DNA of 64,000 nucleotides, from the NCBI GenBank assembly GCA_963693055.1, contig OY843751.1, positions 2,752,001-2,816,000 on the forward strand, in the 5' to 3' direction. The translations under genes and the position numbers were made by a program. The first letter of the stretch is position 1. The number at the start of each line of letters is the position of its first letter. Below the pieces are notes generated by a model. It searched no databases and had not been told where the DNA came from. It saw only the letters and a program-made list of their open reading frames with translations. Shown here in pieces: positions 1-64,000 of this stretch. The DNA comes from a bacterium. Lineage in GTDB: Bacteria > Zhuqueibacterota > Zhuqueibacteria > Residuimicrobiales > Krinioviventaceae.

Positions 1-11
1 GATTTGGAAAC

Positions 12-1967
12 ATGACTGCGGTTAAATTCACTAATGAAAAATACACATTATCTCTCATTGAAAACAAAATCTTGGACAAATCCACGCCTTCTTTATTTGG
101 TATTAATATAAAACCGGTTCTAGAGGAAGGCTTGGCAGCAAGCAAGAACGGCGTTGACTTTGGAGAGCTCTTTTTAAGTCTGAGTTTCTTTATAATTGCC
201 GCATCTTTGATACTGACTGGTCTATTATATGTATTTAGCCTTGAGCAACGCAAGGGGGAAACTGGATTATACCTGGCACTGGGTTATAGACCTGTTCAAA
301 TTAAATTATTGTTCTTTTTTGAATTTTTTATTACCGCTGTCATTGGTGTCTTACTGGGTTCTGTTGTGGGCATTCTTTATGACTTTTTTATCTTAAAAGC
401 CCTGGGCTCCATTTGGATAGGTGCCGTTGGTACTTCTGATTTGCAATTATTTCTCAAGCCGATTACCATTCTGAAAGGAATCGGAATCAGTTTGTTTCTC
501 GTTGTTATTTCTATATTTATCGAATTAAAAAGACAATCCATTATTCCCGCTACACGTTTACAGCGTCGGGGACAATCATATAAAATCACCAAATTAAATC
601 CAAAAATTATACTTTATATCTCTGCTATATTACTGTTTGGGGTTATTGTAATTTTATTTTTATCTGATCCCGGCCGCGGTAAACAGGCATATGGTGCTTT
701 TTTCGGTGGTGGAAGCCTGTTGTTGGTTTTGGGGCACCTTGTATTTTACTATTTCATCATTCAAAAAGGGAAATCGCCCAATAGTCATGTAAAATCTATA
801 TACAAACTGGCATTTAGCAATACCGGACGAACACGCAGTAAAAGTATTGCTATTACAGCGATTTTAGCCATTGGTGTTTTTCTGGTTATTACCGTGGGAG
901 CAAATCGTCATGGTACGTTGGTTCATTCGGATTTGCGTTCTTCGGGTACTGGTGGATTTGAATATTGGTTTACAACCACTTCACCAGTTTTACAGGATTT
1001 GAACAGTCCGGATGGTAAGGATTATATAGGCATCGATACCAGGAACGACTCTGTATTGTTTTTAACTATGCGCCATAATATTATAGATGATGCCAGCTGT
1101 TTAAACCTCAATATGGTTAAAAATCCGAGTATTATTGGTATTAATGCCAATGTATTAGATTCTTTGCAAGCCTTTACATTTATCAAGACGTTAAACAACC
1201 AGGATAAAGATAATCCCTGGTTAATATTGAACAAAAATTATGGCAACAATATCATTCCTGCAATAGCAGACGAAACCGTACTCGTATGGGGACTCGGGAA
1301 GGCAGTTGGAGATACCCTGTATTATACCAGTGAAAACGGACAGGAATTAAAGGTTTTAATCGTTGGGAGTTTAGCTGGTTCTGTATTTCAGGGAAATATT
1401 TTGATCTCTGAAGATAATTTTGTTGACAATTACCCTTCCATTGGCGGTTATCGTATATTTTTGGCAAATATACCAACATCTTTGAAAAAACAATTCGAAT
1501 TAAATGTACCTCGCTTACTAATGGACCATGGAATTGAATGGATGCCGGCTTATGAACGGTTAGCCCAGTTCCATACCATTGAAAATACCTATTTATCTAT
1601 ATTTCTTATCCTGGGTGCATTGGGGCTATTGCTGGGAAGCATAGGATTAGGTATCGTCATTTTAAGAAATATACTGGAAAGACGCTCTGAACTCGCATTA
1701 TTTACTGCGCTTGGGTTTACCCTGAGCAAGATAAAAAAGCTCGTGATCATAGAGCATGTAATTTTGTTAATTTCCGGGTTAATAATAGGAACACTCTCTG
1801 CATTATTTGCCATGATGCCCGTTTTCTTTACTCCTGGTTCAGAGGTGCCTTATCTAACTGTCCTTTTAATTGTTCTAGCCTTACCGTCACTGGGTACGTT
1901 ATGGATATATCTTTTTACTTACCGTGAACTCCTTAAACCATTATTGCCTGCATTAAAAAATGATTAA
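12..1967 (+). CDS. FtsX/MacB-family ABC transporter permease, probably 5'-truncated by the window edge
   Basis: Two FtsX-type TM blocks ending EQRKGETGLYLALG and ERRSELALFTALG, separated by a periplasmic domain. Confidence 0.85.
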   Translation: MTAVKFTNEKYTLSLIENKILDKSTPSLFGINIKPVLEEGLAASKNGVDFGELFLSLSFFIIAASLILTGLLYVFSLEQRKGETGLYLALGYRPVQIKLLFFFEFFITAVIGVLLGSVVGILYDFFILKALGSIWIGAVGTSDLQLFLKPITILKGIGISLFLVVISIFIELKRQSIIPATRLQRRGQSYKITKLNPKIILYISAILLFGVIVILFLSDPGRGKQAYGAFFGGGSLLLVLGHLVFYYFIIQKGKSPNSHVKSIYKLAFSNTGRTRSKSIAITAILAIGVFLVITVGANRHGTLVHSDLRSSGTGGFEYWFTTTSPVLQDLNSPDGKDYIGIDTRNDSVLFLTMRHNIIDDASCLNLNMVKNPSIIGINANVLDSLQAFTFIKTLNNQDKDNPWLILNKNYGNNIIPAIADETVLVWGLGKAVGDTLYYTSENGQELKVLIVGSLAGSVFQGNILISEDNFVDNYPSIGGYRIFLANIPTSLKKQFELNVPRLLMDHGIEWMPAYERLAQFHTIENTYLSIFLILGALGLLLGSIGLGIVILRNILERRSELALFTALGFTLSKIKKLVIIEHVILLISGLIIGTLSALFAMMPVFFTPGSEVPYLTVLLIVLALPSLGTLWIYLFTYRELLKPLLPALKND

Positions 1968-2043
1968 TATCTCTATCATTTCACTGGTTTCTGTTTATAG
2001 TATTTAGTAAATTATCACGCTAAATTTTATTGAACAGGATTAT

Positions 2044-3522
2044 ATGAGTACACAGCAGGAACCGCAATCTAAATCACAAACTCTTTTATCCAAAAAGGGA
2101 TTTATCAAAGATACTCTGAAACTAGGTTCGGGTACCGCATTAGGGCAGGTTGTATTGATTCTGTCCATGCCGGTATTGTCCCGGATTTATACTCCGGAAC
2201 ATTTTGGAATCACATCCCTGTTTCTGGCATTTGTATTAATACTTTCACGTGTTTCCGGTTTGAGATATGAAATAGCGATCATGTTACCCAAACAGCAAAC
2301 CCACGCACGGGTTTTATTTGTTCTTGTAACGCTAATAACTGTGATATTTAGTGTTATTACCGGACTTTTATTATGGGTATTACGGCATACTATTGCAGAT
2401 GTTTTAAAATCACCCCAACTTTCTGAATATATGTGGCTAACGGGCCCTGCTATTCTGATTTATGGTCTGGTTAACGCATTGAATTATTGGAATACTCGTC
2501 AAAAGCGCTATAAAACACTGGCAGCAGGACGGATGAGTAACAATACGGCTTCTACAGCTTTTCAATTGACAGGTGGATTTACCGGATTTGCATCTTCCGG
2601 TACATTAATTACCGGTCTGGTTATAGGGAAAATTATTGAATTGTTTTTGATTTCCTTAAAATCCATTCCTTATTTGTTCACCTCGTTACCTTCCAGACTT
2701 TATAAAAAAATAGTGGTTCTTGCCAAGCGGTATAAAAAATTTCCACAGTTTAATATATGGTCGATTTTAGTAAATAACATTTCATGGTATGTTCCATCCT
2801 TTATGCTGGCTATCTTTTTTTCTCCCAAAATCGTGGGTTGGTATGCAATAGGGGAACGGACTATACGCGCTCCCATGAATTTTATTGGATTGGCAATTTC
2901 TCAGGTCTTTTTTCAACGTGGCTCTGAAGCCAACCGATTGAATAATCTTGACAAACTTTTTCGTGACACCGTTGGAATGCTTTCTCGAATTGGTTTATTG
3001 CCAACCATTATCATCACTTTGTTGGGAAAAGATTTATTTATATTGTTGTTGGGTTCTGAATGGGCAGAGGCTGGTGTATATGTTCAATTACTTGGCTTAT
3101 GGGCATTTATCTGGTTTATCACGTCTCCGGTTTCTCCAATTATCAGTATTATAGAAAAACAGGAGATGGGCTTGTTGTTCAATTCAATAATCCTCATTTC
3201 ACGTTTGGTTGCGCTGGTTATTGGTGGTGTTTTGAAAAGTCCTATTATTGCCATTGCTCTATTGGGTGTGGGCGGTATTCTTTCGTATTGTGCCTTGTTG
3301 TTCTGGATTGGTAAAAGTGTAAATGTATCTATACCCGAAACTTTGGGACTTTTGTTTAAAAATAATATACTCTGGAGCCTTTTTACAACAATTTTTGTTT
3401 TATTGTTCAAATATTTTCATTTGTCAATTTATTTGATTATCTTTTTTACAGTTATTGTTTTGGCTATATATTATTTTATACTCTTGCAAAAAAACAAAAA
3501 AATATTCTACGCGAAATCATAA
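2044..3522 (+). CDS. Wzx-like polysaccharide flippase (MATE/PST family)
   Basis: Many TM helices; LSRIYTPEHFG and RYKKFP motifs typical of O-antigen flippases. Confidence 0.85.
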   Translation: MSTQQEPQSKSQTLLSKKGFIKDTLKLGSGTALGQVVLILSMPVLSRIYTPEHFGITSLFLAFVLILSRVSGLRYEIAIMLPKQQTHARVLFVLVTLITVIFSVITGLLLWVLRHTIADVLKSPQLSEYMWLTGPAILIYGLVNALNYWNTRQKRYKTLAAGRMSNNTASTAFQLTGGFTGFASSGTLITGLVIGKIIELFLISLKSIPYLFTSLPSRLYKKIVVLAKRYKKFPQFNIWSILVNNISWYVPSFMLAIFFSPKIVGWYAIGERTIRAPMNFIGLAISQVFFQRGSEANRLNNLDKLFRDTVGMLSRIGLLPTIIITLLGKDLFILLLGSEWAEAGVYVQLLGLWAFIWFITSPVSPIISIIEKQEMGLLFNSIILISRLVALVIGGVLKSPIIAIALLGVGGILSYCALLFWIGKSVNVSIPETLGLLFKNNILWSLFTTIFVLLFKYFHLSIYLIIFFTVIVLAIYYFILLQKNKKIFYAKS

Positions 3523-3526
3523 TTTT

Positions 3527-4486
3527 ATGACCAAAAAAACTTTATCTTTTAAAATTATTCGTGCTTTTTGGATCTTGTCCGAGATCTGTTTAATGCCAGT
3601 TGAAAAGCTGATAATGCTTTTCAATAAATCAATTATTAAAAAGCCCCCTTATTATCCAATTTTTATTGTGGGTGCACCCAGATCCGGCACAACTTTGCTA
3701 TCTCAGGTATTTATTCAATATTTCAATGTCGCATATTTTAACAATATTACAGCCAATTTTCCCAAAGCGCCCGTAGCAGCTACATGGTTATTTAATCGAA
3801 TGTATGCCAATGTTCCTTTATCTGAGTATACATCAAATTTTGGTAAAACAACCGGCAAGTATGGTGCGCATGAAGCTGCCGAGTTTTGGTACAGATGGTT
3901 CCCACGTGGTGAAAAAATATATACTTCTGCCGGTGATTTATCCAAAATACAAAAGAGCGAATTGGCCGTAACAATTCAATCCATGTCTGTAATAGCCAAT
4001 AGACCTTTTGCTTTTAAAAATACATACAATGCAATGCGTTTGGGAGCTTTAATCAAAGCTATGCCAAATGCTATCATTCTGGTTTGTCACAGAGATCCTG
4101 TTGATAATGCGCAATCTATTTTAAATGCAAGAATTAAAAATTTTCAATCCAAAGATGCATGGTGGTCTGTGCCTCCAAAAGAAATTGATCAAATACGAAA
4201 TCTGAACTACAACCAACAGGTTGTCGATCAGGTTTATTATATTGAAGAGCAAATTAAACGTGATGACAATAACAGGTTTATTCATATTGATTATCAGGAA
4301 TTATGCAAGGAACCGAAAAAGACACTGGACTCTATAGCAAAACAAGCTCAAGCCAAAGGTTTGAATTTATCAATCCGTAATCCAAAACTGCCTGAATCTT
4401 TCAAGTTATCAACCGGATGCAAGGTCGATCCCGATGATTATGAACAAATCCAGGCACGAGTTAAAGAGTTGTGGAGTGAAAAGTGA
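3527..4486 (+). CDS. PAPS-dependent sulfotransferase
   Basis: 5'-PSB loop GAPRSGTT and 3'-PB motif RDPVDNAQS; ATG at 3527 just after the flippase stop. Confidence 0.85.
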   Translation: MTKKTLSFKIIRAFWILSEICLMPVEKLIMLFNKSIIKKPPYYPIFIVGAPRSGTTLLSQVFIQYFNVAYFNNITANFPKAPVAATWLFNRMYANVPLSEYTSNFGKTTGKYGAHEAAEFWYRWFPRGEKIYTSAGDLSKIQKSELAVTIQSMSVIANRPFAFKNTYNAMRLGALIKAMPNAIILVCHRDPVDNAQSILNARIKNFQSKDAWWSVPPKEIDQIRNLNYNQQVVDQVYYIEEQIKRDDNNRFIHIDYQELCKEPKKTLDSIAKQAQAKGLNLSIRNPKLPESFKLSTGCKVDPDDYEQIQARVKELWSEK

Positions 4487-5394
4487 TTATTGAAAAACCG
4501 GGAACCATTTTTATGCAGCCCTGGTGGCTGGATGCTGTAGCCCCCGGGCAATGGTCTGAGGTTAGTATTTCCAACAATGATGAGATTATTGCACGAATGC
4601 CCTATTGTATTGTAAAAAAAATGGGATTAAAATTCATTACAATGCCAGCTTTGACTCAGCATTTGGGCCCCTGGATTCAAAAGAGTGAATCTGAAAAAAG
4701 CTATACCCAACTCTCATCAGAATATCAACTTGCCAATGAATTGATTAGTCAATTGCCCCAATTTCATTATTTTACCCAACGATTTTCAACACATTTTACT
4801 AACTGGCTTCCTTTTTACTGGCAGGGTTTTCAGCAAACTACCTACTATTCGTATTCTCTTGATGATATTACGGATCCACAGATTGTATGGAAAAACTTGC
4901 ACGAGACTGCCAGAAGGCAGGTGCGTAAAGCTGAAAAACAACTCGAGGTGCAGGATTGCGATGTTGAATCCTTTTACAATATCAACACAATGACATTTAC
5001 CCGTCAGGGATTAAAAAATCCACACTCTTTTCAAAAGATTGAAAATTTGTACAATGCATGTACAAACAGAGATGCCTGTAAAATATTCAAAGCAATAGAC
5101 GAGTCAAACCGCATCCATGCAGTGTTATTTCTGGTTTGGGATGATGAAAGGGCTTATTATTTAATGGGCGGAGCTGACCCGGAATTGCGTAAAAGCGGCG
5201 CTTCAAGTTTACTCATGTGGCACGCTATTCAATTTGCATCGACAAAAGTAAGCATTTTTGATTTTGAAGGATCCATGATTTCCGGTATTGAAAAATTTTT
5301 TAGAACATTTGGAGCTACACCCAAACCTTATTTCAAAATTACCAAAGTTAATCATCCTTTACTCCGAATTGCAAAAAATTTGATTGCGAAATAA
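4483..5394 (+). CDS. GNAT/FemAB-like acyltransferase of polysaccharide clusters
   Basis: IFMQPWWLDAV N-terminus; FDFEGSM...IEKFFRTFGA motif; GTGA overlap with the upstream gene. Confidence 0.8.
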   Translation: MIIEKPGTIFMQPWWLDAVAPGQWSEVSISNNDEIIARMPYCIVKKMGLKFITMPALTQHLGPWIQKSESEKSYTQLSSEYQLANELISQLPQFHYFTQRFSTHFTNWLPFYWQGFQQTTYYSYSLDDITDPQIVWKNLHETARRQVRKAEKQLEVQDCDVESFYNINTMTFTRQGLKNPHSFQKIENLYNACTNRDACKIFKAIDESNRIHAVLFLVWDDERAYYLMGGADPELRKSGASSLLMWHAIQFASTKVSIFDFEGSMISGIEKFFRTFGATPKPYFKITKVNHPLLRIAKNLIAK

Positions 5395-5407
5395 CAAGAG
5401 AGAATTC

Positions 5408-6817
5408 ATGAGTCAGTCTATCACTTTTGTTTATGAAAATTCACAGTTTGATGCTGAAATTAAATATGCAGCACAACTCTTATTTGAACTCTTTGATGTA
5501 AATCTTGAATTTATATCTCTTGACCGTTTGGCACCTGAACAAACAATATCCGTTTTCTATGGAAACGAATCTAATTACGCATCGATTTCACCGGCATTAT
5601 TTATACAAGAATCCAGTTTTTTTACAAAACATTATCTCAACAAAACCATTCCGGAAATTAAGCAGAATGGTGATCCCAACAGTTTGGTGCTTTTTTCTCC
5701 GGATGATTTGGTAATGAATAAAAAAAGTAATACCATTTTTATTAATCAGGATATTATTGCATCCACATTTTTCTGGGCCAGTCGTTATGAAGAATTATGT
5801 GTATCAACCAAAGACTCGCATAACCGATTTACAGCCAATCAGTCTATTGCTCTACAAAATAATGTGTTATCAGTACCCATTGTTGATAATTATACTGATA
5901 TGATCAAAACCTGGTTACAGTTATCCGGTATCAAGCTGTTTCCAAAATCCCGATACGAAGATTATGATTTTATTATTTGTCCCACACATGACATAGATAC
6001 ACTGACCAAAGGTAGATACGAAGCAATATACCATGAGCTCAAGCACTTTAAATCAAATCCCGCACGGTCAATGAGGAACTTGATATATCTGACTGCAACG
6101 CTTTTCAATCGAGACATCTATTGGAATTTTAAACAGATTCTTGATATCGAGAGAAAGCACAATGCCACCTCAACATTTTATTTTTTACCTAAAACAGAGT
6201 ACAAAGTTGATGCGGATTACGATTTGAAAAATAAAGCCTTTCAGCATGTGTTTAAATCAATACTTGAAGGGAATAGCGAGATCGGCTTGCATGCAAGTTA
6301 TAATTCGTTATATGAAAAGAATGCGATACTTGATCAAAAGCAAGAATTGGAAAAGTCTGCGCAAATTAAATTGAAAAGTATTCGTCACCACTTTTTGCGT
6401 TTTGATGTTGAATCCGTTTGGGACGTACACGTTAAAAGTGGCTTTGAAATTGACACATCATTAGGTTTCGCAGAGTATCCTGGATTTAGAGCAGGACTGG
6501 CAAGACCGTTTCACCCCTTTAATTTCAACACCCGTTCCAGGTATAATATACTGGAAATTCCATTAATTATCATGGATGGTACATTCAGCCATTACTTGAA
6601 AGAATCTCCGGAAACTGCCTGGGATCACGTTCTACCTATACTTGAACAGGTCAAGAAACATAGAGGTATTGCATCCGTATTGTGGCATAATACATTATTT
6701 ACCAAATATAAATATCCGGGCTTTAAAGAGTTATTTGAACAGATATTAACCTGGGTAAATGAAAATAACGGCAAGTGTATGTCAATCAAAGAAGCCGAGC
6801 AAATCTGGAATACTTGA
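5408..6817 (+). CDS. Polysaccharide deacetylase-family protein
   Basis: PTHDID, EIGLHASY, RHHFLRF, LEIPLIIMD and LWHN motifs. Confidence 0.8.
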   Translation: MSQSITFVYENSQFDAEIKYAAQLLFELFDVNLEFISLDRLAPEQTISVFYGNESNYASISPALFIQESSFFTKHYLNKTIPEIKQNGDPNSLVLFSPDDLVMNKKSNTIFINQDIIASTFFWASRYEELCVSTKDSHNRFTANQSIALQNNVLSVPIVDNYTDMIKTWLQLSGIKLFPKSRYEDYDFIICPTHDIDTLTKGRYEAIYHELKHFKSNPARSMRNLIYLTATLFNRDIYWNFKQILDIERKHNATSTFYFLPKTEYKVDADYDLKNKAFQHVFKSILEGNSEIGLHASYNSLYEKNAILDQKQELEKSAQIKLKSIRHHFLRFDVESVWDVHVKSGFEIDTSLGFAEYPGFRAGLARPFHPFNFNTRSRYNILEIPLIIMDGTFSHYLKESPETAWDHVLPILEQVKKHRGIASVLWHNTLFTKYKYPGFKELFEQILTWVNENNGKCMSIKEAEQIWNT

Positions 6818-6924
6818 TTTAAAATTCAAACCTGCAATTTCTACTTGCTTTTTAATCCATAACTCCTATATTAGTAAACATTTCATGGGAAGTATCTAAA
6901 CTATTCATTTAAAATTTCTTTATT

Positions 6925-8463
6925 ATGCTCTCACAAATACTGGGTAGTGCTGTACTAGGCATTAATGCCTATATTGTTAAAGTGGAAGTGAATTTAGAGC
7001 GGGGTCAACCCAAGTTTTTCATGGCAGGTTTGCCAGATGGTGCAGTGCGTGAAGCGCATTATCGCGTTTTTGCGGCTGTTAAAAATTCCGGGTATCGATT
7101 TCCTGTAAATATAATCACCGTTAACCTTGCTCCGGCTGATATAAAAAAGGAGGGGTCCGCTTTTGATCTCCCCATTGCTATTGGCATATTATCCGCAGCC
7201 GGTATAATTAACGATGATAAATTAAAGGATTATGTGATACTGGGTGAACTCAGCTTGGATGGTACATTGCGCCCCATTAAAGGAACACTTTCTATTGCAA
7301 CAGAGGTGGTGCGAAACAAGATTAAGGGGATTATAATACCTGAGGCCAATGCAAAAGAAGCTGCTATGGCGAGGGATTTGGATGTAATTCCCGTTAGATC
7401 CCTGAACGACACTATAAATTTTCTGAATGGCGATGAAGAAATAAAACCTTTTCGTGTAAACATGGAACAGATTTTTACCCAACAACGCAATTATATTCAT
7501 GATTTTCTGGATGTAAAAGGGCAGGAACATGTAAAACGGGCCCTTGAAGTTGCGGCTGCTGGGGGACATAATATCATTATGATTGGACCTCCCGGTTCTG
7601 GTAAAACCATGTTATCAAAGCGCATACCAACAATACTGCCGGATATGACTTTGGGTGAATCCCTTGCAACTACAAAAATATATTCTGTTGCCGGCTTGTT
7701 ACCTGATAACAAAGCTTTGGTAGCTACGCGTCCATTTCGCTCACCGCATCATACCATTAGTGATGCCGGGCTAATTGGTGGTGGCAATATCCCCAGACCC
7801 GGTGAGGTGAGTCTTGCACATCACGGTGTTTTGTTTCTGGACGAGTTACCTGAATTCAAGAAAAATGTGCTTGAAGTGATGCGTCAACCCCTGGAAGATG
7901 GCAAAGTTACCATTTCACGAGCGGCTTTATCATTAACTTATCCTGCAGAGTTTATGCTTGCTGCGGCCATGAATCCCTGTCCTTGTGGATACTATACGGA
8001 TCCAAACAAAGATTGTACCTGTACCATACCTCAAATTCAAAGATATCTTTCACGAATATCGGGACCGTTATTGGACAGAATAGATATCCATATTGAAGTT
8101 CCAGCAGTCAAATACAAAGAGTTGAGCAGCAGGGAATCTGGTGAATCTTCAACACAAATAAGAAATCGTGTACTTCGGGCAAGGAAAATTCAGCTTGAAC
8201 GTTTTAAAGAACAGAAACATCTGTTTTGTAATGCAAGGATGAACTCGAGAGAAATTCGCAAGTATTGCGAGTTGGATGTACAGGGCAATAGCTTGTTGAA
8301 AATGGCAATCACCAAACTTGGATTGTCTGCCCGAGCCTATGACAGAATCCTCAAAGTATCTCGAACCATTGCAGATTTGGAAGGTTCGCGTATGATCAAA
8401 CCCGAATTTGTCAGTGAAGCTATTCAATACCGGAGTCTGGACAGGATAGGGGTGTTCAAATAG
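6925..8463 (+). CDS. comM: YifB/ComM Mg-chelatase-like AAA+ ATPase
   Basis: [67 protein letters not shown]. Confidence 0.93.
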
Positions 8464-8538
8464 CTTATTTTCTTAAAAATGGTACAATACTTGTAATGAA
8501 TTTAAGTTAATTATTAATTCATCAAGATAATAAATACT

Positions 8539-10032
8539 ATGCGATTATACAAAATTCTGCTTTTACTTTCTTTATTGTTTTTGGCAGCAATAGCGATAAT
8601 TATGCACAGCCGCTTTATAGATGATGCTTATATTGGCTTTCAAGTCGTTAAAAATGCCTTACTTGGAAATGGATGGGTTTTTAATGCTTGTGAAAGGGTA
8701 GAAGCTGTAACGAACATTGGCTGGTTATTGATTTTGTATCCTTTATCTATTTTGTTTCCGGTTACATTGATTGCCAAGATATTGAATACAATTTGTATCC
8801 TTGCTACCATTATCATTTTGTTCAAAATTCTGAAATCCTTAACAAATAACAATTGGGCATCGTGGTTTACTTTATTGGTTGTCATTAATTTTGATTATAT
8901 ATTCTTTTCCCTTGGGGGAATGGAAACCGCATTTTTATCCTTATTATTAAGCATTTTGGTACTCATAGTTTGTAAGGAAAAAAACACATATATCATCCCT
9001 ATAATTTTAGCCTATGCTTTTTTTGTAAGGCCGGAAACAATTGTTATTTATCCCATTACTATTGTAATCTTGCTCACCTTAAACAGGGCTTTATGGAAAA
9101 AGCATCTGTTACAATTTTTATTATTTATAATTTTGATCAGTTTTGGCCAAGTCATGCGCTATTTGTATTATGGTAACTGGTTACCCAATACTTTTTTGTC
9201 CAAACCGGGACAATCGTTGGCCCACATCTTAGAAAAGATTGGCAGATATGGTTTCCATTTACCCAATATTTCAACTCCTTTTTCTGAAATTTTGCTGGTT
9301 CTATTGGTCATTATTGGAATTCTTTCTATACCTAAAAAATTCATTTATTTAAAAGCATTATCTGTTGCTATTACAACTTGTGCGTATTTATTTGCGTTAT
9401 ATGCACCCACAGACTGGACAAGAACAGGACGTTATTTTGCACCCTACGTTCCTTTTATGACTATGCTTGCTGTGTTGGGATTTTTTTACATTTACAAGAA
9501 TCTGGTCAAGAATCTTGAATCCGTATTTCAAAGTAATATACATCTGATTTCAGGAGCAGTTTTATCTCTTTATATTATAATTGCATCATTGTCGTTCTTG
9601 GGCTATTTTAATAAAATTAATCTGGAAACATATCCCAATTTTGTTATGACAAGTAAAAACTTGACTGAACCTGCAAAATGGATTAAAGAGAATACTTCTT
9701 CCGATGCAGTTATTGCAACAAGACGGATTGGAGCTTTGGCATACTACTCGGATCGATATATTTTTGATTTTACGTATGGACTACCAAATCGGGACGTTGC
9801 ATCAATCATTCACAAAACCAAACGGCCCCATGATTCACCCAATGCAACTGCATTAAAAGAAATATGGACAGAAACATCTCCGGATTATATTTTAGAAGAT
9901 ACCCAGAAAATATTACCATTACTGGTAAAACCGGATACTCTTTACGTGCAAGGGGAAGTATTTACCATATTGAAAAAATTTCGACTCAACTCAAGTACAG
10001 ATTGGATTCTTTGCCAGAAAGTATCTGAATAA
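8539..10032 (+). CDS. Polytopic membrane protein, putative GT-C glycosyltransferase
   Basis: DDAYI after the first TM helix; GMET, RPE, YYGNWLPNT and RYFAP motifs. Confidence 0.6.
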   Translation: MRLYKILLLLSLLFLAAIAIIMHSRFIDDAYIGFQVVKNALLGNGWVFNACERVEAVTNIGWLLILYPLSILFPVTLIAKILNTICILATIIILFKILKSLTNNNWASWFTLLVVINFDYIFFSLGGMETAFLSLLLSILVLIVCKEKNTYIIPIILAYAFFVRPETIVIYPITIVILLTLNRALWKKHLLQFLLFIILISFGQVMRYLYYGNWLPNTFLSKPGQSLAHILEKIGRYGFHLPNISTPFSEILLVLLVIIGILSIPKKFIYLKALSVAITTCAYLFALYAPTDWTRTGRYFAPYVPFMTMLAVLGFFYIYKNLVKNLESVFQSNIHLISGAVLSLYIIIASLSFLGYFNKINLETYPNFVMTSKNLTEPAKWIKENTSSDAVIATRRIGALAYYSDRYIFDFTYGLPNRDVASIIHKTKRPHDSPNATALKEIWTETSPDYILEDTQKILPLLVKPDTLYVQGEVFTILKKFRLNSSTDWILCQKVSE

Positions 10033-10069
10033 CGCTAAAAGTGAGCACAAAGTAGGGGATAGATACAAA

Positions 10070-10247
10070 AATCCCTGTAACAGGAGCAGCATTAAAAGAA
10101 CCCTTTCGTCACAGTGGGCACCGCCTTACCGTTTTTTACTTCCACTGAACACTTCCGAAGAAGCGGAGGCATGTAATACACAGCTAGAGCTAAGCTCCCA
10201 ATACAAAGGTGTTGGTTCTTTATAACTAACCACCTGTAACAGGGACA
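10070..10247 (-). ncRNA. ssrS: 6S RNA
   Basis: Minus strand reads TCCCTGTTACAGG...GAACC...GGGAGC...CGGTGCCCAC...GGGTTC...CCTGTTACAGGGA: a closing stem, an inner GAACC/GGTTC stem and a central bubble, about 178 nt, intergenic, with TTGACT upstream. Confidence 0.85.
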
Positions 10248-10416
10248 TAATAAAGTTGGCAATTATCGTGCTAAAAGTCAAGTTAATTATTAGATATTTT
10301 AAAATATTTATATCATACCAAAATCATATAACGGGATTTTCTAATTTTCTCAAACTTGTTCTTTTTTTTATTGCTTTATGTTTATGTATTATATAATTTA
10401 CAAAAAAAAGAGTTTG

Positions 10417-11718
10417 ATGATGAAATCTAAAAGATTTATTTATTTTATTCTTTTCACTATCCTTTTTTCATCACATTTATTATTGCCTGCTCAAAATCAG
10501 GTGTTGAAAATTATAATCAATGGGGATATTAATCCTGTTTCTGCACAATATATAATCAAGCATATACAAAAAGCTGAAATCGAAAACTTTGAATGTCTGT
10601 TAATTGAAATGGATACACCAGGTGGATTGCTGCCATCAACACAAGACATTGTCAAAGAAATTCTTGCAGCAAATGTACCTGTGGTTATGTATATCGCACC
10701 AAGCGGTGCTGGTGCTGTTTCAGCCGGGGCATTTATTACGCTCTCTTGTCATATTGCAGCTATGGCTGAAGGCACCAATATTGGTGCTGCTCATCCAGTA
10801 AATTTGATGGGTGGGCAAGACACATCCAAAGTTATGGGTGATAAAGTTACCAATTACACAGCAACCTGGGCAAGAACCATAGCAGAAAAGCGTGGTAGGA
10901 ATGCCGATTGGGCAGAGGCTGCTGTTCGCGAAAGCAGTTCAATAAATGAAAAAGACGCTCTTGCTAAAAATGTTATAGACCTGATAGCTAATAATCAGGA
11001 ACAGCTACTTGAACGTATTGATGGACGGAACATTGATCTTGAAAATGGTGAACAAAAAACATTACATACACAACATGCTGATGTCATTACATTAGAAATG
11101 AATTGGCGATACAAAATTTTAAATCGTCTTTCAAGTCCCAATATAGCGTATTTTTTAATGATTTTGGGATTTTATGGTATTTTATTCGAGTTGTCTAATC
11201 CTGGCTCCATATTGCCGGGCGTCTTGGGTGGTATTTTTCTAATTCTTGCATTTTTTGCATTACAAACTTTACCGGTAAGAACTGCTGGAATTGTATTAAT
11301 TCTGTTCTCATTGGTTCTGTTTATCGCCGAGCTCAAAGTATCAAGTTTTGGAATATTAACAATAGGTGGTATAGTAGCTATGTTTTTAGGTTCAATAATG
11401 CTTTTTGACCAGGCTCCGGGCTTTCCTGTAATGGTTGACTGGAAATTAGCCTTCACAATTGCACTTTCAACAGCAGCTTTTTTTGTATTTGCTTTGGGAA
11501 AAGCGGTTCAAGCCAGATTAACAAAACCCACTACAGGCAAAGAAGGATTAATTGGAGAGATAGGTGTAGCAGCATCGGCCATAAATACAGAAGGTCAGAT
11601 ATTAATTCATGGTGAAATCTGGAGAGCAGAGTCTGATGAAAAAATTAAAAAAGGTGATAAAGTTATTGTAAAGAGAATTAAAGGCCTGACATGTCAAATT
11701 GAAAAATTTAATCAATAA
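10417..11718 (+). CDS. nfeD: NfeD long form (ClpP-like membrane protease plus OB fold)
   Basis: [32 protein letters not shown] and HGEIWRA; adjacent SPFH gene. Confidence 0.9.
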
Positions 11719-11747
11719 ATTCATTCCATCCTGGAGGAGGAAATGTT

Positions 11748-12503
11748 ATGCAGCCCTTAATCGTTATTTTTGTTTTATTGGTATTGTTGCTTTCAAGTGC
11801 TGTCAAGGTTTTTCGTGAATATGAGCGAGGAGTTATTTTTCGATTAGGCCGTCTGGTAGGAGACAAGGGACCAGGAATTTTCTTTGTAATTCCAATTGTT
11901 GACCGTGTTGTCAAGGTCAGCCTGAGAATCATCACATTAGACGTTCCTACACAAGATATTATTACCAAAGACAATGTTTCCATTAAAGTTAATGCTGTTA
12001 TTTTGTACAGGGTATTGGATCCCAGCCGTGCAATTGTTGAAGTTGAAGATTTTCTTTATGCAACTTCACAACTTGCCCAAACAACATTGCGAAGCATATT
12101 GGGTCAGGCAGAGTTGGATGAATTGTTGTCGGAAAGAGATAAAATAAATCATGAATTGCAAAAAATTATTGATCAACAAACAGATCCATGGGGTATCAAA
12201 GTAGTAACAGTTGAAGTCAAACACGTTGATCTCCCCTTGGATATGCAGCGGGCCATGGCAAAACAGGCAGAAGCCGAACGTGAAAGACGGGCTAAAATCA
12301 TTCATGCCAAGGGTGAATTTCAAGCTGCAGAAACGCTGGCCAGTGCAGCAGAGATTATTGCCAAGCACCCGCAGGCGTTGCAGTTGAGGTATCTGCAAAC
12401 ATTGTCTGAAATAGCTTCCGAGAACAATTCTACAACAATTTTCCCTTTACCCATCGATATGATGAAGCCCTTTTTTAACATGAACAATGATTATAACAAA
12501 TAA
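11748..12503 (+). CDS. SPFH/stomatin (slipin) family protein
   Basis: [42 protein letters not shown]. Confidence 0.93.
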
Positions 12504-12586
12504 AAAAAAACGGATTTTTATCCGCTTTTTTGAATACATTTTCACTTTGATGCATCTAAATTAGATAACTAACAATGGAGACGTAC

Positions 12587-12763
12587 GTGGATAACGATAC
12601 AGTACAGCTAATTTTATTTTTCGTCATTTGGATCGCATTACAAAAATATATTTTCCCTAAATTGGGTATTCCTACTTGAATGTCCGGGGCCTGCGATCTT
12701 CCGGCGGAAGATGAGAAAAAAGTAAAATACAAAGATGTAAACCTTTTAGAGGAAAAAGAATAG
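12587..12763 (+). CDS. Small membrane protein, probable selenoprotein (in-frame TGA at 12677)
   Basis: GGAG RBS then GTG start; MDNDTVQLILFFVIWIALQKYIFPKLGIPT-TGA-MSGACDLPAEDEKKVKYKDVNLLEEKE; TAG ends 1 nt before the next ATG; hairpin at 12696-12712. Confidence 0.6.
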
Positions 12764-12764
12764 T

Positions 12765-12992
12765 ATGCCTATCTATGAGTACAGATGCAACGCGTGTGGA
12801 CATGTTTTTGAAGAGTTTCAAAATATTGGTGCCAGTGGAAAGGACTTGGATTGTCCTTCTTGTGGTTCACCGGCTCCAGACAAACTATTTTCAGCATTTG
12901 CTTCGAGTGGAAATGGTGGTACAAGTTTCTCAACCGGCAGTTCAAGTGCTGGTTCATCTGGCTGCAGCAGTGGTTTTGGTTGAGGTTTTTAA
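12765..12992 (+). CDS. FmdB-family zinc-ribbon protein, possible C-terminal Sec (TGA at 12981, TAA at 12990)
   Basis: MPIYEYRCxxC...CPxCG and a Gly/Ser tail ending CSSGFG-TGA-GF-TAA; ends at 12983 if TGA is a stop. Confidence 0.8.
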
Positions 12993-13051
12993 TAAAAGGC
13001 AGTTTGTCTTTAAATTGTACTTGATTTTGTACATGTCTATTTATACATTTG

Positions 13052-13078
13052 AACGGCAAGGTTAAACTTGCCGTTTTT
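13052..13078 (+). terminator. Intrinsic terminator after the fmdB-like gene
   Basis: AACGGCAAG-GTTAAA-CTTGCCGTT followed by T run. Confidence 0.6.
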
Positions 13079-13098
13079 ATATGAATGCATGAGAAAAT

Positions 13099-14469
13099 AT
13101 GAAAAGAACAGCAAACAAAATAATTGTAATTGGAGGTAACGATTCCGGCCTAAGTGCTGCGGGTAGAGCAAAGCGATTGCAGCCGGACCTTGACATTACT
13201 GTGTTTGAACGTTCACCGCATATTGGCTATGCATCATGTGCACTTCCATATATGATTTCAGGGGCGATAACTACTCCTCAGCTTGCTGGTCATTCACCAC
13301 AGGAAATACGGGATAAAAGACAGTTAAATGTACATAATCATACTGCTGTAAATGCTATTAATACTTTAAAAAAAACTGTTATCGCTCAGGACTTGCAATC
13401 TGGCAATGTTCAGGAATTCAAGTACGACAAGCTTTTATTTGCCACAGGGGCAGATCCGGTAATTCCAACACCTTTAAATTCTAATCACAAGAATGTTTTT
13501 GTATTACGAAATTATAATGATGCTTTAAAGCTCAAATCGCATATGGATTCATACAATCCCAAAACAGCGGTTATTGTGGGTGGCAGTTATATTGGTATTG
13601 AAATGGCAGAGGCGCTATACCAAAAAGGATTAAATGTAACTGTAATTGATAAAGCCCCGCAATTATTCTCTGGGCTGGTTGAACCATTATCTAAAGATCT
13701 TCAAGCATTACTTGAATCAAAAGGTGTTAATTTTCTAATTAGCAACTCGATCCAGTCCTTAAATGAGGATAATGGTTTTGTAAAAAGTTTACAATTAGAA
13801 AAAAGCAAGATAGTAACTCCTGATATTATCATTGCTGCCGCAGGAATCAAGCCGGCCACTCGTATTGCAACCGATGCTGGTATACCTGTCGGACCTTCCG
13901 GAGCGTTGATCGTAAATGATTATATGCAAACTCGCAGGATGGATGTGTTTGCTGTTGGTGATTGTGTAGAGACCCGTAATCTGGTTACAAACAAAATGCA
14001 ATGGATTCCACTTGCAGGTATTGCTTCAAAACAAGGGCGCATAGCAGGAACGAATCTTGCAGGCAAACGTGAAGCATTCCCCGGAGCGCTAGGCACAGCA
14101 ATGATTAAGGCGTTTGGTGTAGAGTTTGGTTTAACGGGTTTAAATGTGCATCAGGCAAAACAAGCCGGATTCGACCCCGTTTTATCAAGCATAAATCACA
14201 AAAACAAGCCGCCATATGTCTCGGGTTCAGCAGATGTATCTGTTCATTTAATAACCGATCGTAAATCAAGCAGGATATTGGGTGGTCAGGTTTGGGGAAC
14301 AAACGACGCTGCAATGCGTCTAAATATACTGGCCGTTGCTATAACAGCCGGGATGAAATCACGAGATCTGGAATTTATGGATTTTGGTTATACACCCATG
14401 ATCTCGAATATTTGGGAACCTTTGTCAGTTGCTGGCAATCGTGCACAAAAAAATGAGGTAATAAAATGA
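13099..14469 (+). CDS. CoA-disulfide reductase/NADH oxidase-like flavoprotein
   Basis: N-terminal FAD fold, single redox Cys in GYASCALPY, ATGA, GGSYIGIEMAE, AVGDC, and C-terminal dimerisation YTP motif. Confidence 0.85.
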   Translation: MKRTANKIIVIGGNDSGLSAAGRAKRLQPDLDITVFERSPHIGYASCALPYMISGAITTPQLAGHSPQEIRDKRQLNVHNHTAVNAINTLKKTVIAQDLQSGNVQEFKYDKLLFATGADPVIPTPLNSNHKNVFVLRNYNDALKLKSHMDSYNPKTAVIVGGSYIGIEMAEALYQKGLNVTVIDKAPQLFSGLVEPLSKDLQALLESKGVNFLISNSIQSLNEDNGFVKSLQLEKSKIVTPDIIIAAAGIKPATRIATDAGIPVGPSGALIVNDYMQTRRMDVFAVGDCVETRNLVTNKMQWIPLAGIASKQGRIAGTNLAGKREAFPGALGTAMIKAFGVEFGLTGLNVHQAKQAGFDPVLSSINHKNKPPYVSGSADVSVHLITDRKSSRILGGQVWGTNDAAMRLNILAVAITAGMKSRDLEFMDFGYTPMISNIWEPLSVAGNRAQKNEVIK

Positions 14470-14669
14470 AGAGAAATATTGTAAAAATGAGTATAGGTGC
14501 CGCAATTGGAGGTGCACTTGGCTTTGCTTATTATTATTTTATTGGATGTAAATCCGGTAGTTGTCCATTAACCGGAAATCCTTATATAAGTTCACTTTAT
14601 GGTGCAGCTATGGGATTATTATTAACCATGCCTGGTACCAAAAGGACTGAAACTAATCAAGAATCATAA
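14466..14669 (+). CDS. Small membrane protein with GCxxGxCP motif (DUF6132-like)
   Basis: YYYFIGCKSGSCPLTGNP between two TM segments. Confidence 0.75.
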   Translation: MKRNIVKMSIGAAIGGALGFAYYYFIGCKSGSCPLTGNPYISSLYGAAMGLLLTMPGTKRTETNQES

Positions 14670-14691
14670 TATTTGAACAACAGAGGAGAGT

Positions 14692-15819
14692 ATGCGGAAT
14701 TTATCTATCCTGATTATTTTGGTTTTATATGTCGTACCGGTTACTATTGCACAAAACATTTCTACTGTTCAGGATTGTAATTCCTGTCATACGCAAACTT
14801 TTAAACAATGGTCTAAATCGAGGCATGCCAAATCTGCAGCTGTTAACAGTCCCATCTACAAAGCAATGCTCAATACCCGTACAACTGAGAATATTAAAGC
14901 GTGTCAAACATGTCATGAACCCGTTGCCGCACTTGATCAAACCGGATTTGTTTCAAAATCACTGGTAAATCAAGGCGTAAATTGCGATGTATGTCATGCT
15001 TTCAAAGTTGAAGAAAAACATAAAAAATTAGAATTTGTTCCAGTAGAGGGTAATAAAAAGCTGGGTCCTTATGATGATGCAATTTCAACTATGCACCAGC
15101 ACGAATATTCAAAAGTTCTGAGTGATTCAAAATCATGCATTGTGTGTCATAATAACCGGCAAAATCCTCATGGAGTAGGTTTTATTGATACGGAAGCTGA
15201 ATGGAAAAAATCAGAATATTATAAAAATGATATAGAATGTCAGGATTGCCACCTTCCCGCAATTAGCGGTAAAACAGCTGAACTCGGAAAAATTCGTGAT
15301 AAAGTTTACAGCCATCGATTTTGGGGTGGTTTTAACAAAGAAATGATCCAAAACAGCATTTCTCTTGATCTGGATGTTAATAAAGTTGGCAATCAATTTG
15401 AGTTATTGGCAACTTTGGAGAATTTAACCGCAGGTCACAATATACCAACCGGTTCACCTTTGCGGATGCTCGTGCTTTTAATAGAAGCTCATGATGATCT
15501 TGGCCAAACTGTATGGAAAAATTACTATTATAATCCCATTAAAGAGTCACCCAAGTCAGTATTTATGAAATTGCTAAAAAATGGTAACGGAGAAAGTCCT
15601 GCCTTTCCATGGGAAGCAGCAGGAGAGGTTTTTGACAGCCGCCTTGAACCCCAAAAAGAGAAAATTGTCAAATATCAAATACCTGCCGCAAATATACAAT
15701 CTATTAAAGCAACCCTTGAATACCATATTGCTCCACCACCATTATTGAGAATTATGGGAATTGTGGACGATGATTTTAAAAGCAAGCCAATTGCAACTGC
15801 ATTTTATCGGATCGACTAG
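14692..15819 (+). CDS. Multiheme c-type cytochrome (5 CxxCH)
   Basis: Signal peptide; CNSCH, CQTCH, CDVCH, CIVCH, CQDCH; AGHNIPTG motif. Confidence 0.9.
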   Translation: MRNLSILIILVLYVVPVTIAQNISTVQDCNSCHTQTFKQWSKSRHAKSAAVNSPIYKAMLNTRTTENIKACQTCHEPVAALDQTGFVSKSLVNQGVNCDVCHAFKVEEKHKKLEFVPVEGNKKLGPYDDAISTMHQHEYSKVLSDSKSCIVCHNNRQNPHGVGFIDTEAEWKKSEYYKNDIECQDCHLPAISGKTAELGKIRDKVYSHRFWGGFNKEMIQNSISLDLDVNKVGNQFELLATLENLTAGHNIPTGSPLRMLVLLIEAHDDLGQTVWKNYYYNPIKESPKSVFMKLLKNGNGESPAFPWEAAGEVFDSRLEPQKEKIVKYQIPAANIQSIKATLEYHIAPPPLLRIMGIVDDDFKSKPIATAFYRID

Positions 15820-15838
15820 TTTAAAAGTTGTAAATATT

Positions 15839-15872
15839 AAAAAAGCCCTTGAAATTCTTCAAGGGCTTTTTT
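15839..15872. terminator. Bidirectional intrinsic terminator
   Basis: AAAAGCCCTTGAA/TTCAAGGGCTTTT between convergent genes. Confidence 0.85.
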
Positions 15873-15876
15873 GTTT

Positions 15877-18249
15877 TTAATGACTCAGTTGTAACCTAAT
15901 GATAAAATTCCTTCCAGGCTCTATAGTAACTAAACCCCGGTTTGTTGATAAATGATTCCGATAGCTGTTGTTGGTTATGTTTTCTATTCCAGCGAGCAAA
16001 TAGCTTGTGAATGTTAACCAATGAAAATGATTCGTCCGAAGGTAGGCATTGTAATAAGCATAACCCTCAGTTTCAGTTTCCCAATCTGCAATTTGATCCT
16101 GTTTTCCATACAAGTTGGCTACCAATTCATAATTGATCAGCTTGAGACTACCGGTAGCGCCCAGCTTTCCATTAATTGGTGGTACAAGGGGAAGGGGAGT
16201 ATCGTTATATGTATCTTGTCCATGAACATACGCAACATTACCAAAGACAGAGAACAATCTATTAAAGGTATAGGCTGTTTGAGCTTCAATACCATACAAT
16301 TCAGCTTTACCAACATTGGTTTTATACAAGGCATTTTTACCCTCAAATGTTCCGGGTGATTCAACAACAAGATTAGTCATATTGTTATAAAACACATCTG
16401 TACTGAATGTAAAACGGTCCTTCCATATACGCAAACCCGCGTTTACAAAATTGCCCTGCTCCGGTTCAAGATCAGGATTACCAATCTTGACCAAACTTCC
16501 CTGATCTATATATTGATAGCGTTCTTCCAGGTATGGAGAGCGGAATGCTTTGCCCAGCGAAAGGGCAAGATCAAAATCAGGAAGCAAGTGATACAATAAC
16601 CCCAAATTGCCACTCCATGACTGATCACCAGCACTGGTTGCATTCCATAAAACGGTTTGATTAGCAGGAGCATCATTCCTTACGCCATCAACAATTTGGT
16701 ATAGAGGATTTAATACTTGCTCATTTTCAACATTTATTTTGTCATAGCGTCCGCCAATAGAAATATCCAGTTTTTTAGCTAATGTAAATTCATCCTGTGC
16801 ATAAACACCAATACTACGGTACCATGCATCAGGCAGTGGTTGTTCACCAACAACCTGAGAAATGCTTTTAATTATCGTATCATTAGGGCTTAATACATCT
16901 ATTCTTATATTTTTCTCTCTGTGACTGGAGAGGTCTTTTTGCCAGGCATCAATACCTGCAACCAGATGATTGTTTCCATTAAAAATCCAATCCGATTGAA
17001 GCTGAACGCCTTGCGTTTCATGTAATGCACCCGGTGTTACGCTCAGTACGTTGGCATTTTTTGCAGGTGAACCTTCAGAAGCAGGAATATGATTCACAAT
17101 ATAAGGCTCGTTTATAACTTCGCGTACAATATCCTGTTTGAAATATTTCAAAGAAAGACTAGAGAGTGCTTTGCGTTGAAAATGAGCGGTATATTTAGCG
17201 CTCAGCATTTCCCGTTCTTCTTCAGGATAGGTAACTGTAGCATTTGAAGGAAATACAGGATAGGCACCTGGGATTCCAACATCTTGCGCGTAAAATTTTT
17301 GATAATTGACGTTTATTTCATGATTGATGAATGGGCGAATTCCCAGCTTGACACTGGTATTTTCATCATGGAATTGTGAATTGGGGATTATGCCTTCAGG
17401 CGTATCCACATCATCGGCATTTCTGGCCATACCACTCAGACGCAAATACCACTTTGAAGCACCTGCTGTGATTGCCGCCTGGCCAATACCGCTGTTATTT
17501 ACACTTGAATAGCCACCTGTGAGTTGTTCTTTGATATAAAATTGATCGCTGTACCAGCCATTTTGTGTCAAAATGTTTACAACACCACCAATAGCACCGG
17601 TACCATAAAGTGAAGAGGCTGCACCTTTAATAACCTCTATTTGCTCAACATCATTTATGTCTATCATGGACATGGCTGCTGCCATATCAGTTGCGGTATC
17701 AACACGATTGCCGTCAATTAAAAATACAACATTATTTCGACTAAGACCACGCAAGGCAACATGGCTCCCCCAGGCGCCATCTTTGGAAATTGACAATCCG
17801 GGTTCACGATCCATTGCGTTTGAAATATCAATGGGTGAGGTTTCCTGAATTCGCTGCTTTCCTACAACACTCATGGGCTGTGCAACGTCTTTGATCTCTT
17901 TTTCATAGCGGGAAGAGGTTACAACAACCTGGCTGCCTGAAAGTGTTTCAGCTTTAAGCTGAATATCAAGCCTTATGTTTTTGGTTGTTTCTATTCTTAC
18001 TTTTTTGGTTTGTTTCTTGTAACCAATATGTGAAAATGTGATCTCGTACAATTCTCCGTTATCCAGAAAAAGTTCATAATCACCCTTGGTATTACTAATT
18101 GCACCCTTGTCACTATTCTGAATTTGAACATTTACATTTTTTAAAACCTGACCATTTTCCATATCTGTTATAGTGCCATCAAGTTTAACAGTTTGAGAAA
18201 ATACTATAGTGGAAAATACAACAATTATGAACACAATTAAGCGCTTCAT
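15877..18249 (-). CDS. TonB-dependent receptor (heme/metal-chelate type)
   Basis: CarboxypepD-like N-domain, plug motif IEVIKGAASSLYGTGAIGGVVNI, NPDLEPE, C-terminal PGRNF. Confidence 0.9.
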   Translation of the reverse strand: MKRLIVFIIVVFSTIVFSQTVKLDGTITDMENGQVLKNVNVQIQNSDKGAISNTKGDYELFLDNGELYEITFSHIGYKKQTKKVRIETTKNIRLDIQLKAETLSGSQVVVTSSRYEKEIKDVAQPMSVVGKQRIQETSPIDISNAMDREPGLSISKDGAWGSHVALRGLSRNNVVFLIDGNRVDTATDMAAAMSMIDINDVEQIEVIKGAASSLYGTGAIGGVVNILTQNGWYSDQFYIKEQLTGGYSSVNNSGIGQAAITAGASKWYLRLSGMARNADDVDTPEGIIPNSQFHDENTSVKLGIRPFINHEINVNYQKFYAQDVGIPGAYPVFPSNATVTYPEEEREMLSAKYTAHFQRKALSSLSLKYFKQDIVREVINEPYIVNHIPASEGSPAKNANVLSVTPGALHETQGVQLQSDWIFNGNNHLVAGIDAWQKDLSSHREKNIRIDVLSPNDTIIKSISQVVGEQPLPDAWYRSIGVYAQDEFTLAKKLDISIGGRYDKINVENEQVLNPLYQIVDGVRNDAPANQTVLWNATSAGDQSWSGNLGLLYHLLPDFDLALSLGKAFRSPYLEERYQYIDQGSLVKIGNPDLEPEQGNFVNAGLRIWKDRFTFSTDVFYNNMTNLVVESPGTFEGKNALYKTNVGKAELYGIEAQTAYTFNRLFSVFGNVAYVHGQDTYNDTPLPLVPPINGKLGATGSLKLINYELVANLYGKQDQIADWETETEGYAYYNAYLRTNHFHWLTFTSYLLAGIENITNNSYRNHLSTNRGLVTIEPGRNFIIRLQLSH

Positions 18250-18301
18250 GAGAGAGTTCCTTTCATAAATGTAAAAAAAATTTCAATTTTAATAATTACG
18301 G

Positions 18302-18565
18302 TTACGATTCTTTTGCAAAAGCAGATTTGACTGTTACATTTGGTATTTGACCTATCCTTCCGGTCATTGCACCAATTTCATCAGTACTACCTTCTACAAT
18401 AAGTGAGATAATTGAAAGATTTCGTTCACGATAAGGTAAACCCAGTCTACCTATTATAGTGGACGAGTAATCATGAAGTATTGTGTTGAGGGGTTGATAG
18501 GCAGTATTTTGATCATTTACAATGATCGCAATAACACCCAGTCTGCGGTTGTCTTGTGTTGGCAT
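18302..18565 (-). CDS. TM1266-family ACT/NikR-C-like regulator
   Basis: RLGVIAIIV...IIGRLGLPY...ISLIVEG...GRIGQIPNVTVKS. Confidence 0.8.
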   Translation of the reverse strand: MPTQDNRRLGVIAIIVNDQNTAYQPLNTILHDYSSTIIGRLGLPYRERNLSIISLIVEGSTDEIGAMTGRIGQIPNVTVKSAFAKES

Positions 18566-18616
18566 TTTTCCTCCATGTCAGGAACAAGTCCCTTCATTTA
18601 AGATGAATGATTTATG

Positions 18617-18841
18617 TTAGAATGGTGAAACGGTTATCCGTTTTGCCATACCGCGTCCAATGGCGTATTCACTATTATCACTTGAAATAATAATAGGACC
18701 ACCCAAGGGACCGCTACGGACTACTGAAATTGTATCACCAATATTGATTCCCATATTGCGTAATCTTGATGAAAAATTTTTACCGCCTTGAATTTCCTTT
18801 ATTACAACTTTAGTGCCGGCATTAACCTGATCTAAGCTCAT
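18617..18841 (-). CDS. feoA: FeoA-family protein
   Basis: RLRNMGI, GPLGGPI and YAIGRGMAKRI; 74 aa. Confidence 0.88.
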   Translation of the reverse strand: MSLDQVNAGTKVVIKEIQGGKNFSSRLRNMGINIGDTISVVRSGPLGGPIIISSDNSEYAIGRGMAKRITVSPF

Positions 18842-18932
18842 ATTTAACTACTTTATAATTTTGCAATAGTTAACTTACGAATTTTAAAGCTAATTTTCAA
18901 CTGTTTTTTAATCTGCTCAAAATGAATAAATC

Positions 18933-18961
18933 TTGACTATGTTGTATCGATTCTATATATT
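18933..18961 (+). promoter_or_regulatory. Sigma70-like promoter
   Basis: TTGACT-17 bp-TATATT, 32 bp before ATG 18993. Confidence 0.55.
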
Positions 18962-18992
18962 CAAATGATTTAAATCAATCAAGGCAATATAT

Positions 18993-19622
18993 ATGAAAAA
19001 GATTGTTTACTTTTTGATGCTCATCATGCTAATAGGATGCAAGGTTTCTAACCTTGAAATCAAAAATGCTTTTTCAAAACATGAAATTTCAATCATGTTA
19101 TTACCGGATGAGCAATTGTTCCTTGCCAAAGATACATTGCAAATTGAATACCAGGGGAATACAAACGAACTTTATTTTTATTTAAATTCATTATTGACAG
19201 TTAAAAAAATTGAAATTGGTAAACAGATTATTGATTTTGAATTGGTTCATACACCAATTGAATTTGAATTACCAACCAAAGACTCTTTATTGTACAAGAT
19301 TAATTTGCCCACATCTCTTTTTCCAAATTCAATTAATATTTGGTACAAAGGTTCGTATCCAATAGTTAGGGAACAATTGGTATTTGGTAACATTCAAGAT
19401 AATACAATGCTGCTTGATGGTAGAAATTGTTGGTACCCGTTTACTCCGAATAATAAATCAGTTTTTACTGTTAAAGCATTAACAATGGATAGAGACAGCA
19501 CCATGACTTGTAATGCAAACCTTGTTTGCATGGAAAAAAATGATTTATGTCTCATGAGTTACTGGGAACAAACCGAGCCAATAAGCTATTTGGATTTTTA
19601 TTTACCCGGGAATGAACAATAA
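18993..19622 (+). CDS. Hypothetical lipoprotein resembling the N-terminal beta domain of M1 peptidases
   Basis: Lipobox LIGC; LYFYLN..L.V, I.Y.G and WYP pattern; no HExxH. Confidence 0.5.
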   Translation: MKKIVYFLMLIMLIGCKVSNLEIKNAFSKHEISIMLLPDEQLFLAKDTLQIEYQGNTNELYFYLNSLLTVKKIEIGKQIIDFELVHTPIEFELPTKDSLLYKINLPTSLFPNSINIWYKGSYPIVREQLVFGNIQDNTMLLDGRNCWYPFTPNNKSVFTVKALTMDRDSTMTCNANLVCMEKNDLCLMSYWEQTEPISYLDFYLPGNEQ

Positions 19623-19766
19623 AAAATGTATTCAAGAGATTTTAAAAATCTCATTATTTATTGCTACACCTATTTCATTCAAATAATACAATTTAAAAAT
19701 TACATATTCTGCACAACCAGTAAATTTTGAGTAGTTATTAATGACATGTAATCCTATCACAACAAA

Positions 19767-22700
19767 ATGAGGGCAAAATTGAAAAAACTATTTCTAGTAG
19801 TTATGATATTTTATAGTACCTGCTTATTTGGTTTGGATGTACAGGGTACCATAGAGTCAGATGTAACCTGGACTGCTGCTAATTCACCATATAATTTTAC
19901 CGGTGATGTATACGTTCAATCCTCCACACTGACAATAGATGAAAATGTTGTTGTTAATTTAAATGGTAACAATTTATATGTTACCTATAAATATATTGGT
20001 GATGGTGTTTATGAAACTTATCCTGGAAAATTAAATGCGACAAATGTAGAATTTAATAGTAGTGCTTCATCTCAATCTACTTTGATTTTTGATGGTCATA
20101 AATATGATGGAACAATTTACCATGCTGATGGAACCCTAACAAATTGTACATTTGTTAATGTAAAAATTGATATTCAAAAATATTCAAAACCTTCACTCAT
20201 TTCTTGTGCTTTGACGGGTGCAAACGCCACTGCTGCAATTACTGCTCAAAATGGAAGCTTTCCCACAATACAACAATGCACTATTTCCAATTACACTTTT
20301 CCCATGAGTATTATTTCAGGCAGCCAGCCGGTTTTGGTAAATAATAATTTTACGGGCTGTTTGAATGAAAAAATATTGCTTTCAGGGGATTTTACTCAAA
20401 GGTTATATATAAACCAGGAATATATAGAGTTGAGTGATAATTATACGCTGCCCAATAATGGATACACCTATGTACTGTTGGACGATATTAATATTAAAGG
20501 TGTAAAATTTACAATTGCTTCCGGTAATGTTTTAGAACTGGATGGTAATTCAATTTTTGTAAATTATATCTTGTATTCACAGGAAAACGAGTTGTTTACC
20601 AGCCAGCTTTTAGCAGATGATGTTTCATTTGTTGGGGATGGTGATCTTTTATCTACCATAGAGTTTGAAGGATACCGGCTCGACGATATTAACTACTGGA
20701 CCTATGGAACATTGAACAACTGTGATTTTGATAAAGTACAGATCAAAAGTTCCTGGTATTCCAGTCCCAATATCACAAATTCAACGTTTGTGTCTAACCT
20801 TGATGGCGTTGCAATCTCTTGTGAGCATGGAGGACAACCGGTAATTCTAGGCAATTCCTTTTCAAGTTATTTATATCCCATTGGTGTTTACTCTCATGGC
20901 AATCCAACCATTCAAACCGGCAATACATTTGACTGTATAAATAATTCCATTGCTGTATCAGGTGATTTTAAACCTGTTTATAGTTATAAAAACAACACCC
21001 ATGCGTTCCCAAGTGTTTATACTTTTACCAATTATGATATTCCGTATCAATTAGATGGGGATTTAAATTTATCAGGTAAAAATATATCAATCCCGACGAG
21101 TACAGAATTTAATCTCAATAGCCATAATTTAAATATTCTACCTTTTATTGGTGATGTTGACTATGCTGGAGCTGTAGATATCAACAAAAGTGCATTTACC
21201 AATTTAAATGCATTGGGTACTATTAATATTTATGGTGTTGTAGATAGTGATAATCCTGTTATGGTTAATGTGGATATTGACAGCAGCAGTTTTGAGAATA
21301 TCAGCTTTCATTGTTACCATACTTCTGAACCCCGATTTACAAATAACAGTTTTGATTCTGAATTTTATGGATCTGCCATAGTTACACACTATGGCAGTAG
21401 CCCTGTGATTGATAACAATACCTTTAATGGTTATGATCTTGCATTTGGTATTGAAGGATTTGGTACTCCGGAATTATCCAACAATGATATTGATAATTGC
21501 CAATACCAGGGAATGGGTATATCTGGTGAATTTAAACAACAGTATTATGATTATGATCTCAATACATATTATATCATGTCTGATTCGTTTTACGTGGAAT
21601 CTTTTGGTTATCCCTATTATTTATCAAATGATATGACCGTAAAAGGTTGTACCGTGACATTTGCCCCCGGATTGCAAGTTAATTTAAATGGAAACAATAT
21701 TATAATCAACTATGATTATCTGGATGCATCAACATGTGTTTCTGGGATTTTGTATGCAAATCAGGTGAAATTTGCAAATACTGACGAACAGTTTTCATCC
21801 ATTGAATTGGATGGTACAGAGTATTTGGGTGTGGGGTATTATTCTCAATGTTATATTGAGGAATGTACACTTGAAAATATCAATTTCAATGTACAAAGCT
21901 ATGCGGAACCCCATATTATAAATAACACATTACATGCAAATTCGGGCACTGCTGCAACTTTGAAATTTGGTTCCGGTATTACTCTGCAAAACAATATTAT
22001 CTATGGTTTTGAAAACGGAGTTACAATAGCCAATGAATGTGATCCTTTAATTGAATACAATGATTTTATTGAATTCTCTGGACTTGCGATTAATAATACA
22101 TCCAATTCAGCTATTGATGCTTTTAACAATTATTGGGGGGATCCCAGTGGGCCATCTCACAGCTCGAATCCGGAGGGAGCAGGAGTAAGCATTTCAGATA
22201 ACGTCAATTTTGACCCTTATTCTAACCGCGCAATCAATACATTGCTGCCTGCTGTAGTGATCAATGAAATCATGTACAATCCTGTTGAATCACCCCGCGA
22301 TTCGACTCAATTCATTGAACTTTATAATAGCGATACGGTTGCTGTAGATCTGCAAGGATGGACCATAACCAATTCTGTTGAATTTGAATTTACAGAAGAA
22401 ACAATTATTGAACCCAATGGATATTTGGTAATTGCTGATCATCCACAATCTATTCAAGATTTTTACGGACCGGTAGATAATATACATCGATGGGAATCTG
22501 CAAGCTTTGCAGATAATCAAGGTACAATAACCATATACAATGCTGATGGATTTCTGGTTGATCATGTCTTTTTTGATGCTGCGGATCTGTGGCCTGCAAA
22601 GGCGAACGGTTTGGGACCATCAATGGAACTTGAAGATTATAATATAGATAATAATAGTGCATCAAACTGGTCAGCATCAAATGAAATATTCAATCCATAT

Positions 22701-24113
22701 GGAACACCCGGCAAGTTGAATTCTGCTTGTACAGTTCAAAACCATCCACCTCAAATATTTTCAACTCCTGACACAAGCGCTTATAATGGACATTTATATA
22801 CCTATCAAATTGACGCAAGGGATATTGAGAATGATACGCTTTACTACGAGTTGGTCACAAATGGGGATTTCCTGGAAATTGATCCTGAAACTGGTTTCCT
22901 TTCAGGCACTCCCCAAGATTTACCCTATGGACGTATCACCAATGTTACCATTCGTGTAAGTGATGATTCATCAACATGGGTTGAACAATATATTCCGCTA
23001 ACAATAGATATATATACGACCAATATGGTAGTTAACGAGTTGTATATGCGAACGGATGACCTGACTAGTTACTATTTTATTGAATTGTATAATAACGATT
23101 CGAGAGGGTGCAATTTAAAGAATTGGCAATTAACTTCAAAAGGCACATTTATTATTGATTATTCATTTACCCTAAATCCTGGTGAATTCGTGACAATATC
23201 CAACGATACATCTGCCGTGCGGAGCATTTATCACAACATTGATCATATGGTGCAACTGGATGAAAGTTTTGAACTAGATAGCACCCTGGTTCTTAAAAAT
23301 GATAAAGGTCATTTGACAGATAGCATTCATGTCGATTATCTTATCAACAGTTTCCCCGATGCCGACGTTAATCTTTCACTTGAACTGGCTAACCCAAGCC
23401 TCGATAATTCAATAAAGTATGGGTGGACAGCAAATCAGATATTATTAGGTACTCCGGGATTTGTTAATACTGTCTATCAGGATACAACCAATTATCCACC
23501 ATTCACACCAGGGATTATTAAAGCAACAGAAGATACAGTTGATTTTAACAACTCTGTGACTTTAAAATGGAACAAGGCAGTAGATCTTGATAATGATGAT
23601 GTAGAATATACCATTTGGTTTGCAAGTTTTGGATCTTTATCAAGAGATACATTAATAACCGGTATTACCGATACTAGTTATACGCTTTTACTTGATGATG
23701 GTGTAACCAACGAACAATCAGGGATTCAGTGGAGCTTAAAAACATCGGATTCCATCTATGAAATCCAATATCCTGATACCGTGCACTTTTTTGTCGATTT
23801 TGCAACGGGTATAGACAAAGATGAAACCGTTCCATTGACATTTGATCTGTTACAAAATTATCCAAATCCATTTAATCCTGTAACTACAATTCAGTATAAT
23901 CTTGCTAAAAATACAAATGTGAATTTAACAATCTATAATATTCAGGGACAAATTGTAAAAACGCTTATAGATAACACTCAGGCTGCAGGTACATACCAGA
24001 TTAACTGGGATGCTACCAATCAATTTGGTTCCAAAGTATCAAGTGGACTATATTTTTATAAATTGACAACAAGTTCTTTTACAAAAACTAAAAAAATGAT
24101 TGTATTGGATTAA
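19767..24113 (+). CDS. Large secreted protein: beta-helix repeats, two lamin-tail domains, Ig-like domain and FlgD-Ig/T9SS-like CTD
   Basis: WTAANSPY start, Asn/Cys beta-helix repeats, [41 protein letters not shown]. Confidence 0.8.
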
Positions 24114-24133
24114 AGAAGGATGGGCGTGTATCC

Positions 24134-25162
24134 ATGGAAACCATGAAAGCACTTGTCAAAAAGCACCGAAAACCAGGATTATGGCTTGAAGAGGTTCCCA
24201 AACCAACAATTGGGAATACCGATTTACTGGTCAAGATCACTAAAACAGCAATTTGTGGTACAGATGTTCACATTTACAAATGGGATGAATGGTCGCAAAA
24301 AACCATAAAAACTCCCATGACCATAGGACATGAATTTGTTGGCGTTGTGGTTGAAAAGGGGGAGAATGTTACAAGATACAATATTGGGGATCGTGTGTCT
24401 GGTGAAGGACATATTGTGTGTGGCGTTTGCAGAAGCTGTAGAGCCGGACGTTTGCATTTGTGTACCAATACCATTGGTATTGGTGTGAACCGTAACGGAT
24501 GTTTTGCAGAATATCTAAGCCTTCCGGCATCAAATGCATGGAAGCTCAGCCAAAATATACCTGATGATACGGCCGCATATTTTGATCCTTATGGTAATGC
24601 TACACATTCAGCTTTATCATTTGATCTTGTTGGTGAAGATGTGCTCATAACCGGTGCGGGCCCCATAGGATTGATCAGTTGTGCAATTGCACGACACGTA
24701 GGCGCACGAAATATCGTTATTACTGATGTAAACGAATATCGTCTTGATCTTGCCAGAAAAATGGGAGCAACTTGTGCGGTAAATGTCGCAAAATCATCCA
24801 TAGAACAATGTCGTAAAGAATTAGGAATGATTGGCTTTGATATTGGCCTGGAAATGTCTGGTAATCCCGTTGCATTTGAATCTATGCTTGAGAACATGTA
24901 TCATGGTGGTAGAATTGCATTGCTGGGCATCTTGCCAGGCAGGGCATTGATTGATTGGGAGCAGATCATCTTTAAAGGATTGACCATTAAAGGTATTTAT
25001 GGGCGTGAAATGTTTGAAACCTGGTACAAGATGGAAACCATGCTGCAGAGTGGTCTGGATATTTCACCGGTATTAACACACCGTTTTCCATTTGAAGAAT
25101 TTGAATCTGGTTTTCAAGTAATGCTTTCAGGTAATTCCGGTAAAGTAGTACTTGAGCTATAA
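24134..25162 (+). CDS. tdh: L-threonine 3-dehydrogenase
   Basis: [14 protein letters not shown], structural Zn CxxCxx[21 protein letters not shown]. Confidence 0.95.
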
Positions 25163-25211
25163 AAGTCATTTGAATGTTTTACAGTAAATTATAAAGCGAG
25201 TTGGAGGCGCC

Positions 25212-26396
25212 ATGTACGGGGCTATCAAAGATGATTTACAGAAGCAATTGAACGAAATCAAAAATGCTGGATTGTATAAAAGTGAGCGCTTGATTACAAG
25301 CAAACAAGGTGCAGAAATTCAGGTTAAATCCGGAGCGGTTATCAATTTCTGTGCGAACAATTATTTAGGTTTGTCCGGTCATCCGCAAGTCATAAAGGCC
25401 GCTCAGAAAACAATGGATGAATGGGGATATGGTCTTTCATCTGTTCGTTTTATTTGTGGAACCCAGGATATTCATAAAGAATTGGAGGCAAAAGTATCTG
25501 AATTTTTAAAAACAGACGATACTATACTCTATGCTGCCTGTTTTGATGCTAATGGTGGGGTATTTGAACCCCTTTTTAACCAGGACTGTGCTATCATTAC
25601 AGATGCATTAAACCATGCTTCAATTATTGATGGAATCCGTTTAACCAAAGCCCAAAGACTTATATATAAGCATAATGACATGCAGGCTCTGGAAGAGAAA
25701 TTAAAAGCTACTCAGGATTCTAAATATCGGATTATTGCCACAGATGGGGTTTTTTCAATGGATGGAGATATTGCTCCTTTAAAAGAAATTTGTGATCTAG
25801 CCGACCGATATGATGCGTTAGTTATGGTAGACGATTGCCATGCTACTGGTTTTATGGGCAAAACCGGTAGAGGTATTACAGAGCATTGTGATGTTATGGG
25901 ACGAGTTGATATCATTACAACAACATTTGGTAAAGCTTTGGGTGGAGCATCCGGTGGATGTGTATCCGGCAGAAAAGAAATAATCGAATTTTTACGCCAG
26001 AAAAGCCGCCCTTATTTGTTCTCAAATACACTTGCGCCGGCAATTGTAGGAGCTACACTGCAAGTATTAGAAATGTTGACAGCAAGTACAGAGTTGCGAG
26101 ATAAACTGGAAGCTAACACCAAATATGTTCGTGATAAATTCTCAAGCCTGGGATTCGATATCAAGCCCGGCACACATCCCATTATTGCTGTAATGCTTTA
26201 TGATGAGAAAACAGCACATCAACTTGCTGATGCATTACTGGATGAAGGCATATATGTCATTGGCTTCAGTTATCCGGTTGTTCCAAAAGGACAAGCGCGC
26301 ATAAGAGTACAGATATCTGCAGCTCATGATAAAGAACACTTGGACAAGCTGGTTAATGCATTTGAAAAAGTTGGTAAATCCATGGGAGTTATATAA
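25212..26396 (+). CDS. kbl: 2-amino-3-ketobutyrate CoA ligase (glycine C-acetyltransferase)
   Basis: [39 protein letters not shown]; next to tdh. Confidence 0.95.
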
Positions 26397-26404
26397 TTTA
26401 AAAT

Positions 26405-26436
26405 GCCCGGAATATATACAGTTCCGGGCTTATTTT
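26405..26436 (+). terminator. Probable intrinsic terminator after kbl
   Basis: GCCCGGAA...TTCCGGGC followed by a T-rich tract. Confidence 0.55.
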
Positions 26437-26474
26437 TACTTTAATTCCAGCAAAAATATTCTTACATTCATTCC

Positions 26475-27536
26475 ATGAAAAATAAAAAACAAACAAAATC
26501 AGTTATGGTTGGCAATGTACAAATTGGTGGCGGTGCCCCTGTATCTGTACAATCCATGACCAATACAAAAACCAAAAATGTAAAAAAAACCCTAAAGCAA
26601 ATTCAATTGCTTGAAAGCGCAGGTTGCCAGATTGTTCGCTTGGCAGTAAATAATCAAAAAGCGCTTGAAGGTTTTGCCGAAATCCGTAAAAAAGTATCTA
26701 TTCCTCTGGTGGCGGATATTCATTTCGATCACAAATTGGCTCTTGGCGCAATGGATGCGGGAGCAGACAAGATCCGTATCAATCCCGGAAATATTGGCAA
26801 AGAAGAGCGGGTTAAAAAAGTTGTACAAAAAGCAATCGATTGCAATATACCTATCCGTGTAGGCGTAAATTCCGGGTCCATTTCCAAAATAATACTAAAG
26901 GAGGAGGGAGGCCCAACCGTTAATGCCTTGGTACGGAGCGGACTAGAGCACCTCGATCTTTGTCGTGAATTTGGAGCTGAACAACTTGTTTTGTCCTTAA
27001 AGTCTTCTGATGTTATAAAAACGATTGAGGCATATCGCCTTGCTGCAGAAAAAACGGATGTACCTCTGCATATAGGAATTACTGAAGCAGGTACCCTGAA
27101 ATCCGGTACCATCAAATCCGCTGTAGGTCTCGGTATTCTTTTGTATGAAGGCATTGGTGATACTCTTCGCGTATCCCTCACAGGTGATCCTGTTGATGAA
27201 GTGTATACAGGATTTGAAATTTTAAAGAGCTTGGGACTCTATGAAAAAGGGATTGAGATTATTTCTTGTCCCACTTGTGGTCGTACAGAAGTAGATTTGA
27301 TCTCTATTGTAAACGATGTAGAAACACGTCTAGCAAATGTACCAAAACATCTTACGGTTGCTATTATGGGATGTGTTGTAAACGGTCCCGGAGAAGCCAA
27401 AGAAGCGGATGTAGGTGTTGCTTGTGGAAAGAAAAGTGCAGTGCTCTTTAAAAAAGGCAAGATTATTAAAAAAATTAAAGAATCAGAAATTATTGATACT
27501 CTGGTGGATCAAGTACAAAACTGGCCGGATCAATAA
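26475..27536 (+). CDS. ispG: HMBPP synthase (MEP pathway)
   Basis: VQSMTNT, VADIHF, RINPGN, GVNSGS, SCPTCGR, MGCVVNGPGE. Confidence 0.96.
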   Translation: MKNKKQTKSVMVGNVQIGGGAPVSVQSMTNTKTKNVKKTLKQIQLLESAGCQIVRLAVNNQKALEGFAEIRKKVSIPLVADIHFDHKLALGAMDAGADKIRINPGNIGKEERVKKVVQKAIDCNIPIRVGVNSGSISKIILKEEGGPTVNALVRSGLEHLDLCREFGAEQLVLSLKSSDVIKTIEAYRLAAEKTDVPLHIGITEAGTLKSGTIKSAVGLGILLYEGIGDTLRVSLTGDPVDEVYTGFEILKSLGLYEKGIEIISCPTCGRTEVDLISIVNDVETRLANVPKHLTVAIMGCVVNGPGEAKEADVGVACGKKSAVLFKKGKIIKKIKESEIIDTLVDQVQNWPDQ

Positions 27537-27608
27537 ATTATATTTTTCTATTCATTATTTGAAAAATTTTTTAGTATATTTCCACACACAATTTGGAGGT
27601 TGTTAAGA

Positions 27609-28163
27609 ATGAAAAGACGGATTGTTACAGAAATTATATTAATACTTGTTCTCGTTTCCTTTTCTGTATTGGCACAGGGCAATGCACCAAACATAAACCT
27701 TACAAAGTTTAAATATGTTAATGTAGATACCGAAAACCTGAGAATGGGGCCCAACGACAAAGTCATTGGTACAGCCCTTAAAGGTACAACGGTTCAGGTT
27801 ATTCAGGAAACTGATGAATGGGCACTTGTGCAAATGGTTGCCTGGATATGGAAAGGATCCTTGACTAATGTCAAGCCTGATGTTTTAAAAGGCGAGTACC
27901 ATGCCTTGCATATAATGGTTTCTTCACGAGATCAGGCTGAATCCATTTTACGTGATTTAAAGAATGGTAAAAAAGAGTTCAGTGCCGCAGCCAAAGAATA
28001 TTCCATTGCACCCAGCGCACCAAAAGGCGGCGATCTCGGTTATTTCAACAAGGGTGATTTTTCCAAAGAATTTGAAGACGCAATATTGAAACTCAAAACG
28101 GATGAAATAAGCGAGGTTGTGCAAACACCGCTGGGATTCAATATTTTTAAACGCATTAAATAA
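27609..28163 (+). CDS. Secreted SH3b plus parvulin peptidyl-prolyl isomerase
   Basis: Signal peptide; ENLRMGP...W..V..WI (SH3b); HIMV, GGDLGYF, EFEDA, TPLGFNIF; GGAGG RBS. Confidence 0.8.
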   Translation: MKRRIVTEIILILVLVSFSVLAQGNAPNINLTKFKYVNVDTENLRMGPNDKVIGTALKGTTVQVIQETDEWALVQMVAWIWKGSLTNVKPDVLKGEYHALHIMVSSRDQAESILRDLKNGKKEFSAAAKEYSIAPSAPKGGDLGYFNKGDFSKEFEDAILKLKTDEISEVVQTPLGFNIFKRIK

Positions 28164-28166
28164 TCT

Positions 28167-28862
28167 ATGGAACGAATTTTAAAATCAGAAATGAACTGTT
28201 TAATTGTTTTGCCCGTCTACAATGAAGCGGATTATATTTCATCTCTGGTTAAATCGATTTTGTCATATCAAAATCATATAGATATACTTGTTGTCAATGA
28301 TGGGTCAACAGATGAAACGGAACTGGTGATTGACAAACTGCCTGTCAAGGTCATACATCATGACCAGAATAAAGGTAAAGGTGCGGCAATCCGCACAGCT
28401 ATTCAATATGGTAAACAATACGGATATGACTGGATCATTACCATGGATGGAGATGGCCAGCATCCTCCTGAATATTTGAATGACTTTCTTGAGGAAATAG
28501 CTCTGGACAGAGCTGATCTTGTTTTAGGAAATCGTCAATCCCGAGAACAGGGTATGCCATTTCACAGACGCTTGAGTAACGGTACTACATCTGTCATGGT
28601 ATCCTTGTGTGCCGGTAACAACAGAATTCATGACAGCCAGTGTGGATACCGGGCATTACGGTTAAATAAATTCCATGATTCAAATTATACCCAAACGGGA
28701 TTTCAATTTGAATCTGAAATGATTTTGAGAATGGGTAAATCCCGGTGTAGAATTAAAGAAATACCAGTTAGTACCCATTATGGAAATGAATCAAGCTCTA
28801 TACACCTGGTGTATGATACATTAAGATTTATTAAACTGATTATTAACAGTTTTTTATGGTAA
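28167..28862 (+). CDS. GT2 glycosyltransferase (polyprenol-phosphate mannose synthase-like)
   Basis: PVYNE, VNDGSTD, NKGKGAA, DGDGQH, DSQCGYR. Confidence 0.88.
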   Translation: MERILKSEMNCLIVLPVYNEADYISSLVKSILSYQNHIDILVVNDGSTDETELVIDKLPVKVIHHDQNKGKGAAIRTAIQYGKQYGYDWIITMDGDGQHPPEYLNDFLEEIALDRADLVLGNRQSREQGMPFHRRLSNGTTSVMVSLCAGNNRIHDSQCGYRALRLNKFHDSNYTQTGFQFESEMILRMGKSRCRIKEIPVSTHYGNESSSIHLVYDTLRFIKLIINSFLW

Positions 28863-28871
28863 AGGAAAATT

Positions 28872-29369
28872 ATGCAGGAACAGATTATACATTATTTATC
28901 ATCGTTACCCAACGAATTGATTACTGTCATTATATCCATGCTGCCTATTGTCGAGTTGCGTGGAGCAATTCCCTGGGCATTAGCGGGTCCACCCATTGGT
29001 GGAGGAATGCCGATTTATTCCGCTGTGTTTTTCGCAATTATTGGCAATTTGATACCGGTAATACCCTTGCTGTTGTTTTTTGAAAAAATCTACAAATGGT
29101 TATCACCTGTACCAATATTTAACCGATTCTTTGAATGGCTGTTCAAGCGTACCCGTAAAAAAGGCGAACTGATTGAAAAGTACGAGTTTTGGGGACTTGT
29201 TGTTTTTGTGGGAATTCCCTTGCCGGTAACAGGGGCCTGGACAGGTACACTGGCTGCTTTTTTATTTGGAATAAAATTGTGGAAATCTTTTCTAGCCATA
29301 ATTTTGGGCTTGCTTATGTCTTCCACAATTGTTACCTTATTAAGCTTGGGAGTTATTAGCTTATTTTAA
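28872..29369 (+). CDS. Putative small multi-drug export protein (COG2426-like)
   Basis: MLPIVELRGAIP and FVGIPLPVTGAWTG. Confidence 0.85.
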   Translation: MQEQIIHYLSSLPNELITVIISMLPIVELRGAIPWALAGPPIGGGMPIYSAVFFAIIGNLIPVIPLLLFFEKIYKWLSPVPIFNRFFEWLFKRTRKKGELIEKYEFWGLVVFVGIPLPVTGAWTGTLAAFLFGIKLWKSFLAIILGLLMSSTIVTLLSLGVISLF

Positions 29370-29376
29370 AAAAGAT

Positions 29377-29451
29377 CGGGGCGTAGCGCAGTCCGGTTAG
29401 CGCGCCTGCTTCGGGAGTAGGAGGTCGGAAGTTCGAATCTTCTCGCCCCGA
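29377..29451 (+). tRNA. tRNA-Pro(CGG), CCA not encoded
   Basis: CGGGGCG/CGCCCCG acceptor stem, anticodon loop TTCGGGA, T-loop TTCGAAT. Confidence 0.96.
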
Positions 29452-29455
29452 CTTT

Positions 29456-29488
29456 AAGCCTTTATCCAATAATGGATATAGGCTTTTT
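29456..29488 (+). terminator. tRNA terminator
   Basis: AAGCCTTTATCCA...TGGATATAGGCTT followed by T run. Confidence 0.7.
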
Positions 29489-29669
29489 ATAATTTATAAT
29501 CACAAAACACTTAAAAATGATAATATCAAACTTAATTGATAAAGTTGTTAATATCTTGAAACTCATTTTTTTTATTTAAATATAAAAAATCCCATTTTAG
29601 AAATGAATCCATTAAATTTAATTTGATGTGAAATTTTTAAATAATAAACAATCCAAAAGGGGGGAATTG

Positions 29670-30644
29670 ATGCAAAAAATATTTATTGCTTTAATCTTAC
29701 TTTGTCATTTTGCTTTTGCAGGTTATGGCGTTGGCACTTCTGCATATATTTCATTAACATCCATGCCACCAGATGCACCAGAGTTGTCTGCCCCTGCGCA
29801 TGGTACAACAGGTATAGCTGATTCGACTGTTCTGTCTTGGCATTCACAAATCCATACATCGGGCTTTAATCTACAATTATCCACAACTCCGGATTTTGAA
29901 ACAGCTCTGGTAGATAAAGCAGATATTGGTGATACCTTGTACGCTGCTTCAGATCTTGCTCGTGAAACCCTTCATTACTGGCGCGTGAGTGCGGTAAATG
30001 CTGCGGGTATAAGCGACTATTCAACCGTTTGGTTCTTTACTACATTAAAAGCTGTAGCTATTGCACCAATTTTATATCAACCAGAAGACGGTTCAATGAG
30101 CATTAATCCCAATGTAGAACTTCGATGGAACAACGTTCCTGGTGCTCTATCATATCATTTACAGGTTTCAGAACAAAATGATTTTTCAACTTTAACTATT
30201 GATGAGAGCAACTTGACCAATGTTTGGTATCAGGTTGATCTGGAAATGGAAAAAAACTGGTACTGGCGAGTCAGCGCCACCAATGAAGGCGGTGAAGGTG
30301 AATTTTCAAACAACTGGACTTTTAGCACATGGTCTACAGGTATTGAAAACGGTGAAGCCTTGCCCAAAACCTTTGCTTTGTTACCGGTTTACCCAAATCC
30401 TTTTAATCCCACTGCTTATATAACGTATCATCTGCCCAAAACATCAGATTTATCGCTCATAATTTACAACAGTGTCGGCCAGTCAATTCGTACACTGGTA
30501 TCGGGGCAACAGCAAGCCGGACGATATACAATACAATGGGATGGTCACGATAACTATGGCCATTCCGTTACCAGTGGTATGTATCTGTGCCGTTTCACAT
30601 GTGGTGACCACGTATTTATTCAAAAGATGCTATTATTGCGATAA
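29670..30644 (+). CDS. Secreted protein: two FN3-like domains plus FlgD-Ig/T9SS-like CTD
   Basis: Signal peptide; YWRVSA twice; YPNPFNP...KMLLLR. Confidence 0.8.
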   Translation: MQKIFIALILLCHFAFAGYGVGTSAYISLTSMPPDAPELSAPAHGTTGIADSTVLSWHSQIHTSGFNLQLSTTPDFETALVDKADIGDTLYAASDLARETLHYWRVSAVNAAGISDYSTVWFFTTLKAVAIAPILYQPEDGSMSINPNVELRWNNVPGALSYHLQVSEQNDFSTLTIDESNLTNVWYQVDLEMEKNWYWRVSATNEGGEGEFSNNWTFSTWSTGIENGEALPKTFALLPVYPNPFNPTAYITYHLPKTSDLSLIIYNSVGQSIRTLVSGQQQAGRYTIQWDGHDNYGHSVTSGMYLCRFTCGDHVFIQKMLLLR

Positions 30645-30679
30645 TTCGTTGAATGTAGATCTGAAACCAAGAGGCAGAC

Positions 30680-33472
30680 ATGAAAAAAACTATAATTTTA
30701 ATGATATTAATTTTGATTAGTGGATTATTGTATGCAGCTGATCCGGTTATTGAGAATGTACGTGTTGAACAGCGAACTGACGGCTCATTGCTTGTTGATG
30801 TTTATTTTGATGTATCTGATTCTGACGGAGATACATTAGCTGTTGCAATAAATGTATCTGATGATAATGGAACAAGCTGGATACCATGTTCAAGTGTAAG
30901 TGGAGATGTGGGTATAAATGTAATTTCCGGTAGTGCAAAACATATAGTATGGGATTTTTTTAAAGACAATCCAAATATCCGTGGGGATAATTTTCAAGTT
31001 AAAGTAATTGCTGCTGACAAGGAAACGCTTTTGGATATTGATGGTAATATTTATAAAACAGTACAGATTGGTACTCAGATTTGGATGGTTGAAGATTTAA
31101 AAGTAACTCATTATCGAAACGGGGAGCCAATCCCTAATGTAATTGACGATGTAGAATGGAGTCGTTTAGCTACAGGTGCTTTTTGTTATTATGATAATGC
31201 AGACAGTAATGCTGCAAATTATGGTGCTCTCTATAATTGGTACGCAATTGATGATGATAGAAACATTGCTCCGGAAGGCTGGCATGTTCCCACGGATGAA
31301 GAATGGAAACAAATGGAGCTTTCTCTGGGCATGAGCCAGAATGAAGTCAATGATAGTGGTTGGCGTGGTCCGAACGTAGGTAGCAAACTTAAGGACAATG
31401 ATTTACGGTACTGGAATAATGAAAACAATGGAGCAACCAACGAAAGCGGATTTAGTGCCAGACCAGGCGGATATCGTAATAATTATAATGGAAGTTTTCA
31501 TGAAAAAGGCAATGCTGTACTTTTATGGACTGCTACAGAATATAATAATAGCTCTGCATGGAATCGCAATCTGTTTTATGAAGATAGTGAAATCTACAGG
31601 GGGAGCTCCCAGAAGCGTCTTGGCACTGCGGTTCGTCTTGTGAGGGATACTGCTGCTGAAGCAATCCTTACAAGTGTAAGTATTACTCCACAAGATACGA
31701 TATTGTACACAAACGAATCCTGTCAATTTACCTGCATGGCAAACTTTAGTGATGGCAGAACAAAGGATGTGACCGGTAATGCTCTCTGGAGTATTACATC
31801 GGATGATTGCGGTTCAATTAACAGCCAAGGCCTATTCAAAGCAGATAGTATTGCTGCTGGAGAAGTAACAATACAGGTTGAATATTTAGATTTTAACCAT
31901 ACTGCAACAATTAAGATAATACATGAAACAGGCACTATGACAGACATTGACGGTAATGTTTATCAGACTGTGCATATCGGCAACCAATGGTGGATGGCTG
32001 AAAATTTACGGGTAACTCACTATAGAAATGGAGACCCTATTTCAAATATGACAAATAATGAGGAATGGGTGGGTTTATCGACCGGTGCCTACTGTTATTA
32101 TGATAATGATGGTAGCAACGCCTCTTCTTTTGGTACACTATATAACTGGTTTAGTGTAAATGATGAACGAAACATTGCACCTGACGGCTGGCATGTTCCT
32201 ACAGATGAAGAATGGCAAATGTTGGTTGATTATCTAGACAATGACGATGGAGCCGGAGGAAAACTCAAAGAAATCGGTACTCTTGAGTCAGAAAATGGAT
32301 TATGGCATGAGCCTAATACAGGAGCAACCAACATAAGTGGTTTCAATGCACGCCCCTGTGGACAACGCTATTACAAAGATGGTAGCTATAGATTTATTAA
32401 TTACTATAATTTTTATTGGTCTTCTACAGATTATCAAAATAGTTATAATAATGCATGGGGTAGAAGCTTGAGGTATAATGCTGAAAGAGTTTCTAGAAAC
32501 GATTATAGCAAAAATTATGGATTCTGTATTCGTTTAATAAGAAATGAATCCAATCAACCAAGCTTGACTGGGATTAATATAATTCCAAACGATACTACTT
32601 TTTACAATATGCAAACATTTGATTTTGATTGTTTAATACACTATAGTGATGGTTCAACTCAAAATGGAAATTGGGCAGTTAACTGGACGATTGCTTCAGG
32701 AGAAGCCGGTAGTATTAATAACCAGGGGCACTTTATAGCTGACAGTATAGCAGCAGGTAAAGTAACTATTCAAGCTGAATATAATGGTTTTATAGATTCG
32801 GCAACGGTGACAGTTATGCATGAAACTGGTACAATGACAGATATTGACGGCAATGTCTATCAAACTGTACGAATTGGTAATCAATGGTGGTTAGCAGAAA
32901 ACCTTAAAGTAATTCACTATCGTAATGGTGACCCAATACCTAATGTTACAGATGGTACAGAATGGGGACACCTAACTACTGGTGCCTATTGTTATTATGA
33001 AAATGATAGTAGCAATGCTCAGAACTATGGTACCCTGTACAATTGGTATGCTGTAAATGATGAACGAAACATTGCACCTGAAGGGTGGCATGTTCCTACG
33101 GATGATGAATGGAAAGAGTTGGAAATGTACCTTGGTATGAGTCAAAACGAAGCGAATTATACTGGTTGGGGGCGTGGTTCAGATGAAGGTAGTAAACTCA
33201 AAGAGACAGGAACTATTGAAGATGGCACTGGCTATTGGTATGGACCTAACACAGATGCGACTAATGAAAGCGGATTCAGTGCGCGTGCAGGTGGTTCGCG
33301 AAATAGTACAAGTGGTGATTTCAACATGATAGGTAAATGGACCCAGTATTGGACTGCAACGGAGTATAACAATTACGCCTGGTTCAGAGACCTGGATTAT
33401 GGTAACGAAAAAATAAACCGAAATCATTGGTATAAAATTGACGGTTATTCTATACGTCTTGTTCAGGATTGA
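30680..33472 (+). CDS. Secreted protein with three Fibrobacter succinogenes major (FISUMP) domains and two Ig-like linkers
   Basis: Three copies of DIDGN.Y.TV.IG.Q.W...L.V.HYRNG, YNW, PxGWHVPT..EW and G..(V/I)RL. Confidence 0.9.
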   Translation: MKKTIILMILILISGLLYAADPVIENVRVEQRTDGSLLVDVYFDVSDSDGDTLAVAINVSDDNGTSWIPCSSVSGDVGINVISGSAKHIVWDFFKDNPNIRGDNFQVKVIAADKETLLDIDGNIYKTVQIGTQIWMVEDLKVTHYRNGEPIPNVIDDVEWSRLATGAFCYYDNADSNAANYGALYNWYAIDDDRNIAPEGWHVPTDEEWKQMELSLGMSQNEVNDSGWRGPNVGSKLKDNDLRYWNNENNGATNESGFSARPGGYRNNYNGSFHEKGNAVLLWTATEYNNSSAWNRNLFYEDSEIYRGSSQKRLGTAVRLVRDTAAEAILTSVSITPQDTILYTNESCQFTCMANFSDGRTKDVTGNALWSITSDDCGSINSQGLFKADSIAAGEVTIQVEYLDFNHTATIKIIHETGTMTDIDGNVYQTVHIGNQWWMAENLRVTHYRNGDPISNMTNNEEWVGLSTGAYCYYDNDGSNASSFGTLYNWFSVNDERNIAPDGWHVPTDEEWQMLVDYLDNDDGAGGKLKEIGTLESENGLWHEPNTGATNISGFNARPCGQRYYKDGSYRFINYYNFYWSSTDYQNSYNNAWGRSLRYNAERVSRNDYSKNYGFCIRLIRNESNQPSLTGINIIPNDTTFYNMQTFDFDCLIHYSDGSTQNGNWAVNWTIASGEAGSINNQGHFIADSIAAGKVTIQAEYNGFIDSATVTVMHETGTMTDIDGNVYQTVRIGNQWWLAENLKVIHYRNGDPIPNVTDGTEWGHLTTGAYCYYENDSSNAQNYGTLYNWYAVNDERNIAPEGWHVPTDDEWKELEMYLGMSQNEANYTGWGRGSDEGSKLKETGTIEDGTGYWYGPNTDATNESGFSARAGGSRNSTSGDFNMIGKWTQYWTATEYNNYAWFRDLDYGNEKINRNHWYKIDGYSIRLVQD

Positions 33473-33545
33473 GTAAAAGCAGCATGTATTAAGAACTACT
33501 TTGAATAGTTAATAAATGGATTGGCAGATTTGAGCAATAAGGACA

Positions 33546-33598
33546 CGCGCCTGGTTCGGGAGTAGGAGGTCGGAAGTTCGAATCTTCTCGCCCCGACT
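33546..33598 (+). repeat. att-like direct copy of the tRNA-Pro 3' part
   Basis: 52 of 53 nt identical to 29401-29453. Confidence 0.95.
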
Positions 33599-33600
33599 GT

Positions 33601-33644
33601 AAAACAAGAGGTTAGCTAAATGTTTAGCTGACCTCTTGTTTTTT
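33601..33644. terminator. Terminator hairpin after the att copy, convergent with the integrase
   Basis: AAAACAAGAGGTTAGCTAAA/TTTAGCTGACCTCTTGTTTT. Confidence 0.8.
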
Positions 33645-33686
33645 ATAGAGATATCTTAGTCATGATATGGTCCAAACGGTCTTTCA

Positions 33687-34755
33687 CTATCTCGCCTTAA
33701 ACTTTTTAATATTCATCGCTTTCAATTCATCATCCGTCTTTGCATAAATCATCGTAGTAGCAATATCAATGTGTCCCAGGAATTCTTTGACTGTTGAGAT
33801 TGGTACATCATCTTTTAAACAGTACGTTGCAAAGCTATGCCGAAGTGAGTGAGCATTAAAGTAATCCAGTCCTAATGCTATACGTGCTCGTCCAAACGCC
33901 TTCGTAATGCTGGTTTTATCAATGATCTCAAACTGCTTATTATCATTTTTTAAGTACGATACTCGTCTGTCTAACAGTTCAGAGGCCTCAGCGCAGAGTG
34001 GCATATTACGGGTTTTATCGCCTTTTCCTGTTAATCTGACAAAAGGCACCATTTCACTTTTGATATCATCAACATATAAATCCTGAACATCGATATTAAA
34101 TGCTTCACCTCTACGGGCTCCGGTCCATAAACATAGATTAAAGATATCAAGCTGCCAGGATGGTTTATCTGTAAGATACTCCCGGATCAACGTGATATCA
34201 TCTTCTTTCAAATACCTGAACTGTTTATGACTTGGATCTTGTAGTTTACTGATGCCTTTCCATGGGTTCTTGCGTATTATCTGTTCCTTGACTGCCCAGT
34301 TAAAAGCTGTTTTGATATTTCTGAGATATGAGTTTAGCGCACCAGCTTTAAATGGTTTCCCATTTTTAGCTTTTGAGTTTTTTAATGTGACGATAAAATT
34401 AATAGCAACTTCATTGGTAACATCAGACAGAGATATCACAGTCCAAACGCTCACATAATAAATTTAGGACCAGAATATCATGATCCAGAGTGGCCTTTTT
34501 CAAATTACCAATTTGTACCAGCTTCCTCCGATGTTCGATGAACCGCTCACGGAACTCTCCAAGAGTAACACTTGACCTCTGACGGTCCGCAAAGAAATCA
34601 TCAAGATTAAACTTGCCCAATGCAATGTCACGTTTAACCTGAAATAGGATCTCCTGGGCTGTTTTTAAATCGGCTTTGATCGTGATGGCTTTTTCTGATT
34701 TATCGTCAAATAAAAATGAGAGCTTTGGGTATTTCCTGCCTTTGTGCCGTTGTGC
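33687..34755 (-). pseudogene. Tyrosine integrase, frameshifted near 34430 and 5'-truncated
   Basis: TGARRGE, GKGDKTR, HSLRH, LGH and TMIY catalytic motifs; the N-part is in another frame; a 2-nt (CT) loss in ATCTCT[CT]GTCTGAT would explain the shift. Confidence 0.85.
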
Positions 34756-35244
34756 TCGAGTCCATGATATAGAGTTTGGAGCCCAAATCAAGCTTATATT
34801 GGGGCGCTAAATTTTGTACTTGTTTAAGAAAGATATAAAATAGTTCTTCATAAATTTCAAAAGGTCGTTTATTGTTAGCGTCTGCCAGTGTGGAACGTTT
34901 CAGAGGTTTGCTGCCGAGATGATAGAACTTGTTTATTTGAGAATTTGAACTGAAAACGATATCGCGCAGTGAATGACGGCTACCGAGCTGACCGAATAAA
35001 ATATGCACAAACTGATCCCAACATGTCAATGTACGGGATCGATAATCGCCATTGTGTTTTTTTACAACTTTTTCAAATTCAAGTCGAGAAATTATGTTTA
35101 GCATTTGTCGAAAAATTGTTTTATTATATGCCATGCCCGATAACCTTTTGTTTTGTTAGATTTTGTGTGCAAACAAATATAACAATTATTTTGGTTTTTC
35201 GGGCTATTTTTGTTTATATGTATTCTTTTAACCGGACACTAATG
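34756..35244 (-). mobile_element. Truncated IS4-family element (DUF4372 N-terminal transposase fragment with left end)
   Basis: ORF from 35134: CWDQF...SLRDI...RSTLADAN..R, broken just after the first DDE motif IMDSSTT; terminus CATTAGTGTCCGG at 35244. Confidence 0.8.
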
Positions 35245-35289
35245 ATGTTAAACAATACATTCGCCCCCAATATGAGGCAAGAGACGATT

Positions 35290-36364
35290 CCGGTGTCATT
35301 ATAGGCTTTTTGCCGTACCGTCCCATTGAAAAAGGCATAGCAGTGCCCGGTTTGTTGGCCCACATTTTAATGAGCAAGTTTGTTGACCACATTCCCTTGA
35401 ACCGTCAGATTACTCAATTCAAACGTCAGGATGTTCGGATTCCCGGCTCAACCATAAACGATTGGCTCAGTGCAAGCTGTGATGCTTTGCTGCCGCTTGG
35501 TCGGATTTTACAGGAACGGACATTGCAATGCAGCTATCTTCAGGCCGACGAAACAACGATCAGAGTGCAGGACCCGCGCAAAAACGGCAAAACGCATACC
35601 GGATATTTTTGGCTTTATCACAATCTTGAGCAGCGGCTGCTGTTTTTTGATTATCGTCCGGGACGAAATCGCGCCGGACTCTCAGAAATTTTACAAAATT
35701 TCACTGGCTGCCTGCAAACAGATGGCTATCGCAGCTATGATGAGATCGTCGCAAAATACAATATGATTCGACTCGGCTGTATGGCACATGCCCGTCGAAA
35801 ATTTTATGATGCTCGTGACGGCAGCCCTGAACCCTGCGAATGGATGCTGAAACACATCGGTGAGTTGTATGATATTGAACGTCGTGCCAGGGATAAAAAT
35901 TTAAACGTCAAAGAACGATTTGAGCTGAGGGAAAAGCATGCCCGTCCAATTCTGGAGTCTATTAAAAAATGGCTGAACGAAAAAACTTTGAGCATATCTT
36001 CCCATACTGATCTTGGTGTTGCTATTTCATACATGTTGAAGCAATGGCCGCGATTAAATAATTATCTTTTGGATGGTCGCTTTGAAATTGATAACAATCT
36101 CATCGAGAATGCCGTTCGTCCGGTAGCGATAGGGCGTAAAAACTGGCTTTTCGCAGGTTCGCATGAAAACGCCAAACGCATGGCTTTGATTTATTCATTG
36201 TTAGGAACTGCAAAATTGCACGATGTTGAACCCTATGCTTACCTAAAAGATATTCTTACGCGTATAAATGGACATTCTATGAAACACCTTGATTAACTTT
36301 TACCTCTTCTATGGTCATTGAGCAATAATTGAAAAAATCAAGGTGTTGTTCACCGAATAGATAC
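35290..36364 (+). mobile_element. IS66 remnant (partial tnpC plus right end)
   Basis: KFVDHIPLNRQ, QADET, CMAHARRKF, IDNNLIENAVR, GRKNWLF; premature TAA before LLP..W; end GTTCACCGAATAGATAC; no tnpA/tnpB. Confidence 0.85.
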
Positions 36365-36452
36365 GATTTTTCTATAAAAGGTTAAGTTAATTTCTGGAGA
36401 AAATATGGTATCAATAATTTTAGTGATAAGGTCAAAAATGTTGATTTCCCCC

Positions 36453-36485
36453 AAAAAAAAGCTCCCGGGAATAATTCCCGGGAGC
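36453..36485 (-). terminator. Intrinsic terminator
   Basis: GCTCCCGGGAA/TTCCCGGGAGC with a T8 run on the minus strand. Confidence 0.85.
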
Positions 36486-36515
36486 ACGTCCACCCTTGAG
36501 TTGTAAATTTAAATA

Positions 36516-37616
36516 TTATTTCATCAACAGCACCTTGTGCGACTGTACGCCCTGTACGGTCTTCATGACCACCTGGTACATACCGGTTGCGGATTGCTGT
36601 CCCGCGTCGTTCAGGCCGTTCCAGGATGTGTGATAGCTGCCGGCGGACTGATTGCCGTCTACCAGGGTGGCTACCTTGCCGCCCAGAATGTTGTAAACCG
36701 CAATTTCTACCGTACCGGCTTTTGCCAGGTCGTAACTGATTTTGGTGACAGGGTTAAATGGATTGGGATAGGGGGCCAGTAAAGCCGTGGTACCCGGTAC
36801 TTTGATCAGCTCTACATTCAGAGTACCCAGCTCATTGATTTCACCGTTGACGCTGACATCAGACAACCGGTAGCTGTATGATTCACCGGCTTGTAAACCA
36901 GCGTCGGTATAAGCATAATTGGACCGTTCGCTGGTGGTGCCTTTGCCCTGCAACGTAGTGTGGGTAATGTATGAAGCGATTTTGACCCAATCCGTTGTTG
37001 CGCCGCGCCGTTCCAGGATGAAACCCAGGTTGTTGCTTTCGCTCTCGGTGGCCCACAACAGGTTTACTGAATTGCCATCTTGCTTTGCTGAAAATGTGGC
37101 CAGTTCTACCGGAAGCGATACATCACTGCCTCCGTAATAGGATTCTATGGTAGACTGATCGGCGGCATCCATTATAGCCGATGCTATGGTATTCCAGCTT
37201 AGGCCCGAGTTCTGGCCTGCATCATCAATGTTCAACCGGACGGTGAACAAGTGATAATCGGTATCCTGGGCAATTGCCCAGCTTGAACCAAAACCAAAAG
37301 TAATGGTTACATAGATGTAAGGAGAATTAACACCGTTGGTAATGGAAAAACCATTTCCTGAACTCAAATTAGGATTAGTATAGGTAATGGTTGGCGAACT
37401 GAGCGCATTTTCATTATGATTGAGATAGAGGCTGCAATCGCCCAAATTATTGTAGGACCAGTCGCTAGTACGTGTCATGTGGATTTCGAAATAAAGGTAT
37501 CCGCCGCTTACGTGTTGATTGCTGATGGTCAGGTCTACGGTTTGGGAAAAAGATACTCCCAGTAATGATGTTACTAATAATAGCATTGCAAAACAAATTA
37601 TTTTAGTGAATTTCAT
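36516..37616 (-). CDS. Secreted protein: cohesin-like N-domain, LPVEL-type domain and FlgD-Ig/T9SS-like CTD
   Basis: Signal peptide; LPVELATFSA...WATESESNNLGF; PYPNPFNP. Confidence 0.75.
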   Translation of the reverse strand: MKFTKIICFAMLLLVTSLLGVSFSQTVDLTISNQHVSGGYLYFEIHMTRTSDWSYNNLGDCSLYLNHNENALSSPTITYTNPNLSSGNGFSITNGVNSPYIYVTITFGFGSSWAIAQDTDYHLFTVRLNIDDAGQNSGLSWNTIASAIMDAADQSTIESYYGGSDVSLPVELATFSAKQDGNSVNLLWATESESNNLGFILERRGATTDWVKIASYITHTTLQGKGTTSERSNYAYTDAGLQAGESYSYRLSDVSVNGEINELGTLNVELIKVPGTTALLAPYPNPFNPVTKISYDLAKAGTVEIAVYNILGGKVATLVDGNQSAGSYHTSWNGLNDAGQQSATGMYQVVMKTVQGVQSHKVLLMK

Positions 37617-37629
37617 GATATCTCCGCAT

Positions 37630-40600
37630 TTAGTTAACCGCTGATGATGTTTTGTCCATATTGGTATTGATCAGATCTTTATCGGCATTGGTTACAATAC
37701 TGTCCATGTTAATATCGCCGTCCTGGTAGCCGTTGGCATCCATATTACTGTTGACCGGGTCCTTGTCTGCATTGGTGATCAAGGCATCGCCATTGGGATT
37801 ACCTGAATACATACCAAACACGCCTTCTTTGAGCGTGGCTGCGTTTGATTCAAGTGTGTTACCAATGTTTGATGTGAAATCATACACCCCCATAGAACTG
37901 CTGAAGGTTTGTGCACTTGCGCTTTCAATGCTCAGATGATTGCGATGTTTGACCACAATGTAATAATTGCCTTCCGCTACTTGTGATGACAAGTCAAGAA
38001 TGGTCTTGTTTGTATCATCGTCCACCAGGCAGCCGTCTTTACGTAAAAAATAAGAACGGCCGTAATCGGCAACGCCGGTTATTGTTGAGCGTAGTTCCAT
38101 CCATACCCAATCAACCACGCTGTCCGGTACACTGGTTACTGTACGGCTATCGGAATAAGGTGAAGTCGTGGGAATACTGCTTGCCAGGTTGGTGGTCATG
38201 ATCGGATCAGTAGCGTCTGCATCGTATGCGCCTTGTAATAATACTTTGACGCCGGTTACGACCATGTTATTACTGAGGTAATATTGTTTAGCCGTACCGT
38301 TATTGCCTTCTCCATAAGCGCCTGCAATAAAATCCATATGGCTGTCATTGTCAATATCGCCCAAACCGGCAGCGCTGCAACCAAAATTGTCATCCACATT
38401 GCCGGTTATGATTGCGTCGGCAACATTGTCCATACTTGCGCCGCCCAGATAAATGTACAAACGCCCTTGGTCATTCCCATATCTTGCATTGGTCGCAATC
38501 AGGTCGGCATAACCGTCACCATTCAAGTCATTTGCCCTGGAAAATACAAGTGGATTTGCATCAATCATTTCAGATTTAAAGACCAGGTCTGGGGTGTTTT
38601 CCGCGCTGTTATTGCCATAATAAAGATATGCATATGAAGTATCGCCAACGGAAACACTTAACGGGTCTCTGCTGACCATCACATCATCAAAACCATCATT
38701 ATTTACATCACCAACCATTTCAGCGTATGAACCAAAATAACATGCGTATTCTTGTCCTAGAAAGGTAACGTCTGCGGTGGTGTCAGCGGATGGTCCACCA
38801 TAGTAAATGTATACCTCCCCGGAGCTGTTATAGCCGGCCCGTTCACCGCCAATCAACAAGTCGGGATATCCGTCGTTGTTAAAATCATCACCCCCGGACA
38901 GAGAACTACCCATGCTGTCGTATGAATCTCCTATAATGGTCATATCTGCTGTATTATCAGGTACGTCTGAGCCCAAATATATGTTTACACTTCCTGTTCT
39001 GTTATCAAATTCTGGGGTCCCAATTGCATAGTCATCATAGCCGTCGTTATTAAAATCACCAAGGCCGGTTATGGTTTCGCCAAAATATTCTCCGGATGAA
39101 GGGGGTGTAAATACCTGGTCAGCTATGTTGTCCATATTGGCGCCGCCCAGGTAAAGAAAAACTTTGCCATCATAGTTTTCCGCACGATATGCTGCAACCA
39201 GAACATCATCATAGCCATCATTGTTTACATCGCCAACGCCGGCTACCGCGTAACCATAATATCCCTCTTCAGTATTTTCTGTTAATTGAACATCGGCTGT
39301 ATTGTCCATTCCCGGACCGCCGTAATAGATATAAGCAGCCCCGGCAGAGTTATAGCCGGTTGCCCCGGCAATTATATCATCATAGCCGTCACCATTCACA
39401 TCTCCTGCGTTGGCAACCGAACGGCCAAAGTTGTTTTCTGTACCTGGAATGTAACCTATTGCTCCCACTATGGTCAGGTCAATGGTTTCATTAGGCTCGC
39501 TATTGCCCAGGTAAATGTAAAATGTATTGGTATCATCTACGTTGGTAAAAACGGCAAAATCAGCACAATTATCATTGTTCATATCACCACCCGCAATTAC
39601 CCCCCCCAACCGTTCTCCAGAATTACCTTCCATGAGTAGATCATAATGGATATTCATTGTACTACCGCCTAAATAAACATAGACAATACCCTGGGTGTTG
39701 CTACCTTCTGCAGTTACTGCAATGTCATCATAGCCGTCATTGTCTATATCTCCAACGCTGCAAAGCGTTTGACTAAAATTGTCGTCTGTATTATAACCAT
39801 CTATAATAAGTGCAGGGATTGTACTAAAGGTTGAATTGCCATAATAAATATATACCCGACCGGTTGATTCATTATAACCTGTAGAACCAACAACAAAGTC
39901 ATCATAGCCGTCGTTATTTATATCTATATTACCGGCCATGGTACAACCAAATTGGTCGCCTTCATTTTCACCGACCAGGGTTTGCGCAGGCGTGCTGCTC
40001 ATGCTGGCGCCGCCCCAAAAGAGCAAAGCTTCACCTGTTTCATTGTTTGCTCTATCAGTGCCAATAAGCACATCATCATAATTATCTTTATTGACATCTC
40101 CTACACCGGCTAAACTGATGCCAAAATTATCTGACTCGTTCGCACCATCCCAGGTTTGAATTGGGGTGCTGCTCAATAAAGCACCACCGGGATAAACGCT
40201 AACCCTGCCGGTAAGGCTATTATAGGTAATTGAACCAATTAAAAAATCATCATAACCGTCATAGTTTACATCACCCGCGCTTGCAAGAGAAAGCGGGTAC
40301 CTAAAAGTTTCCATTTCTGTATCCGGATTTATTATCAGGTCCGGAGTAGAATCCATGGTGGGCCCACCAAAATAGACATGAATACGACCACTACCCTGTT
40401 CCATAGCAGCATGGACCAGCAGATCGTCATAACCATCGTTATTTAAATCTCCGGCCCTGGCTATAGTGAAACCGAAATAATCATTACTGTTTTCACCGTT
40501 CAGGGTTATATCTACGGTGGCGTTGGGCGTTGCACCACCATAAAAGATGAAAACACTACCGGTCTCATTTGCGGTGGGCGCTCCTATGACCAGGTCATCG

Positions 40601-40758
40601 TAAGCGTCGCCATTAACATCTGCGTATGTCATGGATTGGCTATTCCAGTTTACCGGTTGTTGCGCATTTTCTTCCGAAAAGGTTTGTACCAGGTTGGTTT
40701 GTGCATAGAGCGCTTGTAAAAAAATTAGTAAAAAAAGTGTGATTTGTTTGATCTGCAT
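37630..40758 (-). CDS. FG-GAP/integrin-alpha-like beta-propeller protein with C-terminal dockerin-like repeat
   Basis: More than a dozen GD(V/F)NxDGYDD repeats with G.V.(I/V)Y.G; C-terminal GNPNGDALITNAD / GDINMDSIVTNAD. Confidence 0.88.
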   Translation of the reverse strand: MQIKQITLFLLIFLQALYAQTNLVQTFSEENAQQPVNWNSQSMTYADVNGDAYDDLVIGAPTANETGSVFIFYGGATPNATVDITLNGENSNDYFGFTIARAGDLNNDGYDDLLVHAAMEQGSGRIHVYFGGPTMDSTPDLIINPDTEMETFRYPLSLASAGDVNYDGYDDFLIGSITYNSLTGRVSVYPGGALLSSTPIQTWDGANESDNFGISLAGVGDVNKDNYDDVLIGTDRANNETGEALLFWGGASMSSTPAQTLVGENEGDQFGCTMAGNIDINNDGYDDFVVGSTGYNESTGRVYIYYGNSTFSTIPALIIDGYNTDDNFSQTLCSVGDIDNDGYDDIAVTAEGSNTQGIVYVYLGGSTMNIHYDLLMEGNSGERLGGVIAGGDMNNDNCADFAVFTNVDDTNTFYIYLGNSEPNETIDLTIVGAIGYIPGTENNFGRSVANAGDVNGDGYDDIIAGATGYNSAGAAYIYYGGPGMDNTADVQLTENTEEGYYGYAVAGVGDVNNDGYDDVLVAAYRAENYDGKVFLYLGGANMDNIADQVFTPPSSGEYFGETITGLGDFNNDGYDDYAIGTPEFDNRTGSVNIYLGSDVPDNTADMTIIGDSYDSMGSSLSGGDDFNNDGYPDLLIGGERAGYNSSGEVYIYYGGPSADTTADVTFLGQEYACYFGSYAEMVGDVNNDGFDDVMVSRDPLSVSVGDTSYAYLYYGNNSAENTPDLVFKSEMIDANPLVFSRANDLNGDGYADLIATNARYGNDQGRLYIYLGGASMDNVADAIITGNVDDNFGCSAAGLGDIDNDSHMDFIAGAYGEGNNGTAKQYYLSNNMVVTGVKVLLQGAYDADATDPIMTTNLASSIPTTSPYSDSRTVTSVPDSVVDWVWMELRSTITGVADYGRSYFLRKDGCLVDDDTNKTILDLSSQVAEGNYYIVVKHRNHLSIESASAQTFSSSMGVYDFTSNIGNTLESNAATLKEGVFGMYSGNPNGDALITNADKDPVNSNMDANGYQDGDINMDSIVTNADKDLINTNMDKTSSAVN

Positions 40759-40772
40759 GCATTGCTCCTTGT

Positions 40773-41624
40773 CTAAATTGTACGATGTTCGTGTAAAATG
40801 ATTTCCAGTTTGCTTTCAGGCTGTATTGCTGAATTTATATTGTTTTTGTTTTTATCATATTGGGCTGCTTTTTTCCTTACACCCCATTCCAGCAAAACGC
40901 CCAAATCCCGGGCAACCAGTAAATGATTTGAGATGCTATGTAATTTGGGTAATGTTATGGTAGAACCTTGAATATTCATTTCCTGGTCTTGAGATATGGA
41001 TATTTTACATTCCACGGCATCAATAATTTCCCCCTTGTACATGACGCGACCGGTTTCAAGACGCTCAATTTCAACATACATTTGTGGTCCCTGACTTTGC
41101 ATGCCTGTTATTTCATTATAATAAAGGGGGCGGGTGGTGCTGGTGAGAACGGTATCCAGTTCGGATAGTTGCGCAGGCATCAGTATTATTGGTGGATCGT
41201 AAATAGTATACAACCGGGACGAGTCAGCGGATTTGATACCGGCCAGCAGCACGTTACCGTTGTCGAAACGAAAGTATTCCTGCACGACTTGGCCACTGTG
41301 ATGACCGGCTACCTGGTCAACGCTACCCATTATAGATGATTTACCGATTGAAGCAATATAGGATGTTTGGGAAATGGTGGAATTGTTTGTTCCATTATTT
41401 AACGGTGGTTCCGGCAGCGTCCACACACCGTTAATGGTATGCAATATATCACGGGTATTGGCAGTATCGGTTTGCCATTGTATGTGTTTAACCTGGTTGC
41501 CTGATTCCGGCCACCACCTTGAAGTTTTGGATTTACTGCATCCGCAAATTATGAGGGCCACCGGAATGATATAAAAGAATAACAAAACACAACTACGCGT
41601 ATTGACCATTTTGAATTGTAACAT
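40773..41624 (-). CDS. Hypothetical lipoprotein
   Basis: 283-aa ORF with lipobox-like ICGC; co-oriented with the FG-GAP gene. Confidence 0.6.
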   Translation of the reverse strand: MLQFKMVNTRSCVLLFFYIIPVALIICGCSKSKTSRWWPESGNQVKHIQWQTDTANTRDILHTINGVWTLPEPPLNNGTNNSTISQTSYIASIGKSSIMGSVDQVAGHHSGQVVQEYFRFDNGNVLLAGIKSADSSRLYTIYDPPIILMPAQLSELDTVLTSTTRPLYYNEITGMQSQGPQMYVEIERLETGRVMYKGEIIDAVECKISISQDQEMNIQGSTITLPKLHSISNHLLVARDLGVLLEWGVRKKAAQYDKNKNNINSAIQPESKLEIILHEHRTI

Positions 41625-41884
41625 GGTACCTGTACCTGTTCAGGAATGAATAGATTTATCTATTTTTCGGTGGGTTTAAATTATGAGATGTGTTAAAAAA
41701 TTGACGTTTGGGTTATATCATGGTTTTTTTTTAGGATATAACTATTCGGCATTCTTGATGAACATAATCCGGATATTGTCACGTTGTACTCTTCATCTTT
41801 TACAGCCGGTTTGTATTTGGACCGGCAATAAACCCATCACGTTGCGGATTAAATTACATAAAACAGGGATGTGAAAACAAGTCG

Positions 41885-41915
41885 ATATATTGCAAAATGC
41901 AGGACATATATTGCA
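41885..41915. promoter_or_regulatory. Direct repeat ATATATTGCA x2 with 21-bp period, candidate AraC/HTCS operator
   Basis: Exact 10-mers at 41885 and 41906, upstream (minus strand) of the lipoprotein/FG-GAP operon. Confidence 0.5.
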
Positions 41916-41948
41916 TGCAAGATGAGGACTATTGAATTTTATGGTGTA

Positions 41949-44804
41949 TTATAATTGCGATGTAAAATTAGAGGGGGCCACGCCAAACTGTTTTTTAAAG
42001 CATTTGCGGAAATAATCAACGGTGCCAAAACCCGTGGCAAAGGCTATTTCTGCAATGGTACCGGATTTTGCTTCTAATAATTGTACGGCCCGTTTTAACC
42101 GGACTGATCGAATAAAGGCGCTTGTAGACATGCCGGTAAGGGCGTGCAGTTTGCGGTGCAATTGGGAATGCGACAAGCCAACCTGGCGGCTGTACCATTC
42201 TATATTTATGTTTTCATTCTCTATATTATTTTGAATGATGTTAATGGCGCGTTGTAGAAATTGCTCATCAGCGGATGTGACGGCTATTTCTGTAATGGAT
42301 GTATTAATATTGTTTGAGAACCGCTGGCGTAGCAAGCGTCGTTGCTCAATCAGGTTATGGCTGCGGGTCATTAATTCAGCCGCGTTGAATGGTTTGACCA
42401 GGTAATCGTCCGCGCCCAGTTCCAGCCCCTCCAGTTTACTTTCACTGGTTGAGCGCGCTGTCAGTAAAATGACGGGTATGTGGCTGGTCCGCTCGTCTGA
42501 TTTCAACTGTTTACACAGATCAAATCCGTCCATAACCGGCATCATCACGTCGCTAATGACCAGGTCTGGCACATGTTCGGCCGCTTTGGCAAAACCGGAT
42601 TGTCCCTCTGCTGCGGTTATTATTTCAAAATCGTTTTGCAAAATACCGCTAATATATTGACACATGTCATCATTATCTTCCACAATCAGCAGCAGCGGGG
42701 CATTGGCATTCTCCGCTTGCTGTGCTGCCACCTGCAGGGTATGGGACAGTTTAATCAATGGGGTCGGCAATGTTGTTTTGGTCCATATGTTCTTTGTTAT
42801 GTTTGTAGTACCGGCGTCCAGTTCCGAATCCGATAAATGCGCCCGGCCCTTGAACAGTTTTACGGTAAAAACGGACCCCTGGCCCGGGGTGCTTTTTACG
42901 GTCAGGTCGCCGTGGTGCAGCTTTACCAGTTCACGGGTAAGGGCCAGACCGATACCGCTGCCGTACTGGATGCCAGGGGTTTGTTTGGACTGGTAGAACC
43001 GGTCAAATATATGTGGTAAATCTTGCGGTAATATACCGGTCCCCGTGTCTGCAACGGTGATTTCTACCTGATCATTTTCTGTTATGGTAACATCTACATG
43101 TCCACCTGACGGGGTGAATTTGATGGCGTTTGACAGCAGGTTGCTGATGATCTTTTCCATTTTGTCTTTATCAAAATACAAGTGGATACGGCTCGGGGTA
43201 GTATGTAGCGCCAGGTACTGTTGTTTTTCTTTCGCCAGGGCATAAAAAGACTGGCAAATATTATTAACAAACGGGACCAGATCGGCGGGCTGCGCCTGTA
43301 ACGGCATTTTACCTGACTCTAGCCGTGAAATATCCAGCAACTGGTTTACCAGGTGCAGCAACCTGTCGCTGTTGCGCAGCAGCATTTGTAATTTTTGGGG
43401 GTTTTCGCGGTCTTGCGGATGATCAAAGATTTGGCGTGCGGCCCCCATGATCAGGGTAAGGGGGGTGCGAAATTCATGGGATATATTGGCAAAGAACTGC
43501 GATTTCATCCGGTCCAGTTCCTGCCATTTTTCCGTTTCCAATTGATTCAGGGACATGGCATTTTGTAAGCGCTCACTTTGAATGGTAGCTTGCATGGCGT
43601 CTTGCCGGGCCAGTTCTTTTTGCTTGTGGGCATCTATATATTGTTCGGCAATGATCCAGAACAAACTGGCAACAAACAACAAGAAGCCAATATGAATCCA
43701 ACTGATGTTATAATTGTGTATACCGGAATTTTTGTGAATATAATAGGCCAATATTTCAATACTGATGGCGCTAATAGCTGTTATTAATCCGTAAAACAGG
43801 ATTTTGACCTGTTTGCCGCCCTTTTTCAGACTTTTAATGATCAGGTACATAGTGATCATTAATATACTAGCGGTTAGTATGAGAAACGTGTTGTAAATTA
43901 ATTCCAGATTCAATTTAACGGGAAGCAATACAAAAATAAAAATAATAATGCCGTAGAATAATTCTATCTGCCAGAATTTTCTGGAAATAGGTTTATAACG
44001 TGGAATGATGATCTGTTCCGTTAACATGAATGCGCCAACAGGGCCAAGCAAAAGAGAGAACAAGTCCAGTATGAAAAAGGTAAAAGGCGCATTAAACATG
44101 TATTGTAAATACAAGGCATTACTGCCTGTGAATACACCCATACTTAATAGAAATAATGACATGCCCAGTAGCAATTGCCTGCCGTGTAAAAACAGGTTCA
44201 GACCCAATATGGACAATCCCAGGATTAAAAATAAAGCGGACAGTAACAATTCATCCAGGTTGTGTACAAACAGTCTTTTCATAATATTCATGGTTGAGGC
44301 CAACAGAATAGGGGGCGAAATACCAATACGGTCGCCATTGGACCAGAGCCGTATGTACAGGGTACGTCCGGAAATTTCATCGGGCAGTTGAATGGGGTGC
44401 TGCCGCCAGCCGTGAAAGTGGTCGTCGTTGAGGGATATGAAATTACCAAACTGGTAGACCAGGTCCTGGTCCAGGTAAATCTGGCACTCAGGTCCCATCC
44501 CGACAAAATAGATACCGGGATTTTTGTCCTTCCATTCCGGGATCTGCACTCGCAGCCACATGGCCTTGATGCCGGGCTGGGAAAGCTCGTGCGGTCCGGA
44601 TACTGGCTGCCAATCCTCCGCGTTCAGGCTGTCATGCAGCCAAACCAGGTTGCCGGTACTATCTACCGGCGAGTCGCCAATACGATATTGCCATCCGGTA
44701 TTCAGGTTAAGGTATTGATGGTCGGAGTAGGTGTTGTCTTGGTAACTACAAGAGGTTAGCAACAACAAAGTCAGAATTAGGGATATTTTGAATAGCGTGT
44801 TCAG
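41949..44804 (-). CDS. Hybrid two-component sensor: sugar-binding-like domain, multi-TM region, His kinase, receiver and AraC HTH
   Basis: FANISHEFRTPLT, NLLSNAIKFT, GSGIGLAL, SDVMMPVMDG, IAEIAFATGF; start uncertain (CTG 44804 or TTG 44768). Confidence 0.9.
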   Translation of the reverse strand: MNTLFKISLILTLLLLTSCSYQDNTYSDHQYLNLNTGWQYRIGDSPVDSTGNLVWLHDSLNAEDWQPVSGPHELSQPGIKAMWLRVQIPEWKDKNPGIYFVGMGPECQIYLDQDLVYQFGNFISLNDDHFHGWRQHPIQLPDEISGRTLYIRLWSNGDRIGISPPILLASTMNIMKRLFVHNLDELLLSALFLILGLSILGLNLFLHGRQLLLGMSLFLLSMGVFTGSNALYLQYMFNAPFTFFILDLFSLLLGPVGAFMLTEQIIIPRYKPISRKFWQIELFYGIIIFIFVLLPVKLNLELIYNTFLILTASILMITMYLIIKSLKKGGKQVKILFYGLITAISAISIEILAYYIHKNSGIHNYNISWIHIGFLLFVASLFWIIAEQYIDAHKQKELARQDAMQATIQSERLQNAMSLNQLETEKWQELDRMKSQFFANISHEFRTPLTLIMGAARQIFDHPQDRENPQKLQMLLRNSDRLLHLVNQLLDISRLESGKMPLQAQPADLVPFVNNICQSFYALAKEKQQYLALHTTPSRIHLYFDKDKMEKIISNLLSNAIKFTPSGGHVDVTITENDQVEITVADTGTGILPQDLPHIFDRFYQSKQTPGIQYGSGIGLALTRELVKLHHGDLTVKSTPGQGSVFTVKLFKGRAHLSDSELDAGTTNITKNIWTKTTLPTPLIKLSHTLQVAAQQAENANAPLLLIVEDNDDMCQYISGILQNDFEIITAAEGQSGFAKAAEHVPDLVISDVMMPVMDGFDLCKQLKSDERTSHIPVILLTARSTSESKLEGLELGADDYLVKPFNAAELMTRSHNLIEQRRLLRQRFSNNINTSITEIAVTSADEQFLQRAINIIQNNIENENINIEWYSRQVGLSHSQLHRKLHALTGMSTSAFIRSVRLKRAVQLLEAKSGTIAEIAFATGFGTVDYFRKCFKKQFGVAPSNFTSQL

Positions 44805-44943
44805 TATTGCTCCGGAATGGTGGGATTGTCTAATTTGCTTTGTAAATTAACAATAAATGTTCAATTTTACAATAACATTTAACGGGTGGTATTTGTACGG
44901 ATAACGACATTTGATTTTTCATGCTTTTTCGCTGTTTTAATAA

Positions 44944-45020
44944 GGTGGTTAAGGAAGCCGCAGGTCCGCTTACTAGAGCACCGCAGGTCAGCCTCAGGCT
45001 GATCGAATCTTTTTACCCCA
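44944..45020 (+). repeat. Degenerate tRNA-Pro 3' fragment with a 45-nt insertion (possible att between islands B and C)
   Basis: GG.GGT..GGAAG [insert] TCGAATCTTTTTACCCCA versus tRNA GGAGGTCGGAAG TTCGAATCTTCTCGCCCCGA; followed by a terminator like the other copies. Confidence 0.5.
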
Positions 45021-45034
45021 TCCATAAACTTCAT

Positions 45035-45072
45035 AAAAAAAAAGGTCGGGAATTCAGATTCCAGACCTTTTT
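45035..45072. terminator. Bidirectional terminator; could also end the minus-strand CRISPR transcript
   Basis: AAAAAGGTC-G-GGAAT-TCAG-ATTCC-A-GACCTTTTT. Confidence 0.75.
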
Positions 45073-45086
45073 ATGTTTTAACCGCC

Positions 45087-45107
45087 GTTTGACCCCTATT
45101 TGACCAC
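45087..45107 (+). repeat. 21-bp inverted-repeat partner of 47856-47876 (integrase arm-type-like site)
   Basis: GTTTGACCCCTATTTGACCAC matches the reverse complement of 47856-47876 at 20 of 21 nt. Confidence 0.8.
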
Positions 45108-45291
45108 AATCGTCTATCATATTTAAAAAAGCAGTTGACAAACGACTTAAATGCAACACAAAGCCACCAGGTTTGAATGGAGTGCCGTGTTGAGTTTTAA
45201 AATTTTCAGAATTGAGAATATCAGTAATAAAGTCAAGTATTTTATCTTTGATTAACAGGGAAGCAATTATTGATCCGCCAAAGTAGTTTAT

Positions 45292-46445
45292 ATATCCCAT
45301 CGTATTGAGTAGGTCGTTAATGGAAAACGTTAGACGAACTCGATCTTTCAAAAATGTCAAAGAGCGGGGGAGTTGTCAGTAATCGGTAATCAGTTTTCAG
45401 AACCGCCAAGAGTCCCTATTGTATTCCATGTTTTTGTAGAGCTGACAGCTATAAGCTGATAGCTAACAGCTTGAAGCCAATCCCATCGTATTGATTAGGT
45501 CGTTAATGGCAAATGTGAAACGTTAGACGAACTCAATCTTGCAAAAATGTCAAAGAGCGGGGGAGTTGTCAGTAATTGGTAATCAGTTTTCAGAACCGCC
45601 AAGGACCCTATTGTATTCCATGTTTTTGTAGAGCTGACAGCTATAAGCTGATAGCTAACAGCTTGAAGCCAATCCCATCGTATTAATTAGGTCGTTAATG
45701 GCAAATGTGAAATGTCAGACGTCAGACGATCTGTACCTTTTATCTAAATCCCGAACTTTTCATAAAGCTATCAGTTCTCAACTATCAATTGTCAGTTTTT
45801 TCGTTTCACTTTTGACGTTTCACGTCTCACTTGAAGAATGATGTCCGTTGTGTAGCGATGAATCCTCTAAATACTGACGACTGATCACTGATGACTTGGC
45901 AGCCAATCCCATCGTATTGATTAGGTCTATTTACAGTCGCATTTGACCTGGTGTGCAGATCTCTCTCTCGTTCAGCGTCTCAATCCCATCGTATTGATTA
46001 GGTCGTTAATGGCAAACGTGAAACGTTAGACGAACTCGATCTTGCAAAAATGTCAAAGAGCGGGGGAGTTGTCAGTAATCGGTAATCAGTTTTCAGAACC
46101 GCCAAGAGGCCCTATTGTATTCCATGTTTTTGTAGAGCTGACAGCTATAAGCTGATAGCTAACAGCTTGAAGCCAATCCCATCTTGGTTAATAGGTCTTT
46201 TTCAATATATCTGGTCGCTGGGCTGGTCATTGGGCTGGGCTATGGGCTGTCTCAATCCCATCGTATTGATTAGGTCGTTAATGACAAACGAGAAACGTTA
46301 GACGAACTCGATCTTGCAAAAATGTCAAAGAGCGGGGGAGTTGTCAGTAATCGGTAATCAGTTTTCAGAACCGCCAAGAGGCCCTATTGTATTCCATGTT
46401 TTTGTAGAGCTGACAGCTATAAGCTGATAGCTAACAGCTTGAAGC
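45292..46445 (-). mobile_element. Five cassettes inside CRISPR repeats: 45292-45477, 45478-45669, 45670-45903 (divergent), 45981-46173, 46253-46445
   Basis: Four near-identical 186-193 bp units plus one 234-bp variant, each starting with a variant repeat CAATCCCATCGTATTGATTAGGTC and ending (A/C)AGC directly before CAATCCCATC. Confidence 0.8.
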
Positions 46446-47026
46446 CAATCCCATCTTGGTTAATAGGTCTTTTTCAATGTTCAAAATATTTTTATTTCGA
46501 ATTATCTTTGTGGCTACTTCGTCTCAATCCCATCTTGGTTAATAGGTCTTTTTCAATGTTCAAAATATTTTTATTTCGAATTATCTTTGTGGCTACTTCG
46601 TCTCAATCCCATCTTGGTTAATAGGTCTTTTTCAATATTTTCAAAATTGCCAGCTGGGGTGATGCTAATGGTTATGTCTCAATCCCATCTTGGTTAATAG
46701 GTCTTTTTCAATAAAAATATTGGCATGGGCACTGAAAAAAAACACGTCCAGTCTCAATCCCATCTTGGTTAATAGGTCTTTTTCAATTCTGATACTGCAA
46801 AATGGCAGGTTTTACGTGTAGATACTTCGTCTCAATCCCATCTTGGTTAATAGGTCTTTTTCAATACGTTGAACAGCAGCAAGTCGAATTATTAAAAGAA
46901 ATATTAAAGTCTCAATCCCATCTTGGTTAATAGGTCTTTTTCAATAAATTTAGAAAATGCAAATTTAAGAAATGCAAATTTAGAAAATGGTCTCAATCCC
47001 ATCTTGGTTAATAGGTCTTTTTCAAT
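45904..47026 (-). CRISPR. CRISPR array with 37-bp repeat ATTGAAAAAGACCTATTAACCAAGATGGGATTGAGAC; 7 intact repeats, 9 spacers of 38-44 nt, no cas genes in the window
   Basis: Intact repeats at 46521, 46600, 46676, 46751, 46829, 46909 and 46990; split repeats at 46446, 46174 and 45904; the ATTGAGAC 3' end and AT-rich leader on the right indicate minus orientation. Confidence 0.95.
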
Positions 47027-47400
47027 AGACCCTGTTTTGAGGCCAATATTTTCAAGTACTTACAAGGGTGTTTTAAATAACCTCGATTTTTTGGTAATTC
47101 TAGATCCATATTTTTCTCCTTTCTGTATGTTTTCTGATGACTTAAGCATATGATTTTATTGCAATAATAACACTTTGGATAACCTATACCGCAAAATACG
47201 ACAAAATTTTCGGCACAAGAGTTGCAACGGGGCCATTTATGGTTTTATAAAATTGTTTTTGGCGCATTGTATACGCAAATTATTAATACCTTCGTTATTC
47301 AGGTCTAAAATTGTCAAAGAACGATTTTATTTATGTATTATTGTTTATCAAAAACATTGAATCATTTTTTTTAAGAATTCCCCTGGTTAGTACTGCACTG
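47027..47400 (-). promoter_or_regulatory. CRISPR leader with boxA-like CGTTCTTTGACA (47312-47323)
   Basis: AT-rich non-coding DNA next to the most homogeneous repeats; boxA-like motif on the transcribed strand. Confidence 0.65.
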
Positions 47401-47855
47401 CAGCGAATTGAATTCTTGTTTTATATTATAAAGATCAGCGAATATGCCCAATATTGGTGATCTGTAGAATCCTTTTTTAAAATCATCCCCCCGGTTTCCA
47501 TTTCTCGACCTGGACACATGTTTTAGTATGAGAAAAGTATTTGTTAAACATCATATCGCCCATGCTATAATATAGTTGTATTATACTTTAATCTGATTTT
47601 TGGTGCCTTTTTTTAAGCACTTTTAAAAATAGACATAACAAAATAATACATATCATTTATATTGAAAATGCAATATACAGGAACCCACTCCATAAATAAA
47701 CCCCTTAATTCTATGAATTTTTTAATATAAAAATTAAATTATATAATCCAAACAATATATTGGTTTTTTTGTCAATATCTATTCACTCGAAAAGATGAGG
47801 GAGGGCTTGATTATTAAAATTATGGTCAGGATTGTATTTTGACCATTATTGGTCA

Positions 47856-47876
47856 GTGGTCAAATAGTGGTCAAAC
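47856..47876 (-). repeat. Arm-type-like site within a cluster of TGGTCA/TGACCA motifs (47822-47876)
   Basis: GTGGTCAAATAGTGGTCAAAC about 80 bp inside the att copy. Confidence 0.75.
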
Positions 47877-47956
47877 AAGGTAAAACTGCCTGGATTGTGA
47901 GAAATTTCAAAAATCTCACAAATAAAAACAATACTTTACAGTTAAAGATCATCTAT

Positions 47957-48023
47957 TTTGGGAGCAGGAGGTCGGAAGCTGAAAGACCGCCTATTGGCTG
48001 TTTCGAATCTTCTCGCCCCGACT
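47957..48023 (+). repeat. Displaced tRNA-Pro 3' half with a 23-nt T-arm insertion (outer att)
   Basis: TTTGGGAGCAGGAGGTCGGAAG [CTGAAAGACCGCCTATTGGCTGT] TTCGAATCTTCTCGCCCCGACT. Confidence 0.9.
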
Positions 48024-48056
48024 AAAAGCCTGAATTTGAATACGTTCAGGCTTTTT
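48024..48056. terminator. Bidirectional terminator
   Basis: AAAAGCCTGAA...TTCAGGCTTTT. Confidence 0.8.
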
Positions 48057-48092
48057 CAGTAATTAGAGTAATTTATATTGATTGGATTAAAA

Positions 48093-49274
48093 TCAGGAAT
48101 CATAATTTAATTCCGCATCCTGATCATCATTAAAAAGATAATAGCTTAAACCCAGTAATAAATAAGCTTCCTGTCGTATCATGGTTCTGTCATCGTTTAA
48201 TTTAAATTTAAAACTTCCATCTGGTTTTTTATATTCAACAAGTTGAGGAAGGATGGTTTCTGTTATCGCTTCATATTTCTTTTCTCTGGCAAAGGTATAG
48301 ATGAGCATTCCCAGGCTCCACAATCGAGAATTAAATTCTTTATTTTGATATCCCTTTTCATTGTATTCATACCAGGTGTTGCGTTTGTAAAATTTTGAAG
48401 AATGGTTGATAATTTTATTCCAATCTACATTTACATTACCACCATAATCTCTATAATTCCGAATTCCTTCCACAATATAACACATATGCAATAAATCATG
48501 CGGTCTCGGACTGTATGATCCATAATCCCAAAAGATGTTTCCATTGTTATCTTTTTGAGCGTTTTCCATCAAAATATCAATTATATGTTTACTCTTTTTG
48601 TTTAAACAATTTTTCAATTTGTCGTTTTGGGTAATATTGGCAAATCGTTTCATTTGTCCTGCCAGGTAAACAGCAGGATTGTAAGAGTCATAGCCCAAAT
48701 CATTAGGATTAAAAGAGTAACCTGGAATATCCAAAGGGGAATGATTGCAATCATCCAGATAGGGGGTAAAGCATTGAGTCACAATGTCTATTATTTTACG
48801 AGATACAAGTGTATCTGTTTCCAATTCATACCAGTCAAGCAATCCATTCAATGCAAAAGCGGTTGTTATAGTATACTCTTGATGTGGTTGATTGGTTGTT
48901 TGGTCGGCAAACGCGTCCCATGGATCTGCCAGGCCAAAACCGTGTATCCCATTATCATTCAAATCCGAATTGTTTAGTAACCAATGACTGCATACACGAG
49001 CAATTTCTAATGCCAGTGAATCCTGAGTGAATTTATACCGGTTGCATTCCGCGCTCAGTATTAATCCATAAGCCATGGGTCTGTCTTTATTAATTGAATT
49101 AAACACATCCATGCCGCGTCCTGGATACTCTTTATCAAGATTATTAATAATAGTGTTATATGCTTGTAATGCATTAAAAGAAACGGGGTTTTTAAGGGAA
49201 TTATTTTTGAAAATTAAACAAGCAGAAAAGAATAATAATGACAATAAAAAGAACGAAAAAAAGGGTTTTTTCAT
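48093..49274 (-). CDS. Hypothetical lipoprotein, possibly (alpha/alpha)-toroid fold
   Basis: Lipobox FSAC; helical repeats with aromatic W/Y loops. Confidence 0.55.
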   Translation of the reverse strand: MKKPFFSFFLLSLLFFSACLIFKNNSLKNPVSFNALQAYNTIINNLDKEYPGRGMDVFNSINKDRPMAYGLILSAECNRYKFTQDSLALEIARVCSHWLLNNSDLNDNGIHGFGLADPWDAFADQTTNQPHQEYTITTAFALNGLLDWYELETDTLVSRKIIDIVTQCFTPYLDDCNHSPLDIPGYSFNPNDLGYDSYNPAVYLAGQMKRFANITQNDKLKNCLNKKSKHIIDILMENAQKDNNGNIFWDYGSYSPRPHDLLHMCYIVEGIRNYRDYGGNVNVDWNKIINHSSKFYKRNTWYEYNEKGYQNKEFNSRLWSLGMLIYTFAREKKYEAITETILPQLVEYKKPDGSFKFKLNDDRTMIRQEAYLLLGLSYYLFNDDQDAELNYDS

Positions 49275-49536
49275 TTTCCCCCCAGATATATTTCATTAAT
49301 AGTAAATGGCGCAAGAATTTTAGAGCATTATAAATTTTTTAATAGCCCCTGGCATACCATGGTAATTTAAATAAAAAAAATAAAATTTTAATGATTATAG
49401 TAAATTATAACTAATTTATATGTTTAATTCAAGTCTTTTTTTATTATAAATTTCTAATAATGAATGGAATATTCTTAACCCCTTACCAATCTTATACTTG
49501 AAAGTATTGATAAATGTTCAAATTAAAGAATTTATG

Positions 49537-50592
49537 CTAGTAAAGTTTTACTTTAGGTGACTGTACCATTAATGCTTCTATTACCTGGGCAATGAATTGC
49601 GGGTCTTGTGCAAATTTGAGATACGCATGTTCTGAATCAACAGATGTATCCCATATTGTATGCCATCTCAGAAAGCGGTTATCACCGGGATTGTCGGGAG
49701 TCCATTGATCTGCTTTTAAAAATATGCGGGGCGTTCCTGTTGTGTTCAACTCCCAATGTTCTGATGCACCACGTACAGCAAAAAGAGCTGCGGTTTGATC
49801 TGAACTGTGAGAGTCTCCAATTTCAAGGCCCCGTTTAGCAAAAGATATTCGATACGCTTCCCGAACTGGATTGTCAAGAGGAGTGTCGTCCAACCCGGCT
49901 CCGGTTTGTACTTTGGCGCCAACTTTACCGGAAAAGACAATGGGAGTAGGCCAATTTTCAACAACATATTTACCGGATTCGTATGCCGCAGCAATAACCT
50001 GGTTTCCCAAAAGATTCATTTGAGGACGGTAATTTGATGTGTCTGGAGGATCCCAACCACCACCCATCAATACCAGTTGTTTGACTTTATGATTAACGAG
50101 CTGGTATCCATCTTTATCCTGCAGTAAATCACACAGATTAGTTGTCCAGCCAACAGAAAGGATGGTTACGGATTTTTCATCAGCGTTTAATAAGGTTTTT
50201 TTGTAAACATCCAAAGCAGGAGGGACGTCTTTTCTTGATATTTTATCCTTGGGAAATTTTGGATTTAGAGCGATAGACCTGGTATATTCCATTTTTCCAC
50301 CGAACCAACGGGATATAGCATCATCTTTTTTATATGCACCAATAGGGATGTCGGGACGTCCATACCAGGTATTGATTGCATCAATCACTCCAACCCCATA
50401 TTCATCGGAGGTATTGTGCATTACCGCAAGTAAATTACATTCACCATTATCTGATAAAGCATGTAATATACCCAGTGCAGCGGCATCATCAATATCCGAT
50501 TCCATATCGGTTTCAAATATGATATTGATCTGCGCATAAGCTGAAATAGTTAGAAAAAAAATAACATTGATTAAAATCCTAATAATTCGCAT
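49537..50592 (-). CDS. Secreted nucleoside hydrolase-family protein
   Basis: ETDMESDIDDAAAL (DxDxxxDD-like), VG..TNL and LVLMGG. Confidence 0.8.
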   Translation of the reverse strand: MRIIRILINVIFFLTISAYAQINIIFETDMESDIDDAAALGILHALSDNGECNLLAVMHNTSDEYGVGVIDAINTWYGRPDIPIGAYKKDDAISRWFGGKMEYTRSIALNPKFPKDKISRKDVPPALDVYKKTLLNADEKSVTILSVGWTTNLCDLLQDKDGYQLVNHKVKQLVLMGGGWDPPDTSNYRPQMNLLGNQVIAAAYESGKYVVENWPTPIVFSGKVGAKVQTGAGLDDTPLDNPVREAYRISFAKRGLEIGDSHSSDQTAALFAVRGASEHWELNTTGTPRIFLKADQWTPDNPGDNRFLRWHTIWDTSVDSEHAYLKFAQDPQFIAQVIEALMVQSPKVKLY

Positions 50593-50675
50593 GATAAACC
50601 CTGAATTTAATCCCAAAATCCTTATTCGTAATGTATAAAAATATCACAGGGAGTCAATACGAAAAATGAATTTAA

Positions 50676-51275
50676 TCAATTTTCTTCCAGTTCCAGGTGC
50701 AAGTCACTACAAAGTATATTTTCAGTTACCGGAGATTTTTTAATCCGTAAATACATATCCAGCACACCTTCAAACTCACCAATTATATTACCGGAACCTT
50801 CGTAAGCATATGAAGATACTGGCGAATATTCATATATTGCTTCATGAACGCCTACAATAGCCTCATTTCGGGATTCAACAGGTTCATACTGTTCTACTTT
50901 AACTCCGGCAGGGATTTTTTTCATAATCGATTTCATATTGTGTGCAAATTCTTCAGTATAGATATGGAAATGAAATCTAAAATAGGCAGACTCTATTTTT
51001 TTTACTGCTTCAATATGAATACCAATGGATTCCTGTGATTGGTTTACAGCCAGTTTGAATTCACGTAGAACGTTTTCAGGTATGCATATTTGGGTACTAC
51101 AATGAAGTGAGAGATACTCTTTGAATACATCTCCAAATGTTTCTTTTTTAATACCGCCTTTACGTGGGAAAAAATAGGTAAAAGATGAACCCCGTCCCTG
51201 CATGAATCCTTGTACAAAACCTTTAACGATTGGGAATGGGGTATCGAGCGAGAGAACATAAAATAGAGTTGCCAT
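50676..51275 (-). CDS. Hypothetical protein
   Basis: About 199-aa ORF with GAGG RBS; no recognised motif. Confidence 0.6.
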   Translation of the reverse strand: MATLFYVLSLDTPFPIVKGFVQGFMQGRGSSFTYFFPRKGGIKKETFGDVFKEYLSLHCSTQICIPENVLREFKLAVNQSQESIGIHIEAVKKIESAYFRFHFHIYTEEFAHNMKSIMKKIPAGVKVEQYEPVESRNEAIVGVHEAIYEYSPVSSYAYEGSGNIIGEFEGVLDMYLRIKKSPVTENILCSDLHLELEEN

Positions 51276-51510
51276 GTTACACCTCATAAATAAAGTAAAT
51301 TTTTTATTTACTCATTTGAACACCAGCAAACCCGTAGTATATCGTCTTAAATTCATAACCAATTATTTTGCAATTTTGTTCCATGTATGCTTTTAATTCA
51401 TTATAACAGCAAATAGAAATTCCAATTCATTATTTTCATTTGAATTTCTTGATATTTTTTTTATATTAATAGTTTACAGTTTAAATATATTCACAATCAA
51501 AGGAAGTTAC

Positions 51511-53970
51511 ATGGCAGACGAGTTAAATTTCAATCAGATTGAAAAGAAATGGCAAACAAAATGGGAAGAAACTGAACTCTACAAGGTTAATCTCACTGAA
51601 ACTGAAAAAAAACTGTATTGCCTGGTCATGTTTCTATATCCCAGTGGAGATAAGCTGCATATTGGGCACTGGTATAATTATGGTCCCACAGATACATGGG
51701 CCAGGTTTAAACGAATGCAGGGATATAATGTTTTTGAACCCATGGGCTATGATGCGTTTGGTCTACCAGCCGAAAATTATGCTATCAAAGTCGGTGTACC
51801 TCCACAGACAAGTACAGATAATAATATTAAATATATTCGTGGTCAGTTAAAAGCCATGGGCGCCATGTACGACTGGACCAAAGAGATCAATACCAGTTCT
51901 CCTGAATACTATAAATGGACCCAGTGGTTATTTTTGCAATTGTATAAAAATAATCTTGCTTATCGAAAAAAAGCTTCTGTGAACTGGTGTCCCGATTGCC
52001 AGACCGTGCTTGCCAATGAGCAGGTAATTGATGGTCTGTGTGAAAGATGCGATTCTGAAGTAGAAATGAAAGATCTTGAACAATGGTTCTTTAAAATCAC
52101 AGATTATGCTGAGAGACTGTTAGAAGGGCATGATCGAATCGATTGGCCGGATAAAACAATTGCAATGCAAAAAAACTGGATCGGCAAAAGCATTGGCGCC
52201 ACTATAAAGTTTAAAGTTGAAAATAAAGATTCAGAGATTGAAGTTTTTACAACACGTCCCGATACAGTTTTTGGTGTTACTTATATGGTATTGGCTCCTG
52301 AAAGCGAACTGGTATCTAATTTAACAACAAAAGATAATGAAGATGATGTAAAAGAATACATTAAACAGACCCGCAGGACAAAAGAGATTGATAGACTCTC
52401 AACTGAACGGGAAAAAACCGGAGTATTTACCGGGAGTTACTGTATAAATCCATTTACAGGAGATAAAGTCCAGATCTGGATCGCTGATTACGTTCTTGTT
52501 ACTTATGGAACCGGTGCAGTTATGGCTGTGCCTGCTCACGATGAACGAGATTTTGCTTTTGCAAAAAAATACAATTTACCCATCAAAGAGGTTATATCTA
52601 AAAAAGGAGAATCCTCTAAAGAAGAACTTGAAGCGGCTTATACAGATCCCGGTGTAATGGTAAATTCCGGACAATTTGATGGAACAGAATCTACAAAAGG
52701 AAAACAGGCTATTATCGATTATATGCAGGAAAATAACATCGGTAACGCCAAAGTAAATTATAAATTGAGGGACTGGTTGATTTCCCGACAGCGCTATTGG
52801 GGAGCACCAATACCTATTATTTATTGTGATGATTGTGGACAAGTACCGGTTCCAGAAGATCAATTACCTGTTAAATTGCCCCAGGATGTTGAATTCAAGG
52901 GTAAAGGTGAATCTCCAATGTTATCAAGTGAATCATTCCTGAACGCACCATGTCCAAAATGTGGGAAAATGGGTAAACGAGAAATAGATACGATGGATAC
53001 GTTTGTATGTTCATCGTGGTATTTTCTGAGATATCCAAATCCCGATATGGATGATAAAGCCTTTGATAAAGAACGTATTAACAAATGGTTACCCGTAGAC
53101 CAATATGTTGGTGGTGCGGAACATGCTGTAATGCATTTATTGTATGCACGATTCTTTACCAAAGCATTATATGATTTTGGTTTGATCAATTTTGATGAAC
53201 CATTCAAAAAGCTTGTGCACCAGGGTGTAATTACCGCTGCCGGTGCAAAAATGTCTAAATCTCGTGGAAACGTAGTGAATCCCGATTCATTTGTTGAAAA
53301 ATATGGCTCAGATACGTTCAGATTATATATGATGTTTATGGGCGCCTATGAAGATGGCGGTGATTGGAACGATGACGGAATTGCAGGCATATATCGGTTT
53401 ATTAAACGCGTTTGGAGATTAATTGAGCAGCTAACAGAAGAAAAACCAACAGGTAAGGATAAAGATGAGAAATATGCGCCTGTTGAGCGTCAATTACATT
53501 ATGCAATCAAGCATGCTACTCAGGATCTGGATAGGTTTCATTTTAATACTGCAATCAGTCGTATTATGGAACTGGTAAACGAAATCTATTTATATTTGCA
53601 AGAGGTGCCAATTCAGCATCAATATGAGGGATTATTAACTGATGTCGCGATTAAACTTGTTAAATTAATTTCACCATTTGCACCGCATTTATCTGAAGAA
53701 ATGTGGGAAAAACTGGGACAACCATACAGTGTGTTTAATCAGGAATGGCCAGATTATGATGAAGACAAGCTGGTTTTGGATACTATCAACCTGGGAATTC
53801 AGGTTAATGGTAAAATCAGGGCCCAGATTCAAACATCGGCAGATGCAAGTGATGATGAAATTTTAAAATTAGCTTTGGCTGATGATAAAGTATCTAAACA
53901 TATTGAAGGCAAGAACATTGTCAAAAAGTTTGTTGTTCAAAAGAAACTTGTAATTATTGTTGTAAAATAA
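51511..53970 (+). CDS. leuS: Leucyl-tRNA synthetase
   Basis: HIGH and KMSKS motifs, TTRPDT editing domain, GGAEHAVMHLLYARF. Confidence 0.97.
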   Translation: MADELNFNQIEKKWQTKWEETELYKVNLTETEKKLYCLVMFLYPSGDKLHIGHWYNYGPTDTWARFKRMQGYNVFEPMGYDAFGLPAENYAIKVGVPPQTSTDNNIKYIRGQLKAMGAMYDWTKEINTSSPEYYKWTQWLFLQLYKNNLAYRKKASVNWCPDCQTVLANEQVIDGLCERCDSEVEMKDLEQWFFKITDYAERLLEGHDRIDWPDKTIAMQKNWIGKSIGATIKFKVENKDSEIEVFTTRPDTVFGVTYMVLAPESELVSNLTTKDNEDDVKEYIKQTRRTKEIDRLSTEREKTGVFTGSYCINPFTGDKVQIWIADYVLVTYGTGAVMAVPAHDERDFAFAKKYNLPIKEVISKKGESSKEELEAAYTDPGVMVNSGQFDGTESTKGKQAIIDYMQENNIGNAKVNYKLRDWLISRQRYWGAPIPIIYCDDCGQVPVPEDQLPVKLPQDVEFKGKGESPMLSSESFLNAPCPKCGKMGKREIDTMDTFVCSSWYFLRYPNPDMDDKAFDKERINKWLPVDQYVGGAEHAVMHLLYARFFTKALYDFGLINFDEPFKKLVHQGVITAAGAKMSKSRGNVVNPDSFVEKYGSDTFRLYMMFMGAYEDGGDWNDDGIAGIYRFIKRVWRLIEQLTEEKPTGKDKDEKYAPVERQLHYAIKHATQDLDRFHFNTAISRIMELVNEIYLYLQEVPIQHQYEGLLTDVAIKLVKLISPFAPHLSEEMWEKLGQPYSVFNQEWPDYDEDKLVLDTINLGIQVNGKIRAQIQTSADASDDEILKLALADDKVSKHIEGKNIVKKFVVQKKLVIIVVK

Positions 53971-53991
53971 TTAATAATTTACATTAAAAAG

Positions 53992-54030
53992 AAAAAGCGA
54001 TTCATTAATAAATAATGAATCGCTTTTTTT
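53992..54030. terminator. Bidirectional terminator
   Basis: AAAAAGCGATTCATTA/TAATGAATCGCTTTTT. Confidence 0.85.
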
Positions 54031-54120
54031 ATATATACACACAAAAGGATAAACAGGGGATTAACTACACACACAAGTTAACATAACTATTATTATGCAT
54101 ATTATTCATAATATATCAGA

Positions 54121-55545
54121 TTATCCCATAACTTCTTTTATTGCGTCACGAGCTTTGGTTTTTAATGGTGATTTAAACTTTGACCAAACAATCTCTTCAA
54201 GGTTTTCAATGGCTTTGTCGTTTTCACCAATGCTTTTCAATGCTTTTCCAAGATAATATCTTGCAGTCAGATTGTGATTATTGATCTTTACTGCATCATC
54301 TAAAAAGCTGATACTCTCTGAAACTTTGTCAAGTTTAAACAAACTTTTACCAATCAATGTTAAAACCGAACTATCTTGTTTACCCATTTCAAAAGCATTA
54401 CGGGCTGATTGTCCAGAATTTTCATATTGTTCCGCTGCATCATAAATGATTGCTGCCTGCTTGAAAAATATTGGCCGACTGTCAGATTCATAAGCAATGG
54501 CTTTATTGATTGACATAATTGCGTCATCAAAATTTCCTGTACGTGCCTGACAAGATGCCAATGAAGCCCAAACCTCAACATCTGTTTCGCGGTATTTTAG
54601 ATATTCATTGTATCTTTCGATAGATTTTTCATATTTACCATCGATAAAGTATTGATATCCTTCAGCATACAGCAAATTTATATTTTCGGGTTCTTTGGTT
54701 CTTGCAAACTGTGTTTCTTCGGTTGGAATTACTATGGCTGATTGTGTTTCCTGCTTTTCCGGTACTTGAGTTTCCAGCTTTTTGATCATTTGATTCGCAA
54801 TTTCGATCATTTTTATATCTGTCGAAATTTTAGTTACAGCCCGGTAATATCGTATTGCGCTTTCCTGATCATTTAACAAGTTGTATAATTTACCCAAGCC
54901 TAGATAAGCTTTCGGCTCTTTGGGCGACAATTCAACAACACGATCAAAGCATTTTATTGCCTTTTCATATTTTGACAACATGCTGTACAAGGCACCTAGA
55001 TTGATCAATGCCTGGATGTTTTTCCGGCTTAGAAGCAAACCATTCCGTGTAAATTCTTCTGCTTTATCATATTTTTTTTGCTTGGAATATACACTACCCA
55101 GTACAAAATATGCTCTAAAATATACCGGACAAATGCGAATTGCTTCCAGACAGCAATCTATACCTTTGTCAGAATTTTGAGCTGAAAAATAACCAAGTCC
55201 GAGATTATAATGATAATCCGGATCAACGGGGTTAATTTCAATTGCACGCAACCATAATTCAATAGCTTTATCTACTTGCTTGCTTCTAATGGCTTCAAGT
55301 GCTTGTTTATTGAGCTCATCAGCCTCTTGTATAGTTGGATTAAAAATCCATGATATAATAGCCCTGTCTTCAAGCAGCTCAATTTCCTGAAGTTTTTCAG
55401 CACCTTTGAATCGTTCTTTGAGTAACTCAGCCAGAGAAGCGCGCTGCTCGTCTTCAGAAAGTAGTTGTAATTCCTGGTATTCCTGTATAAAGTCGGCTAA
55501 AAGAATCTCAACTTTAATTATTTTGTTTTTACTTGTCTCGGTCAT
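54121..55545 (-). CDS. Tetratricopeptide repeat protein
   Basis: Multiple 34-aa repeats with A...LG..Y...A...P. Confidence 0.85.
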   Translation of the reverse strand: MTETSKNKIIKVEILLADFIQEYQELQLLSEDEQRASLAELLKERFKGAEKLQEIELLEDRAIISWIFNPTIQEADELNKQALEAIRSKQVDKAIELWLRAIEINPVDPDYHYNLGLGYFSAQNSDKGIDCCLEAIRICPVYFRAYFVLGSVYSKQKKYDKAEEFTRNGLLLSRKNIQALINLGALYSMLSKYEKAIKCFDRVVELSPKEPKAYLGLGKLYNLLNDQESAIRYYRAVTKISTDIKMIEIANQMIKKLETQVPEKQETQSAIVIPTEETQFARTKEPENINLLYAEGYQYFIDGKYEKSIERYNEYLKYRETDVEVWASLASCQARTGNFDDAIMSINKAIAYESDSRPIFFKQAAIIYDAAEQYENSGQSARNAFEMGKQDSSVLTLIGKSLFKLDKVSESISFLDDAVKINNHNLTARYYLGKALKSIGENDKAIENLEEIVWSKFKSPLKTKARDAIKEVMG

Positions 55546-55602
55546 TGTCCATTTCTTCGATTTTTGTTATTTCCAGCTTTTAATATACATCATTATATAC
55601 AG

Positions 55603-57633
55603 TTATTCAAGCATTTTGCCGAATTGCACCAATAACTTTTTATTTTCATAGTAATTATAAGGTCCCGGATGAGGTCCTATATGATTTCTCATATGCGTTA
55701 CAACAATATTAGTTTCAGGAATAACTGCATTTACAACATTACCAGCTCCTGACATTACAAAGCCTCCTTCCTTTTCAAACAGCCACCAAAGAAGGCCATA
55801 ACTCCCACCATCGGAATCACGTATGCCATGATATTTCCAGATTTCCGGTTTGTCATGTGCATTAAAGTAATGATGTCCTTCAAATGTTCCATCACTTGCC
55901 ATGAGTTGACCAAAGCGATTAAATTCTCGTGCTGTGGTATACAATCCTGAACTGCATCGGGAACCTTTGTCAATAAATGCATAATGTTGAGCTGCATCAG
56001 AAAAATCGCCGGCTAAACATGGCAGCAATGGTAATTCATTTGTATAATCATAAACATACATCGTTTTTTCTGTATTTAATGGACCCAGTATTCTCTCATT
56101 TAATAATACTTCAAGATCCTTGCCAGCTGCTGCTTCAAGTACTCTTTCCAGAATATGCATACCCAGGGCTGAATATAAAAACACTTTACCCGGGTTATCT
56201 CTTATTTCTATGCGGGCAAGATCCAATGGTGGCACCATTACAATTCTACCATCAACCATATTGGCATCCGGTAAAAAAACTCCTGAAGTATGAGATGCCA
56301 GGTGTCTCAGTGTTACAGATTTGCGACTGAACGGCCCATTTCCATCAGATTTGAATGCCGGTAAAAATAAACCGACCGGTTCGTCTAATTTTATAAGACT
56401 ATCCTTCATCATAGACAACATCAAGGCTGAAATATAGGATTTTGTACACGAAAACAATGGCCACATTGAGTTTTCATTTATTTCAGATTCGGGTTTTTGA
56501 GGTTCAGTACCGGTAAAATACTTTTCATAAAGAATTTCAGGCCCTTTACTCACAATCAAAGCACCTGATGTTGGTTGCAATGCATCCATTGTTTTCAATA
56601 CAGCATTTTCCAAGTCAACAATATCCGGATCATTAGCATTAAAAACGATTGGCTGCCGAGTATAATCTGCTATCGCATTATAAACCATTTCATCATCATT
56701 TTTACCATTAAATTCAAATGGATAATGTTGATTCAATTCCAGGTTCATATAACCCCATGAACATTTATTTTCAACACATGCGCGCAACGCATTAACAGCT
56801 TTAATTCCTGTTTTAGCATCTTCGTTACATACAATAGGCTTATCAAAAACTTGAAGCGCTTTTATCCTCTCAGGGATTGTTTCGGCAGGCGTATTATTAA
56901 AATGCACAAGTATATAGTCGCATGCTTTGGCCAATTGAGGATTCATCTTGCCATCACCCAATCCGCTAGTGGAAACCAGCAATTCATTGCTAATTCTTTT
57001 GGCAATATCTATTAGCTCAAGTTGCCCTTTAACTGTTTTAATTATCTCATGGTCATAGCCAGAATGCGGGTATTCATTAGCAATTTCCAGCAAAACGTTG
57101 CTATGTTGATTATCAGACACCCATTTACAAACTTTAACAACTGCATTTTTCACAGCATTAGCATCCTGAAGAATCTGGTCCTGTCTTTGATAAAAGCAGC
57201 CCAATATAACTACCATTTCATTTTTGCTGCAAGCTCGGATAACTTTGTCGACACGTTTCATGTATTCGTCATCCAGCTCTCCGTTTTTATCAAAGGCTGA
57301 ATTCACTGCTCCCTCATATCCCGGCATTCCGCCTTGAAGATTTAGCGTGAATGCTGTAACTCCTTGCTGTTTATAGAGTTTTATTGATTGTATAAAGTTC
57401 TCCGTATTGGCTTCCGGAAAAAATTCTGGCTTTGATTTGTCAGCAAAAATGCTATTCACCATTCTTGTATTGAATAACAAACCTTTTGCCGGTGTATTTG
57501 GATTTGTAACATTGCCGTTAACTGTCCAGTCTTTGTCTTTAATTGCAACAACCGTTCTTGTTGTTGATTGACAACCAATCGTGACTATTAGAATTGTTAA
57601 CAAGAAAAAACTTGAAATATTTATTTTACTCAT
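55603..57633 (-). CDS. Lipoprotein fusing a GH5-like TIM barrel with a beta-lactamase-family serine hydrolase
   Basis: Lipobox TIGC; EIANE and VCNED acidic residues; SCTK (SxxK), LASHTSG and F.YS. Confidence 0.7.
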   Translation of the reverse strand: MSKINISSFFLLTILIVTIGCQSTTRTVVAIKDKDWTVNGNVTNPNTPAKGLLFNTRMVNSIFADKSKPEFFPEANTENFIQSIKLYKQQGVTAFTLNLQGGMPGYEGAVNSAFDKNGELDDEYMKRVDKVIRACSKNEMVVILGCFYQRQDQILQDANAVKNAVVKVCKWVSDNQHSNVLLEIANEYPHSGYDHEIIKTVKGQLELIDIAKRISNELLVSTSGLGDGKMNPQLAKACDYILVHFNNTPAETIPERIKALQVFDKPIVCNEDAKTGIKAVNALRACVENKCSWGYMNLELNQHYPFEFNGKNDDEMVYNAIADYTRQPIVFNANDPDIVDLENAVLKTMDALQPTSGALIVSKGPEILYEKYFTGTEPQKPESEINENSMWPLFSCTKSYISALMLSMMKDSLIKLDEPVGLFLPAFKSDGNGPFSRKSVTLRHLASHTSGVFLPDANMVDGRIVMVPPLDLARIEIRDNPGKVFLYSALGMHILERVLEAAAGKDLEVLLNERILGPLNTEKTMYVYDYTNELPLLPCLAGDFSDAAQHYAFIDKGSRCSSGLYTTAREFNRFGQLMASDGTFEGHHYFNAHDKPEIWKYHGIRDSDGGSYGLLWWLFEKEGGFVMSGAGNVVNAVIPETNIVVTHMRNHIGPHPGPYNYYENKKLLVQFGKMLE

Positions 57634-57646
57634 CCTTCGTTCCATT

Positions 57647-58630
57647 TTAGCAAAATTTGCCGTCAGTGTAATCTTTACGAGCCCAGCATAGTGCATGTGG
57701 TCCTGCAAGATGTGCCATTCTTCCTTCAAGCGATTTATTAGATGAATCTACGTTCTCAAGACCAGCCAATTCGATTACCAACGCCACATTCTCTTCAAGT
57801 GTCTGAATTCCATAATGACCTATTAGGGCAGTTGCGATCCCCGGCTGTGACAAGGCATAACTCATTAATTCTCTTGCAGAAGCTTCTTTACCTACAATAT
57901 CCCGCATGACTTTCATGGCGAGTGTGCCAATTTTTCGTTGTCTCGCTGAGGGCAAGGCAACTTTAGCAAAGTCACCATATTGCGTAGGATTCATTGCCAG
58001 AATACAAACATCCGGATCCAATTTTTCAATAAATTCTCTGGATTTTTCTGCACTATTCATACTTGAAAAACCAATATTTCGGGCAACACCTTGTTCCTTG
58101 AGTGACCGCATCTTGTTATAAACACCTTGTTCAATACTTGAAATGTCCTCATTGGAATCAATGCTGTGTACCATCAACACATCAACATAATCAGTCTTTA
58201 AATCTTTTAAGCTTTTTTCAAACTCTTTCATTGCACCATCTACATCACGTGAATCAAATTTTGTAGAGATATATACATCTTTTCTGTATTTTGGCAAAAT
58301 CAGCCCCAAACGCTGTTCGCTGCTCATAGATGCATTAAATAAATAAGATGAGCTGGTATCAAAATAGTTAACCCCCAATTCAATGGCACGTTCAAGCAAC
58401 GGTTCCCATTCACCATCAGGATTTTTCAAGAATTGTGAGCCACAACCAAATGATAACATTGATACTTCAAGTCCGGTTGCTCCCAGAGTTCTTTTAGGCA
58501 TTAAAGCTGTTATAGTTTTTTGTTGAGACTGTTTTTTTACACAACCTGGTACCATTGAAACCGCTGCAGCTGTACTTGCGGTTTGTATAAACTGGCGTCT
58601 GGAAATATGATGATTATTTTCATTAAACAT
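57647..58630 (-). CDS. Tat-exported aldo/keto reductase
   Basis: SRRQFI; RTLGATG, GVNYFDTS..Y, STK, SLKDLKTDYVD, IGFSS. Confidence 0.88.
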   Translation of the reverse strand: MFNENNHHISRRQFIQTASTAAAVSMVPGCVKKQSQQKTITALMPKRTLGATGLEVSMLSFGCGSQFLKNPDGEWEPLLERAIELGVNYFDTSSSYLFNASMSSEQRLGLILPKYRKDVYISTKFDSRDVDGAMKEFEKSLKDLKTDYVDVLMVHSIDSNEDISSIEQGVYNKMRSLKEQGVARNIGFSSMNSAEKSREFIEKLDPDVCILAMNPTQYGDFAKVALPSARQRKIGTLAMKVMRDIVGKEASARELMSYALSQPGIATALIGHYGIQTLEENVALVIELAGLENVDSSNKSLEGRMAHLAGPHALCWARKDYTDGKFC

Positions 58631-58648
58631 GTTGTTCTCCTGTCCAAT

Positions 58649-61177
58649 TTAAAATGCAAGTAAAAAGGTCCTGAGTTGGTTTTTGCCGATTTCAAAAGTA
58701 AAGCTGTGTTCGTCTAATGAAACAGGACTTTTAAAATCTATTTGTTTCTCTATATGATTTGTTTCATTTATTGATCTGAGAGGACCTGGTAAATTAACTG
58801 TCACTTTGCCATCCCTCCCTTGCGTTTCAAAAATTCGTAAAACTAAATTGTTGGGATTCCAGTCACCTTGCTGCACCTTGATTACCGACAAAACCACATG
58901 ATCACTCTCGATACTGAAAAAAGAATGTTCAGCAGGTAAACTTTTTTGGATGGATTGGAGAGGAGCACGTTTTCCCGGTAAATCTCCAGTGTGCAGATTC
59001 TCCTGCTTTACGAGCAGTGGGCGATTAAATTCAAGAGATTGTTGAAACACATTTGCTTGCTTCCAATCACCTTGATGCGGATATACAGCATAGCCAAACG
59101 AGTGTACTCCCTCGTCCATTCTGGGATCCATATCACGTGCACCATGAACCACAGATGCTGATAATGTATTTTTGTTTACGTCAAATCCATATTTTCCATT
59201 GTTAAGTAATGCAAAGCCAGTCTGCTCAGTAGATAGATCGATCCAGTTTTGTGCCGGCCAAACAATACCATCTTTTTTTCTTTCAATATAACCATAGGGT
59301 TGTTCAAAAACCGCTATACCATTATCAATTGCAGTAGGAAACGAAACTTTGAGTAATTTATCATGCTCATGCCAGTCAACTGTCATCTCGAATTCAATTC
59401 GGGCAGAATGTGATTTTAATATCAATTTTCTTACAATTGATGAAGTATTGTTGATATAATCTGTCCATTTTAAGATGATTTTTGCAGGTCCATCACATAT
59501 CACCTGAGGTGTATTGTTTTCAGGCTTTATTTCATCTAATTTATCAGCAATGTTCAAGTTCCAACTGCTACTATTTTGTTCAACAAAAAGATTTAAAACA
59601 TTACCTTTTCCTTCTAAAATGGATTCACCAGATAAAAGATTTATTATATCAAGCTCTCCATGAGAGTCCCATGATATCTTGAAAAAATGATTTGAAACGG
59701 AATAGGTGGTATATTTTAAATCTGAATTCAAAAGAACTGGTTTTGCATTAACAACCCGATACATTTTATAACCAACCGGTGGTATATTTTCAGCAAGGAA
59801 AGACACATTTGCTGATAAACCATCTTGAGCTATATCATTAATCTGAAATAAAACAGGATTCCCGGATGAATCCATGATGCTGAAATCTTTGGTATTACGA
59901 ATAAATTCTATAGATGCATCTACAACATCAGTCCGTTTCCAGGATAAAGGATTATAAACAACCAAGGGGATTCCCTCACCTCGGGTATCAATGCGTGATC
60001 CTATGACCTCTAATCCATATTTTAATAACCTATTACCTTCCTCGTCAAGATGCTTGTAATCGTTTAAAGCATCATCAAATACATCTCCAATGGATGTGCC
60101 GGGTAGAATATCATGAAATTGGTTTAGTAAAATTATTTTCCATCCATCTCTAAAATCTACTCGAGGAAACAAGGGCTTTTTTTGCAGCATTGTACCAATT
60201 GTTGCAAATGTTTCAGCCGTAAGAAAAAGGTTTTCCATATCCCGGTTGGCTTTTTTGATACGTGCCTGTGAAACAAATGAACCTCGCCATTGGCTGGCAA
60301 AATTTGAATTTTCTTCGCCAAAAAGTCCCAATTCGCCGTGGTATGTATCAAATTTTTTATTTTTAACATCCAACTCTTGAAAATATGTTTCTGGAGTTAC
60401 ATACCTGAATTTATATTCGGGATGTTCTTTTTTTAAGCGCTCCATATTATCAATATCGGGCTTACGGGGACCGCCGCCATGATCACCCTCACCAAACAAC
60501 ACCATTACTTTATCAATATCCGAGATTGCTGACCAGGTATCTGCAATCTCTAACAATTTATTATCAATTTTCACATTATAATGATGCGGTGCCTTGTAAG
60601 CCAACACCTGAGAACCATCCGGACTCTGCCACCAGAATACTTTTTTATCATTCGGAGCTCCCCTGCCAAATACATAATATTGGATTCCGCAACCGCTGTA
60701 AATCATAGGCAAAGTTAGCGCTTGCCCGCAAAAAGAATCCGGAACCCAGGCAATATTTACAGGATCAATATTGAGATACTTTTCATTGAATTCGTTTCCA
60801 ATCAGGAATTGGCGAATCAATGATTCACCGGAAGGTAGAATGGCATCTGGTTCTATCCATTGTCCCCCGGTTACAGACCAGCGTCCCTCTTTATTTTTTT
60901 GTTTCATGAGCTCAAACAAGCCAGGGTATTTAATTCTTGCAATATCATATAGTGCCATTTGACTCTGAGCAAATGTAAGATCGGGTACAACGTCCATCAT
61001 TTTTATGACACCTTCAAACGTATCAGGAGTTACCCGATCTGCAGTTTCATTCAAACGCCATCGATATGCCATATCAATATGAGCATTACCAACGAGATCA
61101 ATTTCCCGCTTGATATCACTACCATAAATATTTGTGATTATTATTATAAAGACAAAATATTTCAAAATATTCTTCAT
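58649..61177 (-). CDS. GH38 alpha-mannosidase
   Basis: AHID..Y.W, GESLIRQF, W.PDSF, GDHGGGP, NQFHDILPGTSI. Confidence 0.92.
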   Translation of the reverse strand: MKNILKYFVFIIIITNIYGSDIKREIDLVGNAHIDMAYRWRLNETADRVTPDTFEGVIKMMDVVPDLTFAQSQMALYDIARIKYPGLFELMKQKNKEGRWSVTGGQWIEPDAILPSGESLIRQFLIGNEFNEKYLNIDPVNIAWVPDSFCGQALTLPMIYSGCGIQYYVFGRGAPNDKKVFWWQSPDGSQVLAYKAPHHYNVKIDNKLLEIADTWSAISDIDKVMVLFGEGDHGGGPRKPDIDNMERLKKEHPEYKFRYVTPETYFQELDVKNKKFDTYHGELGLFGEENSNFASQWRGSFVSQARIKKANRDMENLFLTAETFATIGTMLQKKPLFPRVDFRDGWKIILLNQFHDILPGTSIGDVFDDALNDYKHLDEEGNRLLKYGLEVIGSRIDTRGEGIPLVVYNPLSWKRTDVVDASIEFIRNTKDFSIMDSSGNPVLFQINDIAQDGLSANVSFLAENIPPVGYKMYRVVNAKPVLLNSDLKYTTYSVSNHFFKISWDSHGELDIINLLSGESILEGKGNVLNLFVEQNSSSWNLNIADKLDEIKPENNTPQVICDGPAKIILKWTDYINNTSSIVRKLILKSHSARIEFEMTVDWHEHDKLLKVSFPTAIDNGIAVFEQPYGYIERKKDGIVWPAQNWIDLSTEQTGFALLNNGKYGFDVNKNTLSASVVHGARDMDPRMDEGVHSFGYAVYPHQGDWKQANVFQQSLEFNRPLLVKQENLHTGDLPGKRAPLQSIQKSLPAEHSFFSIESDHVVLSVIKVQQGDWNPNNLVLRIFETQGRDGKVTVNLPGPLRSINETNHIEKQIDFKSPVSLDEHSFTFEIGKNQLRTFLLAF

Positions 61178-61179
61178 GG

Positions 61180-62244
61180 TTATTCTGCTTTCCGTAAAAG
61201 TAATTCCATATCGTATCCGTTATCAAAAAAAATCATTTTATTGTCTTTAAGCATTTCTAGAATAGCATTCACAGGTGTAGCGATAGTTATTCCATAATTT
61301 AGAAAACGTACATGGCGGTTATATATATCCTGTTGATATAGTGTATTATTGTCATAATGACCGGATGCCGGATCCGGTACCAGCACATTATACAAATCCG
61401 CTGTTGCACTGGTTGCAATACCCAGGATCTCAAAATTGGGTACCCCCTGTTTAACACCTACAATCAAACCTCCACTAAATCCGTAATTAAACATGGTATC
61501 AATCAAAAAATTTCTACGATTGTTACGATCAGGTTCAGATATCATTCCCTGTGTTAGCATTTTATACCCTTTGGGGTACCCTGCGAGATATACCAATGTT
61601 CCCCACTCGAGTTTTGAAGAATCTCCAAAAGGATAAGGTATTGCAGGTACAAGATATTGTTCATCGTCTTGTAGTTCCAGCCCAAGAACAATTATATCGT
61701 TTTGAGGGTCCTGAGCTAAAATATTCAAAGTCTTGTATTCAGGCATATCCGACGAGTAATGCTTTTCACTTTGCTTAATCGAAATGCTTGAAACAAATTT
61801 TTCACCGTTACCTGAATCAAAATAGGTAACAAGTGTATCCGGATGATTAAAAATATGCGCACTGGACAATATAGCAATGTGTTTATTGTAATTATAGATA
61901 ATTGTTCCTGTGCCGTATGCAGATACATTATCGTACTTTATAGATTGAGCATTGTCATTGTTTGTATCTATTGTGGCAATATTTGATCGTATAATTTTAG
62001 ACTCGGGTTCAAAAAAAATCGTTCGATAGTTTGCAGATGAATTCATAACAATTATAGATCGAAGCAAAGTTTTAAAATAAGGAACTTTTGATCCGGTTGG
62101 AACCCGGTAGTCATAAACTGCTTGTGAAAGCTCGATATCTTTATTTTGTACTACATTACTGCATTGAAAAATAAGAACAACCGCGATAAATATGTAAATT
62201 ATTTTAAATTTTAAATCCATAAATATCCTGATATTGATATCCAT
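61180..62244 (-). CDS. Trypsin-like serine protease lipoprotein
   Basis: GTG, SSAH, ND.I.L, GYP and GFSGG triad motifs. Confidence 0.7.
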   Translation of the reverse strand: MDINIRIFMDLKFKIIYIFIAVVLIFQCSNVVQNKDIELSQAVYDYRVPTGSKVPYFKTLLRSIIVMNSSANYRTIFFEPESKIIRSNIATIDTNNDNAQSIKYDNVSAYGTGTIIYNYNKHIAILSSAHIFNHPDTLVTYFDSGNGEKFVSSISIKQSEKHYSSDMPEYKTLNILAQDPQNDIIVLGLELQDDEQYLVPAIPYPFGDSSKLEWGTLVYLAGYPKGYKMLTQGMISEPDRNNRRNFLIDTMFNYGFSGGLIVGVKQGVPNFEILGIATSATADLYNVLVPDPASGHYDNNTLYQQDIYNRHVRFLNYGITIATPVNAILEMLKDNKMIFFDNGYDMELLLRKAE

Positions 62245-62263
62245 ATTAAATCGGAAAGGATTG

Positions 62264-63619
62264 TTATAAAAATGCCTTCTGATCTAATAATGTGTTTTTT
62301 AATTTTTCAGTATTAATAAATGCCGGCATTTTCTTATCTTTTAATGCAATTGCTGCTGCAGTGCCCGCAGCCTGGCCAATACCCCATACAATGGGCTGCA
62401 CCCGCAATGATGAATGGGCTGCATGGTCTGAAGAAATGCATCGCGATGCAATGATGAGATTGTCAACATTCAGAGGAACAATACATCTATAAGGTATCTG
62501 GTAAAAAGTCCCATCTTTTAAATAATGGATTTCTGTGCCCGTACCTGTAGGATTATGAATATCAATTTCATATGACGCACAAACGATTGCATCATCAAAT
62601 TTGCGAGTATCGATCACATCCTCTTTTGTTAATTTGTAATGACCTATAATCCGTCTGGATTCCCGAACCCCAATCTGAGTTCCCATTTTCATCAAATAAG
62701 AATTCTCAAATCCCTTAATATTCTTTACTAGAAAACGGACCATATCATCAACCTGGCGGCGGCCTTCGATTTCAGCATCAGTAGATTCCCAACCGTCCAG
62801 AGATGATTTGCCGATAATACGGGTCGTATTGAAATGAACAACATCCTTGTGTACTGTTTTAAATTTCAATACATTTTCACGTGGATTCCTGACCGTTCCT
62901 TCAGCTTTGGCTTTATCGTACAGTGCATTAATTTCTTCTCTGGGGGGAACGCGATCAGTATCTACATTTGCCATTCGAAAGCTCATAGTCATGGGTTGAA
63001 ATGCATTATCTGCTTCCCTTCCAATCTCAAAAGGGGCCCCTGCCCATGTCGCAATATCTCCATCACCTGTCGAATCAATAAATATATCCGCACTAATATC
63101 TTCAATACCTCCCTTGTGAAAGACTTTGACTGCTTTAATAGTATTTCCATCTTTTAACACGCCAAAAGCGCTGGTATGTAAAAGCATATCAACACCAGAA
63201 TCCATCACAAAACGGTCTAAAAGCCACTTCATAGGTTCAGCATCAAAGCTCTTTCTGTTTTCAAGTATTGCTCCATTTTCAAGCATAATATCAACAAATT
63301 CTTCAAACAAGCCGCGTATGATGATTTTATCACCAGCGTTGTATTTCATATAGGGTTGTACCAATGCGCTAGTTGCCATACCTCCTAAAAAACCATATTT
63401 TTCAACAAGTAAAACCCTGGCACCATTGCGCGCTGCTGCAACTGCTGCCGGTACACCTCCAGGCCCCCCACCAATCACTACAACATCCCAATGTTTCATT
63501 TTAACCTTTTCAGGTTTGCTAGCAGTTTGCGCAAAACCTTCAATACCAGAAAATAAAAGTCCGGCAGTTGATAAGGATTTTAGAAAAAAACGTCTATCTG
63601 TTAACAGGTTCTTACTCAT
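62264..63619 (-). CDS. Tat-exported FAD-dependent oxidoreductase (PF12831-like)
   Basis: DRRFFLK; GGGPGG, IDSTGDGD, GVRESRRI, YQIPYRC, GQAAG. Confidence 0.88.
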   Translation of the reverse strand: MSKNLLTDRRFFLKSLSTAGLLFSGIEGFAQTASKPEKVKMKHWDVVVIGGGPGGVPAAVAAARNGARVLLVEKYGFLGGMATSALVQPYMKYNAGDKIIIRGLFEEFVDIMLENGAILENRKSFDAEPMKWLLDRFVMDSGVDMLLHTSAFGVLKDGNTIKAVKVFHKGGIEDISADIFIDSTGDGDIATWAGAPFEIGREADNAFQPMTMSFRMANVDTDRVPPREEINALYDKAKAEGTVRNPRENVLKFKTVHKDVVHFNTTRIIGKSSLDGWESTDAEIEGRRQVDDMVRFLVKNIKGFENSYLMKMGTQIGVRESRRIIGHYKLTKEDVIDTRKFDDAIVCASYEIDIHNPTGTGTEIHYLKDGTFYQIPYRCIVPLNVDNLIIASRCISSDHAAHSSLRVQPIVWGIGQAAGTAAAIALKDKKMPAFINTEKLKNTLLDQKAFL

Positions 63620-64000
63620 TATTTTTCCCATTTTTTGTTTTCATGTCAATGTGCATAATGCCATCTTCATCATACGGTTCGGAATATTGTTCAAATCCAA
63701 ATATTTCATAAAAAGCTTCAAGATGTTGTTGAGCGGATAAATGTATATCCATTCCCGGATAGAGTTTTTCTGTCTGCCGAATAGCTTCTTTTAACAATAA
63801 TTTCCCTATGCCGGTACCCCTTACTTTTGATGTTGTAATAATCCTGCCAATTGATGGACCGTTGAATCGGGCTCCCGGAAAAACAATTCTTGCATAGGCA
63901 ACAAGTTGACTATCAAGAAATCCCATCAAATGCCAGGATTGTTGGTCCAAATAATCCGCTTCCTGAAACGGGCAGTTTTGCTCTACAACGAATATTGCCT
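63612..64000 (-). CDS. elaA: ElaA-family GNAT acetyltransferase, 5' end outside the window
   Basis: Frame continues upstream as FVVEQNCPFQEAD; AYARI, IGRI, SAQ.HL..FY, EDGI.HI.M. Confidence 0.88.
   Translation of the reverse strand, partial: AIFVVEQNCPFQEADYLDQQSWHLMGFLDSQLVAYARIVFPGARFNGPSIGRIITTSKVRGTGIGKLLLKEAIRQTEKLYPGMDIHLSAQQHLEAFYEIFGFEQYSEPYDEDGIMHIDMKTKNGKNNE

Follow-up and report, generated by a model that had tools for sequence, protein, structure and literature searches.

The closest described counterparts of the elements reported here are the intervening sequences (IVS) of 23S rRNA, some of which carry an open reading frame for an S23p, or four-helix-bundle, protein (PF05635, TIGR02436), as in Coxiella burnetii, and whose removal at the RNA level by RNase III has been shown (both points from the available text of PMC4990558). 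A second point of comparison is type III spacer acquisition by Cas1-Cas2 or RT-Cas1, in which DNA is inserted at a repeat and the repeat is duplicated (PMC8860593 and PMC11014452, in the parts available), with hairpin DNA being preferred in type III-A adaptation according to the former. In the catalogue of Altae-Tran et al. 2023 (PMC10910872), a '23S rRNA IVP' is associated with CRISPR adaptation modules and sometimes with a reverse transcriptase (RT); unlike the present work, the available text of that catalogue gives gene neighbourhood only, with no arms, repeat insertion or gene-less copies. Short heptamer tandem repeats occur in bacterial intergenic DNA, and an excess of heptamers is reported in PMC4692102. 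In the literature that we found, the spread of rRNA IVS, four-helix-bundle genes and heptamer repeats is left without explanation. Among other mobile DNA, MITEs and casposons combine fold-back ends with a target duplication, and integron cassettes stack in tandem at one site.

Here we describe units that lie inside the repeats of a type III CRISPR array. In our reading, to which we give a probability of roughly 0.6, they are gene-less and likely decayed hairpin elements, with arms of 7-base repeats that elsewhere enclose a four-helix-bundle gene; Cas6 would excise them from the array transcript, and repeat-to-repeat recombination likely copies them along and between arrays. The literature consulted, largely open-access, holds no description of such repeat inserts, the nearest being the label that PMC10910872, in its available text, gives to the protein beside adaptation modules. 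What is added here is a junction rule, several lineages of element, and the finding of no long duplication at the non-repeat sites tested.

An orphan array with inserts in its repeats

The window, a 64,000-nucleotide stretch of a genome assembled as one contig, carries on its minus strand, between 45294 and 47026, a CRISPR array with 15 repeat cores. The normal part of the array leads (46479-47026, with a weak match to Rfam CRISPR-DR8 below its gathering score) and consists of seven full copies of a 37-nt repeat of type A, ATTGAAAAAGACCTATTAACCAAGATGGGATTGAGAC, with seven spacers of 38-44 nt. The 3' end of the repeat, ATTGAGAC, is typical of type III repeats. The array is an orphan, and no cas gene is found among the 21 neighbouring proteins scanned. 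Spacers 6 and 7 are identical, and none of the spacers has a target in its own genome. Two spacers are themselves repetitive, the first (46946-46989) with a tandem unit of 15 bases and spacer 8 (46207-46248) with a short period.

Downstream of the full repeats the layout changes, all on the minus strand, to a left partial repeat, a unit called alpha, a right partial repeat and a spacer, twice over. In the first instance, bases 1-33 of an A-type repeat (46446-46478), with the predicted Cas6 hairpin kept and the 8-nt tag broken, are followed by the 169-bp interior of alpha-1 (46277-46445), made of heptamer-repeat arms and with an ORF of at most 12 codons from its ATG, then by bases 10-37 of a repeat with a B-type loop that is carried with the element (46249-46276) and by the unique, 42-nt spacer 8. 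The second instance repeats this order, with bases 1-33 of type A (46174-46206), the 169-bp interior of alpha-2 (46005-46173; two substitutions relative to alpha-1), bases 10-37 with the B-type loop (45977-46004) and the unique, 40-nt spacer 9 (45937-45976). The last part of the array opens with bases 1-33 of a B-type repeat (45904-45936), the repeat type of a mini-array at a second locus described below, behind which three units stand head to tail. These are beta, with a 210-bp composite interior holding two pairs of heptamer arms (45694-45903), alpha-3 (interior of 168 bp, 45502-45669) and alpha-4 (interior of 162 bp, 45316-45477, one 7-base unit having been lost), with shared partial repeats of bases 10-33 between them (45670-45693 and 45478-45501). 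The stack closes on a terminal partial repeat of bases 10-31 (45294-45315), so that its last junction ends at base 31. Counted with their repeat parts, the five units measure 193, 193, 234, 192 and 186 bp in array order. Canonical spacers span about 36-47 nt between two complete repeats; the inserts span 162-210 bp between partial ones.

Much of this had been noticed in a preliminary description, which reported non-coding units of about 190 bp at CRISPR repeats with coordinates and lengths that agree with our re-analysis, and which rightly took them to be non-autonomous; no gene is found in any of the window's units. Its four near-identical units and one odd unit with the same ends are borne out only for the four: alignment of the alpha interiors shows 2-6 substitutions and 0-8 gap columns between them, and beta has in common with them 3 bases on the left and about 28 interior bases on the right, and nothing else. 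A 10-bp core of the repeat had been proposed as an att-like site, a view that we set aside, since the flanking duplication is 22-28 bp (24 bp, bases 10-33, for B repeats) and the genes found in related units encode four-helix-bundle proteins, not recombinases. The 10-bp core is the longest stretch common to A and B repeats, which are identical at 19 of 24 positions overall. Nor is a full 37-nt repeat regenerated, as had been thought: the regenerated part covers 28 of 37 bases (positions 10-37), and of the nine bases that precede it, 1-2 agree with the start of a true repeat.

It is very improbable that the layout is an assembly artefact or a one-off local duplication without wider meaning. Alpha was probably multiplied locally in this array, and the duplicated spacers 6 and 7 would suit such an account, but the alpha copies differ from one another and contigs back both the junctions and the depth. 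Contigs from three runs of one sample span both junctions of beta together with both flanking spacers, and in run X1 the contig depth of the collapsed alpha is 27.8, against 6.1-11.4 for single-copy pieces (three- to four-fold). The order of the copies rests on the single assembly, the full stretch being spanned by none of the contigs listed. The local account also leaves aside that the same layout, with unrelated elements, is found in other genomes.

The same layout in other arrays

Units with 7-base-repeat arms stand at the same repeat position in 13 of the 20 arrays of this repeat family examined in GTDB genomes and metagenomes, 34 units in all with inserts of 80-560 bp, and these elements are unrelated in sequence to those of the window. 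Their junctions follow a rule. The right repeat copy begins at base 8-10 in 26 of the 34, a figure to be read with the fact that two search patterns demanded bases from position 10 on and a non-A at position 9, thereby favouring that break; G051, G050 and G142, which were found without this bias, show the base-10 break as well, with the exception of one G050 family (240 bp), in which the right copy starts at 14-22. The left copy spans bases 1 to 31-37, ending at 31-34 in 24 units and exactly at 37 in ten. Left out before the 34 were counted were missed repeats, an IS, N gaps and false anchors (three in G004, four in G123 and one each in L055 and L110); one L110 unit, whose anchor was misplaced, enters the count through its left end alone, and the count lacks its second copy. 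A plain repeat pattern was met in eight other genomes among 167 searched, with an element beside the repeat in four (G012, where full repeats lie beside the element, G051, G130 and G135), no element in three, and one that could not be judged. Metagenome loci (n = 123) were mostly chance matches, and were kept only if they had at least two repeat-like cores. Viral contigs searched with two repeat patterns gave no match.

The arrays differ in how the units are placed. Of the roughly 56 repeats of L055, four are the site of a unit, and one of these units contains an intact PF05635 gene. Both G050 and G142 mirror the window, with a normal array that leads into a gene-containing stack of units. A pair of units is present in G142 both in the middle of the array and at its end, with 20 unique spacers between. 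These distributions bear on the earlier suggestion that the units had inserted independently: the two dispersed alphas of the window can be explained by duplication of a block followed by spacer loss, and G051 shows a duplication intermediate that still includes the spacer, but in relatives (L055, L110 and G142) units of the same type do occur at repeats that lie far apart and have no duplicated spacers with them. In G004 and G142, RT and cas1 genes stand next to arrays of this repeat family; G004, with RT, cas1 and more than 70 repeats, nevertheless has no element, and the RT next to the array of G051 is truncated. At that G051 locus (L018:13218-13601), the CRISPR-type RT ends after 127 codons at the first repeat of the array, like a deletion that joins gene to repeat. 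In the element stacks of two genomes, partial repeats also enclose stretches of about 1.85 kb that hold unrelated genes (L051:437-2300 in G135 and L214:3733-5578 in G050).

Gene-bearing relatives

Longer, gene-carrying versions of the units, which the preliminary description had proposed should be sought in relatives, do exist, and they carry four-helix-bundle genes. They include L055 (510 bp), G050 (588 bp), G141, G142 and others, and three proteins from such units score as PF05635 and TIGR02436, the 23S-rRNA intervening-sequence protein. All ten genes seen in repeat-flanked units are read in the direction of the array. In a FastTree phylogeny of 33 sequences, which omits two partial proteins, the proteins from CRISPR-borne units occupy four separate positions, with 18-49% identity between lineages. 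Since alpha points to a fifth lineage by the composition of its arms (see below), these sequence comparisons suggest that elements of this kind probably entered repeats several times.

Most relatives of these genes live elsewhere. Repeat pieces flank 6 of 30 related gene loci, the other 24 lying at ordinary intergenic sites, and in a further set of loci all 14 are without a clear repeat piece. One cassette of a CRISPR-linked lineage (L217:8140-8790 in G128) lies between an RT gene and cas1 at a junction that is empty in G004, and a comparison of the empty and filled junctions reveals about four shared bases. At seven paired heptamer elements outside the CRISPR loci of the window's own genome, no flanking direct repeat longer than 7 nt was found (0/7). 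The long duplication is thus specific to repeats.

Two further placements were seen. In G107 and G008 (L204 and L208), four-helix-bundle cassettes break what appears to be a single protein-coding gene at the same codon, with the left arm in frame. In eight genomes of several families (L189-L195 and L199), a four-helix-bundle cassette lies directly before the same ABC-ATPase gene, which suggests long vertical retention.

Arms, folding and decay

The window's units are built of imperfect 7-base tandem repeats, a family that is dispersed in the intergenic DNA of the genome and that also flanks the genome's own four-helix-bundle gene at 4,596,739. We take the arms to be akin to the STRR-type short tandem repeats of bacterial intergenic DNA, which they resemble in being imperfect heptamer repeats dispersed through a genome, and from which they differ in belonging to discrete units that have defined junctions and lie in CRISPR repeats. 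When 7-mer content is compared, alpha comes closest to flanks from the clade of the genome's own gene, which supply the first six of the 44 loci (best cosine 0.17; best shuffle 0.12); beta and gamma, the latter a unit of the second locus, show the same trend, not clearly above shuffles (0.12 vs 0.13 and 0.10). As a control, six other units were placed in this way, and five were assigned to their own clades, partly through a match to their own locus. By this measure, the arms of alpha are of the kind that flanks four-helix-bundle genes. Free turnover of the arms was considered, and was abandoned after the clade matches of alpha.

Intact relatives pair at their termini over 14-17 of 20 bases in five units, with a fold z of -5.0. 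The window's units, by comparison, fold like shuffles (z of -0.38 and +0.69), and their terminal pairing, at 9 of 20 bases, is at chance level. They are therefore likely to be decayed units in which the gene has been lost, the fold has sunk to chance and the terminal pairing is gone. A relic GxxExxY gene start in alpha was entertained as well, and nothing connects it with the genome's five PF13366 matches. When the unit was searched against its genome, as the preliminary description had advised, it matched at CRISPR repeats only; at the DNA level, 60 related genomes gave only short arm or repeat matches to alpha. Host sites matched by the arms at a level of at least 80% number 2, 16 and 11, and shuffles have none.

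The units resemble the IVS of 23S rRNA. Both are small selfish inserts in a processed RNA with a decaying gene, and in relatives of the units a protein of this family is encoded between complementary arms. Removal at the RNA level by a host enzyme, which is RNase III in the case of rRNA, is predicted for the units with Cas6 in that role. In contrast to the IVS, all copies of the units lie in CRISPR repeats and none in an rRNA helix, they are multi-copy and stacked with a target duplication of 22-28 bp, and those of the window lack the PF05635 gene and probably most of the stem.

Genomic surroundings and a second locus

The array lies in a variable island that begins at a tRNA-Pro gene (29377-29452, plus strand) and ends at an interrupted 3' copy of it (47958-48022, plus strand). 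The island has a tyrosine integrase (PF00589; 33687-34454, minus strand), for which we have no evidence of action on repeats, and it is absent in this form from a genome of the same genus (G001), where nothing matches the array. The 3' tRNA-Pro copy at 47958-48022 contains a short insert with a small palindrome inside the T arm, and a third partial copy is found near 33,546-33,602 of the window.

A second locus, 230 kb from the window's array, holds one further, related unit (gamma, 218 bp) and the left half of an alpha. It is a 30-kb element (G000:C1, about 2,552,100-2,582,550) bounded by a 45-bp tRNA-Met duplication, and it carries an integrase, unannotated phage-like genes, cas6, cas10, csm2-4 and a CARF gene, but no cas1 or cas2; it is likely a type III-A system borne by a mobile element. 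Of its two arrays, one with 20 repeats is free of inserts and the other, a mini-array of six repeats, contains gamma. The half alpha precedes cas6. Its effector set could serve the orphan array of the window. At L001:16986-17773 the reading frame of a RhuM-family gene stays open into a lone B repeat; behind this repeat come the left half of alpha and, after it, the sequence that precedes cas6. The final spacer of the mini-array (L001:19376-19406) is matched over 31 bases by a contig that has long unrelated sequence on both sides and is present in three runs of the sample, possibly a protospacer in a co-occurring element. Elsewhere in the genome, the single cas1 belongs to a type I-B system with another repeat (28 repeats evenly spaced at 64-71 bp), and the single reverse transcriptase has no CRISPR link, leaving the element-bearing arrays without a cognate Cas1 or CRISPR-type RT.

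With alpha in two islands 230 kb apart, it may be asked whether a site-specific recombinase is at work, cutting the unit out as a circle and putting it back at the 10-bp core of further repeats. We regard this as quite unlikely. The tandem junctions are indeed those that circles would give, as had been pointed out earlier, and the scattered copies of L055, L110 and G142, which have no duplicated spacers with them, would fit as well, but unequal exchange accounts for the junctions equally, homologous exchange yielding identical products. By gene content, no unit seen carries a recombinase, let alone one cognate to a short core of the kind that serves att sites or integron cassettes, and the integrases nearby sit in tRNA-bounded elements (the 45-bp tRNA-Met duplication and the tRNA-Pro pieces). 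The flanks share 22-28 bp, and the shared segment varies between repeat variants. Neither an empty site nor a circle joint appears among the contigs listed, which drop rare variants.

The half alpha just before the cas6 promoter region also invites the thought that the units are a domesticated part of the CRISPR locus, an internal promoter, leader or regulatory RNA kept for its benefit. Units do recur in many arrays, and a TTGACA box is present in alpha and gamma. Promoter-like sites are at chance, however (nine found, 8.9 expected), there is no sequence conservation between the families, the window's units are unstructured, and no Rfam family is found for the units at E <0.2, the repeat excepted. 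Units are, moreover, absent from 7 of the 20 arrays, and domestication seems to us more doubtful still than the circle model.

Entry, processing and spread

As for how such an element first came into a repeat, our proposal of decayed hairpin elements would have a whole fold-back element joined into the repeat, roughly bases 10-37 of which would be duplicated through a staggered cut. Several routes could give this outcome. The leading one, although short of an even chance, is slipped integration, in which the array's own Cas1-Cas2, as a rule the neighbour of an RT here, would cut correctly at the 3' end of the repeat and nine bases short on the leader side. We favour it because base pairing in intact elements extends to the outermost bases and because ten left copies finish precisely where the repeat does. 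RNA-primed reverse transcription is a less probable route, slippage at a hairpin would come behind it, and an unknown transposase is the least probable of the four.

Compared with ordinary acquisition, the insertion at a repeat, the duplication of repeat sequence and the one end that coincides with the exact repeat end in ten units are all familiar. Cas1 normally duplicates the whole repeat. Here, only part of it is duplicated, the inserts are 80-560 bp rather than 36-47, and they are host-genome elements that recur at many repeats. Since the genome has no cognate Cas1 or CRISPR-type RT, entry would predate the loss of such a module or lie in another host. Against entry by Cas1 it must also be said that most related genes stand at ordinary intergenic sites, where Cas1 is an unlikely mover.

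The units share with MITEs, casposons and integron cassettes their non-autonomy, with the first two the fold-back ends and duplication, and with the last the stacking. They differ in that neither transposase, casposase nor integron integrase was found with any unit, and that the gene-bearing versions encode four-helix-bundle proteins only, the genome's one cas1 being that of type I-B. As regards MITEs and casposons, the duplication is confined to CRISPR repeats, with the paired heptamer elements and the RT-cas1 site behaving otherwise, as noted above.

Alternatively, the units may be retro-elements: an RNA released by Cas6 and ending in the repeat hairpin would be copied into another repeat, in target-primed fashion, by a CRISPR-linked RT together with an Avd-like four-helix-bundle protein. 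This is unlikely, if the least so of the competing accounts of the units. A fixed 3' junction with a variable 5' junction is the pattern of target-primed insertion, and it is the pattern seen here. The exact stop of ten of 34 left copies at base 37, on the other hand, marks a boundary that is relevant to Cas1 and not obviously to an RT. The co-orientation of all ten genes with the array agrees with a retro-element, but transcription by itself would also lead to it, and only four lineages contribute to the count. The gene of the same lineage between RT and cas1 in G128 and the label '23S rRNA IVP + DUF2325 + RT sometimes' (PMC10910872, available text) speak for an RT partner; this genome, however, has no CRISPR-type RT, and G004 has the RT but no element. 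Avd homology is discussed in PMC10053308 (available text), and Avd models do match the proteins weakly, below cut-off. The linked RTs score best as group II intron-like, and by these two scores the elements are unlike a diversity-generating retroelement.

Whatever the route of entry, a decayed hairpin element inside a repeat may be tolerated. The predicted repeat hairpin is kept on both flanks of the unit and the 8-nt tag on the right flank, so that the neighbouring spacers would still be processed; the earlier expectation that the array stays processable agrees with this prediction, as the downstream spacer retains both hairpin and tag. Predicted hairpin probabilities are 0.13-0.99 for partial repeats and 0-0.97 for full ones. 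As predicted from the repeat type, Cas6 would cut the unit out of the array transcript, and erosion of the left tag would keep the arms, with their matches at as many as 16 sites in the host, from being loaded as self-targeting guides.

Spread along the array would follow from the element travelling with its right partial repeat, a process that fits the B-type loop standing behind A-type left copies in the window. The direct repeats of 22-28 bp around the unit match every other repeat, and recombination can therefore copy it. Decay would then proceed through loss of the gene, the formation of composite arms and a pile-up at the old end of the array; gene loss, composite arms and units stacked at the old end are the pattern observed.

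Implications for CRISPR arrays and their inserts

The CRISPR repeat is a known empty site, and the junctions of these elements can for that reason be read to the base. A fixed partial duplication is the footprint of an inserting enzyme, which makes the question of movement a testable one. If Cas1-Cas2 is responsible, it can integrate structured DNA many times the length of a spacer, with consequences for CRISPR recording tools and for our view of how arrays decay. In practical terms, array finders will truncate such arrays or miscount their spacers.

Tentatively, and with the odds against it, a broader view may be offered in which IVS-type four-helix-bundle elements parasitise both CRISPR adaptation and CRISPR processing. 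An RT-linked Cas1-Cas2 would be the integrase for hairpins of 80-560 bp, with a fixed partial repeat duplication, Cas6 would be the splicing enzyme, and arrays would be a second safe haven beside 23S rRNA. If this is true, CRISPR arrays are a place to catch these elements moving.
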